DNA of 60,136 bases, counting the filler. It is 5 parts of 5 records of this genome, joined end to end, with 100 filler letters (N's around TTAATTAATTAA, not from the genome) between each part and the next. Parts side by side here need not be neighbours in the genome. Positions count along the whole stretch, not along the records: positions 18,533 to 32,134 come from DRR723986_13682; 4 more parts are not named here. One strand, 5' to 3'. Position 1 is the first letter of the stretch; each line of letters opens with the position of its first letter. Under the pieces are notes generated by a model. That model did no database searches. It saw only the letters and a list, made by a program, of their open reading frames with translations, and had not been told where the DNA came from. Shown piece after piece: positions 1-60,136 of this stretch. Made by a program: the position numbers and the translations under genes.

Positions 1-681
1 CCACAGGATCGGGTGCATCTCGGCCATGTTGGAGCCCCAGAGCACAAAGGCGTCGGCGTTTTCAAAGTCGTCGTAGCAGCCCATGGGCTCGTCAATGCCG
101 AAGGCACGGATGAACCCGACGACCGCAGACGCCATGCAGTGGCGAGCGTTGGGGTCGATATTGTTGGATCGGAAGCCGGCCTTCATCAGCTTGGAAGCCG
201 CATAACCCTCCCAGACCGTCCATTGGCCCGAGCCGAACATGCCGACAGCCTTCGGGCCCTTGGCCTTCAGTGTTGCCTTCCATTTCTCGGCCATGATGTC
301 GAACGCTTCGTCCCAGGACACCGGTTCGAAGTCGCCGTCCTTGTCGAACTTGCCGTTCTTCTTGCGCAGAAGAGGTGTCGTCAGCCTGTCCTTGCCGTAC
401 ATGATTTTCGACAGGAAGTAGCCCTTGACGCAGTTGAGACCCCGGTTCACCTCCGCTTCAGCGTCGCCGTGGGTCGCAACCACGCGTCCTGCCTTGGTCG
501 CGACCATGATGGAGCAGCCGGTGCCGCAGAAGCGGCAGGCAGCCTTGGACCACTTCAGGTCGGTCAGATGCGCATGGGTAACAAGGTTCTGTGCGGCCGC
601 AGGCACGGGTAGTCCCGCTGCCGCGGCGGCGGCCGCCACAGCCTGCGCCTTGATGACATCACGTCTGCTTATTCCGCTCAT
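1..681 (-). CDS. napA: Periplasmic nitrate reductase catalytic subunit (5' part, runs off the window)
   Basis: Manual translation [23 protein letters not shown] (Tat signal), then CRFCGTGC...NRGLNCVKG [4Fe-4S] motif and [14 protein letters not shown]. The ATG overlaps the napD stop. Not in the ORF track. Confidence 0.97.
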
Positions 682-962
682 TGTGTGTCTCCTTGAAGGG
701 AGGTCGGTGCCGCATCGGGCGCACCGTCTGTCTGGTGGTAAACAAGGGATGCGCTCACAACGCCGGTGAGCAGCTGGATATCCGTGAGGGCCTGTACGAT
801 TTCCGCTTCGTTCGCGGTTTCCAGTGTCACGATCAGGCGTCCCTGATCATCGGAATGGGCGATCTCGGCGCCGCCGAGTGCAAGAATGTCCCGCTCGACA
901 TCGGATATCGCTTCGGTCCGCGCATGAACGAGAAGACTGGCTATGTGGACTGTTGTGCTCAT
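678..962 (-). CDS. napD: NapD chaperone
   Basis: [15 protein letters not shown]...GRLIVTLET...[11 protein letters not shown] is the NapD signature; lies between napF and napA with ATGA overlaps. Confidence 0.93.
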
Positions 963-1474
963 GCTGTCTGTGCATCCTCTTTGGGATGGACAATGGCCAG
1001 TGCATCCTGCGGACAGACTGGGAGACAGGCTCCGCAGCCCGTGCAGGCATCTGTTTCGATGCGAAGCCGGCCAAAGGGGCGTTTGGTGAGATCTATGCGG
1101 ATTGCCGAAGTAGGGCAGATATCCCGGCACACCTGGCAGGCAATGCCATGATCCTGCAGGCAACCCGGCTGAAATTCAGCCTTCATCGGCCAGGCCGGCG
1201 TGCGCTTCGTGTCAAAGACGTCCTGTGCGCAGGCTTCTGCGCATTTGCCGCAAAAAGTACATTCGCCGCCGTCGAAGACAACTTCCGGCCGCCCGGTGTC
1301 GTCCGGCCTCAAGATGGATTCGGGGCAAGCTTCGCTGCAGGCGTTACAGCTTGTGCAACGCGCGGCAACAAGGGCTTCGTCCGTCCAGGGTGGGCGAAGT
1401 CTCTGGATCTCCGGTTGGCTGGGCAGTTTCAGGAATGCTCTGCGGCTGGCCGAAAAATGAGGGTCGGGTGACAT
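959..1474 (-). CDS. napF: Ferredoxin-type protein NapF
   Basis: SRRAFLK, LRPPW and multiple CxxCxxCxxxCP motifs. Confidence 0.93.
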   Translation of the reverse strand: MSPDPHFSASRRAFLKLPSQPEIQRLRPPWTDEALVAARCTSCNACSEACPESILRPDDTGRPEVVFDGGECTFCGKCAEACAQDVFDTKRTPAWPMKAEFQPGCLQDHGIACQVCRDICPTSAIRIDLTKRPFGRLRIETDACTGCGACLPVCPQDALAIVHPKEDAQTA

Positions 1475-1478
1475 TGCA

Positions 1479-1634
1479 TCAGCCCGTCGGCGGCCCAAGG
1501 ACCAGCTGTGACATCCAGATGATAAAGCCGTAACCGCCAACAATTGCGACTGAAAGCGCCGGGGCAAGCAAAACGGCTAACAGGATGAACGCAATCCGTT
1601 CGTCCCGTTTGCTTGGAACAGTATTGTCCGCCAT
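1479..1634 (-). CDS. napE: NapE small membrane protein (51 aa)
   Basis: Manual translation MADNTVPSKRDERIAFILLAVLLAPALSVAIVGGYGFIIWMSQLVLGPPTG, containing the NapE VGGYGF.IWM.Q...GPP motif. GAGAGG RBS upstream. Below the ORF-track cutoff. Confidence 0.93.
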   Translation of the reverse strand: MADNTVPSKRDERIAFILLAVLLAPALSVAIVGGYGFIIWMSQLVLGPPTG

Positions 1635-1841
1635 AGCCTCTCCCTCAGCTTGCGGTCGATAGGGAATCAGGCACGGGGTGTTGATCTTGTTGTTCGCGCC
1701 TGATGAAAACTTAGGCGCAAGAGAGGTGGTTGAGATATACGTGATACTACTTAAAAGTTTGTTTCAAAAATTCGCAACTTAATATGTTTCAATGACTTGC
1801 AGCAGGGCTGCCGAGAAGGTTGCTGGCTCTGGAGGCCAGGC

Positions 1842-2297
1842 TCAACTCTTGCCGTAAACTTCGTCGGGATCGTAAACCCGATCGGTTTCCACGCGTTCCA
1901 GACGCACTGTTCCGTCGTCGCTCTTCACGGTTTTTCTGTAGAAACAGGAGCGATATCCGACGTGGCAGGTTGCGCCATTGCCGGCAACCGAAACCTTCAG
2001 GACCAGGGCGTCCTGGTCGCAATCGGTCAGGATTTCATGCACGGTCTGGATCTGGCCAGAGGTTTCGCCCTTCTTCCAGAAGCTCTGGCGCGAACGGCTC
2101 CAGTACCAGGCCTCGCCGGTCTCGATCGTCCGCTTCAGGGCCTCTGCATTCATGTAGCCAACCATGAGCACTTCGCCTGACGCCACATCGGTGACGACAG
2201 CCACAATCAGGCCGTCCCGGTCAAACTTCGGCATCATCAGATCGCCGTTTTCGACCGTTGCCTTGTCGCCGCGCTCAGTCAGGTGGGTATTGCACAT
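1842..2297 (-). CDS. hisI: Phosphoribosyl-AMP cyclohydrolase
   Basis: [32 protein letters not shown] motifs. Confidence 0.96.
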
Positions 2298-2342
2298 GGG
2301 AGGAAAGCCCTTGTCGTCATTGATAACGCAAGGGCTGAAAAG

Positions 2343-2978
2343 TCAGAGACCCTTGCCGCGTACCAGTGACATGAATTTCGCCTGTTCGGCGGGATCGTCC
2401 TGGAATACGCCGGTAAACTGGGTGGTGATCGTGGAGACACCGGGTTTCTGGACACCGCGCATGGTCATGCACTGGTGTTCGGCTTCCAGCATCACGGCCA
2501 GGCCACGCGGGGCCAGAGCGTCGTCAATGACCGATGCGATCTGCGCAGTCAAGTTTTCCTGCGTTTGCAGACGCTTGGCGTAGATGTCGACAACGCGTGC
2601 CAATTTGGAAAGACCAACGACGCCTTCTGCCGGGTAATAGGCGATATGAGCTTCGCCGATGAAGGGCAGCATGTGGTGTTCGCAATGGGAATGGAACGGG
2701 ATGCCACGCACAAGGACGATATCCTTGTAGCCGCCAACATCTTCGAAAGTCCTTGCAAGATGCTCTGCCGGATCTTCGAAGTAGCCACTGTAAAGCTGGC
2801 TCAGTGCCTTGACCACGCGCTTCGGTGTTTCCACCAGACCTTCGCGGTCCGGGTCGTCGCCGGTCCAGGCCAGAAGCGTGCGCACTGCAGCTTCCGCTTC
2901 TTCACGGCTTGGCCGATGCAACTGATCCGGCGACTTTCTTTCGAAGGTTTTTTCTACCGGCTTGAGGACAGCGTCCAT
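2343..2978 (-). CDS. folE: GTP cyclohydrolase I
   Basis: [30 protein letters not shown]. Start chosen at MDAVLKP; an alternative start is at 3014. Confidence 0.96.
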
Positions 2979-3266
2979 GGGGATCCTCGCAATTTTACCC
3001 TTGTCACTCGTCATACGGCGCCCGCTGGTGCACAGATCAGAAGGTTCGGGCTTTTCAAGCCGCGGACCCTTATCATACTCCAGGCAAAAAGCGAACGCAC
3101 AGTTTCTGAGCGGGAGGAGCCGGTTTCTAGCGTGCAAACGTCATGCGAAAGACCAACTGCGACCACTCTGCCCCTTGCGAATTTGCCGTGGCGTCTGATG
3201 TATATATATGAAAGCAGTGCGCCATCAATGTGTCGCGCATCACAGGCATTCACGAAGAGGCGAGTT

Positions 3267-3719
3267 ATGCTCGACGACATTTATAACGCGAAGATCCTCG
3301 AATTCGCCGGAAATATCCCGCGGATCGGCCGTCTCGAGCATCCGGACGCAAGCGCAAAAGCTCATTCCAAATTGTGTGGCTCCACCGTCATTGTCGACCT
3401 TTCCATGAAGGACGGCGTCGTCACGGATTTTGCTCACGACGTCAAAGCCTGCGCACTTGGCCAGGCGTCTTCGTCAATCATGGCTCGAAATATCATCGGC
3501 GCGCGCGCAGATGAGTTGCGCGAAGTGCAACAGACCATGCGCGCCATGTTGAAGGAAGGCGGCGAGGCCCCCACAGGCCGCTTCGAAGACCTGAAGTTTC
3601 TGGAACCGGTCCGCGAATACAAGGCGCGCCATGCCTCGACGCTATTGACCTTTGATGCCGTTGTCGACGCGCTCGACCAGATCGAGGCAAAAGCCAAGGA
3701 AGACAGCGCGGTCGCGTGA
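3267..3719 (+). CDS. Iron-sulfur cluster scaffold-like protein (IscU/NifU N-terminal family)
   Basis: MLDDIYNAKILEFAGNI, SKLCGS, VKACALGQAS, RHAS; typical folE-adjacent alphaproteobacterial gene. Confidence 0.88.
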   Translation: MLDDIYNAKILEFAGNIPRIGRLEHPDASAKAHSKLCGSTVIVDLSMKDGVVTDFAHDVKACALGQASSSIMARNIIGARADELREVQQTMRAMLKEGGEAPTGRFEDLKFLEPVREYKARHASTLLTFDAVVDALDQIEAKAKEDSAVA

Positions 3720-3736
3720 CCGCAGTTCTGCGTCCC

Positions 3737-4087
3737 ATGTGTTCTTGCCATAACGAACCGCGAAAGCCGGATGGCCGATTGTCACCAATCGGATATGTAG
3801 CGATTGGGCTTATCTGGCTTTACCGCCATTCCCTGTCGCTCTTCATGGGGCGCACCTGCCGCTACGCGCCGACTTGCTCCGATTACACCGAGCAATCCAT
3901 TCGCCGCTTCGGCTTTTGGGCCGGGGGGTGGGTTGGCTTGTCCCGGGTTCTTCGGTGTAATCCCTGGGGCTCCTTCGGTTTTGACCCGGTTCCAGACACC
4001 TTGCCGCCAGATGCGCACTGGTTTTTGCCCTGGCGTTACGGTCATTGGACCGGCAAGCACATACCGCCGGAACATCGTCTGGACTAA
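3737..4087 (+). CDS. yidD: Membrane protein insertion efficiency factor
   Basis: CRYAPTCSDY and RVLRCNPWG..GFDPVP motifs. Confidence 0.92.
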   Translation: MCSCHNEPRKPDGRLSPIGYVAIGLIWLYRHSLSLFMGRTCRYAPTCSDYTEQSIRRFGFWAGGWVGLSRVLRCNPWGSFGFDPVPDTLPPDAHWFLPWRYGHWTGKHIPPEHRLD

Positions 4088-4165
4088 TCGCTCATCCGAT
4101 CTGTTGTTGACCTAACGTCAGGTTGGTGCAACGCTTGCCTCTCATGCCAGAAGGCGGAGGGAAGA

Positions 4166-5956
4166 ATGAGCGGACGCGACTTCCATTTCGTGATGATCAA
4201 GCCGACCCATTACGACGACGACGGTTATCCGATCCAGTGGCTTCGCTCCGCAATTCCTTCCAACACGCTCGCCAGCCTGAACGGGCTCGCAGAAGCGGCC
4301 CGCAACCGTCAGGTTCTTGGGAAGGATGTCCGCATCCATCTTCATACCTTTGATGAAACCAACAAGCGGGTTCGTCCGGAAAAGATTGCCCGGGATATCC
4401 GAAAAGCAGGCGGAAAGGCCCTGATCGCGCTGGTCGGGGTTCAGTCAAACCAGTTTCCCCGGGCGACCGACCTTGCCCGCAGGTTTCTCGGTCTTGGTCT
4501 GCCGGTTGCCATCGGCGGATTTCATGTCTCCGGCTGCATATCCATGCTGAATGAAATGCCGGAAGAGATGGTTCGATTGCAAAAGGAAGGTGTCGTCTAT
4601 TTTGCCGGAGAGGCCGAGGACGGGCGGTTGGACGATGTCTTCCGCGATGCCTTTTCCGACGATCTGAAGCCGCTTTACAATTTCATGGCGGACTTGCCGT
4701 CGCTGGAGGGCGAGCCGACCCCGATCCTGCCCACCCGGCACATTCGCTTCACGGCCGGATCGCATTCCAGCTTCGATCTTGGCCGCGGTTGCCCTTTCCA
4801 GTGTTCCTTCTGCACCATCATCAACGTGCAAGGTCGCAAGAGCCGGTTTCGTTCCGCCGACGATCTGGAGCAGATCATTCGCGATAACGTTGCACAGGGG
4901 ATCGACCGTTTTTTCATCACCGACGACAATTTCGCCCGCAACCGGGAATGGGAGCCGCTGTTCGACCGGCTGATTCAGCTTAGGGAGCAGGAGAGTTTCG
5001 ACATCAAGTTCATCATCCAGGTGGACACGCTCTGTCACCGAATTGACGGTTTCATCGAGAAAGCGACGCGGGCAGGGGTCAACCGGGTCTTCATCGGGCT
5101 GGAAAACATCAATCCGGACAATCTCATGGCCGCAAAGAAGCGGCAGAACAAGATCACCGAATACCGGAAGATGCTGCAGAAATGGCGGGCCCACGGGGCA
5201 ACCACCTATGCCGGTTACATCATCGGTTTTCCGGGGGACAACAAGGAGTCGGTCCTGCATGATGTCGAGATCATCAAAAAGGAGCTTCCGCTCGATCTGC
5301 TCGAGTTCTTTTATCTGACGCCGCTTCCGGGATCCGAAGATCACAAGGTGCTTTCAAGTAAAGGCATCTGGATGGATCCAGACCTCAACAAGTACGATCT
5401 CAATCACCGGGTGAGCCATCACCCGAAAATGAGCGATGAGGATTGGGAGGAGGCCTACCGGCAGGCCTGGGCAAGCTACTATTCGGATGGCCACATCGAA
5501 ACGGTGTTGCGCAGAGCCGCGGCGCATCGCAAGGGTCGTCCGGGCAACAAATTGTTCCTGATGATGTGGTTCAAGTTGATGGTCGAACGCGAAGGCGTTC
5601 ATCCGCTTGAGGGCGGTTATTTTCGCCTGAAATTCCGCACAGACCGACGCGGTGGGCTGCCGCTTGAAAATCCGCTGGTGTTCTATCCGCGGTATCTTGC
5701 CGAAATCGTCGCCAAACATTGGGTCTATCTATCTGCCGTCTGGCGGGTTTACCGGATCTACCGGAGGGTCAAGGCATCGCCTGACAGGCGGACGTATTCC
5801 GATCTTGCCATTGCCCCCATGAACCGGAGCGAAGAAGAGGATCTGGCGATGATCCGGGAAACACGCGGCGGCGCGGAAGCGGTTGCCAAACAGCTTCGCG
5901 ATGCCGCGCTTTCGAAGGCCGAAAAAGACCGGGCGAAGGCAGCTTCGGCCCTATGA
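4166..5956 (+). CDS. B12-binding-domain radical SAM protein
   Basis: GRGCPFQCSFC (CxxxCxxC), N-terminal IGGFHVSG and GEAE motifs, FFITDDNF. Confidence 0.88.
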   Translation: MSGRDFHFVMIKPTHYDDDGYPIQWLRSAIPSNTLASLNGLAEAARNRQVLGKDVRIHLHTFDETNKRVRPEKIARDIRKAGGKALIALVGVQSNQFPRATDLARRFLGLGLPVAIGGFHVSGCISMLNEMPEEMVRLQKEGVVYFAGEAEDGRLDDVFRDAFSDDLKPLYNFMADLPSLEGEPTPILPTRHIRFTAGSHSSFDLGRGCPFQCSFCTIINVQGRKSRFRSADDLEQIIRDNVAQGIDRFFITDDNFARNREWEPLFDRLIQLREQESFDIKFIIQVDTLCHRIDGFIEKATRAGVNRVFIGLENINPDNLMAAKKRQNKITEYRKMLQKWRAHGATTYAGYIIGFPGDNKESVLHDVEIIKKELPLDLLEFFYLTPLPGSEDHKVLSSKGIWMDPDLNKYDLNHRVSHHPKMSDEDWEEAYRQAWASYYSDGHIETVLRRAAAHRKGRPGNKLFLMMWFKLMVEREGVHPLEGGYFRLKFRTDRRGGLPLENPLVFYPRYLAEIVAKHWVYLSAVWRVYRIYRRVKASPDRRTYSDLAIAPMNRSEEEDLAMIRETRGGAEAVAKQLRDAALSKAEKDRAKAASAL

Positions 5957-6847
5957 TGGAGAGGCCGTAGCCTTGCGCCGAAGCAGCCGCCAGCCGAAGG
6001 TCATGCCCATCGCGGCAATGATGATCGCAGCCGCTCCGACAAGCTGCAGCGGTTTCAGCTGATGGCCGAAGGCAGCATAATCGACAAGGATCGCCACCAC
6101 CGGATAAATGAAGGAAAAGGCACCTTGCAGATAGGTCGGCAGCTTCTGCACGGCGCCATACATGAGGATATACATCAACCCCGTGTGAACAGCGCCAAGC
6201 GTGACAAGCGAGCCCCAGGCGATTGTACCTTCCGGCAGAGCGTTCCAGCTGACGAAGGGGGCAAGCATCAGGATGCCGACACAGACCTGTACCAGGGCGA
6301 TCAGCTGTGGAGGCGTTCCCGTCAGCTTCTTGGTCAGCAGGGCTGCGACAGCCCAGAAAAAGGCTGCGCCGAGCGAGAGTGCTATGCCGAGTGCATAATT
6401 TGAACCGGCATATTCGACAGCGCCGGGTTTTGCCTGGACGATCAGCAGGACACCGGCAAAGGCAATGACCAGCCAGCCGAGCTTGTTGACGGTGATCCGT
6501 TCTCCCAGAAACAGAATGCCGAAGCCGACCAGGATGAACGGCTGGGTATTGTAGACAGCGGTTGCCACGCCGATGGATGCCTCGGAATAGGCAGTGAAGA
6601 GCATTGCCCAGTTCACGACGATGGCAACGCCCCCTATGGCGGCAACGGCCAGTTTCTTCCAGGTCAGGTGCCGGCGGAGTAGGCCCTGAGCAGAACAGAT
6701 GACAAGTAGCGCCAACGCACCGAAGGCGCAGCGCCAGAACACAACGTCGATGGCGCCCTGGCCGGAAAGGACCACGAAAAGTCCTATCGTTCCCAGAATG
6801 GTCATGGCGGCGGTCATTTCGGTGGCGCCGCGCAATGTCTTGTCCAT
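5951..6847 (-). CDS. EamA/DMT family transporter
   Basis: About ten hydrophobic helices; VATAVYNTQPF and SFIYPVVA EamA repeats. Confidence 0.9.
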   Translation of the reverse strand: MDKTLRGATEMTAAMTILGTIGLFVVLSGQGAIDVVFWRCAFGALALLVICSAQGLLRRHLTWKKLAVAAIGGVAIVVNWAMLFTAYSEASIGVATAVYNTQPFILVGFGILFLGERITVNKLGWLVIAFAGVLLIVQAKPGAVEYAGSNYALGIALSLGAAFFWAVAALLTKKLTGTPPQLIALVQVCVGILMLAPFVSWNALPEGTIAWGSLVTLGAVHTGLMYILMYGAVQKLPTYLQGAFSFIYPVVAILVDYAAFGHQLKPLQLVGAAAIIIAAMGMTFGWRLLRRKATASPS

Positions 6848-6976
6848 TGTTGCCTCCAATCGTTTCAGGATGGTCTTCATTCTGCCAAGGAGATGGATGC
6901 GAGTACTTTTGATAAATCAACAGAAACTGGTATTGTTTTGTGAAATGTAAGCTTATCTGCCGATTGGTGTTTCGAA

Positions 6977-7435
6977 ATGAAGATGGATGAGACGGACATC
7001 AAGATCGTTGAAGCCTTGATTGACGACGCGCGCATGTCGTTGAAAGACCTGGCCACTCACGTGGGATTGTCGTCGCCCGGTGTTTCGGAGCGGATCCGCC
7101 GTCTGCAGGAGCGCGGCGTCATTCGCGGCTTTACCGTGGATATTGATCCGAAGGTGCTTGGATACAGTCTGCAGGCGATCGTGCGCATTCGACCGCTGCC
7201 TGGAAAGCTGCATATCGTGCAGCAACTCATTCAGGAAATTCCCGAGTTTTGCGAGTGCGACAAGGTCACGGGAGAAGACTGTTTCGTCGCCCGACTTGCC
7301 ATTCCTTCCATTGATCAGCTCGACGGAATTCTGGACCGGATTTCGGACAAGGCGGAAACCAGCACCTCGATTGTCAAATCCCAGCCGATCCGCCGCCGTC
7401 CGCCGCCCTTGGCTGTGGCTGAGAAGGCCTCTTGA
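6977..7435 (+). CDS. Lrp/AsnC family regulator
   Basis: DARMSLKDLA..VGLSSPGVSERIRRL HTH and VTGEDC; divergent from EamA. Confidence 0.93.
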   Translation: MKMDETDIKIVEALIDDARMSLKDLATHVGLSSPGVSERIRRLQERGVIRGFTVDIDPKVLGYSLQAIVRIRPLPGKLHIVQQLIQEIPEFCECDKVTGEDCFVARLAIPSIDQLDGILDRISDKAETSTSIVKSQPIRRRPPPLAVAEKAS

Positions 7436-7636
7436 GGCCCGCATTTCCGGGCCGTTAAGGCCTGAATGCAAAATGTGTTGCCGCAACGAAAATTCTCAAA
7501 GACAGCACCTGCAAATCGGTGTATTCCGCAAAGGCCGCCGACCGGTCCGTGCAGTCTCGAAACTGCCTCAGGGCCGTCGCCAATGTTGGATGGAGACCGG
7601 GTGCGGCGCACCGGCCTTTGGGTCTTTCAAGGCACC

Positions 7637-8767
7637 ATGGACAAGGCTTCGCCCCAGGCCGAAACCGGGGATATTCTCATTCGCACTGCCGAGCCCGGCG
7701 ATCTCGCCGAGCTGTTTCGCATTGAAAACGCCGCCTTTGCCGGAGATCGCATATCCCGGCGAAGCTTCAGGCGATTTCTGGAGAGCCCTCGTGCACGCGT
7801 TTTGGTCGCAATCGGTCCAGACGGACTGGGTGGGTACGCGCTGCTGCTCTTGCGCCAGGCAACCGCACTGGCGCGGCTCTATTCGCTTGCTGTGGATCCG
7901 GCCTGCCGGGGGCAGGGGCTTGGCGCAAAGCTGCTGGAAGCGTCCGAAGTTGCCGCCTTCGACAGCGATCGCATTGTGCTGCGGCTTGAAGTGCGTGCGG
8001 ACAACGAGGCGGCCATCGCGCTCTATCAGCGCAGCGGCTACCGGATGCTGGGCAGGGTAGAGGCCTATTACGAGGATGGCTGCGCAGCGTTGCGCATGGA
8101 AAAGCTGCTCCACGGTCCGGTGCTGGGCACCGGCAACGCGCCTTATTACTCGCAGACAACCGAATTCACCTGCGGCCCGGCCTGTGCACTGATGGCGGCC
8201 CGGCATTTCGACCGCTCGGTTCCGGCAGAACCTTTGACGGAACTCACCCTCTGGCGGGAGGCAACGACGATCTATCTCGCCTCCGGTCATGGCGGCTGCG
8301 GTCCCTTCGGCCTGGCCAATGCGCTTGCACGGCGCGGGCTTTCGGTCGAGGTCAGGCTGTTTCCCGACGAACTCCTGTTTCTCAATTCGGTTCGGAACCC
8401 GGAAAAGCGCAAGGTTCTGACCCTGGTACAGGAAGGCTACCGATCGGAAGCCGCGCAGCTTGGTGTTGCCCGTTCGGAAACCCCCTTGGAGGCAACAGCA
8501 CTGGCGACCGAGATATCAGCCGGTACGCTCGCGATCGTGCTCATTTCCGGCTACCGCATGTTCGGCCAGAAAGTGCCACATTGGGTGCTTGTGCATGATG
8601 CGGACGATCGCCACCTCATCATTCATGACCCGTGGCTTGAGCGCGAGCGCCATGAAAGTCCGGCAGATGCTGCCAATCTTCCCATTCCCTTTGCCGAATT
8701 CGACCGCATGGCCCGCTGGGGCCGCAGCGCGGTACGTGCCCAAATCCTGATACGAAAGGACGCCTGA
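7637..8767 (+). CDS. RimI-like GNAT acetyltransferase fused to a papain-like (DUF3335/C39-like) peptidase
   Basis: YSLAVDPACRGQGLG, LEVRADN and YYEDG in the N-half; YSQTTEFTCGPACALMA, PHWV and HDPW in the C-half. Confidence 0.87.
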   Translation: MDKASPQAETGDILIRTAEPGDLAELFRIENAAFAGDRISRRSFRRFLESPRARVLVAIGPDGLGGYALLLLRQATALARLYSLAVDPACRGQGLGAKLLEASEVAAFDSDRIVLRLEVRADNEAAIALYQRSGYRMLGRVEAYYEDGCAALRMEKLLHGPVLGTGNAPYYSQTTEFTCGPACALMAARHFDRSVPAEPLTELTLWREATTIYLASGHGGCGPFGLANALARRGLSVEVRLFPDELLFLNSVRNPEKRKVLTLVQEGYRSEAAQLGVARSETPLEATALATEISAGTLAIVLISGYRMFGQKVPHWVLVHDADDRHLIIHDPWLERERHESPADAANLPIPFAEFDRMARWGRSAVRAQILIRKDA

Positions 8768-8771
8768 TCCA

Positions 8772-10238
8772 ATGTCTTCCTGGGTCATTCTGGTCGACAA
8801 CCTCAAAGACCTCTCCAACACGGAAACGCCGCACAAGGTCATGACCGTGCGGGAGTATCTGACGCACCCGAAACTGTTTACCGGTGCCAAGCCGACCATT
8901 CTCAACCTGTCGCGCTCCTACGCTTATCAGGGGGCAGGCTATTACGCGTCGCTTCTGGCTGAAGCACGCCAGCACCGCGTGGTGCCGGTTGTCGAGACGA
9001 TGATCGAACTGTCCCGCAAGCAACTCTATCAGCATGCCTTGCCGGAGCTTGAAGACCGGCTGAACCGCTGCCTTCGCAAGATGGCACCGGAGGCCGCTGG
9101 TGCGGTCTCTCGGCTGCTGATCTATCTCGGTCAGGTTGGCGACCCTGCACTTGAACCCTTCGCGCGGCTCTTGTTCGACTGGTTCCGCGCACCTGTGCTG
9201 GAGGTTCTGCTGGAAGAGGGCGAATGGCGCAGCATCAAACGCATCCGGGTGCTGGCGGTAAATGACCTTGACACGGAAGAGCGCGCGCAATTTCTGGCAG
9301 CGGTGGAAAGCTATACGACACGTCCCTGGCGGGCGCCGAAACAGCGCGCACTGATGAAGTACGCGATGGCTGTTCTGTCCGATCCCAAGGAAGAGTTGCC
9401 GCCATCCTCCATCGCCTCTCTGAAGCACATGGCCAAGGTGGCGGCGCGCCACGGGGTTGAAGTCGTGCCGATCGGCAAGGGTGATCTCGACAAGCTGGCG
9501 CAGTATGATGCGCTGTTCATTCGCGAGACCACCAACATCGACAATCACACCTACCGCTTTGCCCGGCGCGCCGTGCAGGAAGGCATGCCGGTGATCGACG
9601 ATCCGGTGTCGATGATCCGCTGTACCAACAAGGTCTATCTGACCGAGCTTCTGGCAAGTCATGGCATCGCGACGCCCAAGACCATCGTCCTGTCCTCCCT
9701 GAAGGAGGCGGGTGACCTGGAAGCCAAACTCGGCTCTCCAATCGTTCTGAAGATCCCTGACGGTTCCTTCAGCCGTGGCGTGTTCCGGGTGACGGGCGCT
9801 GAACCCATCAAGGAGAAGCTGAAAGAGCTTTTCCAGGAAAGCGCCATCCTGCTTGCGCAGGAATACTGCCCGACGGACTTTGACTGGCGCATCGGTGTGC
9901 TGGACGGAGAACCGCTGTTCGCCTGCCAGTATCTGATGGCCAAGAAACACTGGCAGATCGTGCGGCACGAGACCGGCAAGAAGGCCGTCGAAGGCGGGTT
10001 CAAGACAGTTTCCATGGCCGAAACACCGCCAGCAGTGATCGATATCGCGGTTCGGGCTGCGCGGCTTATCGGTGATGGTCTTTACGGCGTCGATCTGAAA
10101 GTGATCGGCGAGCGGGTGGTGGTCATCGAGATCAACGACAATCCCAATCTCGATCACGGGGTTGAGGATCTTGCCGAAAAGGACGCTGTCTGGGATCAGC
10201 TTATCCGTTGGTTCGTACGCCGCCTGGAGGCGCGCTAG
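8772..10238 (+). CDS. RimK-family ATP-grasp ligase with N-terminal RLAN domain
   Basis: GYYASLLAEAR, RCTNKVYL, LKIPDGSFSRGV, DWRIGVL, YGVDLK, IEINDNPN. Confidence 0.9.
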   Translation: MSSWVILVDNLKDLSNTETPHKVMTVREYLTHPKLFTGAKPTILNLSRSYAYQGAGYYASLLAEARQHRVVPVVETMIELSRKQLYQHALPELEDRLNRCLRKMAPEAAGAVSRLLIYLGQVGDPALEPFARLLFDWFRAPVLEVLLEEGEWRSIKRIRVLAVNDLDTEERAQFLAAVESYTTRPWRAPKQRALMKYAMAVLSDPKEELPPSSIASLKHMAKVAARHGVEVVPIGKGDLDKLAQYDALFIRETTNIDNHTYRFARRAVQEGMPVIDDPVSMIRCTNKVYLTELLASHGIATPKTIVLSSLKEAGDLEAKLGSPIVLKIPDGSFSRGVFRVTGAEPIKEKLKELFQESAILLAQEYCPTDFDWRIGVLDGEPLFACQYLMAKKHWQIVRHETGKKAVEGGFKTVSMAETPPAVIDIAVRAARLIGDGLYGVDLKVIGERVVVIEINDNPNLDHGVEDLAEKDAVWDQLIRWFVRRLEAR

Positions 10239-10376
10239 GGCAACACCGCCGGCCAAATCAAGGGAAATGCTTCGGAAAAGGTTGCCGGATTAGTTTGAAT
10301 CCCGTATGCCCGGCCCGTTCCATTTCCTTTGAACAGCTTACCTGCCTTGTCTGCAGGAGTGAGCAGGAGAAAACCG

Positions 10377-11141
10377 ATGATTGAACTTACTTTCCCCGAC
10401 AATTCCGTGCGCGAATACGCGGCAGGCACCACCGGTCTCGCCGTCGCCGAAGGCATTTCCAAGTCGCTGGCCAAAAAGGCTGTGGCGATGGCTCTCGACG
10501 GGGAACTGAAAGATCTCACCGACCCGATCAGCGGCAATCACCAGATCGAGATTGTCACCCGCGACGACCCGCGCGCCCTTGAACTGATCCGCCACGATGC
10601 GGCCCACGTCATGGCCGAAGCCGTGCAGGAACTTTGGCCCGGTACCCAGGTGACCATCGGTCCGGTGATCGAAAACGGCTTTTACTACGACTTCAAGCGC
10701 GTTCACCCGGACACGGGCGCCGACTGGCCGTTCACGCCGGAAGAGCTGCCGGTTATCGAAAAGAAGATGCGCGAGATCATCGGCCGCGGTGCGCAGTTCA
10801 CCAAGGAAGTGTGGAGCCGCGACGAAGCGAAGCGCTATTTCGCAGCCAAGGGCGAGGACTACAAGGTCGAGCTCGTTGATGCGATTCCGGAAGATCAGGA
10901 ACTCAAGATCTACAAGCAGGGCCAGTGGCTGGACCTGTGCCGGGGTCCGCATATGGTCTCCACCCGGCAGATCGGCGATGCCTTCAAGCTGATGAAGGTG
11001 GCCGGCGCCTACTGGCGCGGCGACAGCAACAACGAAATGCTGACGCGCATCTACGCAACGGCGTGGCACAGCGAGAAGGAGCTCAAAGCCTACCTTCACA
11101 TGCTGGAAGAGGCCGAAAAGCGCGACCACCGCAAGCTGGGC
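10377..11141 (+). CDS. thrS: Threonine--tRNA ligase (5' part, truncated by contig end)
   Basis: TGS domain, [33 protein letters not shown]. Confidence 0.97.
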
Positions 11142-11241
11142 NNNNNNNNNNNNNNNNNNNNNNNNNNNNNNNNNNNNNNNNNNNNTTAATTAATTAANNN
11201 NNNNNNNNNNNNNNNNNNNNNNNNNNNNNNNNNNNNNNNNN
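11142..11241. other. Artificial contig spacer
   Basis: 44 N + TTAATTAATTAA (stops in all six frames) + 44 N. Confidence 0.99.
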
Positions 11242-11420
11242 CAGCTGGTGGGGAAAACTTTTGATTCAAAATCTTTCCCGTTCACCGCCCAAGCCTGCCC
11301 TCTGAGAGTCTTTCAGAATGCCTTCAGCCGTAATTCCTTGTTTCTCAAAGAATGTAGACTTCCTCCCTCATCAGCAATTCGGTGAACTAATCTCGACACC
11401 TCTGCGACGCGCCTCCCACG

Positions 11421-11588
11421 ACAAACCGCAAGCCCAAATTCGTTTATCCACTCAATCTCAACTCCAACTCCTCAATCCCAAATCCTCAATCCTAAATCCT
11501 CAATCCCAACAAACCGCATGCCCCAGTTCCGTTTAAACACAAACCTCAATTCCCCAAACCTGAACTCCCAAAACCTCAATCCTCAATC
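11421..11588 (+). repeat. Degenerate short tandem repeats (7-mer AATCCTC/AATCCCA type, 15-mer AAACCTCAATTCCCC type)
   Basis: ctcaatcccaaatcctcaatcctaaatcctcaatccc at about 11471-11507; three 15-bp units from 11541; acaaaccgca..gcc...cgttta recurs at 11421 and 11509. Confidence 0.75.
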
Positions 11589-11734
11589 GCGCACGGCTGC
11601 CATGCAGCCGCTCCCGGCAGCCGGTAATTCAGACACTGATCATCCAGCTAAACAACAGGACATCAGAATCTCAACCACCAGCATGCCGGAAAGACGCTGC
11701 GTGTGTACTCCTGAAACAATCTATTGACTGCTTG

Positions 11735-13114
11735 TCACTCGCCTGCAAACCAGCTCCGCACCTTGGACCAAAAGCCGCGCGGCTCCCCGTCATCGTTGTC
11801 TTGAACCGGTAGAAACTGACCCATTGAGTCCCGGTTGCGTTGGCGAATGCTGTTAACATCCCAGCCCGTTAAACGGGCAAGCGCCTGCGCTGTCGTTTCC
11901 TGACGCTCGCGTAATTCAGCATGATAACTTTCTAATTCTTCACAGTCGGCGTCCCCCTTCCAGGCATGCCGAATCACGTAACGCCCCTGAAAACTCTGCT
12001 GGTCGCGTGTTTCAGTAAACACAATATCTTCCGGGAAGCCCGCATTCGTATAGCGCACATGCAGACGTGTTAAATGCACCGCAGTCGCTGGAATAGTTTG
12101 CTGCTCTGTAAAGAGGCCTGCGCCCATTTCGGCCAGTAGCTGAGAAGAAGGCTGCTGCGCCACACAGGGATCACACTTGGTAGCCAAACTCCAGCTATAT
12201 TCCGTCTGGATCGTGCGCATCCCCGTGTTTTTGATCTGATTGTCAAACATTGCCATGTAGAATTCACCAAACTCACTTTTGATCCAGGTAGGAATTTCAA
12301 TGTCTGTCGGAATCTTAACCGTGCGATAGTTGCTGCTCTCCACACGGCCATGCGGCGTCAGCATGATTATTGTCAAATCCTGCGGGCCTTTGGCATTAAC
12401 CGTGCCCAGGCGAATCGGCAGCATAAACTTCTCAGTTCTGAACTCAACCTGTAGCGGCCGCAAATTTGTAGCACCTGTGCGCGCCTGCTCCTCCAGATTA
12501 ACTTTGGCAACAAAAAAACGCATGTCGCGCTTGATGTATGCTTCCAGTACATCGTCGGCGCCATCCGGAATTTTGTACTGATTCTGTTTAAGCCAGGTCT
12601 GCAGGCCACCGCTGTCGCGTGCAGAGAGTATCAGAATTTCATATTCTTCAACTGTGTACTGCGTCTCAATCTGCACACCAAAGTCTTCAGAACTGGCCTC
12701 CATTCGATCCATCGTCACTGCAACTTCTCCAAAGCTCAGCAAATCATCCAGCTTAAACTTGCGTCTGTGGATTTCGCAAGGCGGTGGATCAAAGTATTCG
12801 GCCAGGCGTGGAGCGGTATAGTCATCCAGCGCATCAATTGAGCTGCGCGGTACAACGCGTACAGCCTGACGCTCGATGACTGTTGGTACCGGGATAATCA
12901 TCGCAAATTCATTCGGCTCACCTTCGTAGTCATTTTCCATCGTAATGACCGTACGCTCGCCGTAGCGTGCAAACACAACACGTGAAGAATTGTTATAGAG
13001 GGAGGCGTCGGCCTTGGCAGCGTAGAATCCGCAAAAGGACATTGCGGCGGGTGCACAAATTAACAGCATCAGCGCGGCAGCCGGCACGCTGCGGAAACAT
13101 GTGGAACATCTCAT
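11735..13114 (-). CDS. DUF2330-like exported protein
   Basis: Signal peptide then FCGFY.AKADASLYN, FAMIIPVP, TAPRLAEYFD, FFVAKVNL, KFMLPIRLG, KCDPC, LTRLHVRY, FQGRYVIRH. Confidence 0.85.
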   Translation of the reverse strand: MRCSTCFRSVPAAALMLLICAPAAMSFCGFYAAKADASLYNNSSRVVFARYGERTVITMENDYEGEPNEFAMIIPVPTVIERQAVRVVPRSSIDALDDYTAPRLAEYFDPPPCEIHRRKFKLDDLLSFGEVAVTMDRMEASSEDFGVQIETQYTVEEYEILILSARDSGGLQTWLKQNQYKIPDGADDVLEAYIKRDMRFFVAKVNLEEQARTGATNLRPLQVEFRTEKFMLPIRLGTVNAKGPQDLTIIMLTPHGRVESSNYRTVKIPTDIEIPTWIKSEFGEFYMAMFDNQIKNTGMRTIQTEYSWSLATKCDPCVAQQPSSQLLAEMGAGLFTEQQTIPATAVHLTRLHVRYTNAGFPEDIVFTETRDQQSFQGRYVIRHAWKGDADCEELESYHAELRERQETTAQALARLTGWDVNSIRQRNRDSMGQFLPVQDNDDGEPRGFWSKVRSWFAGE

Positions 13115-13151
13115 TCTGTCTGGCTCCGGGATGAAAGGTTGTTAACAATGT

Positions 13152-14594
13152 TTAACCGCTGAAAACCGAGCGAATGCCGCTCCAGATTCTTCCAAAAAAA
13201 CCGCGGTTAGAACGGTAGTTAGCAATCCATTCGGGAACAGAGACACGATATTGACGAATTTCTGCAAGCTCCCATCCTGTTAAATCCGCGAGCGCATGTT
13301 CCGATTCGTCTTCATATTCAAAGTAGTTTCTAAAGTATTGCGCTGAGAACTGACAGTCCGACAGTCTGGATGATTTTGTGAAATTGCGAATCGTGTACTC
13401 TATTTTGAATTTGCGTGTGTCGCGTGTCTCCTTAAGCATCACATCTTCCGGAAAAGTCTCCGAATCATAAATCGCATGCAAACGCGTTAAATGCATTTTA
13501 ATCTTGCTTTGCAGAAACTCAAATGGAATTCCCAGCTTGAACAACTCACTGTTTTTTTCGGCATGTGCACGTGTGGGACTCCTATATGGCAGCGGATACA
13601 TGTGGCTGTACTCTGTAAAAAGCACCGAATGATTTTCGCGTGCAGCCCGGTGCCTAAATGCCGCCCGGTAAAATCCGCTAAAGTCTCGCCCAATATAGTT
13701 GGGCAGCACCAACTGACTCTCCATTTCAACGGTGCGATAGTTACTACTCTCTACACGTCCATGTTCGCTTAACACAAACAGCTGCAGCTCCTGATGCCCA
13801 TCCGCATTAATTGTTCCCAGGCGCACCGGCAACATAAACTTGTCTGACTCAAAGCGCACCTGTAGCGGTCGCAGACGCTGAAAATCACTTGTCTGCGAGC
13901 TGCGATCCAGACTCACTTTGGCAACAAAAAACTGCATGTTGCGCTTAACATATGCATCAAGCACATCGCGCGCTCCTTCGGGTAAAATATAATCGTTCTC
14001 ACCCAGCCAGGTAAACAAAGCTGCTCCGTCGTCGGCCTCCAGATTCTGTATATCGTATTCGGCGACGCTATAGCTGGCCGTAACACGCACAGCCTCCTCT
14101 TTATCCAGCTCCGGTTTCAGATTAGCTGTTGGACCGCGCGAAGACCGGCTATTGCCGCGTGCAGACAGAGGCGAGGATTCACCGGTTGAGGAATTGTTTG
14201 GGCAGGGATCCGGATCCTGATAAACAAGCAGCCGCGGCGCACTTGTGCGCGCCAGCCTGTCGATAAGTGCCGGCTCTACAACTCGCACGTCTTCGCGCGT
14301 GATTTTTGTCGGCACCGGCACGATCATGCCAAACTCTGTTAGCGCTCCCTGATAATCGACTTCCATTGTGATTGCCGTCTGATTGCCAATCCGTACCATC
14401 ACTACACGCGATGAATTATTGAGCAATCGGGGACTCACACGCTCCTGCTCCCTGGCACTGCTGATGTCGATCTTGGCAGCACGCGGTGGCACGGGTTTAA
14501 TAAAACAGGAACAAGTGGCTTTGGATGAAATCGGAATAAAAGCTAGCCCCAGGGCAATCAGAGCGCAGCTACATGAAAACTTGAGGAAGTGCAT
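13152..14594 (-). CDS. Second, diverged DUF2330-like exported protein
   Basis: Shares NNSSRVV, FGMIVPVP, SAPRL, FFVAKV, KFMLPVRLG, GRVESSNYRTV and LTRLH with the neighbouring paralog. Confidence 0.82.
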   Translation of the reverse strand: MHFLKFSCSCALIALGLAFIPISSKATCSCFIKPVPPRAAKIDISSAREQERVSPRLLNNSSRVVMVRIGNQTAITMEVDYQGALTEFGMIVPVPTKITREDVRVVEPALIDRLARTSAPRLLVYQDPDPCPNNSSTGESSPLSARGNSRSSRGPTANLKPELDKEEAVRVTASYSVAEYDIQNLEADDGAALFTWLGENDYILPEGARDVLDAYVKRNMQFFVAKVSLDRSSQTSDFQRLRPLQVRFESDKFMLPVRLGTINADGHQELQLFVLSEHGRVESSNYRTVEMESQLVLPNYIGRDFSGFYRAAFRHRAARENHSVLFTEYSHMYPLPYRSPTRAHAEKNSELFKLGIPFEFLQSKIKMHLTRLHAIYDSETFPEDVMLKETRDTRKFKIEYTIRNFTKSSRLSDCQFSAQYFRNYFEYEDESEHALADLTGWELAEIRQYRVSVPEWIANYRSNRGFFGRIWSGIRSVFSG

Positions 14595-14597
14595 ATT

Positions 14598-15470
14598 TTA
14601 TCCAACGATTGTTGCTTGTTGTTTAAGTGTTGGGCGCGTAACAGCGGCATGTCCGGGCCACTCAAAACGCCGGCCGGGAATCAAAATGTTTAACAGTGGC
14701 ACAGTTGGAGAAAGAATGATTAACGCGTACAACACCGCCGCCGGCTCATAGAGTGCAAAACGCCCCCAGGCAGCCGCACAGGCTAATACTATCGCGTATA
14801 GTATCCGCGCCGAACGCGCATCCGGCGTCGTTTTGGGATCTGAAATCATAAAGAACGCAAAAATCAAAAGTGTACCGCTCTGCAACTGGTGAAGCGGAAT
14901 ACTCATCGGATCCCCATACCACAATGCCCGGCCAAATAAAATGGCCGCATAACTCAGTAAAAATGCAAAGGTGATGTCCGACCGTTCGGCCTTCTGGACC
15001 ACCAGATATCCGATGAACATCAAAGCCGCACCAGTTAGAGCGACGCTGCCCCACAGCCCCGGCGAAACCCAGGCATCGTTAAACAACAGCACAGCAATCA
15101 CGATCCCAAAATTGGTCGGATTAACAATGTGTCTCCCGCGGAAACGAATCAAAAACTTGCTGCCCACCGCAATCGCTGCCGCAGCTACCGCCGTCTCCAA
15201 CGATGTAGTTCGCAAAAGCAGAATTAAACTGCCGCTCGAAATCAATGCACTGCGCGGATCAAATGCGCGTGGGAATCCGCTTCCGCGCCCTGCCAGTTTT
15301 GTGCCCACAAACTGAACTATCAGCGCGGTAAGAATTATCCCAACTGCCTGCACTGCAACAATGTCCAGTTCCAAAACAAGGATGCCATAGAACAGTAAAC
15401 AGCTTAGTGCAAAAATCTGAAAATGCCTCGGGTCGGTGCGGCGTATGCCGCCAAGAAGTTTTTCTATCAT
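14598..15470 (-). CDS. RnfD/NqrB-like membrane protein (stand-alone)
   Basis: DPRHFQI, SKFLIRFRGRHIVNPTNFG, WVSPG.WG, FFMISDPKTTP; multiple TM helices. Confidence 0.82.
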   Translation of the reverse strand: MIEKLLGGIRRTDPRHFQIFALSCLLFYGILVLELDIVAVQAVGIILTALIVQFVGTKLAGRGSGFPRAFDPRSALISSGSLILLLRTTSLETAVAAAAIAVGSKFLIRFRGRHIVNPTNFGIVIAVLLFNDAWVSPGLWGSVALTGAALMFIGYLVVQKAERSDITFAFLLSYAAILFGRALWYGDPMSIPLHQLQSGTLLIFAFFMISDPKTTPDARSARILYAIVLACAAAWGRFALYEPAAVLYALIILSPTVPLLNILIPGRRFEWPGHAAVTRPTLKQQATIVG

Positions 15471-15674
15471 GATCCATCCCAATCTGGTCCTTGGCTTGTT
15501 AACAGCTGCTGCCTTCCGTCCCGTATTCGAACAGTAGAACATTCTATTGAAATTTTGTCACATGCATCGGTTACACCTCAGTGTCTTGCCTTGCGCCGGC
15601 CGCACATATTTGCTGCTTGGCATAAACAAGCTATTTTGTGGCTTCGCGTCCTCAAAGGTCTGTCCCTGGAAACG

Positions 15675-16334
15675 ATGGAAAAATCCGTCACACAACATAG
15701 CGCTTCAAATCCCGAAACTGCGAAAGAGCTGGATCTGCTGCGGCGTATTCAGGAGGGCGACCAGCGTGCTGAGTCGATCCTTTTTAATCGCTACAAAGAT
15801 GTCTTGCAGGCCATCGTGCGCAAACGTCTCGGCAATGCTTCTGCAGATGATGTCAATGATGTCTGTTCGGACGTTTTCCTGGCAATGCTGCACAGCCTGC
15901 GCGACGGTAAATTTGATGTCAGTAAAGGCCAGTCACTCGGCTCCTACCTCTATGGTATTGCAAGATTTAAGCTGATGGACTATCTGCGCAAGAAGTCGAC
16001 GCAGACCAGTCGCCTTGATGATCTCTCCCCCGCCCAGGAACCGTCAGTTTCCGAGGATAATTCAATCGAACAGGAAGAGCGTTCGCGTATGTTGCAGGAC
16101 GCGATGGAAAAACTCAAACCCAAGTACCGCGAAGTCCTGTATTTACGCTACTTCAAAGACCTTTCGATTCCCGAAATCAGCGAAGAACTGGGCCTGCCCA
16201 CGCGCCGCGTTAGTGAACGTATTCACTATGCGGTTAAACTCCTGCGTGAGCGCTGCCGTGGAACCGACCTCTTTTCAATATTTGTGATTCCATTCCGAAT
16301 TCCAGATGTGATTTGGAGAATCCTCGAACGCTAA
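15675..16334 (+). CDS. ECF-type RNA polymerase sigma factor
   Basis: Region 2 (DVCSDVFLAM...SYLYGIARFKLMDYLRK) and region 4 (REVLYLRYFKDLSIPEISEELG...RIHYAVKLLR). Confidence 0.9.
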   Translation: MEKSVTQHSASNPETAKELDLLRRIQEGDQRAESILFNRYKDVLQAIVRKRLGNASADDVNDVCSDVFLAMLHSLRDGKFDVSKGQSLGSYLYGIARFKLMDYLRKKSTQTSRLDDLSPAQEPSVSEDNSIEQEERSRMLQDAMEKLKPKYREVLYLRYFKDLSIPEISEELGLPTRRVSERIHYAVKLLRERCRGTDLFSIFVIPFRIPDVIWRILER

Positions 16335-17804
16335 ATGCAGATACACGCTAAAAATATCGACGAATGGCTGGATGACTATCTCCTGGGAAAACTCAGTGAG
16401 GCAGCTGAGCAGTCCGCCGAACTTGTCCTGTTTGAACATCCCGAACTGGGCGCTAGGCTCGATTTCCGTCAGGAAGTGATTCGCCAGGCACAATCCAATG
16501 GTGAGTCAATTTTTGCGGCCGAGATAAAACAGGAGCAGCAACACAAGGCTCAGGCGAATTCTGCGTCAGATTCTCACTCAAATTCGCGCGCCAAAACGAT
16601 TCCCTGGTGGGAGCAGTTGCTGCTTGGTCTGCGCCGCCCGGCAGTCATTGGTGGCCTCGCTACCGCTGCTGTCCTTGTAATCGTTTCAATTCAGTTGATT
16701 CGGCCGTCCGGCGAAGTTGCTATGGACCACGGCATGGCCATGCAACAGTCCGAAAGTCCCGCTCAAACGGATCAATCCGAACGTTCACTCCGTCGCAAAA
16801 TGATGGCCGAGCGCCTGGGAAGTTTACCGGCTGAAGAAGCTCTCGCAGCCGATAGTAACACGACGAATCTGACAGCGGCAGGCCAGCAAAATATATCCAC
16901 AAATAGTGCTCAAAATTCAATCGCTGACGCCATAGATGATAACACAACTCAGCCAAGTGCTGATGAAAATGGCATTCAAGCGATTTCTGATGATTCGGGT
17001 GCTTCCACCCCGGAGGCGATCGAGGATCAGGTAGATTACGACGTTATTGAAACCCTGGCGATGGCCGATACGGAAGTGGATTTTTCCAGTGATATGGAAT
17101 ATGCTGACAGCGATAGTGATGCTTTGATGCAAGCTCCGCCGCAGGAGTCGAACAATCCTGCAAAGCCCAATTCCCCCGAAGCCAGCAGGCAGGTGGACAG
17201 CAGCATTCAACGCATGGAAAACTCTGCTGCGCAGGATAACAATTCTACAACCGAGTTCGCCGAATTCAACCGGCTCAAGGTACAGAGCGATACAGCCATC
17301 CCGCAGCGCACCGAACTTGCACAATTTCGTTTTGATCCAAATGACTCAAGCTATATCGTTGACGGCGCAACATCCCTGCCCCAGTCCCGCGCTCTGAATC
17401 GCGGCGGTGAGTTTGGCAATAACGAAATGCGCGCCTTGAAAACCGTCTCCCCTTTTCCGGTCTACGACTCCGAGCGCGACACCCTGATTGTTCCCGAGTT
17501 TACTTCCCCTTTCGCAAGCCAACGCATGGCCGACAATGTGATCGGCCGTCTGTCAAATCCAGCCAATGGCGACAGCGTTTCGAGCAGTTCCAACCTTACG
17601 TTTGAATGGACCGAACGCCAGCCCGATAATTCTTACCTGATAATTGTGGAAGCCAACCGCAACGAAGTAGCACGTTTCAAAATTGGCTCCGACCTGCGCA
17701 CATTTACACCGCAAAACCTCGATCTCAGCCCCGGCCATTACGAGTGGTTTCTGGCCGCAGACAAATATTACAGCTTGCGCGCCAACTTCTACGTACGCGA
17801 TTAA
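16335..17804 (+). CDS. Putative transmembrane anti-sigma factor
   Basis: Starts immediately after the sigma stop. N-terminal LDDYLLGKLS helix, one TM segment, long acidic linker, C-terminal beta-rich domain. Confidence 0.65.
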   Translation: MQIHAKNIDEWLDDYLLGKLSEAAEQSAELVLFEHPELGARLDFRQEVIRQAQSNGESIFAAEIKQEQQHKAQANSASDSHSNSRAKTIPWWEQLLLGLRRPAVIGGLATAAVLVIVSIQLIRPSGEVAMDHGMAMQQSESPAQTDQSERSLRRKMMAERLGSLPAEEALAADSNTTNLTAAGQQNISTNSAQNSIADAIDDNTTQPSADENGIQAISDDSGASTPEAIEDQVDYDVIETLAMADTEVDFSSDMEYADSDSDALMQAPPQESNNPAKPNSPEASRQVDSSIQRMENSAAQDNNSTTEFAEFNRLKVQSDTAIPQRTELAQFRFDPNDSSYIVDGATSLPQSRALNRGGEFGNNEMRALKTVSPFPVYDSERDTLIVPEFTSPFASQRMADNVIGRLSNPANGDSVSSSSNLTFEWTERQPDNSYLIIVEANRNEVARFKIGSDLRTFTPQNLDLSPGHYEWFLAADKYYSLRANFYVRD

Positions 17805-18020
17805 AATGTCTCTCCACACAACTTCAGGTCCGCTGGTTTAGTGACTCTCTCCCTAAGACTCTGCATCGGGTCGGACGACTTATCTTATTATTTACTAAAG
17901 ACTTGAGTGCTTCGCCTCTCGCTGCGCTCTTGGGCTTGCTGTTTTCTTTTTGTTAGTTCTTGGGTCAGAATCCCACAGCCTTTGATCCTGTATTTTAGCC
18001 GCACAAATTCAAGGCTCGCT

Positions 18021-18432
18021 GATCCAGTCTCTCAAGTTCTTGACTCGCAGATCCGGTCTCTCAGGTTCTTGACTCGTTTAGGCTTCATCGCCAAACAGTC
18101 GATTCAAAAGCAAGTCCAAAGTTCTTTTTCCCATCAGCTCAAATCCTGCCGAAAACCTCAATCTCAGGGTAGCTCAGGGTAGCTGTTAGCCTTAGGCTAA
18201 CAGCTAGTGGAGACATTCCAATGCTCCACGAATCCAGCCGCTCAACAGCCCAGACTCCCCGTTAATAGTCATGCCAAGTGCGTTGAGACTAAATGCATTG
18301 ATCTCTTCAGGATTGTGATTCGCTGATCTTCGATTCTATCAAATTTTGAGCTGTGAGCCGCAAATACACGGGGCTCCGCGAGTCTCAAGACCTGTAGATT
18401 CGACGCTGTGAGCCCTTAGGGCTGTGAGCCGT
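18021..18432 (+). repeat. Cluster of short direct and inverted repeats
   Basis: GATCCRGTCTCTCARGTTCTTGACTCG x2 (18021, 18050); CTCAGGGTAG x2; hairpin TAGCTGTTAGCC-TTA-GGCTAACAGCTA (18180-18206); GCTGTGAGCC x3 (18350, 18405, 18421). Confidence 0.75.
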
Positions 18433-18532
18433 NNNNNNNNNNNNNNNNNNNNNNNNNNNNNNNNNNNNNNNNNNNNTTAATTAATTAANNNNNNNNNNNN
18501 NNNNNNNNNNNNNNNNNNNNNNNNNNNNNNNN
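18433..18532. other. Artificial contig spacer
   Basis: N-run with TTAATTAATTAA. Confidence 0.99.
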
Positions 18533-18773
18533 CGGCAAGGAATACCAGATGCTGGAGCTTCTCTCCCTGCGCAAGGGAACGACGCTCACCAAGGAGATGT
18601 TCCTGAACCATCTCTATGGCGGCATGGACGAGCCGGAACTGAAGATCATCGACGTGTTTATCTGTAAGCTTCGCAAGAAGCTGGCAGCTGCAACCTCCGG
18701 CAAGAACTACATCGAAACGGTGTGGGGCCGAGGTTACGTTCTGCGCGAGCCGGACGTCGAAGCAGCCGCCTGA
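18533..18773 (+). CDS. ctrA: Cell-cycle response regulator CtrA (3' part)
   Basis: [50 protein letters not shown]...IETVWGRGY. Confidence 0.97.
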
Positions 18774-18797
18774 TCCAGCATCAGACGTTGACGTTTT

Positions 18798-18825
18798 AAA
18801 AGCCCCGGCACTGCCGGGGCTTTTT
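18798..18825. terminator. Bidirectional intrinsic terminator
   Basis: AAAAGCCCCGGCA-C-TGCCGGGGCTTTTT between convergent genes. Confidence 0.9.
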
Positions 18826-18856
18826 GTTGTTGAGGGTTGGATGTGACAAGGCTGAT

Positions 18857-20212
18857 CTAGCCCAGGCCACTTGCGCGCTCGGCATAGGTCAGCACAGCCC
18901 CTTCCCCCGCCTGCCCGTAATTGACAGACGCCAGCATCTCGCCGGAACTGTCATGCAGGGTAATCAACCCCTTGCGGTTCGACATCTGCATGTGATGGAC
19001 CGTCGCCCGCGTCACCGACACCTTCAAAACGGCACCTGCAATCAGGACGACCGCCTCCACCGGCTGCGGCCGGCCCATCTTGTCCCGCAGTTCGTAGCCC
19101 GTAAGGTCGATGTCCGCAGCACCGGCATTCCAGATCTCCACCCATTCCGTGCCCTGGTCATCCCCCGGCGGGTTCGGCAGGGCCGAAAGAATGCGAAGCG
19201 GTCCGTCATTCTGCATTTCAACGGTCCTTGGACGCACGACCACATTGCCAGAATCGTCCGTGCGGGTGCTGCCGTCACCAAGGAACACAGGGTAGAATGA
19301 GCGGATGTGCTGCCCCAGCGAGCCATCAGCCGTTGTCTCGTGATACATCACCAGATCGAACTTGCCCTCACCGAGCTGAACGCGCTTCTTCTGGTTGGTG
19401 AGCAAGCCGTGCAGGCCTTCGTAATAGGCAAGCGTGCCGAGCGCGAATTCGCACGCAGGACTGCTGCCGACAAAAAATCCACCCTTGCTCTTGAAGAGCT
19501 CAGCGACAAGATTGCCGGTCATGTCCTGGTGGTTCCAGACCATCTGCAGCGTCACGACATGGGGGTTTTCCGGTCCCGGGCCTCCGAGATCGTATTTGTA
19601 ACCAAGGTAGTCGACCCGGTTGTTGAGCTCGTCGAGCGCGAATTTCACCCAGGAGTGATAACCGGAGATTTCACCCTTCTCCGAGGCGGAATTCGCCCCT
19701 TTTTTGTATTTGCCCTCGCCGACAAAAACATGCTCGAAGCCGGTGCAGAAATGGGTCGACTTGCCCCGGAAGAAGTTGGTGTAGACCTCGAACCACATCC
19801 GGAACAGATCCTGCCGGAAGGTTTCAGCTGTCATGTCCCTGACAAGCTCTTCAGAAATATGCTCGAAGGCGATCTGCATCGGCCGGCTTGCAATCACCAG
19901 ATCGAGAAACCCTTCGATCTCGTCTCGCTCGGCAGGCGAAATGGTTTCCGGATCGCGAAAGTGGACCGCGTAGTTGTCCAGAAGCCGGATGAAGGACTGG
20001 TACAGATCGCTCGCCGCCATCTTGTCGAAATCGACCCGGGCAAAGAGCGGGTTCGCGGCCAGGTCGATCTGGCGGGACCCTTTGGCCTTCACCTGCTCGT
20101 CCAGCAGAATGTCGGCTGTCATGTCCGTCCAGTCGCCATCCACATTGCGCGTGCTGACGCTGAACCGGTCGGCATCTTCGTTCCAAATGGCCTGATAGAT
20201 ATGGTCTGACAT
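18857..20212 (-). CDS. XendoU/EndoU-type endoribonuclease fused to a C-terminal lamin-tail domain
   Basis: TGFEHVFVGE, ISGYHSW, KSKGGFFVGSSPACEFALGTL (XendoU His-His-Lys pattern); C-terminal ALPNPPGDDQGTEWVEIWN...IDLTGYELRD (LTD). Confidence 0.82.
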   Translation of the reverse strand: MSDHIYQAIWNEDADRFSVSTRNVDGDWTDMTADILLDEQVKAKGSRQIDLAANPLFARVDFDKMAASDLYQSFIRLLDNYAVHFRDPETISPAERDEIEGFLDLVIASRPMQIAFEHISEELVRDMTAETFRQDLFRMWFEVYTNFFRGKSTHFCTGFEHVFVGEGKYKKGANSASEKGEISGYHSWVKFALDELNNRVDYLGYKYDLGGPGPENPHVVTLQMVWNHQDMTGNLVAELFKSKGGFFVGSSPACEFALGTLAYYEGLHGLLTNQKKRVQLGEGKFDLVMYHETTADGSLGQHIRSFYPVFLGDGSTRTDDSGNVVVRPRTVEMQNDGPLRILSALPNPPGDDQGTEWVEIWNAGAADIDLTGYELRDKMGRPQPVEAVVLIAGAVLKVSVTRATVHHMQMSNRKGLITLHDSSGEMLASVNYGQAGEGAVLTYAERASGLG

Positions 20213-20299
20213 GTACGCCTCAACCTGAAGTAACAAGAAGTAGGCTTTCACACGTTTATGACATTTTCACTACCAGACGAAAACTCGTAACTGTCCGGC

Positions 20300-20333
20300 A
20301 AAAACAAAAAAGCCGGCGTTGCCGCCGGCCTTT
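20300..20333 (-). terminator. Intrinsic terminator after the MBL gene
   Basis: Minus strand GCCGGCG-GCAA-CGCCGGC followed by TTTTTTGTTTTT. Confidence 0.8.
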
Positions 20334-20353
20334 CCGCACTTGCGATGGCAGGA

Positions 20354-21325
20354 TCAGAGCTGCAGTTGGTATGACGCAGGGACGTAACGGAAACCGCTGT
20401 CGTTGGTCTCCACGTAGCCGACCGCCGGGAACGGCATGTGATAGCCCACGAACGGGATCTTGTCGGCGGCCAGCATGCCGAAGACGGTCTTGCGGGTGGC
20501 CGCGGCGCCTTCCTTGTCCATGTCGAAACGCACTTCCCATTCGGGATGCGCCAGCGACCAGACGTAGTGATTGGCGGTATCCGCTGTTATGGCAAGCTGC
20601 TTGCCGTCGCTTTCAAGCATGTAGATCATGTGACCGGGGGTATGACCTGCAGCAGCCATCGCGGTGACACCCGTCGTCACGCTGCCGCCGTCATCGAGGA
20701 AAGTCATTTTCTCCGCCAACGGTTTGACGTGGCTCGCCAACAGCTTGGTCACCCCATTGGCTTCGGCATCCATTGCCGCCCAGAAGTCATATTCCTTCTG
20801 CCCGGTCACATAGCGGGCATTGGCAAAGGTCGGCAAGCCGCCTTCCATCAGACCGCTGACGTGGTCGGGATGCATGTGCGTCAGCACCACCACGTCAACC
20901 TGCTCCGGCGTGTATCCCGCATTTTCCAGCGCGGCGCGCATCTTGCCACGGCCTGGCCGTGCACCTTCGCCATTGCCGGTGTCGAACAGGATCAATTCGC
21001 TGCCCGTGTTCACGAGCGTTGGCGTGAAACTGATCTGGAAACTGTCGTTGGGCAGGAAGTTATCGGCATTGGTCGCAGAAAATGTATCCGCGTCCACATT
21101 CATGGCGAAGGTCTTCTGCGGTTCGGTCAGGGAGACTGCACCGTCGTGCAGAGTGGTCACCTCGAACCCGCCTACGGAATAGCGGGCAACCGGCGCCGGC
21201 ACAGAGGCCTGCTTTTCTGCAGCCGCATGGACAACGGTGGTTCCGGCAAGACTTGCCCCGGCAAGCGCACCACCTGCTCCCAGAAGCGCCGCGCGACGTG
21301 TGAGTTCAACTTTTATCTCGGTCAT
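20354..21325 (-). CDS. Tat-exported MBL-fold metallo-hydrolase
   Basis: TRRAALLG Tat signal; THMHPDH, GHTPGH, YHMPFP. Confidence 0.9.
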   Translation of the reverse strand: MTEIKVELTRRAALLGAGGALAGASLAGTTVVHAAAEKQASVPAPVARYSVGGFEVTTLHDGAVSLTEPQKTFAMNVDADTFSATNADNFLPNDSFQISFTPTLVNTGSELILFDTGNGEGARPGRGKMRAALENAGYTPEQVDVVVLTHMHPDHVSGLMEGGLPTFANARYVTGQKEYDFWAAMDAEANGVTKLLASHVKPLAEKMTFLDDGGSVTTGVTAMAAAGHTPGHMIYMLESDGKQLAITADTANHYVWSLAHPEWEVRFDMDKEGAAATRKTVFGMLAADKIPFVGYHMPFPAVGYVETNDSGFRYVPASYQLQL

Positions 21326-21563
21326 ATTCCCACTCCCTGCAATTCCGATCCATGAAAACAGTCCCGCAGTCGAACACCCCGAGTGCCCGGCAGGACGCAA
21401 AGCTTACGTTCGTGAAAATGGAATGGATGCAGATGCAGACAAGTGCTGTTCGCCGCCAGCCGGATAAACTTCACGAGAGCGAACGAACGAAATGAATTTC
21501 AAAAACTTGCTCACTCGCAACAGACCGCTTTTCTGACGGGATTTCTTCACGGTGCAGCGAATG

Positions 21564-21588
21564 AAAAAGGCGGCCAGAGGCCGCCTTT
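21564..21588 (-). terminator. Intrinsic terminator after cheR
   Basis: AAAAAGGCGGCC-AGA-GGCCGCCTTT. Confidence 0.8.
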
Positions 21589-21635
21589 GAACTTGATCAG
21601 AAATATCCAAACCGTGCTGAAGAAGGGACGCAGGT

Positions 21636-22526
21636 CTAACGCTGCAGACCCAGGCCTGCTCCAGCTCCCACGGCCAGGCGCGGCGTTGCTGCCGTGCCGG
21701 TCGCGGCCTGTGCAGCCTGTTTCTTCTGGAAGAGGCCTCGCTTACCGGGCACCGGCTTGAAGGCATCCGTCAGACCGACCACGGTTTCTGCGGCACCGAG
21801 AACGAGATAACCATCATCCGGCAGGGATTTCGCCAACCGGCCGAGGATTTCCGTCTTGGTTGCCTGATCGAAGTAGATCAGCACGTTGCGGCAGAAAATG
21901 ATGTCGAACTCGCCCAGATGGGTGAAGCTTTCCAGCAGGTTCAGCTTCTTCCATTCGATCATGGCGCGCATGCCGGCATTGATCTGCCACATGTCACCCT
22001 TCTGCTCGAAGTATTTCAGCAGCATCTGGATCGGCAGACCACGCTGAACCTCGAACTGGCTGTAGAGGCCGGTCTTGGCCTTTTCCAGCACTTCGTTGGA
22101 GAGGTCCGTACCCAGGATCCGGGTTCGCCAGCCAGCCATCTTGGCCGCATCTTCCTTCAGGCAGATGCCCAGGGAATAAGGCTCCTGCCCGGTAGAGGCA
22201 GCCGCACACCAGATCTTGATCTGCTTGCGTGTCGCGCGGCTTTCCAGCAGCGCCGGCAGCATCGTGTCCTTGAAGTGCTCGAACGGTGTCTTGTCGCGAA
22301 AAAAGAACGACTCGTTGGTCGTCATCGCCTCGACGACGTCCGTTTCCAGCGCTCTGTTGGTGCCGCGCTGAAGCTGCTGGATTACCGCACTGAGTGTTTC
22401 CAGTTTGGAGCTGCGTGCGATCGGCAGAAGACGGCTTTCGACCAGGTATTGCTTGTCGTTGGACAGAACCAGGCCGGAGCGGGTCTTCAGGAAGTTTTTC
22501 AGAAACTCGAACTCGCTCGGGGTCAT
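21636..22526 (-). CDS. cheR: Chemotaxis methyltransferase
   Basis: TTNESFFFRD, AASTGQEPYS, FDIIFCRNVLIYF. Confidence 0.96.
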   Translation of the reverse strand: MTPSEFEFLKNFLKTRSGLVLSNDKQYLVESRLLPIARSSKLETLSAVIQQLQRGTNRALETDVVEAMTTNESFFFRDKTPFEHFKDTMLPALLESRATRKQIKIWCAAASTGQEPYSLGICLKEDAAKMAGWRTRILGTDLSNEVLEKAKTGLYSQFEVQRGLPIQMLLKYFEQKGDMWQINAGMRAMIEWKKLNLLESFTHLGEFDIIFCRNVLIYFDQATKTEILGRLAKSLPDDGYLVLGAAETVVGLTDAFKPVPGKRGLFQKKQAAQAATGTAATPRLAVGAGAGLGLQR

Positions 22527-23746
22527 CTCGTGTTCCCCTTCAGAACGCGCGAGATCTTCGGGCCGATCTCCTTCAAGGGTAGAATTTCGCTGCAGACGCC
22601 CGTTTGTGCAGCTGCGCCCGGCATGCCCCAGACCACGCTTGTGGCTTCGTCCTGCGTGATCACGCTGCCGCCGCCTGCTGCAATCGTCTTGACGCCTTCA
22701 GCGCCGTCATGACCCATACCGGTCAGGATGACACCCAGGCTTGCCGAACCGAATACCTTCGCAACGCTGTCGAACAGGGGATCGACGGCAGGCTTGCAGA
22801 AATTCACGGGAGGACCGTCGGTCAGCCGGATCTTGGCAACGCCGCCGTCCTTTTCCACGATCATGTGCTTGCCGCCAGGCGCGACATAGATATTGCCGGG
22901 CTTCAGCACTTCGCCATCTTCACCTTCCTTGGACGGACGCAGGGCAGCCTTGCCCATATGCTCGGCCAGAATGGCAGTGAAGGTTGGCGGCATATGCTGG
23001 GTGATGACCACCGGCACATCATTCATGGCCGTACCGACTTCGCGCATGACTTCCTGCAGCGCCTGCGGACCGCCCGTCGAGGAACCGATCGCAAGGATGC
23101 GCGGACGCGCGGATGAGTACGGACGGGTCTGGTACTTCACTGCACCGGCAGCAGCTCCTGCCGGTTGAGCAGCTCCGCGAAAGGTCGCCCGTGTATCCGT
23201 TGCCGGACGCGCAGAAATCGGTCTGACCGGCTGCGCGGTGCGGCCTGCGCTGGTTTCTGCACGCATGGTGCGCGCAGGACCGCGCATGCGCAATGCACGT
23301 GCCCCAAGAGCCTTGACCTTCTCGATCAGCTCACGGCGAAAATCGATGGACGTCGTGACCTCGGAAGTCGATTCCGGCTTCGGCACATAGTCGGCCGCGC
23401 CCAGAGACAGGGCCTTCAAGCTGATTTCCGCGTTGCGGCGGGTCAGCGTCGAAGCCATGATCACGACGAGATCGCGCTTCTTCGCCAGCATGAGCGGCAA
23501 AGCCGTCATGCCGTCCATTTCCGGCATCTCGATGTCGAGAACGACGACGTCCGGATTGCTTTTTTCGATATCTTCTACAGCAAGCTTGCCGTTGCGATGC
23601 GAGCTGACGACTTTCAGACTTTTGTCTTCACCGAGCCAGCGTGTCAGGAGTCCGCGGATGACGACAGCGTCATCTACGACCATGACTTTGATGGGGTCGC
23701 TGCCCGGACTCGTGCCCGCAGTTATGCTTCTTTGCGCAAACGCCAT
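22523..23746 (-). CDS. cheB: Chemotaxis methylesterase
   Basis: REC domain plus GSSTGGP, QHMP, LTGMGHDG, VWGMP. Confidence 0.96.
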   Translation of the reverse strand: MAFAQRSITAGTSPGSDPIKVMVVDDAVVIRGLLTRWLGEDKSLKVVSSHRNGKLAVEDIEKSNPDVVVLDIEMPEMDGMTALPLMLAKKRDLVVIMASTLTRRNAEISLKALSLGAADYVPKPESTSEVTTSIDFRRELIEKVKALGARALRMRGPARTMRAETSAGRTAQPVRPISARPATDTRATFRGAAQPAGAAAGAVKYQTRPYSSARPRILAIGSSTGGPQALQEVMREVGTAMNDVPVVITQHMPPTFTAILAEHMGKAALRPSKEGEDGEVLKPGNIYVAPGGKHMIVEKDGGVAKIRLTDGPPVNFCKPAVDPLFDSVAKVFGSASLGVILTGMGHDGAEGVKTIAAGGGSVITQDEATSVVWGMPGAAAQTGVCSEILPLKEIGPKISRVLKGNTR

Positions 23747-23766
23747 TTAGACTGCCCAACTCGAAA

Positions 23767-24132
23767 CTAGATAAGACCGACTTCCTGAAACTTGGCTTCC
23801 ACGATTTCGCGGTCAAACGGTTTCATGATGTACTCGTTTGCACCGGCACGAATGGCGCGGGCGATGTGAGCAACATCGTTTTCGGTCGTGCAGAATACGA
23901 CGATCGGGTTTTCTCCGCCTTCTTCCGCACGCAGGCTGGTCAGGAACTCAAGTCCGTCCATGACGGGCATGTTCCAGTCCAGCAGGATCGCGTCCGGCAT
24001 GGTCTTGCGGCATTCGTCAAGCGCCTTCTGGCCGTCTTCCGCTTCCGTAATCTCGAAATTCATATCCTCGAGAATGCGGCGAGCCACCTTCCGGATGACG
24101 CTTGAGTCATCTACTACGAGGCACTGTTTCAT
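23767..24132 (-). CDS. cheY: Chemotaxis response regulator
   Basis: Single REC domain: VVDD, LDWNMP, YIMKPF. Confidence 0.93.
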   Translation of the reverse strand: MKQCLVVDDSSVIRKVARRILEDMNFEITEAEDGQKALDECRKTMPDAILLDWNMPVMDGLEFLTSLRAEEGGENPIVVFCTTENDVAHIARAIRAGANEYIMKPFDREIVEAKFQEVGLI

Positions 24133-24168
24133 CAGGCGTAACTCCACTCAATGGCCATTGCGGCCCAG

Positions 24169-24660
24169 TTATGCTGCAGCCATGGGTTCGGTGAACATCG
24201 CACCAAGCAGACGGTCGACATCCAGAATGACCATCAGGCGGCCGTCCAGACGATGGACGCCTCCGGAGATCTCGGCCCAACGGCGATCCAGGTTCGACGG
24301 GTTGGGCTCTGCAGATGCGGACGGCAGCGTCAGCACCTCACCAACCGTGTCGATGACAAGGCCGTAGCTTTCCTGCTTGTACTCGATGCCCACGGCCATC
24401 ATCTGCCCTTCCTTCAGCGGAGGCAAGTGAAGGCGGCGGCGCATGTTGATTGCGGTGACGATGCGTCCACGCAGGTTCAGGACACCCTGAACCTCGGGTG
24501 CGGACATCGGCACGCGAGTTACGCTTTCCGGCACGAACACGTCGTGAACCTGGGAAATGGGCAGGCCGAACAGCTGGCCGCCGATGACCACGGTCACATA
24601 CTGGATCATGTCACTTGCGGCTTTTTGCTCCGCGGTCAGTTTGTGTTCCAGCACACTCAT
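24169..24660 (-). CDS. cheW: Chemotaxis coupling protein
   Basis: GVLNLRGRIVT, YGLVID.VGEV. Confidence 0.94.
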   Translation of the reverse strand: MSVLEHKLTAEQKAASDMIQYVTVVIGGQLFGLPISQVHDVFVPESVTRVPMSAPEVQGVLNLRGRIVTAINMRRRLHLPPLKEGQMMAVGIEYKQESYGLVIDTVGEVLTLPSASAEPNPSNLDRRWAEISGGVHRLDGRLMVILDVDRLLGAMFTEPMAAA

Positions 24661-27455
24661 GCTGCAGCTCCCATTTCACCGGAGAAGACGTCTTTCAGGG
24701 CGGCGATCAGGCCCGGACGGTCGAATTTGGCGACATAGTCGTCAAAGCCCGCCTGGCGGCCGCGTTCGATCGAGGCCGGCGTCACCATGGACGACAGGGC
24801 CAGGATCGGAATGTTGCGGAACCGGGGATCGCGGCGCAGCGATTCACAGAACTCGAAGCCGTTGATTTCCGGCATTTCGATGTCACTGACGATCGCATGG
24901 AACTTGTCGCCGTTTTCCAGAAGTTCGAACGCCTGATGCGGACCGGTACAGGTGGTCACATCGTAGCCGGCAGCCTTCAGAACCGGTGTCAGCATGTTGC
25001 GGAAGAAGGACGAGTCATCCACGAAGAGAACCTTCTTCGTCAGCGCCTCGATGTCCATTTCCTTGCGCATGAACCAGTCTTCAAAGGCCTGCGGCAGATA
25101 GTAGCCGAGGTCGATGATCTCGGTCGCACGTTCCTTCACCACGGCAGAGCCGAGGATGCCCGGACGTTCCGAACCTACTTCGATGTTCATGCGGTCCTCG
25201 ACGATGTCGACGATCTCGTCGACCACGAGGCCCATGGAGCGTCCCGCATCGGAGAACACCAGCATCGGCTGCGTGCCTTCCGACTTGTGGCTGTCGCCTT
25301 CGTTCAGATAGACGAGCGGCATGAGCGCACCGCGATACTGGACCAGATCGCGGCCGTTCGACCGTTCGATCTTGGAGACCTCGAACTCCTCCAGGCGTGT
25401 GACCAGAGACAGCGGCACGGCTTTCGGTTCCGGCGCACCGGCACGGAACAGCAGAAGCGAGATCGAGCTCTGGCCGGAAATCGCACGGCTCTGCAGGTCT
25501 TCCCGTTCGTCTTCCTGGTTCTCGGTGACCGCGCTGGATGCATGGCTTGCCATGGCACCGGCGATGCCGTTCGGATCGATGATCATGATCACGGAACCGT
25601 CGCCCAGGATGGTGTTGCCGGAGAACATGCCGAGGTTGCGCAGCATCGTCGACATCGGCTTGACCACGATTTCCTCCGTATGGAAGACACCGTCGACAAC
25701 CACGCCGAATGTCTGGCTACCGACCTGCATGACAACGATGAAGCCGTTGTCCGCATCAATCGCCTCGTCCGCGTTTTCGCCCTCATAGATACCGAGGAGC
25801 TGGGACAGGTGCACCAGCGGCAGCAGCTTGTTGCGCAAGCGCAGGACCGGAGTGTCCTTGATCCGCTCTATACGGTGTTCCGAATTGGTCTGCACGCGGA
25901 CCAGTTCGACAACGGAAAGCTGCGGGATGGCGAACCGGTCACCGCCGGCTTCGACGATCAGCGTCGAAACAATGGCAAGCGTCAGCGGGATCTTGATGAT
26001 GAAGCTCGAGCCCTTGCCCTGGGTAGAGCGCAGGTCGACAGTACCGCCGATCAGTTCGATGTTGTTGCGAACGACATCCATGCCGACGCCGCGGCCGGAC
26101 ACGCTCGTAACCTTTGCGGCCGTGGAGAACCCGGCTGCGAAGATGAACTTGTGGATCTGGGCGTCCGTCATCTTGTCGACTTCGGCTTCCGACGCCAGGC
26201 CGCGTTCCACGACCTTCGCCTTCACCTTGTCGACGTCGATGCCCTTACCGTCATCGCGAACTTCGATGATGATGTGGCCGCCTTCATGGTAAGCCGCCAG
26301 GGTAATGGTACCCTTTTCAGGCTTGCCAGCGGAGCGGCGCTCATCCGGGCGCTCAAGACCATGGTCGGCCGAGTTGCGGACCATGTGCGTGAGCGGGTCC
26401 TTGATCATCTCGAGAACCTGGCGGTCCAGTTCGGTATCCGCACCGATCATTTCCAGTTCGATCGGCTTTTCAAGTTCCTGGCTGAGATCGCGAACGATGC
26501 GCGGCAGTTTCTGCCAGGCATTGCCGATCGGCTGCATGCGCGTCGCCATGACGCCTTCCTGCAGTTCGGCAGTTACATTCGACAGACGCTGCAGCGGCAC
26601 CTTGAATTCGCTGTCTTCATGGCGGCGTACGATTTCCAGAAGCTGGTTCCGGGTCAGCACCAGTTCGGACACCATGGTCATCAGGTGCTCGAGCGTGTCG
26701 ACCGCGACGCGGATGCTCTGGTTGGAAACACCGCCACCGGAGGATTTCTTCTCGCCGCCTTCGCCGCCAGCCTTTTTCGCCGGGGCTTTCGCAGCCGCCT
26801 TGGCTTCTGCCTTGACCGCAACGGGAGCAGGCTCTGGCTCATCGGCTTCGTCGACGATCTCTTCGAGTTCCGGAACTTCCGGCTCGGCGACTTCGACTTC
26901 AACTTCGGTTTCGCGGAACGCGCGCTCCAGTTCGTCCAGCGACACTTCGCCAGGACGGAGCGGACGTTCAAGAGCTTGCTCGGCGGCAGCTTCTTCGGCA
27001 GGCGCTTCCGGCTCAGCCGCAACGGCTTCAGCCACAGGCGCTTCCGTGACGGCTGCGCCACCCTTCATGGCGGCATCAGCTTTCGCGGACATCTCTTCCA
27101 GCTGGCCGATCAGCTCACTGTCGTCGCCTTGCGGCTCTTCGCCTTCGGCAGCTTCCAGTTCACCCAGAATGTCCTTGATCTGGTCGATCGAGGTCAGAAT
27201 GAGGGAAACGGCTTCTTGCGTGACAGGAGCGCCATCGCGGAACTTGCCCATGAGGGTCTCAGCCGCATGCGCGATACCTTCAAGACGGGGAAGACCCAGG
27301 AAGCCACAGGTGCCCTTGATCGTGTGCACCAGGCGGAAAATATTATCTAGGATAGTCGCGTTGTTCGGTTCCTGCTCGAATTTTACGAGCTCAACGTCAA
27401 CAACATCGAGACTTTCGTTCGTCTCTGTAATGAATTCCCTGAGGAGGTCGTCCAT
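24657..27455 (-). CDS. cheA: Hybrid chemotaxis histidine kinase (HPt, HATPase, two CheW domains, REC)
   Basis: FRLVHTIKG, HMVRNSADHG, SGRGVGMDVV, C-terminal VDDS...SDIEMP REC. Confidence 0.96.
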   Translation of the reverse strand: MDDLLREFITETNESLDVVDVELVKFEQEPNNATILDNIFRLVHTIKGTCGFLGLPRLEGIAHAAETLMGKFRDGAPVTQEAVSLILTSIDQIKDILGELEAAEGEEPQGDDSELIGQLEEMSAKADAAMKGGAAVTEAPVAEAVAAEPEAPAEEAAAEQALERPLRPGEVSLDELERAFRETEVEVEVAEPEVPELEEIVDEADEPEPAPVAVKAEAKAAAKAPAKKAGGEGGEKKSSGGGVSNQSIRVAVDTLEHLMTMVSELVLTRNQLLEIVRRHEDSEFKVPLQRLSNVTAELQEGVMATRMQPIGNAWQKLPRIVRDLSQELEKPIELEMIGADTELDRQVLEMIKDPLTHMVRNSADHGLERPDERRSAGKPEKGTITLAAYHEGGHIIIEVRDDGKGIDVDKVKAKVVERGLASEAEVDKMTDAQIHKFIFAAGFSTAAKVTSVSGRGVGMDVVRNNIELIGGTVDLRSTQGKGSSFIIKIPLTLAIVSTLIVEAGGDRFAIPQLSVVELVRVQTNSEHRIERIKDTPVLRLRNKLLPLVHLSQLLGIYEGENADEAIDADNGFIVVMQVGSQTFGVVVDGVFHTEEIVVKPMSTMLRNLGMFSGNTILGDGSVIMIIDPNGIAGAMASHASSAVTENQEDEREDLQSRAISGQSSISLLLFRAGAPEPKAVPLSLVTRLEEFEVSKIERSNGRDLVQYRGALMPLVYLNEGDSHKSEGTQPMLVFSDAGRSMGLVVDEIVDIVEDRMNIEVGSERPGILGSAVVKERATEIIDLGYYLPQAFEDWFMRKEMDIEALTKKVLFVDDSSFFRNMLTPVLKAAGYDVTTCTGPHQAFELLENGDKFHAIVSDIEMPEINGFEFCESLRRDPRFRNIPILALSSMVTPASIERGRQAGFDDYVAKFDRPGLIAALKDVFSGEMGAAA

Positions 27456-27546
27456 GGCCTGCTCTCACCCGACTTGTTACTGGTTCCGCATCCCAAAAGG
27501 GACGTCTGGACCGAGAAGTCCATGAGAGCTAGGTTGACGGCAAACA

Positions 27547-27562
27547 GTTAAGATACGCTGAA
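27547..27562 (-). promoter_or_regulatory. Candidate CtrA box upstream of cheA
   Basis: Minus strand TTCA-GCGTATC-TTAAC versus consensus TTAA-N7-TTAAC (one mismatch). Confidence 0.55.
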
Positions 27563-27589
27563 GCGGATGGAGACTTTTGCAGGCCTTGT

Positions 27590-28234
27590 TTATTCTGCCA
27601 AGAGGGCCGTTATTTTTACCAACTCTTCTTGTTTATCTATCGTTAATACCATGCCGCATTCACGGGCGAGCAGCAACGTGTAGATCGGCTGAACCGAGTG
27701 CGCATCGACCCGTTCAGGCTCTTCTCCGCTCAGAGTTTCCTTCATTCCCAGCGGAATGCGCGGATTGAGACCGCTGGCCTGAAGCGTGAAGGACGGAGAT
27801 TGTGGGTCGCCTTCCATTTCAACCTTGATTTCTCCACCGCGCGGAACGCACTGGTTGGCGATGAGGATCAAGTTGAGAAGTAGTTTTACGTAGTTCTTCG
27901 GCATCAGGTGCCGGGTCAATTGCCAATTTAGATCGGATTTTTCGTTTTCCATGAACCCGGTGGCAACGACCTGAGCATCGCCCAGGTCGATCTCCGCGCC
28001 TGCCGAGCCTGCAGCGCCGAATGCAAGACGGGCGAACTGCAGTTTTGCAGATGCCTGGCGCGCGCTCTTGCGGATGAGGTCCATGGCGAATTCGCGCATG
28101 TCCTCCGACCCCTCCTCATCCAGCACTTCCAACCCGTTGGTTATCGCCCCTACGGGAGAAATGATGTCGTGGCAGACGCGGCTGGCCACCAGGGCGGCAA
28201 GATCAAGAGAGGAAAGCTCTTTTAGTGCAGACAT
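27590..28234 (-). CDS. chpT: Histidine phosphotransferase ChpT
   Basis: LAALVASRVCHDIISPVGAITNGLE, LQFARLAFGAAGS. Confidence 0.95.
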   Translation of the reverse strand: MSALKELSSLDLAALVASRVCHDIISPVGAITNGLEVLDEEGSEDMREFAMDLIRKSARQASAKLQFARLAFGAAGSAGAEIDLGDAQVVATGFMENEKSDLNWQLTRHLMPKNYVKLLLNLILIANQCVPRGGEIKVEMEGDPQSPSFTLQASGLNPRIPLGMKETLSGEEPERVDAHSVQPIYTLLLARECGMVLTIDKQEELVKITALLAE

Positions 28235-28417
28235 GGCGTTTTGAGGCTCTTCTTGAGGAGGCGGCGGAAACTGATTCGATATAGTGGTTGCAAGAGTTAC
28301 ACATCCGCACAGCGGCTGCCAAGGCAGCGGCGGGCAGCAAACCATGTCATCCAGATGAAAGTTTGCCCCGAAATCCGCCTTTTCCGGCGTCCGGGAGCAG
28401 TTTAACCGGGTAACCAC

Positions 28418-28903
28418 CTACCGCATCGGCACGCAGCCAACCCGTTCGGCATTGTCTTGGGCCGCCGTCATCAGCTGGCTGCCGTTGACGACGAACAGGA
28501 ACCGGTTGACCACCGAATGGAAAAAGACCAGTCGTCCGTCGACAATGGCATAGATGAACGGATTGCCGGCCGTGCCAAAGCCCTCGGACAGCGCATACCC
28601 GCCGCAGGCGGCAAAAAGCGGTGCATAGGCTTCAGGATCCCGCTTGAAGGCGGCAAGATTGCCTTCATTGACGAAGATCCATTCCGTGCCACCCCATTTG
28701 TGCACATGGTTCCGCTTTCCCTTGCGCGGGTAACCATCGACGAAATAGCTCACCGGATCATGTCCGCCGAGCGCGTATCCCGTGATCGGATCGGGAACGA
28801 AAACCTGGGGACGCGCGAAGACTTTCCCCGCAAAAAGACAGGAGAGCAGGATCAATACAGCACAAAGACATAACCTTGTCTTTTTTTGAGGCCAGCTTTC
28901 CAT
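28418..28903 (-). CDS. YHS-domain exported protein
   Basis: ALGGHDPVSYF, W.F.NEGNLAAF..DPEAYAP. Confidence 0.8.
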   Translation of the reverse strand: MESWPQKKTRLCLCAVLILLSCLFAGKVFARPQVFVPDPITGYALGGHDPVSYFVDGYPRKGKRNHVHKWGGTEWIFVNEGNLAAFKRDPEAYAPLFAACGGYALSEGFGTAGNPFIYAIVDGRLVFFHSVVNRFLFVVNGSQLMTAAQDNAERVGCVPMR

Positions 28904-29026
28904 TGATTCGGCTTATGTAAGGTGCACCATCTCATGCGAATCAGCATGATATTGCATCAGTTTAACATTGCGGTCTGACCGAGCGGCAACAATCGGCGCG
29001 GCCAACAGATTTTGGGAGAATATCGA

Positions 29027-29632
29027 ATGGCACAAAGTTCCCGGCGAGTTGTATCCCTGATATCGGCTGCGTTCCTGGCCTTGTGTGCATTTGCGTTTTC
29101 CAACCCGGCGTACTCCCAGAATTCCGGCAACGAGCCCATTCCGTCTGGACAGACCTACGACCAGGACGAAATCCTGCAGGCAGGCCACCAGTTCTTCGGC
29201 TCTGTTTCGGGTGGGCTAGCATCAGTCGTCGAGAAGGCCTTCTCCAGCTACGGCGAACCGAACGGTTACGTGCTCGGGGAAGAAGGCTCCGGAGCGCTCA
29301 TCGCCGGCGCCCGCTATGGCGAAGGCAACCTCTACACACGGAACGCCGGCACTCACAAGCTGTTCTGGCAAGGCCCGTCCGTAGGCTGGGACTTTGGCGC
29401 GGATGGTGCGCGGGTGATGATGCTGGTCTATAACCTGCCCACCGTGAACTCCCTCTACACCCGCTTTGCCGGTGTCAACGGATCGGCTTACCTGGTCGGC
29501 GGGGTCGGCATGACCGTGCTCTTGAACAACGAAATCGTGCTGGTGCCTGTGCGCGCCGGTGTCGGCGCCCGTCTCGGGCTGAACATGGGATACCTGAAGT
29601 TCACCGACAAGCCGACCTGGAACCCGTTCTGA
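29027..29632 (+). CDS. DUF1134 periplasmic protein (EipA-like)
   Basis: GEPNGYVLGEEGSGA...ARYGEG, FWQGPSVGWDFG, YLKFT..PTWNPF; located near chpT. Confidence 0.88.
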   Translation: MAQSSRRVVSLISAAFLALCAFAFSNPAYSQNSGNEPIPSGQTYDQDEILQAGHQFFGSVSGGLASVVEKAFSSYGEPNGYVLGEEGSGALIAGARYGEGNLYTRNAGTHKLFWQGPSVGWDFGADGARVMMLVYNLPTVNSLYTRFAGVNGSAYLVGGVGMTVLLNNEIVLVPVRAGVGARLGLNMGYLKFTDKPTWNPF

Positions 29633-29771
29633 TCGGACCGGAAAGGCGGCTGTCGCAACCTGGCGACGAAGACGGGTTGCATTCGTTCCACGCAGGACAC
29701 TTGGCGGCAGGGCGACTGTCGTCTAATGATGGAGTTGTGGGCGTTTTTTAGAACGTAACCGGGAGCCGGAC

Positions 29772-31082
29772 TTGATTGAAGCAGCGATGTATGTGGCGCT
29801 GGGGTTTTGCACCGCCGGCCTGATCGGACTGGCAATCCTGCCCGCATTTTACCGCCGGGCCGCCCGACTGACCGAAGAAGCCCTGCGCGCCGTCAATCCG
29901 ACCAGTTACGCCGAAGTCCGCGCTGCCCAGGATCAGGAACGCGCGCGCCATGCGGTAGAATTGCGCCGTGTCGAGAAGCGTCTCGACAACGAACGTGAGA
30001 AGGCTGCGAAGTTTCAGCTCGAAACCACGCGGATGCGGGCGGAAGTTGAAGCGCTGACGAAATCTCACAAGGAAACGATTTCCGGCCTGGAAGCCAAGGT
30101 CGCCGCCCAGGCAAGTGATCAGCATGCTGTAGACATGCTGTCGTCCGAAGTGACCTCCCTGAAAAAGAAGCTGTCGGAAGCCGAACGGGCTCTTGCGGAA
30201 AGCTGGACCAAGGCCCCCGAAGACACGCCTGCCGAGGCGAAGCCGGAAGAACCCGCAGAAGACGACAGCGGCTGGCTGCCGGCGTCCGGCACCATGGCAC
30301 TTGCCACAATCACCGGACTTGAAGCGGAAGTTGCCACTTTGAAGGCCAAGCTGGCCCGCTATGAGCCGACAGTTGCAGGCCAGATGGACGCTGCGCGCAG
30401 CGAAACCGCCAAGACAAGGCTCGCCGAACTGGAAGCCCAACTGGTCGACACGGAATCCAACTATGTGTCCGCACAGGCTGAAGTCACCCGTCTGTCGCTG
30501 ATGCTGGACGCAGCCAGGCTTCCGGAAAACGAGCGCCAGAAACATCTTGATGCCGAGCTGGAAAAGCTTTCCGGCGAAGCCGCCCGCTACCAGGCCGACG
30601 CTGCTGAAAAAGACCGTGCGCTTCAGCGGATCACCGCCCAGATGGCAAAGCTGCAGAACGACCTGTCCTCGGTTCCTGCTCTCGTGGATCTGCGCCGCGA
30701 TTTCCGCGCCCTTGCCGAAAAGCTGACCGGTCAGGCGTCTCCAGCCGTCAATGCTTCTGCCGCAGGCGCTCCCGCAAAGCCGGCACCGCCTTTCGTCCCG
30801 GTTTCTCTTCAGACCAAGGACAGCCCGCCGGAAGATCGCAACCGGCCTGAGGCATCCTCCAAGGAAAATCTGCAGGCAGACGCGGACCAGGGCACGACAC
30901 AAGCTCAATCAAGATCCGGCGATATCGCCAACGCGGCTGAAGCGCTGGTAAGCAGGATCGTTGCCTCCAGCCGGAACAAGCCCAAGCCGGAGACAGAAAC
31001 AACGCCGGCAAGCACCGGCGCCGCGCAAGACAGCGACCGGAAAACGAAAGCCACGAAACAAAAAAAGAAAGATGTGGCTTGA
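29772..31082 (+). CDS. Membrane-anchored coiled-coil protein
   Basis: TTG start with GGGAG upstream. N-terminal TM MIEAAMYVALGF...RRAARLT, then long heptad-rich helices and a disordered tail. Confidence 0.75.
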   Translation: MIEAAMYVALGFCTAGLIGLAILPAFYRRAARLTEEALRAVNPTSYAEVRAAQDQERARHAVELRRVEKRLDNEREKAAKFQLETTRMRAEVEALTKSHKETISGLEAKVAAQASDQHAVDMLSSEVTSLKKKLSEAERALAESWTKAPEDTPAEAKPEEPAEDDSGWLPASGTMALATITGLEAEVATLKAKLARYEPTVAGQMDAARSETAKTRLAELEAQLVDTESNYVSAQAEVTRLSLMLDAARLPENERQKHLDAELEKLSGEAARYQADAAEKDRALQRITAQMAKLQNDLSSVPALVDLRRDFRALAEKLTGQASPAVNASAAGAPAKPAPPFVPVSLQTKDSPPEDRNRPEASSKENLQADADQGTTQAQSRSGDIANAAEALVSRIVASSRNKPKPETETTPASTGAAQDSDRKTKATKQKKKDVA

Positions 31083-31120
31083 TCTGAGCAGGTCGCTCCG
31101 GTCATCTAGTCCGATGGACA

Positions 31121-31141
31121 TTCGTCCGAATATTGAACGAA
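31121..31141. promoter_or_regulatory. Candidate GlpR/DeoR operator
   Basis: TTCGTCCGAATATTGAACGAA is near-palindromic; the minus strand reads TTCG-N7-TTCG. Confidence 0.45.
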
Positions 31142-31230
31142 CCTGACGCGCTGTTGCTCCTCGCCCGCATTTCCGTTTGCAGATGCAGGAACGCAGCCAG
31201 CCCGTCATGCACAGGATGAGTCTGCCCTAC

Positions 31231-32013
31231 ATGTTGATCGAACGCCACAACGCCATTCTCGAACTCGCACGGCAGATGGGCCGCGTCAGCGTCGACGATC
31301 TCGCCCGGCGGTTTGATGTCAGCCCGCAGACGATCCGCAAGGACCTCAACGAGCTTTGCGACCGGCGCCTGCTGGCGCGCACTCATGGCGGGGCCCTGCT
31401 GTCGTCCGGCATCGAAAATGTCGGCTACGAGGCCCGCAGGATCATCTCCAGCAGGGAAAAGGCAGACATCGGCGAGAAGGTTGCCTCGCTCATTCCCGAC
31501 AACGCGTCCATCTTCATCAACATCGGCACCACCACGGAAGCCGTCGCACAGGCGCTGCTCCAGCATCGCGGCCTGATGGTGATCACCAACAACATCAACG
31601 TCGCCAGTCTGATGCGCGGCTATTCCCAGATAGAGGTGGTGATTGCCGGTGGCGTGTTGCGCCATTCCGACGGCGGCATTGTCGGCGAGGCCGCGGTGGA
31701 CTTCATGCGCCAGTTCAAGGTGGATTTCGCGGTCATCGGCGCTTCCGCGATCGATCCCGACGGCTCCCTGCTCGATTACGACTACCGGGAAGTGAAAGTC
31801 ACCAAGACCATCATGGACAACGCCAGGCACGTCATTCTGGCCGCCGACAGCACCAAGTTCGAGCGCACTGCACCGGTCCGTGTCGGACACCTGCGACAGG
31901 TCACTACTTTCGTGACGGATTATTGCCCCTCGCCAGACTTCGCGCAGATCGCGCAAGACGCGGAAGTCGAGCTGATCGAGACCGGCCAGCAGGAAGACAG
32001 CACTGCCGGCTGA
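31231..32013 (+). CDS. glpR: DeoR/GlpR family regulator (glycerol-3-phosphate repressor-like)
   Basis: VSPQTIRKDLNEL, RTHGGA, FINIGTTTE, LLDYDYREV, DSTKFERTAPVR. Confidence 0.8.
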   Translation: MLIERHNAILELARQMGRVSVDDLARRFDVSPQTIRKDLNELCDRRLLARTHGGALLSSGIENVGYEARRIISSREKADIGEKVASLIPDNASIFINIGTTTEAVAQALLQHRGLMVITNNINVASLMRGYSQIEVVIAGGVLRHSDGGIVGEAAVDFMRQFKVDFAVIGASAIDPDGSLLDYDYREVKVTKTIMDNARHVILAADSTKFERTAPVRVGHLRQVTTFVTDYCPSPDFAQIAQDAEVELIETGQQEDSTAG

Positions 32014-32104
32014 TCGAACACACCACTCCGTGTAACCGGTGCACAAACGGGTGGAGAACCCTGTGCGCAGGATGTGGATATGCTGTTTGTGCCTTGGGGA
32101 AAAA

Positions 32105-32134
32105 TGGCACGCCCAACGGGACTCGAACCCGTGT
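32105..32134 (-). tRNA. 3' end of a tRNA (probably tRNA-Glu), truncated by the contig end
   Basis: Minus strand ACACGGGTTCGAGTCCCGTTGGGCGTGCCA: T-arm plus acceptor strand plus CCA. The anticodon is not visible, so the identity is recalled rather than shown. Confidence 0.85.
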
Positions 32135-32234
32135 NNNNNNNNNNNNNNNNNNNNNNNNNNNNNNNNNNNNNNNNNNNNTTAATTAATTAANNNNNNNNNN
32201 NNNNNNNNNNNNNNNNNNNNNNNNNNNNNNNNNN
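32135..32234. other. Artificial contig spacer
   Basis: N-run with TTAATTAATTAA. Confidence 0.99.
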
Positions 32235-32801
32235 ATAGCCCCAGGCCACCGCATCATGGCGCGCCGTGCCGCCACGGGCGTGATAGAGCCCGCCAAAGAT
32301 GGGAAAGCGCACATTGTCGAAATCCAAAAAAGGCACCATGCGGCGCACTGCCTCGCGGTCCAGCAATTGCGCGTCATCGCCTTGGTTGATCATCGAATTT
32401 GCCCGGCGGGCGGCATAATCGCGCTGCCCATCGGAATGAAACAGGTTCAACACCCCACGCTGCGACATCATCACATTGTAGTTCAGGTCTTGCTCTAGCC
32501 CTTCCCATAGTTTCAGGGAATGCGAGTAAAATTCCGAGTTGCCCGGCAGGTTGTAATTGGCGCGCACGATAGTTGTGTTACGCCCCACGTTGCCACCCCC
32601 GATATAGCCCTTTTCCAGCACCGCGATATTGCGCAGCCCGTGTTCCTTGGCCAGGTAATAGGCGGTCGACAGCCCATGCCCGCCGCCACCGATGATCACG
32701 ATATCATATTCGGCCTTTGGTTCGGGGTCGCGCCAATGCGGGCGCCAGCCCTTATTTCCGGTCAGTCCTTCTTTAAGGATGCGAAATCCTGAAAAGCGCA
32801 T
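32235..32801 (-). CDS. soxB: Sarcosine oxidase beta-subunit family protein (5' part)
   Basis: IIGGGGHGLSTAYYLA, GGGNVGRNTTIVRANY, GGTARHDAVAWGY. Confidence 0.93.
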
Positions 32802-32964
32802 GCTGGTCTCCGTTTGCCTGTCCGGACTGAAACAACTCAGCCCCCGTGGTGCAATGGTGAAGTTTGCCTTGCACAGAGGTTTTCGACACAAAATCGCCAA
32901 CCCGCGACTGTCTTTGTCGTGAACATGCCCCAGGGTGGGGAAAATCACCTCAAAGCTGGGGCGT

Positions 32965-32980
32965 GTTAAGGAATGGTTCA
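32965..32980. promoter_or_regulatory. Candidate CtrA box upstream of the tad genes
   Basis: GTTAA-GGAATGG-TTCA (one mismatch to TTAA-N7-TTAA). Confidence 0.5.
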
Positions 32981-33232
32981 TAACTGTGGCAGCACCCAAT
33001 GCTGCCCTACTGTGCATTGGGGGCGATTTTGGCGCATCTGGGTGCCGCTTTCGGGGACATTGTTTCCCAGATCACAGATAACCCGCCACGTCCGGGTAAA
33101 CTGCCCAAAACATGGCAACAATTGGCACCTTTTTCACTCAAAACCTGCCTTATTTCAGCCATAACCGCCCCCCATAACCGTTCGAGACACATTGATCCTT
33201 TTGGATAGGAATCGACGCTGGGGACCGTTCGT

Positions 33233-34666
33233 ATGACATTGCATCAAGATCACCTTTCGCCTGCATCAGGCGCGGCAGCACAGCATCTTCGGCCAGCTTG
33301 GTCGTGGCTGGCGCGGTTTGCGCGCGCTGAAGACGGCACAATATTGCCCTTTGCCATCCCGCTGGTGGTGGCTGTGGAGGCGATCTCGTATATCGGCGTT
33401 GATTTGATGCGTCACGAGCTTTACCGCACCAAGCTGCAGGCAACGCTGGATCGCGCGGCATTGGCGGCAGCCGATACCGCCCGCGTGCAAACGCCACGCG
33501 AAACGGTCGATGCCTATCTGGCGCAGGCCGGTGTGGCCGCAACGCTGGCGCCCTTTGCTGCACAAACCACGCAAAATGCGCGCTCGGTTGCAACCGGCGC
33601 CAACCTGGCCCTGCCGCAAGGCGCGGGCCGGGTGGTGCCGGCGCTTGGCACTGCGCGGGCCACAACAAGTGTGGCCGAAACCGTGGGCAACCTGGAAATT
33701 TCGCTGGTGCTGGATATTTCGCGCAACATGGCCACCGGCACGCGCATGCAAAACCTGCGCAGCGCGGCGGATGCGTTTATCAACACCGTTCTGCCCACCG
33801 ATGGCAACAGCCAGGTCTCGGTCAGCCTTGTGCCCTATTCCGAACAGGTCAACATTGGCTGGCCACTGTTCAGCCAGCTCAGCACGAACTGGGTGCATAA
33901 CTATTCGTATTGCGTGGAAATGCCCGCAGCCGAATACCGCACCGCCACGCTGACGCAGGCCTTTACCTACCCACAGGTGCAGCATTTCCAATGGGATTAT
34001 GACGGGTTCAGCAACACCCGCACCAACACCGTGTGCCCGCGCTATTCCTACGAGGCGATCAGCCCGCTCAGCAATGATGGCACCGCGCTTAAGGCACAGG
34101 TGGCGCAATTGCAGCCGCGCGCCGGCGTGTCGGTGTTTGCCGGGGTCAAATGGGGCACAACGCTGCTGGATAGCGGCAGCACCAACCTGGTGAATGGCCT
34201 GGCCACACAAGGCACAACCCCCGAGGCGTTTCGCGGCCGCCCGGCGCTGGGCACCGATACCAACACCCACAAATCACTGGTGGTCGTGGCCAGCGGCACC
34301 AATACCGACAGCTACCGTATCAACCCCAGCCTTTATGCCAACCAAAGCCATTACGCGCATTGGAACGCCTATAACTTTTGGTACTACGTCTCTAACTACG
34401 TGCCCGTGTCGCAGCGCAACAACTGGTGGCGCTTTTATTACCCGGGCAACGCCGGCGACCAGATGACACGCGACATCTGCGCAAGCGCCAAGGCGGCCGG
34501 CATTATCATCTGGGCGGTCAGCTTTGAAGGCGACGCCGCCACCGACAGCTTGATGCGCGATTGTGCCTCAAGCCCCAATCACAGCTTTGCAGTGGCAGGC
34601 AGCCAGCTCACCGGCGCCCTAAGCAGCATCGCACGCTCCATCACCAATCAAAGGCTTTCGCAATGA
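33233..34666 (+). CDS. TadG-like Flp pilus protein with vWA-like domain
   Basis: FARAEDG prepilin-like site, KLQATLDRAALAAA, LEISLVLDIS, ICASAKAAGIIIWAV, MRDCASS. Confidence 0.85.
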   Translation: MTLHQDHLSPASGAAAQHLRPAWSWLARFARAEDGTILPFAIPLVVAVEAISYIGVDLMRHELYRTKLQATLDRAALAAADTARVQTPRETVDAYLAQAGVAATLAPFAAQTTQNARSVATGANLALPQGAGRVVPALGTARATTSVAETVGNLEISLVLDISRNMATGTRMQNLRSAADAFINTVLPTDGNSQVSVSLVPYSEQVNIGWPLFSQLSTNWVHNYSYCVEMPAAEYRTATLTQAFTYPQVQHFQWDYDGFSNTRTNTVCPRYSYEAISPLSNDGTALKAQVAQLQPRAGVSVFAGVKWGTTLLDSGSTNLVNGLATQGTTPEAFRGRPALGTDTNTHKSLVVVASGTNTDSYRINPSLYANQSHYAHWNAYNFWYYVSNYVPVSQRNNWWRFYYPGNAGDQMTRDICASAKAAGIIIWAVSFEGDAATDSLMRDCASSPNHSFAVAGSQLTGALSSIARSITNQRLSQ

Positions 34667-35193
34667 TCGCATCCTTTCTGCATAAGCTGCGCCGCCTTGC
34701 CGCCGACCAATCAGGCAATGCCACGGTCGAATTTGTCATCTGGTTTCCCATCTATCTGTTTCTGCTGGTGGCAGGGCTGGAAATGGGCAGCGCCAGCTGG
34801 CGCAACGCGGCGCTGGAAACCGCGCTTGACCGCACCACCCGCGAATTGCGCCTGCCCAGCAGCACCCCGATGCAACACGCCGAAATCAAGGCCGCGATTT
34901 GTGATAAAACGGTTTTGATCAGCAATTGCGCCGAAAACCTGCGCCTGGAAATGGTGGTGCTGGATCCCAATAACTGGGTCGATCCAGCCGCCCCCAGCTG
35001 CACCGACACAATCGCCCCCGTGACGCCCTTGCACAGGTTCACCAATGGCGTGTCAGAGCGGGTGGTTTTGCTGCGCGCCTGCGCCCAATACCGCCCCTAT
35101 CTGCCGCTTAGCAGCTTTGGCCAGGCCATGACCGATGGCAACGATGGCTGGGCGCGCGTGACCGCAACATCCGCCTATGTGCAAGCACAGTGA
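34663..35193 (+). CDS. TadE-family pseudopilin
   Basis: DQSGNATVEFVI (G/xxxxEF) plus TM helix. Confidence 0.88.
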   Translation: MIASFLHKLRRLAADQSGNATVEFVIWFPIYLFLLVAGLEMGSASWRNAALETALDRTTRELRLPSSTPMQHAEIKAAICDKTVLISNCAENLRLEMVVLDPNNWVDPAAPSCTDTIAPVTPLHRFTNGVSERVVLLRACAQYRPYLPLSSFGQAMTDGNDGWARVTATSAYVQAQ

Positions 35194-35202
35194 GGTAAGC
35201 CC

Positions 35203-35775
35203 ATGTTCAAAAAACTAAAACGCGCCCTTGCCCGGTTTCAACGCGACGAGCGGGGCAGCATCACCATCGAAAGCGTGATTGGCCTGCCCGTCATTATGCT
35301 GGGCGTTGTGGGGGGCTATGGGGTGTTTGATATGCACCGCGAGGCCAGCCTGAACCTGAAAGCCACGGAAATTGTGGGCGATATCTTGTCGCGCGAAACC
35401 GGGGCGATCACGCCTGCCTATCTGGCCGCAATGCACAGCACGTTCAACTTGCTGGCCCGGGCCGAACCCGGCAGCGCCTTGCGCGTGTCGGTGTTGCGCT
35501 GGGATGCGCAAGCCTCACAATTCGTGGCCGAATGGTCGCGCAGCACCAGCGCAGAAACCGGCGCAATCAGCGCCGAGCATCTGGCCACGCTGGCCACCAG
35601 CCTGCCCGCACAGCCCAATTACGGGCGCATTATCTACGTGGAAACCTGGGCGCCCTTTACCCCCTCGATCCGGGTGATGGCGCAGGGGGTTGCAGGGGTG
35701 AATGGCGGCACGATCCACAATGCCACATTTTTCACGCCCCGCTTTACCCCGCAGCTGCAATGGGCTGGCGGCTAG
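35203..35775 (+). CDS. TadE/TadF-family pseudopilin
   Basis: FQRDERGSITIESVI, DILSRE, FFTPRF. Confidence 0.85.
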   Translation: MFKKLKRALARFQRDERGSITIESVIGLPVIMLGVVGGYGVFDMHREASLNLKATEIVGDILSRETGAITPAYLAAMHSTFNLLARAEPGSALRVSVLRWDAQASQFVAEWSRSTSAETGAISAEHLATLATSLPAQPNYGRIIYVETWAPFTPSIRVMAQGVAGVNGGTIHNATFFTPRFTPQLQWAGG

Positions 35776-36248
35776 GCGCCACGCTCGGCGATCAAATGTT
35801 CCAGCACCTCGGCCATGTATTTGGCCTGGGTGCCCGGGATCACACCGCCCACCCCAAGCTGGCGGCCAAAGCGCCACCAAATGCCCGGCATCCATGCCGC
35901 ATCATGCGCGCGCGCCAGCGTCAGCTTGAAGCCGTTTGATGGCTTAAAGGCAAAAACCCCGCGATGCACCCGCACGATCTGCTCGACCTCGGCCAGCACC
36001 CGCCCGCGGCTATCGCGCAGGGCGTGGCGCGTCAGCTCTAGCCCATGGGCCGTGGCGCGCCGCATCACATCGCCCAAAGCCACCGCTGCAAGCCCCGCCA
36101 AGGCCAAAAGCGCCCGCGCCCAGCCCTGCTGTGCCGGGCCAGACAGGGCCAGCCAAATCAGCGCCGCACCCAAGAGGCCCAGCATACCCACACCCAGCCA
36201 ACGCCGAATGGGCGAGGCATGCAGCCGCGCCAAAACATTGTCATCCAT
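35772..36248 (-). CDS. Conserved hypothetical membrane protein
   Basis: Two TM helices; RGVFAFKPSNGF and PGIWWRFGRQLGVGGV. Confidence 0.7.
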   Translation of the reverse strand: MDDNVLARLHASPIRRWLGVGMLGLLGAALIWLALSGPAQQGWARALLALAGLAAVALGDVMRRATAHGLELTRHALRDSRGRVLAEVEQIVRVHRGVFAFKPSNGFKLTLARAHDAAWMPGIWWRFGRQLGVGGVIPGTQAKYMAEVLEHLIAERGA

Positions 36249-36312
36249 TTTGCGCCCTCATATCACCGCTGGGGCTGATGTGCCCCAGCGCAGGGCCCAG
36301 GTCAATCGCTGC

Positions 36313-37263
36313 TCACGCCCGGCCCAAACCGCGGCCCACTTCGTAGCCGCGCTCTTCGGGTTCGTCATCCACCAGCTCTTGGGGGAAACCATCGGCCAGA
36401 ATTTGCAACCCTGTCGCCTCTTCCAGCCGCTCGATGATGCGATCAGATTGCGCCCGATCGCCATAGCGCGCCTGCCCGTCTTTCATGATGCGGATAATCT
36501 CGGGCGAAATTTCCAGCGGCACGCCATTTTCTTCGGCGATGCGCTGGAACAGGCCGATATCTTTCAGCACCAGATCCATGGTGAAATCCACATCGCGCGA
36601 GCCAGACAAGATCAGCTGGCTTTCGGTTTCATGCACAAATGACGTGCCCGAGCTGATGCGAATAGCCTCATAGGTGGTGGCCATATCCATACCCGCCGCC
36701 TTCATCGTGACCAGCGCCTCGCAGCAGGTCAGCAAATTGGCGGTGGCCAGATAGTTGGTCATCACTTTCAAGGTCGATGCCGTGCCCACATCGCCCGTAT
36801 GCAGCACGCGCCGGCCCATGATGGTCAGCAGCGGCAAAACCTGCTCGAATGTGGGGCGGTCGCAGGCGGCAAAGATGCTGATATTGCCCGTGCCCGCCCG
36901 GTGGCAGCCCCCCGACACCGGGCAATCCACCGCCCGCCCGCCTGCCGCGGCCACGGCCTGTGCCTGCGCCACGATTTGCGTGGCGTCGGTTGTTGACATT
37001 TCCATCCATGTCTTGCCCGCGATATGGGGCATCATTTCATCCAGCACAGCCGCGCTGGCCGCCGGGCTGGGCAGGCTGGTGATCACCACATCGCAATATT
37101 GCATCACCTCAGCAGCCGATCCACCATCGCGCGCGCCGCGCTGCACAAACTCCTGCACCCGTGCGCCATCCAGATCAAACACGCTTAAGGAAATGCCATT
37201 GCGCAGCAGGCTGCCCGCCAATTTGCCGCCCACAGCGCCCAGACCGATAAATCCTACGTTCAT
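36313..37263 (-). CDS. NAD(P)-dependent oxidoreductase, 3-hydroxyisobutyrate dehydrogenase family
   Basis: GFIGLGAVGG, EMST, DCPVSGG, LKVMTN, KDIGL; GGAGG RBS. Confidence 0.88.
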   Translation of the reverse strand: MNVGFIGLGAVGGKLAGSLLRNGISLSVFDLDGARVQEFVQRGARDGGSAAEVMQYCDVVITSLPSPAASAAVLDEMMPHIAGKTWMEMSTTDATQIVAQAQAVAAAGGRAVDCPVSGGCHRAGTGNISIFAACDRPTFEQVLPLLTIMGRRVLHTGDVGTASTLKVMTNYLATANLLTCCEALVTMKAAGMDMATTYEAIRISSGTSFVHETESQLILSGSRDVDFTMDLVLKDIGLFQRIAEENGVPLEISPEIIRIMKDGQARYGDRAQSDRIIERLEEATGLQILADGFPQELVDDEPEERGYEVGRGLGRA

Positions 37264-37368
37264 AAATTCCCCTCCTTTGGTTGCGCCCAATCCAACGCCG
37301 CCATTGCGACATGTCGCCTCTGTTTGCGACCCATAGACAGGATTACGCGCAAGAAATAGTGTCAGCCC

Positions 37369-38577
37369 ATGACACAGCCCCACCACCCCGGCCAGCCCGG
37401 CCAGCCCAGCGATGCCGACGCCGGCATTCATACCAACGCCGATTTTGCCCCCTTCGTGCAGCGCAACGATATTTTCAGCCGCGCCATGTGGGATGAAACC
37501 CTGCGCAGCGCCCAAACCGATGGGTTTTTCGCCTCGTATCGGATCGAGGCCGCCCCAAGGCGTGGCGAGGGGTTTCAGCACCGCGATTTTGCCCTGCGCA
37601 ACGCCGCCTGGCTGCTGGCCGATATCGTGGCCAACCGGCGCGCCAGCGATGGCCTGCGCGAGGGGTTTCAGGCGCCGATCCAGCCCGATACCCCGGTTTC
37701 CCCACAGGCCATAGCCGTTGAAAGCCCCGCAGATATGGCCCGCGAAATCAAACAGGTGGCGCGGTTTTTTGGCGCCGATCTATGCGGCATCACCGCCTTT
37801 GATCCGCGCTGGCAGTACGCCAGCCGGGTTGACACGCGCACCCTGCAAGAGGCGCCAAACACCCTGCCACCGGGGCTGGACCATGTGATCGTTCTGGGCC
37901 ATGCGATGGATGGCGCGCTGGTTGATACCTACCCTTCCGCGCTGGCGGGTGCTGCGACGGGCCGCGCCTATAGCCACGAGGCGGCGGTGGTCATGCAGCT
38001 GGCGGCCTATATTCGCAACCTGGGCTATCAGGCCGTGGCCTCGATGAACGACACGGGCCTGGCCATTCCCTATGCGCTGCAGGCGGGTTTGGGGGAATAT
38101 GGGCGCAACCAGATGGTGATCACCCCCGAATTTGGCCCGCGGCTGCGCTTTTCCAAGATCTACACCAACCTGCCGCTGGCCCATGACCGGCCCCGCCCCC
38201 AGGGCGTGACGCAGTTTTGCGATATTTGCACCAAATGCGCCGATGCCTGCCCGGTCAAGGCGCTGCCCTATGGCCCGCCCAGTTTCGAGGCGCCCAATAT
38301 CTCGGCCATTCGGGGGGTAAAGAAATGGACATCAGACGCCGAGAAATGTTTTGGGTTTTGGGCCAAAATGGCCTCGGATTGCGCCATATGCATGCGTGTG
38401 TGCCCCTTTAACCGCGATTTTTCGAAACTGCGCCACCGGCTGTGGCGGCGCCTGGCGCTGTCGCCGCTGCGCCGGTTTGCGCTGTGGCTTGACAAGGGGC
38501 GCGGCGGGCGGCGCAAGCCGGGGCAATGGTGGGCGCCAAAGAGCGCTGGACAAACCGAAAAACCCCACGCCAAATAG
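37369..38577 (+). CDS. Reductive dehalogenase-like cobalamin/[4Fe-4S] protein lacking a Tat signal
   Basis: IKQVARFFGADLCGI, YIRNLGYQA, AGLGEYGR...PEFGPRLR, CDICTKCADACP, C..FW....SDCAICMRVCPF. Confidence 0.82.
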   Translation: MTQPHHPGQPGQPSDADAGIHTNADFAPFVQRNDIFSRAMWDETLRSAQTDGFFASYRIEAAPRRGEGFQHRDFALRNAAWLLADIVANRRASDGLREGFQAPIQPDTPVSPQAIAVESPADMAREIKQVARFFGADLCGITAFDPRWQYASRVDTRTLQEAPNTLPPGLDHVIVLGHAMDGALVDTYPSALAGAATGRAYSHEAAVVMQLAAYIRNLGYQAVASMNDTGLAIPYALQAGLGEYGRNQMVITPEFGPRLRFSKIYTNLPLAHDRPRPQGVTQFCDICTKCADACPVKALPYGPPSFEAPNISAIRGVKKWTSDAEKCFGFWAKMASDCAICMRVCPFNRDFSKLRHRLWRRLALSPLRRFALWLDKGRGGRRKPGQWWAPKSAGQTEKPHAK

Positions 38578-38581
38578 GCCT

Positions 38582-39712
38582 ATGGATCTGCACGCAAAAT
38601 ACCCCGGTCTAAGCGACCTGAAACGCCGCGCCAAACAGCGCCTGCCCTTGTTTGTTTGGGAATATCTTGACAGCGCCACCGGGCAAGAGGCCACCAAACA
38701 CCGCAATCGCGCCACGCTGGATGCGATCACGATGATGCCCTCGATCTTGCATGGCCCGATCGATTTCGACACCAGCGTCACCTTGTTTGGCCAAACACAC
38801 CCCCTGCCCTTTGGCGTGGCGCCTGTGGGCATGTCGGGGCTGATCTGGCCCGATGCCGAACGCCAATTGGCCCGGGTGGCCACGGCCACGGGCATTCCCT
38901 ACACCCTGTCCACTGTTGCCTCGGCCGATCCTGAAACCGTGGGCCCTTGTGTGGATGGCAAAGGCTGGTTTCAGCTATACCCGCCCAAAAACCCAGAGAT
39001 ACGCCGCGATTTGCTGGATCGCGCCCGCGCGGCTGGCTTTCGCACCTTGGTCATGACCGTCGATGTGCCCGTCGCCAGCCGGCGCGAGCGGCAAACACGC
39101 TCGGGCCTGACACAGCCACCGCGGATGACACCGCGCCTGCTGGCCCAAATCGCCATGCGCCCGGCATGGGCCATGGCCACGCTGGCCCATGGCCGCCCGC
39201 GCATGCCAACCATCGCGCGCTACGCCAAAGACAAACCCGGCCTGCCGCCCACCGAACATATCGGCTATTTGCTGCGCACCTCGCCTGATTGGGATTATTT
39301 GCGCTGGCTGCGCGATGCCTGGGATGGCCCTTTCGTGGTGAAAGGCGTGATGGACCCGGCAGATGCCCCGAAACTGGAACAGGCCGGGGTGGATGGGATC
39401 TGGATTTCGAACCATGCCGGGCGGCAATTCGATGCCGCCCCCGGCCCCGCCGAGGTGCTGCCCACCATGCGTGCCGCCACCAGCCTGCCACTGATTTATG
39501 ACAGCGGCATCGAAGGGGGCTTGGATATTTTGCGCGCCTTCGCGCTGGGGGCGGATTTCGTGATGATGGGGCGCGCCTGGCATTATGCGCTGGCCGCTTT
39601 GGGGCTGGATGGGCCTGGCCATTTGATCGAGATGTTCCAAAAGGATCTGCAGGCCAATATGGGCCAGCTGGGCCTTGAAACCCTGCGTCAGGCCGCCAGC
39701 CGGCTGCGCTAG
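38582..39712 (+). CDS. FMN-dependent alpha-hydroxy-acid oxidase/dehydrogenase (LldD-like)
   Basis: APVGM, WFQLY, TVDVP, VKG, SNHAGRQFD, DSGI..G.D. Confidence 0.9.
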   Translation: MDLHAKYPGLSDLKRRAKQRLPLFVWEYLDSATGQEATKHRNRATLDAITMMPSILHGPIDFDTSVTLFGQTHPLPFGVAPVGMSGLIWPDAERQLARVATATGIPYTLSTVASADPETVGPCVDGKGWFQLYPPKNPEIRRDLLDRARAAGFRTLVMTVDVPVASRRERQTRSGLTQPPRMTPRLLAQIAMRPAWAMATLAHGRPRMPTIARYAKDKPGLPPTEHIGYLLRTSPDWDYLRWLRDAWDGPFVVKGVMDPADAPKLEQAGVDGIWISNHAGRQFDAAPGPAEVLPTMRAATSLPLIYDSGIEGGLDILRAFALGADFVMMGRAWHYALAALGLDGPGHLIEMFQKDLQANMGQLGLETLRQAASRLR

Positions 39713-39826
39713 GCGGCGTTATCGCTAACCGTCGCAGGGATGAGGCAAGGCGTCGCCTTCGCGTTTCAAGTTTGTTGTGAAATGTTACAAAAATCTAACA
39801 TGCAATCCCTGCCCGGGGCATTGCTC

Positions 39827-39838
39827 TGCACCGCAGCA
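39827..39838 (+). promoter_or_regulatory. Candidate PhaR (AniA) box upstream of pyc
   Basis: TGCACCGCAGCA fits the TGCRNYGCASMA-type alphaproteobacterial PhaR motif. Confidence 0.45.
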
Positions 39839-39891
39839 TAAGCCTAGCTAGGCGCAGCAACAGACATGACAGTGCCAAAAGGAACCTGCCA

Positions 39892-39936
39892 ATGCCCGAT
39901 TTCAAGAAAATCCTGATCGCCAACCGCGGCGAGATT
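39892..39936 (+). CDS. pyc: Biotin-carboxylase-domain protein N-terminus, probably pyruvate carboxylase
   Basis: MPDFKKILIANRGEI, truncated by the contig end. Confidence 0.65.
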
Positions 39937-40036
39937 NNNNNNNNNNNNNNNNNNNNNNNNNNNNNNNNNNNNNNNNNNNNTTAATTAATTAANNNNNNNN
40001 NNNNNNNNNNNNNNNNNNNNNNNNNNNNNNNNNNNN
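39937..40036. other. Artificial contig spacer
   Basis: N-run with TTAATTAATTAA. Confidence 0.99.
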
Positions 40037-41416
40037 GCCGAAGTAGACGTCGGCGGGTGTGACGTTGTTGATGCTCTCGTGATGGCGCTGATGGTTGTAG
40101 TGATCGACGAAGGCCTCGATCTGGGCCTCAAGGTCACCAGGCAGGAAGTAGTTTTCCAGCAAGATCCGGTTCTTCAACGTCTGATGCCACCGCTCGATCT
40201 TGCCTTGGGTCTGCGGATGATATGGCGCCCCGCGCGAGTGCTTCATGCCTTTGTGCTGCAGCCATTCGGCCAGATCCCCTGAGACGTAACTTGAACCGTT
40301 GTCGCTCAGGAGGCGAGGCTTGTGGACAACATGAACTTAGTCACAGCCAGACGCTTGCAAGGCGAGGTCGAGTGTATCCGTTACATCCTCTGCCCGCATG
40401 TTGGTGCAAAGCTTCCAGGAGACGATGTAGCGACTGTAGTCATCGAGGACCGTGCTGAGATAGAACCAGCCCCAGCCGAGCACCTTGATGTATGTGAAGT
40501 CAGTTTGCCAAAGCTGGTTGATGGCTGTCGTCTTGTCTTTGAATTCACTCGCGGCCTTGAGCACGATGAACGCCGGGCTGGTAATCAGGTCATGCGCCTT
40601 CAGCACGCGATACACCGTAGATTCTGACACAAAGTAGCGCTCTTAATCAGTGAACGTCACAGCAAGCTCGCGCGGTGATAGCTCTGTCTCTTTCAAGGCG
40701 AAGTCGACAACCTTGCGTTTCACCTCATCCGGCACCCGGTTCCAAACGTGTTGTGGCTTGGGAGATCGATCTTGCAGCCCGGCCTCACCACGCTGCAGAT
40801 AGCGGTCGTACCAGCGGTAGAACGTGGTGCGCGGGATGCCCTGTTTGGCCAATGTCTGGCGAGCAGACAGATGGCTTTCCTCGACCAGCCGGATGATCTC
40901 CAGCTTCTCTGATGCGGGATACCTCATTCGTCGTCGCCCCCATCGCCTGTCATGCTTTTTTTGAGAAGTCACAGTTCGAGCGTCTGTTCCGCAACGACCT
41001 CCTTGAGATCCTTTGCTTCGCGGCGCAGTGCCTTGACCTCGTCAGTGTTCGCAGCCCGCGCTGTGTCACCAGCCAGCCGCTTCTTACCGGCTTCCATGAA
41101 GTCCCTCTCGGGACATTGCTACGCAATACCCTGACGGGCAACGCCTTAGACCATTTGTAGTAGATGCCCTGAGAAATGCCCTCACGGCGGCACAGCTCAG
41201 CAATGCTATCCTCACCGCGCAATCCATCCAGCACGATGCGGATCTTCTCTTCGCTGGAATAGTGCTTGCGCGTGGCGCGCTTGATGTCTTTGACGATCTT
41301 CTCGCCAGGGCTCTTGGTTGTCTTTCTCATCGTCCACTCCTCAGTGGCTACGATGAGCAACAAACACTCTCTTAGCAAATAACCCTATTTGGACCCATAA
41401 GCGCTGAAGTCAGACA
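40037..41416 (-). mobile_element. Decayed IS3-family insertion sequence (pseudogenised orfA/orfB)
   Basis: orfA YSSEEKIRIVL...IAELCRREGI; orfB WQTDFTY, LLSDNG, QGKIERWH (DDE). In-frame stops at 40337, 40643 and in orfA; 41-bp insert; end TGTCTGAC at about 41416. Confidence 0.88.
41104..41144. repeat. 41-bp palindromic insertion in IS orfA
   Basis: CCTCTCGGGACATTGCTACGCAATACCCTGACGGGCAACGC interrupts YYKWSK|DFMEAGKKRL. Confidence 0.75.
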
Positions 41417-41547
41417 GAGACAGACATCAAACGCAACAATTTGCCCGTGCACGTGGGTTTCAAGTACCAGCCTTGCCCCCAATCATAGGGGCGGACCACT
41501 TCTTTGACTGAGGCACATACTTTCTGGTTCACTCAGAGCGAAGCACT

Positions 41548-41865
41548 CTATTGCCTATCTAAATTTTTTTTGCTTTTTCTGATGATACGTAGATTGTTAA
41601 CAACAACATAAGAGTAGACCAGACACAAAAACCACATCATCAAGATTGCCTCATCTTGATACAGAAGGAGTGCAGAGATCGTTACTAAGACCAACTTTAC
41701 AGCAATCCAACCGATTGATCCGAGCTTGCGCATACACCAGGCAATCACAGGGTTTGCTTCGCGAGCCCCAAACCTTAAACCTAGAATTGTCGTGATAACA
41801 TCTCCAAGCTGAAGGAAGCCAAATAAGGACAATGCAATAGTCCAGTTTGTTAGAGTTATAGCCAC
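41548..41865 (-). CDS. Small membrane protein, DUF5658-like
   Basis: GDVITTILGLRFGAREANPVIA...IAVKL; three TM helices; AT-rich; AAGGA RBS before GTG. Confidence 0.72.
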   Translation of the reverse strand: MAITLTNWTIALSLFGFLQLGDVITTILGLRFGAREANPVIAWCMRKLGSIGWIAVKLVLVTISALLLYQDEAILMMWFLCLVYSYVVVNNLRIIRKSKKNLDRQ

Positions 41866-41888
41866 GACGGCTTTCCTTTTTGCGTGTT

Positions 41889-43104
41889 TGAATAGCTCCG
41901 AGTTTCTCAGATACCCTGCAGCTTCCGTTGTTGTTGCCTTTCAAAGTCCGCTGGTGACAACATCCCATTTCTAACGTGCTTGCGCTTCGGATTGTAGAAC
42001 ATCTCGATGTAATCGAAAACGTCAGATCTAGCATCTTCTGCTCTGCGACGGATGCGATCGCGTTTAAGCAGGTTGAAGAAACTCTCGGCCACCGCATTGT
42101 CATAGCAATTTCCACGTCGGCTCATGCTGTGTTCCAGATTTTGGTGTTTGAGAAACCCCGCCCAATCAATGCTGGTCAACTGTGATCCTTGATCAGAATG
42201 CACCAAGACTTTGCTGGTTGATTTACGTCGCCAAACGGCCATGAGTAGCGCCTGTAATACCAAATCCGTTGGCTGCCTGTTTTGCATAGATCAACCTACG
42301 ATGCGGCGAGAAAATAAATCGATCACGACTGCCAAATACGAGAACTCTTCGTGCGTTTTATGTAGGTGATATCTGTCACCCAGACGCTGTTGGGAGTCTC
42401 GACGTCAAATTGGCGATCTAGCGTGTTGTCAACGAAAATTGATGGCTTGCCACCGTACTTGCCTGGACGGCGTTTGTACCCGATTTGCGCGGATATCCCA
42501 GCTAACTTAGCCAGTCGAGCCACGCGGTTTGGGCAACAGGTCTCACCCAGATCGCAGAGATCATCGTGCAGTTTACGATAGCCATAAATATTGCCGCTTT
42601 CTTCCCAAGCCTCTTTGATCACCTTGGTCTGGCGGGCATCCTCCTGCGCACGTTGGCTCAACGGATTCTTAACCCATGCATAGAAACCACTAAGAAGCAG
42701 ATGTAAGCAACGGCACATGGCGCGACCCCCAAAGATCGGCTGATGCTCAACCATAAACGCATACCTCACTTTGCATCCCTGGCGAAGTACGCGGTGGCCT
42801 TTTTTAGAATATCGCGTTCCTCAGAAACGCGGAACAATTCTTTCTTCAACCTTCTGATCTCAGCAGCCTGTTCTGTGGCCTCGGTGATCTGTTTGCGCGG
42901 TTGCGAAAACAGGGCCTTCCATGTGTAGAGCGACTTTGCGCTGATCCCTAATCGCTCCGAAACCTCAGCAACCGAATAGCCCCGATCCACAACCTGTGCG
43001 ACCGCGTCGCGCTTGAACTCATCTGTAAATCTAATCCCTGACATCGCTGTCTCCTTGCTTCCAAAATTACCAAGCAAGGCGTCTACAAATTTAGGGGCTA
43101 TTCA
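41889..43104 (-). mobile_element. IS3-family element with degenerate orfB
   Basis: Terminal IRs TGAATAGCTCCGAGTTTCTCAGATACC / TGAATAGCCCCTAAATTTGTAGACGCC. orfA 42766-43044 (FTDEFKRDAV...EERDILKKA); orfB WVTDITY, HSDQGSQ, DNAVAESFF, split by a frameshift and a stop. Confidence 0.92.
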
Positions 43105-43681
43105 CACTTTGTGCTTCAACTGCGCGTAACAATGTCCGTGGCGATACACCCAGCTCAACTGCAATATCGGCCAGTTTGATTTCCCCTGTTCTGATACGCT
43201 GAGCCGACCGTCGTGCCTGTTCATCTGAGACGGCCTTAGGGCGTCCGACATGCACACCGCGTTTGCGTGCAGCCGCCATACCTGCCTTAGTGCGCTCGCG
43301 GATGTTTTCACGCTCAAATTCCGCAAAGACAGCCAATTGCCCGTAGAGCATGCGCCCGATAGCCGTGGTGGTGTCGATACCCTGGGTAATGGCTTGGAAA
43401 TCTACGCCACGATCCCGCAGATCGCTGAGCAGCTGCAATAGGTGCACGGTAGAGCGCCCCAAGCGGTCGAGTTTCCAAACAACCAATGTGTCACCGCTGG
43501 TAAGGCTTTTCAGCATCTCATCGAGCCCGATCCGATGCTGGATTGCCCCGGACACCGCATGATCGCCATAGATTAGATCACAGCCCGCTGCTCTCAGCGC
43601 ATCGATTTGCAAGGCTTCGCTTTGGTCCTTGTCAGAAACACGGATGTATCCGATTTTACGTCCCTTTTTGGTGTTATTCAT
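43091..43681 (-). CDS. Small serine recombinase (resolvase/invertase)
   Basis: IGYIRVS, VVWKLDRLGRS, AEFERENIRERT..G...AR..G...GRP, C-terminal HTH. Its last codons lie inside the IS IR. Confidence 0.93.
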   Translation of the reverse strand: MNNTKKGRKIGYIRVSDKDQSEALQIDALRAAGCDLIYGDHAVSGAIQHRIGLDEMLKSLTSGDTLVVWKLDRLGRSTVHLLQLLSDLRDRGVDFQAITQGIDTTTAIGRMLYGQLAVFAEFERENIRERTKAGMAAARKRGVHVGRPKAVSDEQARRSAQRIRTGEIKLADIAVELGVSPRTLLRAVEAQSVNSP

Positions 43682-43744
43682 GCCTTGATCGTAACAGGCA
43701 AAATCAAGCTCACAATCGGCAATCATCGCCAAATCTCCGTTGCT

Positions 43745-43880
43745 AAAAGGGTTCCCTTTTGAACCCCGCGTAGATCAAGGGTTTCAGCGATATCATCTCC
43801 TCAAGATTTCTGTGGAAAACCAAGGGTCGGGTGACATCACAGGCGAATTATGCCAATAATACCAAAAGGGAAGCCTTTTG
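43745..43880. promoter_or_regulatory. Candidate res site
   Basis: Related palindromes AAAAGGG-TT-CCCTTTT (43745-43760) and CAAAAGG-GAAG-CCTTTTG (43863-43880) upstream of the resolvase. Confidence 0.5.
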
Positions 43881-43916
43881 ACGCACTCGCACAAGCCACC
43901 GAGTGAGGATTGTCAA

Positions 43917-44189
43917 ATGCCCCTGAATACTTCCCAAAACACCGCTCGCTCCGTAGAACTTCGCCGACTTGGCAAAGTTGGGTTGGTTTGCCTGATGTGT
44001 ATCGGCACAGCCATTGGCGCAATGTTGATGATGCGGGCTGGATACAACGCAGATCCGGGTGGATTGCTGCATCTTGTTCTGACCCTGTCGTTTGTCCTGA
44101 CCCCTGCATGTTTGTTCTGGTTGCTGTTTCAAACCCTCAGCACACTCACCAGCTCGGCAGGTCCCTCCGGCGTCTCACAACCAGAGTAG
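43917..44189 (+). CDS. Hypothetical small two-TM protein
   Basis: GAGGA RBS, two hydrophobic helices, convergent with dotA. Confidence 0.55.
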   Translation: MPLNTSQNTARSVELRRLGKVGLVCLMCIGTAIGAMLMMRAGYNADPGGLLHLVLTLSFVLTPACLFWLLFQTLSTLTSSAGPSGVSQPE

Positions 44190-44202
44190 ACTTGTAAACG
44201 GT

Positions 44203-46983
44203 TTAGGCACCAGCCTTTGCTGGTGGCTGAGTAGGTCCCGGCCCACCACCGTCGGGTGCGCCACCGGGTGACCCGGCTGCATCTCCTGCGATCCGCACGG
44301 ATTGAACCGGGTTATCGGGATCCATGCCCTGGCGGCGCATCTTTCCGCGCTCAAAACCTTTTTGCGAAGATTGCAATCCGCCTTTTCCGCCACCGACGAG
44401 CTGTGACCCTGCGCCAAGTGCCCCGATCATCAAGGCTTGTTGACCGTTAATCGGATCGCTGCGGCTATCACTGAATGGCGAGATACCTGCACCCAACCAT
44501 CTCAGCATGCCCTTTGGCACATCATCAATCAGCTTAAAGCACATGAGAGCAATGTTATACGCAAGGAACACAAAGATGACCGTGTAGACGATCAATCCCA
44601 CCGGACCAGTTGTTCCCCCAGTCAATTCATCGCGCGAGATCGATACCGCAGAGTCAAACAGGGACGAGAGGTAGAACATGGACGCGCCAAAGATGACCGA
44701 TCCGCCAATTAGGCCAATCACGATCAGCGCAGGACGGATAAGGATCATCAGCAGCAATTGATATCCACCGATAGCAGCCGAGCCCGGCATGCCATCCCCG
44801 TCAATTCTAAGATGCGCCAAGGCCCAAAGTGGCATCGCAGCAATCGCTTCAAATATCTCTAGCACCCAGCCTAGCACTGCAAAGGTGAAGTAGATGAATG
44901 GGATCAGCGGCAATACATAAGCCAGCATACATCCAGCCAGAAGGCCGATGACACCAATGGCAAACAGGATGGACATAGCCCCTTTCAACACACCGGACAC
45001 TTCCTCAAAAGCACCGCCAATGAAGGGGATTTTGCTGAGGGCTCCGGGTAACAAACTCAACGTTCCCGATAGAGCACCAACACCAAACATGATAAACGAC
45101 CCCGTGATCATGTGATGACCGCCCTGCGTGAGCTTAGCCATAGGATCAAGGGTTGGGTTTTGCTGCAGATCCCGCAAAGGTCCACCGCCAAATATCCCGG
45201 CAACCGCATCCGCGACCATCTGTGACCCATCTGAGTACAGATCATTGTCAGGCAGTGTGAAAGTCGTGCCGCCATATAGAGAGTCTTGTTGGATATGCTC
45301 AGCATAGGTGTCGCTGGCAAACCGGATGGTTTGCTCAATCCGTTCAGCCGAGGAGCCGCTGAGCCCCATATTGCCCACACCAAACCAGCGCATAAACCCA
45401 CCGCGTGCACGGGATTCACCTTCTTCAACATCCGCGACATTGCCAAAGACCGGCACACCTGAACTGATCGCCTCCATGTATTGCTGATTGATCTTAGCAA
45501 TATTGCTGAACCACATGCCCGCAGCACCCCAGCCTTGCTGAACCATAGTGGTTCGATTGCCGTAGGTCGCACCTGTTATCTGGTCATAGGTCAGTTCCAA
45601 CTCGGTTGAGAGCGCTGCCGCCGCATCGTTAGTGACTTGGCGGATATCGGCGGGGATCGACGCCAAGAGCGCATCCTGGCCGAACTCTGGTTTTCTATTG
45701 ATCTCGATTTGATGGCGGGCGATGGCCAGCGCGGCTGGTCGCACTGCCTCTGCAATGGCCCCGATCTGGGTGACATATTGCGCCTTTACCCCTTGGTGAA
45801 TATCAAGCAGCGCACTGCGGATTGCTCCCCCAGCAAATCCAGAGTCTGAGGCATCAACCGCTTCATCAAATTCAGTCAGATTTACCCTGACGTAGCCACA
45901 GGTATGTTCATCAATGTCATCTCCCGGGGCATGCCGGTCCCATGTGATGACAACTGCAGATTCTTGGAACATCTGTGCCAGTGCAATCATATCCGCCGGG
46001 CTGGAGAAGTTCGCGACCTCGGATTGATTGCCGTATTTCTGCAGGATCTGGACCTGTTGGACATTGCCCTCGTTGATTTGGTTGTAAGACGCAGCACACA
46101 CTTCACTGAGAAAGATCCGGTTCACCAAATCTACAGTTGTGGCTTCGGGTGGTCTCGTGGTGATATTGCTTGGCTCGGTAAAGGCATCAACAAAGGTCGT
46201 CCAAACCATTGTGCCCAGACCAGAACCCATTTTGGCCGTCCACAATGTCAAGTATTGCGCTGAGTTCAAACCCGATCCAAGCGGTACCAGCAAGCCAAGC
46301 GCGACCACCAACCGGATTGGAGCCCAGAGGCTGTTAAACCGCTGGCCAAAGGGCGTGCCCGTTTTTGCCGCCTCTCCTATAACAGTCATGATGTAGTAGA
46401 TGATGATCACCACCGCGATCACCATCATTGCCATGCTATAAAAGCTCAAAACAGCATGCAGGCCGAGATAGACCGGCGTTCCGACAGGTTCACTGGCTGT
46501 ACCAAAGACCCCTAGGCTTGGGCCAAAAACCTGATCCATCATTTTGAGCACCACATCGGTTGGCACATGGGCGGTCGGTGTTGCGAAGAAATTGGTTGTG
46601 GATGATGCTTGCGCGGTGCCCATGACCGCATGAATCGCAATCAAAGCCGCCTGAATGGCAATCATGATGATCCCCGACACAACCGCGCCAAAGATGGCGA
46701 TCTGATCAATGTTCTTTCTGGACCATGTGATGTTATTGGCTGCGATGGCCAGAACCTGACGCACGCCAAACTGACCAATATGGGATGGATTTAGCGCGGG
46801 ATGCCCTTGAGGCATCAGTCGTGCAGAATGTAATATGAGCGCAATAAGATAGGCAAAGTGGCCAAAATGCAGGCCGAGTTCTCGAATACGTGGCATGATC
46901 TCTGGCCGCGTCGCATAGCGCCAAAGCGCCTGTGCGTTGTCTTTTGATAATATCCCTGTGCCTGTTCTTGTCTCTGCTCTCAC
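44203..46983 (-). CDS. DotA/TraY family type IVB secretion membrane protein
   Basis: TAKTG-like EAAKTGTPFGQRFNSLWAPIRLVVALGLLVP...GLNSAQ, GWGAAGMWF..IA, YVLPLIPF, EAIAAMPLWALAHL..DGDG, RPALIVIGL, FKLIDDVP...LRWLG. Confidence 0.87.
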   Translation of the reverse strand: MRAETRTGTGILSKDNAQALWRYATRPEIMPRIRELGLHFGHFAYLIALILHSARLMPQGHPALNPSHIGQFGVRQVLAIAANNITWSRKNIDQIAIFGAVVSGIIMIAIQAALIAIHAVMGTAQASSTTNFFATPTAHVPTDVVLKMMDQVFGPSLGVFGTASEPVGTPVYLGLHAVLSFYSMAMMVIAVVIIIYYIMTVIGEAAKTGTPFGQRFNSLWAPIRLVVALGLLVPLGSGLNSAQYLTLWTAKMGSGLGTMVWTTFVDAFTEPSNITTRPPEATTVDLVNRIFLSEVCAASYNQINEGNVQQVQILQKYGNQSEVANFSSPADMIALAQMFQESAVVITWDRHAPGDDIDEHTCGYVRVNLTEFDEAVDASDSGFAGGAIRSALLDIHQGVKAQYVTQIGAIAEAVRPAALAIARHQIEINRKPEFGQDALLASIPADIRQVTNDAAAALSTELELTYDQITGATYGNRTTMVQQGWGAAGMWFSNIAKINQQYMEAISSGVPVFGNVADVEEGESRARGGFMRWFGVGNMGLSGSSAERIEQTIRFASDTYAEHIQQDSLYGGTTFTLPDNDLYSDGSQMVADAVAGIFGGGPLRDLQQNPTLDPMAKLTQGGHHMITGSFIMFGVGALSGTLSLLPGALSKIPFIGGAFEEVSGVLKGAMSILFAIGVIGLLAGCMLAYVLPLIPFIYFTFAVLGWVLEIFEAIAAMPLWALAHLRIDGDGMPGSAAIGGYQLLLMILIRPALIVIGLIGGSVIFGASMFYLSSLFDSAVSISRDELTGGTTGPVGLIVYTVIFVFLAYNIALMCFKLIDDVPKGMLRWLGAGISPFSDSRSDPINGQQALMIGALGAGSQLVGGGKGGLQSSQKGFERGKMRRQGMDPDNPVQSVRIAGDAAGSPGGAPDGGGPGPTQPPAKAGA

Positions 46984-47056
46984 GTCATCCTCAATGTAGT
47001 TGTCTTTATAATTTACTAGAATTTATCTAAAATTAGGTTAATATTGATGACCTATT

Positions 47057-47578
47057 ATGAATGAAGTAAAACCCAAGTCAATTGCGAAGCGCCTGGCCCT
47101 TGAGATCCGGGACAGTACTGACCTGCCCCAACATCAGGCTGAGATCTTCCGCGCCTTAGGACATGCTTTGGGACTGTCGCATCATCTGCGCCCAAGCTGT
47201 GTTGCCAATATTTTAGACATGCCATCATTGCCGAAATCAGCACCAGAGCTTTATCGCGACCGCACTGATCCAAGAGAAGGTATCTCTGCATTCTTACAGC
47301 GCGTGTATAAAACCTGGCTGGGCAAAGGCATGACCCGCAGCCATCTGAACGATCTCGATAGCGCCGCCTACACCGCTTACAAGAACCTCTTATATTATCA
47401 CGGTGAAGGTGTCGGGATTGATCTTCCCACCAAGGGCGAGCAGATCGATCTGGATTTTGCTAAGTTGTCCGCCGTCAATGACCCTGTGTCTCGTCAAGCT
47501 ATGGAAGATGAGATTATTGCTCTGCGCCGCATCCATCATCTGTTGGAAAGTCGCAGCCCCCAAGGAATGACACTTTAG
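47057..47578 (+). CDS. Hypothetical protein
   Basis: 173-aa ORF divergent from dotA across an AT-rich gap. Confidence 0.65.
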   Translation: MNEVKPKSIAKRLALEIRDSTDLPQHQAEIFRALGHALGLSHHLRPSCVANILDMPSLPKSAPELYRDRTDPREGISAFLQRVYKTWLGKGMTRSHLNDLDSAAYTAYKNLLYYHGEGVGIDLPTKGEQIDLDFAKLSAVNDPVSRQAMEDEIIALRRIHHLLESRSPQGMTL

Positions 47579-47619
47579 AAGTTTCAATTTCTGCAATGCC
47601 AGGCCATACATATGTGACC

Positions 47620-47654
47620 ATTTCTAAAGTGATACTGGCAGTTACTTTAAAAAT
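47620..47654. promoter_or_regulatory. Candidate AbiEi autoregulatory operator
   Basis: ATTTCTAAAGTGA-N9-TTACTTTAAAAAT imperfect inverted repeat; extra half-site CACTTTAGAA at 47571. Confidence 0.55.
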
Positions 47655-47662
47655 CTGCTATT

Positions 47663-48502
47663 ATGTCAGGCATGAAAGAACAAAATCGCCACAACATAAA
47701 GACCATACTGGAGGATGTACCTCCGGGGTTCTACGTGGATTCCAAATGGCTCAAAGCCCAAGGCATCACTCGGTCATCCGTCAGTGACTATACCGTAAAT
47801 GGTTGGTTGGACCATGTGGCACATGGTGTTTATCGCCGCCCACTGTCGTCCAGCTTTGAGCAAAGCGCCATTGAAGACTGGCAGGTCCTGGTTCTGTCCC
47901 TGCAAAAAATCATGGGTTACACAGTGCATGTTGGCGGGTTGACCGCTTTGAAGCGGCAAGGCCATGGCCATTATGTTTCTCTGTCTCAGGAAAAAGATGT
48001 GTTTCTTTATGCCGAGAAGCTGCCTGGCTGGGTCGCTAACGTCCCTCTCAACGCCCCTCTGACCATCCGCAAACCCAATCTGTTCACAGCAGGCGCACAA
48101 GGTGTGCAGCAACACAGCTCGCCACAAGGAGACGCGCCCTGGTGGCAATGGTCTCTCCTATCTTCCAGTCCCGAACGCGCCATCCTTGAGGCGCTGAATG
48201 AACTGCCGGACACGGTCACATTCCATACCCTCGACATGGCCTTCCAGGGGTTGGTCAATCTCAGCCCCCGCAAGCTTGGCCCTCTGTTGGAGGCCTGCAA
48301 GAAGGTGCAGGTGAAGCGCCTGTTCTATGTTTTTGCAGAACGTCACAATCACGCATGGTTCAAACATCTGGACAAGTATCAGGTGGATCTTGGCAAAGGC
48401 GACCGTTCTTTTGTGAAGGGTGGCAAACTTCACCCCAAATACCGCATCACGGTGCCACCTGAGTTCCTGCCATCCTCCACGGAGGCACAAAATGAGTTTT
48501 GA
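47663..48502 (+). CDS. Type IV toxin-antitoxin AbiEi-family antitoxin
   Basis: GWLDHVAHGVYRRP, HVGGLTAL, SSPERAILEAL, VKRLF, GGKLHPKYRITVP. Confidence 0.9.
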   Translation: MSGMKEQNRHNIKTILEDVPPGFYVDSKWLKAQGITRSSVSDYTVNGWLDHVAHGVYRRPLSSSFEQSAIEDWQVLVLSLQKIMGYTVHVGGLTALKRQGHGHYVSLSQEKDVFLYAEKLPGWVANVPLNAPLTIRKPNLFTAGAQGVQQHSSPQGDAPWWQWSLLSSSPERAILEALNELPDTVTFHTLDMAFQGLVNLSPRKLGPLLEACKKVQVKRLFYVFAERHNHAWFKHLDKYQVDLGKGDRSFVKGGKLHPKYRITVPPEFLPSSTEAQNEF

Positions 48503-49409
48503 ACGCTATGATGCGCAGGTCAGACTGCTGATGCAGGCCTTACCATACGTGGCAAAGGAAGAGGTGTTTGCCCTTAAGGGTGGAACCGCCATCAACCTGT
48601 TTTATCGCGACCTGCCCAGATTGTCAGTGGATATCGACCTCACCTACCTACCGCTGCAACCACGCGCGGAAAGCCTGCAAGGCATTGATGAGGCGTTGGA
48701 TAGAATCGGGGCTGATATCGAGGCCAACCTTGCAGGCACACAGGCCAAACGTATCGCCGGTGGTGCAGGCGGAGACACCCGCGTACTGATCCGACAAGGC
48801 TATACAGAAATCAAAATTGAGACTTCGCCTGTCGGACGCGGCACAATTCTGCCGCCAGAACCCAAAATGGTCTCTGAAGGTGTTGAAGAGCGTTATGGCT
48901 TTGCAGAGGTTCCAGTGGTGGCCTTTGAAGAGCTTTATGCCGGAAAGCTGGTGGCCGCCTTGGACCGCCAACATCCGCGCGATCTCTTTGATGTTGAGCT
49001 ACTACTTGAGAACGAAGGTATCACCGATGATCTGTTCCGCGCCTTTCTGATCTACACCGCCTGCTCCAACCGCCCGCCGCATGAGATTTTGAACCCAAAC
49101 GGCAAAGACATCACGCGCAGCTTCGAGAAGGAGTTTGCAGGCATGTCGGCAGATCCAGTCACGCTGGATGAGTTGGTTGCGACCCGCGTAGCCCTGATCA
49201 GTGCCATTCAAAACAAGCTGGATGCGCGGGCCAAGACGTTTCTGCTGTCGCTGCATGATACCGAACCGGATTTTGTCTGCATTGGGTTTGAGCACGCAGG
49301 CGATCTCCCAGCCATACAGTGGAAGCTGCACAACCTCACACGGCTCAAGGAAGCCAATCTCAAGAAACACGCTGCACTGCGAGAAGAAATCGAACGCCTA
49401 TTTGAATAG
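48492..49409 (+). CDS. AbiEii/AbiGii nucleotidyltransferase toxin
   Basis: ALKGGTAINLFYRDLPRLSVDIDL, GKLVAALDRQHPRDLFD. Confidence 0.93.
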   Translation: MSFERYDAQVRLLMQALPYVAKEEVFALKGGTAINLFYRDLPRLSVDIDLTYLPLQPRAESLQGIDEALDRIGADIEANLAGTQAKRIAGGAGGDTRVLIRQGYTEIKIETSPVGRGTILPPEPKMVSEGVEERYGFAEVPVVAFEELYAGKLVAALDRQHPRDLFDVELLLENEGITDDLFRAFLIYTACSNRPPHEILNPNGKDITRSFEKEFAGMSADPVTLDELVATRVALISAIQNKLDARAKTFLLSLHDTEPDFVCIGFEHAGDLPAIQWKLHNLTRLKEANLKKHAALREEIERLFE

Positions 49410-49424
49410 GCCGGATCGGCTTCG

Positions 49425-50150
49425 CTACACTTCTATCCAGCGATTGGTCAGCGCCATCGCCAACGCTTGTTCTTTAGTCTTCACGTTCAGCTTCTTCTTC
49501 AACTTCGCTAGGTGCAGGTTCACTGTGGAATCCGTGATACCCAGTTTGTCCGCAATGGCGCTCAACTGGTACCCCGCCGCCAGAAGCTGAAGCACCTCCC
49601 CCTGCCGCTTTGACAGAGGTGATTTTGACCTCTCTGATTTGAGCAGGATCTGCATTCGCGTATGGGCAGCAAAAGATGCAAGGGCCAGCGTGCCACAACA
49701 TTCCTCCATACGCCGCAGAAACGGTGCTGCGTGATCCTCGAAGCCCAGGCCAACTCCTGCGCCACGATATTGGCCATCCGCATCCGGCATGGCAAAACTG
49801 ACGCTCGAGTTCTGCCCAAAATGATCTTGCCTGAACCGCGTCATTGTGCGGCTGGTATCTGTCGCAAGAGGATTGTCACGATCAAGCTCTTCCCCCCAAA
49901 GCACGCGGGGTTGGCCCGAGCGCACCGCAATCACGCTATGTGCGGTAAGCAGACCAGGAATGGTATAGTCGAACTCAACCGCCCAATCAGGAAGGGTCGT
50001 GGCACGAAAATGCTCACGTCCCGTGCCCATAAATGCATGAACAACATTGGCCCCGGCGTTCTGCGCGAAATCAATCAGGCTCTGCCCTGCCAATTCAGCC
50101 GTGGTTGCAGAGCCAACCTGTTCGACAAAATCCAAAAGAGGTAAATTCAT
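49425..50150 (-). CDS. LuxR-family regulator
   Basis: C-terminal LSKRQGEVLQLLAAG...IADKLGI..STVNLHL HTH; N-terminal ligand-binding-sized domain. Confidence 0.88.
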   Translation of the reverse strand: MNLPLLDFVEQVGSATTAELAGQSLIDFAQNAGANVVHAFMGTGREHFRATTLPDWAVEFDYTIPGLLTAHSVIAVRSGQPRVLWGEELDRDNPLATDTSRTMTRFRQDHFGQNSSVSFAMPDADGQYRGAGVGLGFEDHAAPFLRRMEECCGTLALASFAAHTRMQILLKSERSKSPLSKRQGEVLQLLAAGYQLSAIADKLGITDSTVNLHLAKLKKKLNVKTKEQALAMALTNRWIEV

Positions 50151-50249
50151 GTATTGAACCAACTAAAAATCGTAATTGTGGATTGCGCCAAATAGCGCAC
50201 AAGGAACCTACGTCCGTCAACCAACAGTTGAGCTCATCAGCACGCGCCT

Positions 50250-50975
50250 TCACAGTGCAATCCACCCGTTTGACATCGCGATGGCCAACGCTTGTTCCTT
50301 GGTCTTCACGTTCAGCTTTTTCTTCAACTGGGCCAAATGCAGATTCACTGTGGAATCCGCAATGCCCAGCTTGTCCGCAATGGCGCTAAGCTGAAACCCG
50401 ACCGCCAGGAGCTGAAGCACCTCCCCCTGTCGTTTCGACAGCGGCGACGGCTCTCGTTCCTTCGATAAAAGCAGTTGAATACGGGAATGCGCTGCAAAGG
50501 ACGCGACGGCCAGAATGCCGCAAGCCTCGTCCATGTGGTTCAAAAATGTGTCGCCCTTGTCTTCGAACCCAATTCCGACGCCCGCCCCACGATATTGGCC
50601 ATCCATGTCAGGCATGGGAAACGTAACTGAGTTGCGCTGTTTGAGCAGATCAAAGCGGCCCTTGCTGATCCGCACATCCAGTTCAGGCAAAGTCGGGTTG
50701 CTCTTGTCGAGATCAACGCCCCAGAACACTTTGGATGCGCCTGATTGGACAAGCTCCACGATTTGAGACGTACCAAACTGGCAGTCGTGAATCTCTTCAT
50801 CTAGCACTGCATGCGGGATTGTCGTTGCCCGAAACCCCTTCAGCTTTGTTTCCATAAACATATGCACCACCGAAGCGTTCCGACCTCGCGCAAGCTCGGT
50901 GAACCGCTGCCCCACCTCCGCTGCAGTCGTCGCAGAGCCCGCATCTTGTACAAAATCCAGCAAATCTAAATGCAT
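50250..50975 (-). CDS. LuxR-family regulator (paralog of the neighbour)
   Basis: Near-identical HTH; shared MPD.DGQYRGAGVG.GFED. Confidence 0.88.
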   Translation of the reverse strand: MHLDLLDFVQDAGSATTAAEVGQRFTELARGRNASVVHMFMETKLKGFRATTIPHAVLDEEIHDCQFGTSQIVELVQSGASKVFWGVDLDKSNPTLPELDVRISKGRFDLLKQRNSVTFPMPDMDGQYRGAGVGIGFEDKGDTFLNHMDEACGILAVASFAAHSRIQLLLSKEREPSPLSKRQGEVLQLLAVGFQLSAIADKLGIADSTVNLHLAQLKKKLNVKTKEQALAIAMSNGWIAL

Positions 50976-51062
50976 AAACGACCGTCAATATAAAGATTTC
51001 TCCATATTTCCACCGACGCATTCAGATGGCAAGCGGAAGAAAGACCAGAGCGAGGATACCGA

Positions 51063-52664
51063 ATGCTGAAGATGGCCAAAAATATTGCCCTAAATGTACT
51101 TTGTGCTTCAGTTTTAGCCACCAGTGCGGTGGCTGATGATAACATGGACGAGCTCGTCGGTCATTGGCACGGGAAATCAACATGTACAGGCGCTAATGGC
51201 ACCCAGATTTACGTTGCTACAGCTTCCATCCAAAAGATTGATGGAGAGTACATTTCTCAAAACACTTTTTTGACTGGCAGAGATGGCCCTTCGTCCATTA
51301 ACACTGGGGTTGGATACAGCATCTTAACCTCCCGCGAAGGCAACACGTTCAACGGTGAAATGCTTGGTTGGATACGTAAACCAACTTGGGCAACGCTTGA
51401 TAAAGCAACGGTCTTCACTAATGAACTGATCGACGGCGGCTCCAAACTCATCTCGGTCGATCCCGACAGTGCCTGCCAAATTGAATTAACACGGTCTAAC
51501 ATCCCGAGCGCTGGAGCCAATTCGTTTCCAAAAGCGTTAACGGGAGTCCACTATGTCAAGTTTGGGTTCCCTAAGACAACTATAGTGTCCACGATCGGCC
51601 CATTTGGAGCAGAGCTCATTTATGAAAAGGCTTCCAAGAAGCTTCACTGCCACTTCGCTTTGCAAGTGGAGGGAGACAATTTTAAACGTGTTCCTATACG
51701 ACCATCGAAAGACTGCACCGAGGGTGCCATCGGCTTCAAGGAACATAGGGGAAAGTGGCAGCTTCTTTACACGAATTCAGATGGCAAAGTGATTGCGCAG
51801 TACCTTAGGGAAGCAAAAAAAGATTCGGTAGCTTTATCCGGAATTGCGAGCACCGTCGCTGCTTGGCACGCATCAAGGGCCGAAAAACAAGATTTGGCAG
51901 CGGCCCTAACAAACGGTGAACGCAATAGCTCTGCATTTTCAGGAATGGGCTGGACTATTGGAGACATTCCTCTTGGGTTTGACTTTCAAACTACTATGAG
52001 CGCGGCTCAGCCTCCACAAATACTGCAGAAACAAACTTGGGTTGCCAAAACCACCTCAGTTCTTGACAAGCCAATCGCCCCACATCCCGAGTTCAAACAG
52101 TCCAACTTTGGCGTAACTGATATTCGCGCTGTTACAGATCGCTTTGTGGTAACGCCTACACATTGGCACGGCGGGAACATGGTGAAAGAAGTCTCAAGGT
52201 CGGTAAGCTCCAACAAGCCGGAGCTCATGCCCACAGAGGAAGGTTTACTCAAGGCTGTCGAAACCAAGTTCGGAACGCCGCCAAATGTTGAAAGGTCCAC
52301 CCAACTTGGATGGATGACGGGTTACTCCACAACTCACTTCGTTAACTACCCTATAAAAAATGGAAAAATCATCAACGGCCCGTGTTTCCCCTTAAATACC
52401 CGTTTCTCTGGGCCATTTGTTAAAATTGTGGATGCGTATGAAAAGGCCAAGAGTGTTATCCGACAGATAGAGACCGGAAACTACTGTGACGGGATGCTTA
52501 CTGTAACGTACCAAATTGGAAAGCTAAAACGCCTCCGGTCCTATCAGATCATCGCCCGTGATTTTCTGATGGATGCAAAGGATTATGTGAACGACATCGA
52601 AACCAAAGTGCGCCTGCTTAAGGAACATACAGAAAACCTTGGGGATGTGGCTCCAAAGCTGTAA
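51063..52664 (+). CDS. Hypothetical exported protein
   Basis: Signal peptide (..LATSAVA-DD), 533-aa ORF, six mature-region Cys. Confidence 0.75.
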   Translation: MLKMAKNIALNVLCASVLATSAVADDNMDELVGHWHGKSTCTGANGTQIYVATASIQKIDGEYISQNTFLTGRDGPSSINTGVGYSILTSREGNTFNGEMLGWIRKPTWATLDKATVFTNELIDGGSKLISVDPDSACQIELTRSNIPSAGANSFPKALTGVHYVKFGFPKTTIVSTIGPFGAELIYEKASKKLHCHFALQVEGDNFKRVPIRPSKDCTEGAIGFKEHRGKWQLLYTNSDGKVIAQYLREAKKDSVALSGIASTVAAWHASRAEKQDLAAALTNGERNSSAFSGMGWTIGDIPLGFDFQTTMSAAQPPQILQKQTWVAKTTSVLDKPIAPHPEFKQSNFGVTDIRAVTDRFVVTPTHWHGGNMVKEVSRSVSSNKPELMPTEEGLLKAVETKFGTPPNVERSTQLGWMTGYSTTHFVNYPIKNGKIINGPCFPLNTRFSGPFVKIVDAYEKAKSVIRQIETGNYCDGMLTVTYQIGKLKRLRSYQIIARDFLMDAKDYVNDIETKVRLLKEHTENLGDVAPKL

Positions 52665-52733
52665 AGCTGAAGCGGGGGTGTCTGAAATACTGGCCTAAAG
52701 ATTTTTCAAACACCTCCATCGAGGTGCCAAACA

Positions 52734-53240
52734 TCAAACAACTCGATAGATCAACCGCTCCCCTGCGACGTCGGTTTCGGTGTAATCCATAGCCAGATCG
52801 CGGGCGATTGCGTCCATGTCGATGTAGTTAGCCAGATGGTCGGGGATTTCGCCAAACAAGCCTTCATCGACAAATTGCTCCGCCAGTTCCTTCATGCTGT
52901 CCACATGATAGATTTCAACGTCAAAATCTGATGGTGCAACGGTCTCAGGATCAAAGCTGTATCCAGCTTCACCAACGGCAATAATGAACACGGTCTTGTC
53001 GTGGTCTTCCCAACTTTCACAAGCTTCAAAATACGGTCCAATGTTGGCTTGGTTGATCTCCCATGCCTTAGCTAGATCGCAATCAATATGATCCCCATCA
53101 ATGAACTGGATTTCGTATTCTTCGACGGGATCGCCGTAATCGTTGCAGTTTCGGCTTGCCTTGGCTGCATATTCTTCAAGGCTCTCAAAATAGAACCCAT
53201 TGGCGGTGATGTCATACGGTTGTGCGTGTAGTTGCGGCAT
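52734..53240 (-). CDS. ardA: Antirestriction protein ArdA
   Basis: Very acidic. LHAQPYDI.A.GFYF, VEEYEIQFIDG, ELAEQFVDEGLFGEIP..LANYID.DAIARDL; AGAGGAGA RBS. Confidence 0.85.
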   Translation of the reverse strand: MPQLHAQPYDITANGFYFESLEEYAAKASRNCNDYGDPVEEYEIQFIDGDHIDCDLAKAWEINQANIGPYFEACESWEDHDKTVFIIAVGEAGYSFDPETVAPSDFDVEIYHVDSMKELAEQFVDEGLFGEIPDHLANYIDMDAIARDLAMDYTETDVAGERLIYRVV

Positions 53241-53265
53241 TGTCTTGTCTCCTCTTCTTTGTTCT

Positions 53266-53403
53266 GACGGGTTGCGCATAAACCCGTCTGGCTTCCGCCG
53301 AGGAGCGGGGGTGCAAGGATCAAAGGTGCGGTCACGCAGGACCAGAACCACGCGCAGGTGCAGCACAGCGAACCGAGCATGGCGAGGACCCACCCTTTGA
53401 TCC
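53266..53403 (-). promoter_or_regulatory. Structured leader upstream of ardA (ssDNA-promoter/CUP-like)
   Basis: Hairpin GACGGGTT-N7-AACCCGTC; long-range stem GGATCAAAGGTG (53317) / CACCCTTTGATCC (53391). Confidence 0.5.
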
Positions 53404-53731
53404 GCGTGGGGGCGGCAGCCCTAGTTGTCATGGGGGTATTGGGGGAGAAGACGATCTCCCCTGATTGGCGATCAATCACCACAGGATTGTGCATGGCTTG
53501 GTGCAGGTGGAGAGGTCAATTCTCCAAATCCTGCGAGTGGGTCACAAAGGGGCGGCGATACGCCCTTTGGTCGGGTTCAGCTTTGACAAGATGACGGCAT
53601 TCAATCCGCGCAGGGTTGATTTATGGGGTGTTGGGGAGAGATGAATTCTCCCCGACGAGGGATCAAACACAGATATGTTTGCATGGTCGTGACTGGCTCA
53701 ATGCCAATCTCGGCCATCAGCTTTGGGGGAT

Positions 53732-53795
53732 ACAACGGGGGAGCGCAGCAGCCCCCTTGTCAAGACGTGTGGTACTACCACACACATCTTGCGGT
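53732..53795 (+). other. oriT-like site
   Basis: Perfect IR GTGTGGTA-C-TACCACAC followed by ACATCTTGC (compare MOB-P nic YATCCTG/Y), preceded by a GGGGG..CCCCC hairpin. Confidence 0.45.
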
Positions 53796-53881
53796 AACTC
53801 GTAAGCCAAGCCCGAAGGGATTATGACCTCATTCAGAAGAACTCCGAAATCAGGTCAAAAATGACAAAACACCATCATCAA

Positions 53882-54190
53882 GGGCGGTGAGCCGCCATTC
53901 GCGGCGCTTTGTTTGAGGGACCGAACTGCGGGACCTTTCAGCCGTTCGCCGCACCTGCATCAACTCTGAATTCGCGAGTGCAGCAACCGGCATGAGGGGC
54001 GGATTGCAGTCATTAGCTGCGAGCGCGAATGCCTCATGTCAGATAGGCAAAAGCGGTCGTTCCCCCCTAATGACCCGCAACACTGATGCTGAACTTCGCC
54101 CCGAGGTCTGGAATGGGCAGATAGCAACCTTTGCAGATGCAGGACATCATCGCGGCAACACCGCCTCTAAGCGCTGCAATGCCGCAATAA
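53882..54190 (+). repeat. Array of degenerate short repeats (array A)
   Basis: GGGCGGTGAGCCGCCATTCGCGGCG, GGGACCTTTCAGCCGTTCGCCGCA, GGGCGGATTGCAGTCATTAGCTGCG, GGCAAAAGCGGTCGTTC, GGGCAGATAGCAACCTTTGC. Confidence 0.6.
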
Positions 54191-54364
54191 AACTGGTCAT
54201 TGATGGAGGGTGCAGCGAAAACCCGGTCGGATGCGGACAAAGCGCTTATGTGTTCAGTGCTCGCTGAATTGATACATAGCCTTTCATTGAGATTGGCAAT
54301 CAAAGAAAAACCCAGCAGCCGCCGCTGCCGGGTAATTAAACCGTTCTTACTTGTGGCTATGAGA

Positions 54365-54952
54365 TCATCCTTTGCTGAGGATTTCTTCGCCAAGGATTTG
54401 CATGATCTTTTGCCCATCTTCGCTGGCCCAGTTGACGGCAAGCTCTGACAAGATGGCACTGGTGGTTGTCAGCTCTACGCCAGCACGTTCCATCCGGCGA
54501 AACGCCATCTCGTCGGTCAGCACTGTGGGGGAACCAGAGGCATCCACGATCGCTGTGACATCGAAACCTTCAGATCTTGAGCTGATTGCAGGAGGGGCCA
54601 GGCAGACGTCGGTTGTGATGCCCGCCATAAGGAAATGCTTGCGGTCGGTATTGCGGCAAGCGTCGGCAAATGCGGGGTCGTCCCAACAGTTCACAACACC
54701 GGGGCGCTTGATGCGCGCAGCAAATGCTTCCGGGGCGATGTCCTCAAGATCCGGCATCAGCGGCCCCTGCATATATTCCTCCATGCTGGAGGTGAAAACG
54801 ATGGGCATGCCCAGATCAACTGCGGTGCGCGCCAATGCGCGAGTATTGGCTTTGATCAGGTCCATATCGACGGATTTCGCCCAAGCCATTGTGCCAATCT
54901 GATGGTCAATCAAGATCATGGCGGCGTTTTGTGATGTGGCTTTCTCGGTCAT
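54365..54952 (-). CDS. Isochorismatase-family hydrolase (YcaC-like)
   Basis: ILIDHQ, GPLMPDL, VNCWDD, AGITTDVCLAPPA, VDASGS. Confidence 0.88.
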   Translation of the reverse strand: MTEKATSQNAAMILIDHQIGTMAWAKSVDMDLIKANTRALARTAVDLGMPIVFTSSMEEYMQGPLMPDLEDIAPEAFAARIKRPGVVNCWDDPAFADACRNTDRKHFLMAGITTDVCLAPPAISSRSEGFDVTAIVDASGSPTVLTDEMAFRRMERAGVELTTTSAILSELAVNWASEDGQKIMQILGEEILSKG

Positions 54953-55035
54953 GGTATGTCCTTTATTTGAAGGGGGAATAGGAGTGTTGGAGGAGGAAAA
55001 GCCAATGCCGAAGACCGGCAAAGGCCGGTGAGTTA

Positions 55036-55803
55036 TCAGTGTTTGGCGACGTTTCCGCTGAACATGCCACCGCGGTAAACGGGGGCGGTTTCATCGGTTG
55101 TGAATAAGACAAGGTCAGCGGTTTCAGACGCAACAATCGACAGTGTTTGATCCGCAATCAGCAGGCTTTCCCCTTTGATCAGGGTCTGATCACCGTTCAC
55201 CGTCGCGGCGCCGTTGAAAAGATAGAGCAGACGCGTTGTTCCCAGAACGGGCGCCTCGGGTAGGGTCGCCGTCTTGCCTGCCGATAGGCGCATGTCTTGC
55301 ATCCATGTTTGACTGCGAAAACGAAGTGGGGCTGTAGCCGAAGGTCCGGCCACCAAACGCCACTCATCGTCGCTATGAGAGGTCGGGAAATCGTGGAATT
55401 GCACCATCGGCTTCAGACCTGGTTCGGAGGGACGTACGAATATTTGCAAGGCTTCGACAATGCCGCCCTTTTCAAGCACCAATTCCTCATGTTGAAACTG
55501 GTGCCCTGCGTTCATCAGCATAAGGCGTTGGTTCGACACTTCGTCTTTCAATCCCTCGGAGTCAGTGTGTTGAACCGCTCCGCTGCGCATATAGGTCAGG
55601 ATTTCATCGTCCTGATGCGGATGCATAGAAATCAACGCTCCGGGCTGAATTTTGGCCTGATCAATGCGCCCAAGGGTTCCCATGCCGCTGTCGTCGCCCC
55701 CGCGCACAAGCCCGGGATAAAGGATCTCGATCCCAAAGCCGCCACGCAGATGGCCATGTTTCGCGCCATTGCTGATCTTCACTGGTTTTGTTGTTGTGTT
55801 CAT
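55036..55803 (-). CDS. Pirin family protein
   Basis: MHPHQDDEILTY, H.DS.G, MNAG....HEE, LQIF. Confidence 0.9.
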   Translation of the reverse strand: MNTTTKPVKISNGAKHGHLRGGFGIEILYPGLVRGGDDSGMGTLGRIDQAKIQPGALISMHPHQDDEILTYMRSGAVQHTDSEGLKDEVSNQRLMLMNAGHQFQHEELVLEKGGIVEALQIFVRPSEPGLKPMVQFHDFPTSHSDDEWRLVAGPSATAPLRFRSQTWMQDMRLSAGKTATLPEAPVLGTTRLLYLFNGAATVNGDQTLIKGESLLIADQTLSIVASETADLVLFTTDETAPVYRGGMFSGNVAKH

Positions 55804-55814
55804 GGTCTTGGCTT

Positions 55815-56795
55815 TCAATCGTGTTGCTGGATCAAGTCGTTGCTTTTGGCCCACCGGTTGATCGCATCACGCGATGTGGGAGCGGGGCCAAAAAACCGTT
55901 CTTGCTGTGCGATGTCGGATACAAAGTGGCCTGTTTTGAAAAACAGAAACATTTGGATGATGTCGAAACCCAACTCTGAGAACAGTTTGACCGGGCGTAC
56001 AATCGTGCGGAAAATGAACCACGGGATTGTCCAAATCGACAGTTTTTTGCCGGTGACCTCGGTGACAATCGTGGCAATTTCTTTCTGGCTTTTGGCACCA
56101 TCGCGCCAGCCAATATCAATTGCTTGATTGTTGATCTCGTCACTCGGAAAGGCAGCCGCTTTGGCAAGATCTGCGGCAAGATCATCGGTCAGCACGTAGG
56201 ACCATTTTGTCACTTTGTCGCCCATCGCCATCATGCGACCCGACTTTACACCATCGGCGATATAGTCGGTGCTTTGGTCCAGAAATGCCGGTGCGCGGAC
56301 AAAAACATAGGGAATCCCCGCGGCTTTAATCAGATCTTCAGCCACTTTCTTGGCATGGAAATGCGGAACTTTTGAGGCAAACTCGCTGGCTACGATGCTG
56401 AGAAAAACAAACCGCTTTACCCCCGCACGGGCCACCGCCTCGATTAGGTTCTTGTTTCCAAGAAAGTCGGCTTCGATGGTTTCCTTCATGTAACCATTGG
56501 CCGAACTGACAACAACATCAACCCCCTGCAACGCCTTATCCAAAGAGGCCGGGTCCATCATATCTCCGCGCACCCATTCTATCTGCGCACCGGAGTTTTC
56601 TGGCGCGCCTTTTCTCGACATTGCGCTGAGATCAATGTCTGTTTCGAGCGCAAGGTTGGCCAGAATTTTGCGCCCCAAAAAACCCGTGGCCCCGATGACA
56701 AGCACTTTGCGGTTGGCTTTTGTGGCGGGCTGGTCGCCCTCTTGGTCCAAAGGGCGCGATGCTGCATTTGGCAAAACTGTCGATTTGATGGTCAT
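55815..56795 (-). CDS. NmrA-like/atypical SDR oxidoreductase
   Basis: VLVIGATGFLG, GNKNLIEA, HFHAKKVAED. Confidence 0.88.
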   Translation of the reverse strand: MTIKSTVLPNAASRPLDQEGDQPATKANRKVLVIGATGFLGRKILANLALETDIDLSAMSRKGAPENSGAQIEWVRGDMMDPASLDKALQGVDVVVSSANGYMKETIEADFLGNKNLIEAVARAGVKRFVFLSIVASEFASKVPHFHAKKVAEDLIKAAGIPYVFVRAPAFLDQSTDYIADGVKSGRMMAMGDKVTKWSYVLTDDLAADLAKAAAFPSDEINNQAIDIGWRDGAKSQKEIATIVTEVTGKKLSIWTIPWFIFRTIVRPVKLFSELGFDIIQMFLFFKTGHFVSDIAQQERFFGPAPTSRDAINRWAKSNDLIQQHD

Positions 56796-56940
56796 TGTCG
56801 TTTCCTTTCCATGACGGCCCGCAAGAGGCAGCATTTGGTTTCCTGCGATGAAACACGCGGTGCATTTCGTCCTTGGGGTGGAATGTACGCACCGGGTGTG
56901 TTTAGCAAAAGGCAGCATTTGAGAACAAAGGTTCAAAAAT

Positions 56941-57837
56941 ATGAACGATAGATTTTATTCCTGCGCCAAAGCGCTGGTCGCCACATTCCGCGCAGGATCC
57001 ATCAGCGCGGCGGCGCTGGAGCTCAAAACGACCAAGTCCGCCATCAGTCAAAAACTGTCCCTGTTTGAAGCCGAACTTGGCCTTGTTTTGCTCGATCGGT
57101 CTGGCCGATCCGTATCACCAACCGCCGCAGGCAAACGGATTTTCGAGATCTGTGTTGTTCCCGTCGATGCTGCCGCCGAAGCCGAGGCTCAGCTTGGTTT
57201 GTTGCGTTCCGATAACCTCGCTGGGAGGGTCGCGATTTCTGGCCCGAATACAATATTATGCACCATATTTGTGCCGATGCTGGCCGGTCTAAGCGCCAAG
57301 TATCCGGGTATTGAGATTGAATTATACGCCGATGATGCGCGCACTGATTTTTCAGCCGAAGACATTGATCTGTCGTTCCGAACGGGCCCGCCCGGGAAGG
57401 GAAATTACGTTTCAGCGCTGCTGCGGATGGCGGATAAAACGATTTGCGCAAGCCCCCGATTTCTTGAGCGCACAGCCCCCATTAACCATCCAAGCGACCT
57501 TGAGAAAATCCCCTGTATCCTAAGGCAACATGAAAGCCCCGAGTGGCGGTTCAAAGATCACAATGGCCGGTATTGCGCCATCTCACCTGAAATCATGTTG
57601 CGAACCAACACGATGGAGATGGCCCACGCCGCTGCAAAACTGGAAAATGGTATTGCCCTATTGCCAACTTTGGCTGTTCAGGGAGATTTGAATAGCGGCG
57701 CACTTGCTAAAATCTTACCCGGTTGGACGTCGGATCAGGTTCCGGTATCTTTGCTGTGCCGGGCGGCGCGGCTTTCTGCACCCGAAGTTGCCGCAGTTCG
57801 CCAACATATCCGCGAGCTATGTAACGAAACGGCTTGA
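56941..57837 (+). CDS. LysR-family regulator
   Basis: GSISAAALELKTTKSAISQKLSLFEAELG..LLDR, IDLSFR. Confidence 0.92.
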   Translation: MNDRFYSCAKALVATFRAGSISAAALELKTTKSAISQKLSLFEAELGLVLLDRSGRSVSPTAAGKRIFEICVVPVDAAAEAEAQLGLLRSDNLAGRVAISGPNTILCTIFVPMLAGLSAKYPGIEIELYADDARTDFSAEDIDLSFRTGPPGKGNYVSALLRMADKTICASPRFLERTAPINHPSDLEKIPCILRQHESPEWRFKDHNGRYCAISPEIMLRTNTMEMAHAAAKLENGIALLPTLAVQGDLNSGALAKILPGWTSDQVPVSLLCRAARLSAPEVAAVRQHIRELCNETA

Positions 57838-58058
57838 AGGTCCGCTTGAGGGAAGTCGAGGCAAACAGTTTGCATGTGCGGCGTCCACTTCGATCATCGA
57901 CGCGCCATGGTCACTTAGGACTGGGCGCCGACAAACGCCAAGGCAAAATTTGCGTGATTTCCTGGCGGTCTGGGCAAAATGTGTCGCCGCAGCGCCTCAA
58001 GTCCGGTTCGAGCCCCGCTTTACCGGATGCTGCGACGTACATTAATGTCAGCTTCGTC
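57838..58058 (+). repeat. Degenerate repeat array B between cargo modules
   Basis: AGGTCCGCTTGAGGGAAG, AAGTCCGGTTCGAGCCC...ACCGGATGCTGCG, AATGTCAGCTTCGT. Confidence 0.5.
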
Positions 58059-58078
58059 GGTGGCTCAACAAAAGCCAT

Positions 58079-58651
58079 TTAGTAGTGCGGAGGCGTGATG
58101 GCCCAGACAAGTACAGCATCGGTTTCTCCAATGTTGTGGTATCGATGCAGCTTGGTTGAGGCGAAGCGGAAGGAATCTCCCGGTCCAAGAACCATAACTT
58201 GATCTTCCACTGTCAGCTCAAGGGTGCCTGCCGTCAGATAACCACCTTCTTCCCCCTTGTGGGAATAGAGCGTGTCCCCAGAACTGGCACCCGGCGCAAA
58301 GGTTGTCAGGATCATCTCAAGTTGACCACTGAGCGACGGGCAAAGCAACTCGTCCTTAACCCCGGATTCAAACCTCAGCGCTTGCCTTCGCGTGCTGCGC
58401 ACGACAATGCCGCTTTCTGGGTTCGCCTCCTCCTCCGGGTCAGGAAAGAACCAGTTAATCCCAACACCCAGCGCCTTTCCGATCATGTTCAAGGCGCGCA
58501 CGGACGGGTCTGCATCCTGCCGTTCAAGCTGGCTGAGATAGCCGACTGACAGCTCCGTCCGCTCCGCCAATTGTTTCAGAGTTAACCCTTTGGCCTTGCG
58601 CAACTCGCGCATGCGCGTGCCAATAATTGTTTGGGTGGCTCTCTTGTTCAT
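58079..58651 (-). CDS. XRE-family HTH regulator with cupin domain
   Basis: LRKAKGLTLKQLA...SVGYLSQLER, H.GEE, GDSFRF...H, ITPP. Confidence 0.92.
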   Translation of the reverse strand: MNKRATQTIIGTRMRELRKAKGLTLKQLAERTELSVGYLSQLERQDADPSVRALNMIGKALGVGINWFFPDPEEEANPESGIVVRSTRRQALRFESGVKDELLCPSLSGQLEMILTTFAPGASSGDTLYSHKGEEGGYLTAGTLELTVEDQVMVLGPGDSFRFASTKLHRYHNIGETDAVLVWAITPPHY

Positions 58652-58677
58652 GATGGGCCTTACCTCATTTTAGAAAT

Positions 58678-58742
58678 TTCATCATAATTTTTATTGCCAA
58701 ATTATGATGGGGGTGTATTTGTCAGTTAGAATTTATGATGAA
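58678..58742. promoter_or_regulatory. Candidate operator between the XRE and MFS genes
   Basis: Perfect IR CATCATAATTT-N8-AAATTATGATG (58680-58709) plus third half-site TTATGATGAA (58733-58742). Confidence 0.65.
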
Positions 58743-58807
58743 TTTGGCGAAATGTGAAGCTGATCGCCTCGCTTTTCAGTTTTTCTCCCGGTGACGGATA
58801 GGAGACG

Positions 58808-60004
58808 GTGTTGTTCAAGAGTAATTTTTTCAAAGCCTATGGTTGCTGGCATTGGGGCGAAGGTCTTCAGACTGTCCTTTTCACTTGGTACATGGCTTTT
58901 CATGCCGAACTGAGCCCCACGCAAATTGGGTTCTATCAAGCGCTCGTCCTTTCACCATTTCTGGTCTTCACCATTGCAGGCGGCGCGATCACGGATCGGA
59001 TCGGAGCTGGGCTCAGCTACATTATTTCAACCAGTGTTTTTGCCGCAATTCTGATCTCTTATGGGTTTCTGGATCACTATTTTGGGTTCGTTGCCGAATT
59101 GTTCTTCCTGTATTGTGTATGCGCCGGGATCGTCAGTGCGATTTCGAACCCGGCAATCGACACCTTCATTCCGGGCGCGACCGAGCAACGCGTACAGGAC
59201 AATAGCCTGTTGGCGGCAACCGCACATAACATTGCAAAACTCACTGGAAATCTGACGGGACTGCTTCTGCCTTTGCTCACAGCAATGGGCGGGTTTGTTC
59301 TAAACGGCGTGTTGATGCTGCTCAGTGTGATTTTTCTCAGCTCGCATGGTCGTCAAATCAAAAAAACCAATGCCTCGACTGTTCAGACGGTTGAACCTCA
59401 ACACCGGATTGTCGCACGCATTATCGCGCATTACCGCCTTTGCCCCGAAAATCTTGATATCCTCTTTTCCAGTGCGTTGCTTGGTTTGATCATCGTTCCG
59501 GCAGGATATATCTTGGTACCCTTAACCTTACGCGAAAGGTTTCCGGAGAACGGTGATCTGATCGCCCTGATTGGTATTTCGTCCTGGATTGGTGCAATCG
59601 TGACAACGGCTATCGTGAAACGTCTGTCTTTCAAAATTGCAAAACCAGGGGCCATATCATTGCTGATTTGGGGCACCTATGGTGTCGGCTTGCTCTCTCT
59701 GACTGTCGTTGGCAGCTTTCCAGTGCTTTGCTTAACCGTGCTGATTTTTGGTGGAGTTAAAGTTGGGAAGGCGTTGGTTTATGGCAAATACCTCCACAAC
59801 AGCCCTGAACGCGAACGCGGCCTATTTGTTGCTGTCGACCAGACGGCGTTCTGGGGTCTTGCAACTTTAGGGACGGCGGGAATGGGTTATCTAGTAGACA
59901 TGGTGGGGCTGAATTCCACAATCTTTTTGACCAGCGGCTGCGTTCTGCTTGGCGTCGCAATCCTCGCCGTTCGAGGTCATCTCTACGCAATGGTGCAGGC
60001 TTGA
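58808..60004 (+). CDS. MFS transporter
   Basis: About 12 TM helices; GGAITDRIG motif A; GYLVD..G. Confidence 0.88.
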   Translation: MLFKSNFFKAYGCWHWGEGLQTVLFTWYMAFHAELSPTQIGFYQALVLSPFLVFTIAGGAITDRIGAGLSYIISTSVFAAILISYGFLDHYFGFVAELFFLYCVCAGIVSAISNPAIDTFIPGATEQRVQDNSLLAATAHNIAKLTGNLTGLLLPLLTAMGGFVLNGVLMLLSVIFLSSHGRQIKKTNASTVQTVEPQHRIVARIIAHYRLCPENLDILFSSALLGLIIVPAGYILVPLTLRERFPENGDLIALIGISSWIGAIVTTAIVKRLSFKIAKPGAISLLIWGTYGVGLLSLTVVGSFPVLCLTVLIFGGVKVGKALVYGKYLHNSPERERGLFVAVDQTAFWGLATLGTAGMGYLVDMVGLNSTIFLTSGCVLLGVAILAVRGHLYAMVQA

Positions 60005-60027
60005 AATCTGTGATCTGGCCAAATCTT

Positions 60028-60136
60028 AAAGCTGTCGTTGGCGCACGCGCAGCGAATGCACTCTTTGTCCGCAGTGCTGCCCTCCGGCCAACAAAAATGC
60101 TGCGCGATGTGTCGAACGGCTGCTTCGGGGAAGCTG
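60028..60136 (+). repeat. Degenerate repeat array C (runs off the window)
   Basis: AAAGCTGTCGTTGGCGCA, GTCCGCAGTGCTGCCCT, ATGCTGCG, GAACGGCTGCTTCGGGGAAG. Confidence 0.5.

Follow-up and report, generated by a model that had tools for sequence, protein, structure and literature searches.

EndoU enzymes are important to the RNA biology of eukaryotes and to immune evasion by coronaviruses. The eukaryotic XendoU/EndoU proteins have a full catalytic domain with a helical N-terminal extension, and work from 2025 assigned their calcium switch to that extension, which it describes as eukaryote-specific (PMC11961692). In the human enzyme, according to the same source, Ca2+ site 1 is made by E217 and E284 and site 3 by D179 and D315 (D or N in eukaryotes), while E290 relays the Ca2+ signal to the catalytic histidine. 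Mouse EndoU is most active at 1-2 mM Ca, Xenopus XendoU was first described as Mn2+-dependent, and many animal EndoUs have a signal peptide (all from PMC11961692). Bacterial EndoU-fold toxins, such as the CdiA-CT of E. coli STECO31 (5hkq; PF14436; Tox-EndoU), are short domains at the C-terminus of large secreted proteins and are encoded next to immunity genes; PMC11961692 calls them cofactor-independent. The nidovirus NendoU, coronavirus Nsp15, is described in the same paper as lacking the conserved metal-coordination sites of the eukaryotic EndoUs. Lamin-tail domains (LTDs) are known from bacterial nucleases of the ExeM/NucH type. ExeM is an EEP-type DNase/RNase that has a signal peptide and its LTD at the N-terminus and an anchor at the C-terminus. 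Without the LTD it retains reduced activity in vitro, which makes the domain supportive rather than essential, as PMC6085458 reports it.

The protein treated here, from a marine Roseibium, has something in common with each of these. It resembles the eukaryotic enzymes in its full domain, helical extension and catalytic triad, and, as aligned, in the ligands of sites 1 and 3 and the relay glutamate. However, it is bacterial, falls in a separate clade, carries a C-terminal LTD, has no somatomedin-B domains and, unlike many animal EndoUs, has no signal peptide. With the bacterial toxins it shares the superfamily fold and probably the two-histidine chemistry (according to PMC3482391 and PMC7297114), but it is a protein of 451 aa whose RNase domain starts at residue ~4, with no trafficking or repeat region. 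It has the catalytic core of Nsp15 and, unlike Nsp15, putative equivalents of the metal sites. Like ExeM it joins a nuclease domain to a lamin-tail Ig-like domain, but its catalytic domain is of the XendoU type, its LTD sits at the C-terminus and there is no export signal. What is new is that Ca2+-sensor residues so far described as eukaryote-specific are, judging by the alignment, conserved in the bacterial XendoU-LTD family. We believe, with a probability of roughly 0.55, that the Roseibium protein is a cytoplasmic, divalent-cation-gated, U-specific RNase of the XendoU type with a C-terminal LTD, latent at low Ca2+.

Domain identity and the bacterial family

The gene is an intact open reading frame of 451 aa (stop included) beginning at an ATG, and the same frame is longer if read from a GTG (18857..20251). 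The ATG, and with it the span 18857-20212 given by the first-pass annotation, is right because the homologues in the family alignment begin at the same MSxxIYQ and because a GAGG is read 7-8 nt 5' of it. Only 4 residues precede the conserved domain, and the first-pass annotation was therefore right that a signal peptide is lacking.

The first-pass annotation saw a full XendoU domain and not the short EndoU toxin domain of bacteria, and we agree. Every motif it quoted is found in the translation. PF09412 (XendoU) matches residues 30-308 over positions 17-262 of its 262, at E 1.9e-54 and 185.1 bits against a cut-off of 32.3. The only other Pfam family at E <= 1 is PF00932 (LTD); PF14436 (EndoU_bacteria) is absent at that threshold, and an NCBIfam search of the protein matched zero families. 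By sequence, the PDB yields Xenopus XendoU (2c1w) at E 1.2e-27 and human EndoU/PP11 (9ftw) at E 3.5e-22; identity to the eukaryotic structures is 26-32%. The fold agrees. An AF2 model (mean pLDDT 77.4, below 50 over residues 315-331) matches 2c1w with Z 29.4 and rmsd 2.5 over 264 aligned residues (model 1-314), and 9ftw with Z 26.9 over 263 (model 1-311 to chain 140-409). The second alignment therefore covers the N-terminal extension; as modelled, the Roseibium protein has both the beta-rich catalytic core and the alpha-helical N-terminal extension. The CdiA-CT toxin 5hkq is a marginal fold match (E 1.5e-2, TMt 0.48).

The LTD had also been read from the sequence. Its PF00932 match over residues 335-433 is marginal (E 3.6e-9, 37.4 bits, cut-off 34.3), and the domain scores up to 58 bits in homologues. 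The modelled domain matches the globular domain of lamin A/C (1ifr: Z 11.1, rmsd 2.7, 94 of 113 residues), and Foldseek gives a probability of 1.00 to lamin Ig domains. In the structure ranking, 10 of the 11 chains below the two EndoU matches (ranks 3-13) are lamin tails with Z 9.6-11.1; rank 13 is MERS Nsp15 (5yvd, Z 8.8, 150 residues aligned). Profile and predicted Ig fold both bear out the C-terminal LTD.

It had been supposed that this subfamily is mainly eukaryotic with sparse bacterial members. This understates the bacterial side. A homologue search gave 188 matches at E <= 1e-3, and 104 of the 120 matches listed have both domains. Species-representative genomes contain 160 confirmed stretches. 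The XendoU+LTD proteins thus form a populous family in bacteria, already annotated and unstudied, whose members occur in filamentous cyanobacteria, Myxococcota, Planctomycetota, Bacteroidota and others.

A recent transfer from a eukaryote into Roseibium, from an algal or animal host for example, would account for a full-length domain of eukaryote type, and Roseibium often lives with marine eukaryotes. The tree argues strongly against it. Its 51 bacterial and 9 eukaryotic rows are split by a branch with 100% SH-aLRT, and the five Roseibium rows fall within the bacterial radiation, where they are grouped with Salinarimonas (98). Since bacteria and eukaryotes form separate clades, the gene is not a recent gift from a eukaryote. 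The best relatives outside the alphaproteobacteria are cyanobacteria and other bacteria at ~50% identity, well above the values for the eukaryotic structures, and the GC of the gene (0.55-0.61) resembles that of the surrounding DNA. Tree, identities and GC all contradict a recent eukaryotic origin, to which we give almost no chance.

A secreted or released enzyme is a more serious alternative. In bacteria, LTDs typically belong to hydrolases that are secreted or associated with membranes (PMC6085458, citing Mans et al. 2004), and by that habit an extracellular enzyme fits better than a cytoplasmic one. It would scavenge nucleotides or phosphorus from environmental RNA, or remodel biofilms by acting on matrix RNA; the LTD would anchor it to the cell surface or to a polymer, and once outside it would stay permanently switched on by the Ca2+ of seawater. 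ExeM is one example of an extracellular nuclease with an LTD (PMC6085458), the domain is also known from putative DNA-degradation loci in marine sediment bacteria (PMC8289736), and the conserved Ca sites would suit a millimolar-Ca milieu. Some homologues point the same way: N-termini resembling signal peptides are seen in 6 of the 120 matches listed, 17 of 80 loci, every one of them cyanobacterial, have a gene for an EEP-family nuclease/phosphatase immediately upstream in the same orientation, and one homologue carries a fused DNA/RNA non-specific endonuclease domain (Endonuclease_NS). However, the Roseibium protein has no N-terminal extension ahead of its domain and neither do 87 of the 120 matches listed, which start <=15 residues from the motif. 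The Endonuclease_NS fusion and the cyanobacterial EEP neighbours examined have no signal peptide either, and no secretion-system gene is adjacent in Roseibium. We consider an extracellular role unlikely and prefer a latent cytoplasmic enzyme.

Catalytic triad and calcium-sensor residues

By sequence alignment H161, H186 and K241 of the Roseibium protein correspond to H162/H178/K224 of XendoU and H285/H300/K343 of hEndoU, and this His-His-Lys triad is kept in all 51 bacterial and all 9 eukaryotic rows. The same alignment pairs the human site 1 residues E217 and E284 with E89 and E160, the site 3 residues D179 and D315 with D50 and D201, and the relay E290 with E166; the Ca-site equivalents listed for the Roseibium domain include E98 as well. 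Among the 51 bacterial rows E89, E160 and E166 are each present in 51 and D50 in 49. Position 201 is N in 38, D in 10, A in 2 and R in 1, and the prevalence of N over D at this position counts against the calcium reading. As far as aligned positions can tell, then, the side-chain ligands of the activating sites 1 and 3 and the relay glutamate are kept throughout the bacterial XendoU-LTD family.

From the alignment alone we infer that the bacterial enzyme would be activated by Ca2+. The activating ion may be Ca2+ or Mn2+, given the first report on the Xenopus enzyme (cited in PMC11961692). It had been suggested that the RNase is regulated through its LTD. Nothing we tested supports this, and the predicted N-terminal Ca2+-sensor residues are the better-founded regulatory candidate.

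The locus and its distribution

The window, the whole stretch of 60,136 nucleotides that was analysed, consists of five contigs joined by N44-TTAATTAATTAA-N44 linkers, and the RNase gene lies on the contig at 18533-32134 (Table 1). This contig is 98% identical over 13602 bp to the nearest genome, G001, and the RNase CDS is 99% identical. The contig to the left of the linker has no match in G001, and ctrA, cut short in the window, is full-length there.

Table 1. Features around the RNase gene, in positions of the window
Feature	Position	Strand	Basis or remark
Artificial contig linker, N44-TTAATTAATTAA-N44	18433..18532		DNA to the left is not a neighbour of the RNase gene
ctrA 3' end, last 74 codons, cut by contig start	18533..18773	+	Convergent to the RNase gene
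Hairpin between the convergent RNase gene and ctrA	18798..18824		Terminator-like for ctrA; + strand scan match
Presence/absence polymorphism	18825..20342		1518 bp in G001, mapped via CDS ends; 53 bp in G004
CDS of the XendoU-LTD protein	18857..20212	-	ORF list, translation, homologue starts
Lamin-tail domain, residues 335-433, predicted Ig-like beta sandwich	18914..19210	-	PF00932, 1ifr, Foldseek
Interdomain linker, residues 315-331	19220..19270	-	pLDDT <50; variable and gapped in the family alignment
XendoU catalytic domain with N-terminal helical extension, residues 1-314	19271..20212	-	PF09412, 2c1w/9ftw matches, model
Conserved 5' block, 31-58 nt before the ATG, candidate promoter/operator	20243..20270	-	Six-region alignment
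Terminator hairpin of the upstream MBL gene	20300..20334	-	Read from sequence; U-run follows
MBL-fold hydrolase gene, 323 aa, RR-containing N-terminus	20354..21325	-	Pfam Lactamase_B E 3.2e-16

The first-pass annotation placed the gene between ctrA and the che cluster, with its own terminators. The ctrA side of this is right, since ctrA does adjoin it convergently, but an MBL-fold hydrolase gene precedes cheR, so the RNase gene is not directly beside the che cluster. The MBL gene was found in G004, G013, G005, G009 and G010; since genomes without the RNase have it too, it belongs to the conserved backbone and is not a partner of the RNase. Neither terminator belongs to the RNase gene by itself. 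The downstream hairpin is common to it and the convergent ctrA, and folds on the minus strand at -22.3 kcal/mol (z -5.07), with a U-run that is weaker (4 U) for the RNase gene. The upstream hairpin is that of the MBL gene; it folds at -24 kcal/mol (z -2.56), is unlisted by the consensus terminator scan, and isolates the RNase gene transcriptionally.

The 5' block is kept across the window, G001, G447, G465, G439 and L009 even though the upstream gene differs. A scan of 18533-21800 gave 0 sigma-70-like sites, which is uninformative for an alphaproteobacterium, and by eye no convincing sigma-54 or EcfG-like spacing is seen in the block. Control by CtrA was considered and rejected: 18533-21400 has 0 TTAA-N7-TTAA sites (<=1 mismatch), all 11 matches in the window lying elsewhere, and ctrA itself is a convergent neighbour with a hairpin between the two genes.

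Contigs from RNA libraries (4 runs of 4 studies, 95-99% identity) were also compared. Runs X1 (18566-21218) and X7 (18533-21400) each have one contig over the whole gene, and the contig of run X2 spans it and extends to 20672. That of run X6 ends at 20140 and so misses the start codon by 72 nt; we draw no reading from the gap at 20141-20333 in this run. These contigs are not proof of transcription because they bridge convergent genes and terminators, and DNA was possibly present.

With G001 counted each time, PF09412 was found in 4 of 72 species genomes in the genus; for the order the figure is 4 of 401, and for the class 3 of 401. The locus is fixed in every Roseibium carrier, between the MBL-hydrolase gene and ctrA. 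The check across relatives shows that the gene is not core, and the close relative G004 is without exactly this gene; the flank matches that define the polymorphism end at position 9515 of L002 and resume at 11034. Among the Roseibium carriers the divergence of the RNase gene tracks that of the neighbouring gene. The shared locus and this tracking mean that the gene is either old in a subclade or exchanged by homology of the flanks, rather than freshly inserted. It amounts to an accessory cassette of one gene with a 5' region of its own, inherited at this site in a few lineages and missing from most. As to the earlier idea of horizontal acquisition, the gene is not core (4/72, with a clean gap in G004), but it is neither a recent eukaryotic gift nor a fresh insertion.

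This distribution bears on two further explanations. The first is a constitutively active cytoplasmic enzyme of RNA processing or decay with specific targets, comparable to XendoU in snoRNA processing, in which the metal sites would be structural only. Its fold and triad are those of the eukaryotic processing enzyme, the absence of a signal peptide suits it, and the conserved 5' block suggests regulated expression. Against this, the gene is dispensable, 68 of 72 genus genomes having no PF09412 match and a relative having a clean 53-bp scar. An always-on, broad U-specific RNase would also be hazardous with no inhibitor, and the strict conservation of the relay glutamate (51/51) argues for switching. 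We find this explanation improbable.

The second is an anti-phage (abortive-infection) effector, which had been proposed, or an interbacterial toxin of the polymorphic kind. Many bacterial EndoU-fold domains are toxins (PMC3113570, PMC3482391), the distribution is patchy with a single-gene indel, and a Ca2+-triggered RNase could in principle sense membrane damage caused by phage. But PADLOC-DB 2.0 (2023 library) gave 0 families for the RNase at E <= 0.01, PF14436 has no match and the toxin structure matches marginally. The protein has no N-terminal trafficking domain, and beside the gene there are no secretion-system, defence or mobile-element genes. An adjacent immunity gene had been reported absent, and it is: the flanks are the MBL terminator and the convergent ctrA, and no small adjacent ORF is conserved in 80 loci, a search that would miss genes <45 aa or non-conserved ones. 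The largest small-ORF cluster (8 of 80 loci) consists of shadow ORFs inside a neighbouring gene, and clustering of neighbours in these loci gives, apart from lineage-local synteny, only the EEP gene of cyanobacteria (17 loci). The locus is the same in all Roseibium carriers, which also speaks against this explanation, and we think it very unlikely. We find no support for the suggested links of the RNase gene with ctrA, with chemotaxis or with phage defence.

A proposed latent RNase held off by low calcium

We return to the cytoplasmic, cation-gated RNase as the preferred reading. If it acts as the characterised eukaryotic enzymes do, it would cleave single-stranded RNA at uridylates to give ends with a 2',3'-cyclic phosphate, and would be switched on allosterically by a divalent cation at millimolar concentration, Ca2+ or possibly Mn2+. 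Going a step further, with no signal peptide and no immunity partner, low free cytoplasmic Ca2+ would be what protects the cell, and activity would appear only when Ca2+ rises, for example on envelope damage, lysis or release into seawater. The LTD may serve as an accessory module for binding, much as it does in other bacterial nucleases that carry one. What would trigger the enzyme in the living cell, and what the cell would gain from it, is pure inference on our part.

A bolder proposal is that the Ca2+-sensor extension was a bacterial invention, that the XendoU-LTD proteins are immunity-free latent RNases fired by Ca2+ influx, and that the Ca-activated EndoU of eukaryotes descends from them. 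Cytoplasmic Ca2+ in the nanomolar range may hold such an RNase off, and the triggers may be envelope breach, phage lysis or developmental cell death. The enrichment in filamentous cyanobacteria and myxobacteria may fit this, as may the occasional fusion to a non-specific DNA/RNA endonuclease. We offer this proposal tentatively, at odds well short of even.

As annotation the gain is modest, since the gene is an accessory member of an annotated, unstudied family. The family, however, bears on the origin of eukaryotic EndoU, and its members would offer small, soluble, easily expressed models for the EndoU calcium switch. It also suggests a testable idea, that cytoplasmic Ca2+ acting as a safety catch may keep a broad RNase harmless without an immunity protein.

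Gene model and domain identity

The XendoU-LTD gene is carried by the contig at 18533-32134, all 13602 bases of which are 98% identical to a single place in G001, the nearest reference genome (6.7 Mb, 3 contigs, 99% completeness). G001 contains nothing that matches the contig at 11242-18432 (GC about 0.50), so no sequence left of 18533 neighbours the gene, and the assembly may mix organisms or hold strain-specific DNA. Starting instead from the in-frame GTG at 20251 would lengthen the protein by 13 residues. The homologues share the start MSxxIYQ in the alignment and GAGG precedes the ATG, so we keep the ATG and the gene limits of the first-pass annotation.

Coordinates of features in the window and in related loci
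Feature	Sequence	Position	Strand	Detail
Artificial linkers, N44-TTAATTAATTAA-N44	window	11142-11241, 18433-18532, 32135-32234, 39937-40036		four linkers between five contigs
XendoU-LTD ORF	window	18857-20212	-	intact, 451 codons; ORF list and translation
Conserved 28-nt 5' block	window	20243-20270	-	31-58 nt 5' of the ATG; alignment of six Roseibium upstream regions
MBL hydrolase gene	window	20354-21325	-	
SBP_bac_3 gene	L009, Roseibium MAG	5181-5921		SBP_bac_3 E 9.6e-8
Split XendoU match	G137:C6 (L007/L008), same order	161777-162522		profile 36-179 and 201-262
MBL-ctrA interval	G005:C1, relative	about 1715815-1716646		about 830 bp
MBL-ctrA interval	G009:C1, relative	about 460988-461820		about 830 bp
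Exo_endo_phos gene	L042, related locus	4940-5947		
Exo_endo_phos gene	L022, related locus	3671-5323		

The protein had been read as a long eukaryote-type XendoU with a lamin-tail domain (LTD) and not as the short EndoU toxin domain, and this reading is confirmed. In Pfam the XendoU profile (PF09412) matches at E 1.9e-54 with 185.1 bits (cut-off 32.3) over profile positions 17-262 of 262, and the LTD profile (PF00932) at E 3.6e-9 with 37.4 bits (cut-off 34.3). No other family matches at E <= 1, that of the bacterial EndoU toxins included; no NCBIfam model matches the protein either. Sequence matches reach Xenopus XendoU (2c1w, E 1.2e-27) and human EndoU (9ftw, E 3.5e-22). An AlphaFold2 model from a 31-sequence alignment has a mean pLDDT of 77.4, with a disordered linker at residues 315-331. 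Its residues 1-314 superpose on 2c1w (Z 29.4, rmsd 2.5, 264 residues aligned), residues 1-311 on 9ftw chain 140-409 (Z 26.9), and residues 332-436 on lamin Ig-like tails (Z about 10-11, also found by Foldseek). In contrast, Foldseek matches the CdiA-CT EndoU toxin 5hkq only marginally (E 1.5e-2, TMt 0.48).

A bacterial family and its tree

The view that this subfamily is mainly eukaryotic with sparse bacterial members gives the bacteria too little weight. A word-indexed search that scored 8000 candidates found 188 homologous proteins at E <= 1e-3. When 50%-identity representatives were searched exhaustively, 61 clusters emerged at E <= 1e-30, and contigs sampled at one genome per species yielded 160 confirmed stretches. 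The best 80 of the 160 come mostly from filamentous cyanobacteria (Moorena, Symploca, Nostoc, Calothrix, Richelia, Coleofasciculus and others) but also from Myxococcota, Planctomycetota, Bacteroidota, Acidobacteriota, Latescibacterota and a few Pseudomonadota. Among the best 120 of the 188 proteins, 104 have both Pfam domains and 16 have XendoU alone. In their source records they are called "lamin tail domain-containing protein", "endoribonuclease" or "poly(U)-specific endoribonuclease". The Roseibium protein is unexceptional within a bacterial family that is large and annotated but unstudied, so the gene itself is not rare. The full-text literature search returned no combination of EndoU with a lamin tail domain, and none of the listed papers mentioning PF09412 was about bacterial XendoU-LTD proteins. 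Mushegian 2020 refers briefly to a Calothrix EndoU-like nuclease linking eukaryotic and bacterial sequences (PMC7297114), and Zhang et al. 2011 place some bacterial versions nearer the eukaryotic ones (PMC3113570).

We built a quick IQ-TREE phylogeny (LG+C20+F+G4, SH-aLRT only) from 312 XendoU-domain columns and 60 rows: the window protein, 45 of the 80 one-genome-per-species loci, 5 loci from genome searches and 9 eukaryotes (fish, lancelet, sea cucumber, euglenid, two green algae and fern among them). The 45 were picked by hand, keeping all non-cyanobacterial lineages and thinning near-duplicate cyanobacteria. Support for the split between eukaryotes and bacteria is 100%. All five Roseibium rows fall into one clade (support 99) with Salinarimonas as its sister (98), and the 60-row tree settles no sister group for these two together within the bacterial radiation. 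Since the Roseibium rows lie inside the bacterial side, a recent transfer from a eukaryote to Roseibium is excluded. The root was imposed, so the tree is silent on the direction of donation between bacteria and eukaryotes. Phylum labels change 13 times against a minimum of 8, which makes transfer among bacteria likely.

An accessory gene beside ctrA

With G001 counted each time, PF09412 is carried in the genus (Roseibium/Labrenzia, judged from the names of homologues and genomic matches) by 4 of 72 species genomes, in the order by 4 of 401 sampled genomes, where the other three are just 27-29% identical, and in the class by 3 of 401. The gene is therefore accessory, and its absence from 68 of 72 congeners makes a constitutive processing enzyme unlikely. 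The distant homologue L007/L008, from the same order, matches XendoU in two pieces in different frames, perhaps because of a frameshift or a split gene.

Gene order in G001 is cheA-cheW-cheY-cheB-cheR, MBL hydrolase, XendoU-LTD, convergent ctrA, fliI-fliJ. The gene had been placed between ctrA and the che cluster; ctrA does adjoin it, but the MBL hydrolase separates it from cheR. In the three other genus carriers (G447, G465, G439) and L009 it also adjoins ctrA, with the MBL gene close by. G447 is 82% identical in XendoU-LTD and 89% in MBL; G465, G439 and L009 are 70-71% and 77-81%. CtrA is 99-100% identical in all four, and XendoU-LTD and MBL identities shift in step. In G004, a relative whose flanking DNA is 85-95% identical, 53 bp replace the 1518 bp of G001 that run from 12 bp past the MBL stop to 33 bp past the RNase stop. 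The shared locus and this replacement identify a single-gene accessory cassette that keeps to one site. In GC content it does not stand out. It was either present in the ancestor of a subclade and lost repeatedly, or it moves between species by way of flank homology. In G013, another relative, 138 bp lie between the MBL gene and ctrA; the Roseibium genomes G005 and G009 may have something other than XendoU in the slot. L009, G465 and G439 have a gene for a periplasmic solute-binding protein (SBP_bac_3) between MBL and XendoU-LTD, so the slot has gained genes more than once.

The cassette brings its own 5' region. The 28-nt block (core TGAAA.TG.CA..AA..GTG), a candidate promoter or operator, is kept in 6/6 upstream regions despite a differing upstream gene. 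No CtrA box was found in the first 2.9 kb of the contig. The gene had been credited with its own terminators; the upstream hairpin, with its U-run, belongs to the MBL gene, and downstream a single hairpin is common to the RNase gene and ctrA. The MBL hydrolase has a putative Tat-like N-terminus, RR-containing and Ala/Gly-rich. Its weak PADLOC matches to LmuA (E 2.5e-6) and RTasMBL (E 7.9e-3) probably reflect merely a shared MBL fold.

Conserved calcium-sensor residues and proposed working

H161, H186 and K241 align in HMMER with H162/H178/K224 of XendoU and H285/H300/K343 of human EndoU, so the catalytic triad is intact. We regard the protein as almost certainly active as an RNase. A 2025 paper describes the N-terminal extension of human EndoU as a Ca2+ sensor and calls it eukaryote-specific (PMC11961692). 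There, site 1 is E217 and E284, site 3 is D179 and D315 (D or N across eukaryotes), and the signal passes through E290 to H285; activity is lost in the mutants E284A, D179A and E290A, and the mouse enzyme has its optimum at 1-2 mM Ca2+ (PMC11961692). By HMMER alignment the Roseibium counterparts are E89 and E160, D50 and D201, and E166; the dispensable site-2 residue E226 is E98, and the poorly conserved site-4 residue D330 is H218. When 51 bacterial and 9 eukaryotic sequences are aligned, E89, E98, E160, E166, H161, H186 and K241 each occur in 51/51 bacterial rows and D50 in 49/51, and position 201 is D in 10, N in 38, A in 2 and R in 1. From these counts the bacterial family retains the entire sensor at the level of sequence.

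By analogy with the characterised eukaryotic enzymes, the protein would cleave single-stranded RNA at U, leaving 2',3'-cyclic phosphates, and would be switched on by millimolar Ca2+ (or Mn2+). Free Ca2+ in the bacterial cytoplasm is sub-micromolar. The enzyme might then be off in the cell and fire on Ca2+ entry, or on release into a Ca-rich medium such as seawater; if it is off, a broad-specificity cytoplasmic RNase without an inhibitor would be tolerable. The strongest rival is an extracellular scavenging RNase. It shares this calcium logic and differs solely in the normal place of action, but neither the Roseibium protein nor most homologues carry a signal peptide: among the best 120, 87 have the N-terminal motif no more than 15 residues from their start, 20 have a non-hydrophobic extension, 6 look signal-peptide-like and 7 do not match the motif pattern.

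As first noted, the protein has no export signal and the gene no adjacent immunity gene; neighbour clustering and a small-ORF search of 80 loci found no conserved partner. We see no positive evidence for a defence or toxin role, since the RNase has no PADLOC match, immunity gene, trafficking domain or island context, and the suggested anti-phage function is not supported.

The LTD probably binds some ligand, e.g. nucleic acid, membrane or envelope polymer; ExeM without its LTD has lowered, not abolished, nuclease activity (PMC6085458). In 17 of the best 80 loci, all cyanobacterial and from several orders, an EEP-family gene (Exo_endo_phos, PF03372), encoding no signal peptide, lies immediately 5' on the same strand, and the two may be a functional nuclease pair. 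Of two metagenomic representatives, P0156/P0158, one joins Endonuclease_NS, XendoU and LTD in a single 743-aa protein without a signal peptide, and the other (740 aa) has two near-identical XendoU domains and an LTD. The upstream genes and the non-specific endonuclease fusion tie the family to bulk nucleic-acid degradation and not to precise RNA processing. One point concerns the family: bacteria possess, by sequence, a complete "eukaryote-specific" Ca-sensor EndoU, usually LTD-fused and usually cytoplasmic. We believe it is worth specialist attention and poses a cheap question for the bench.
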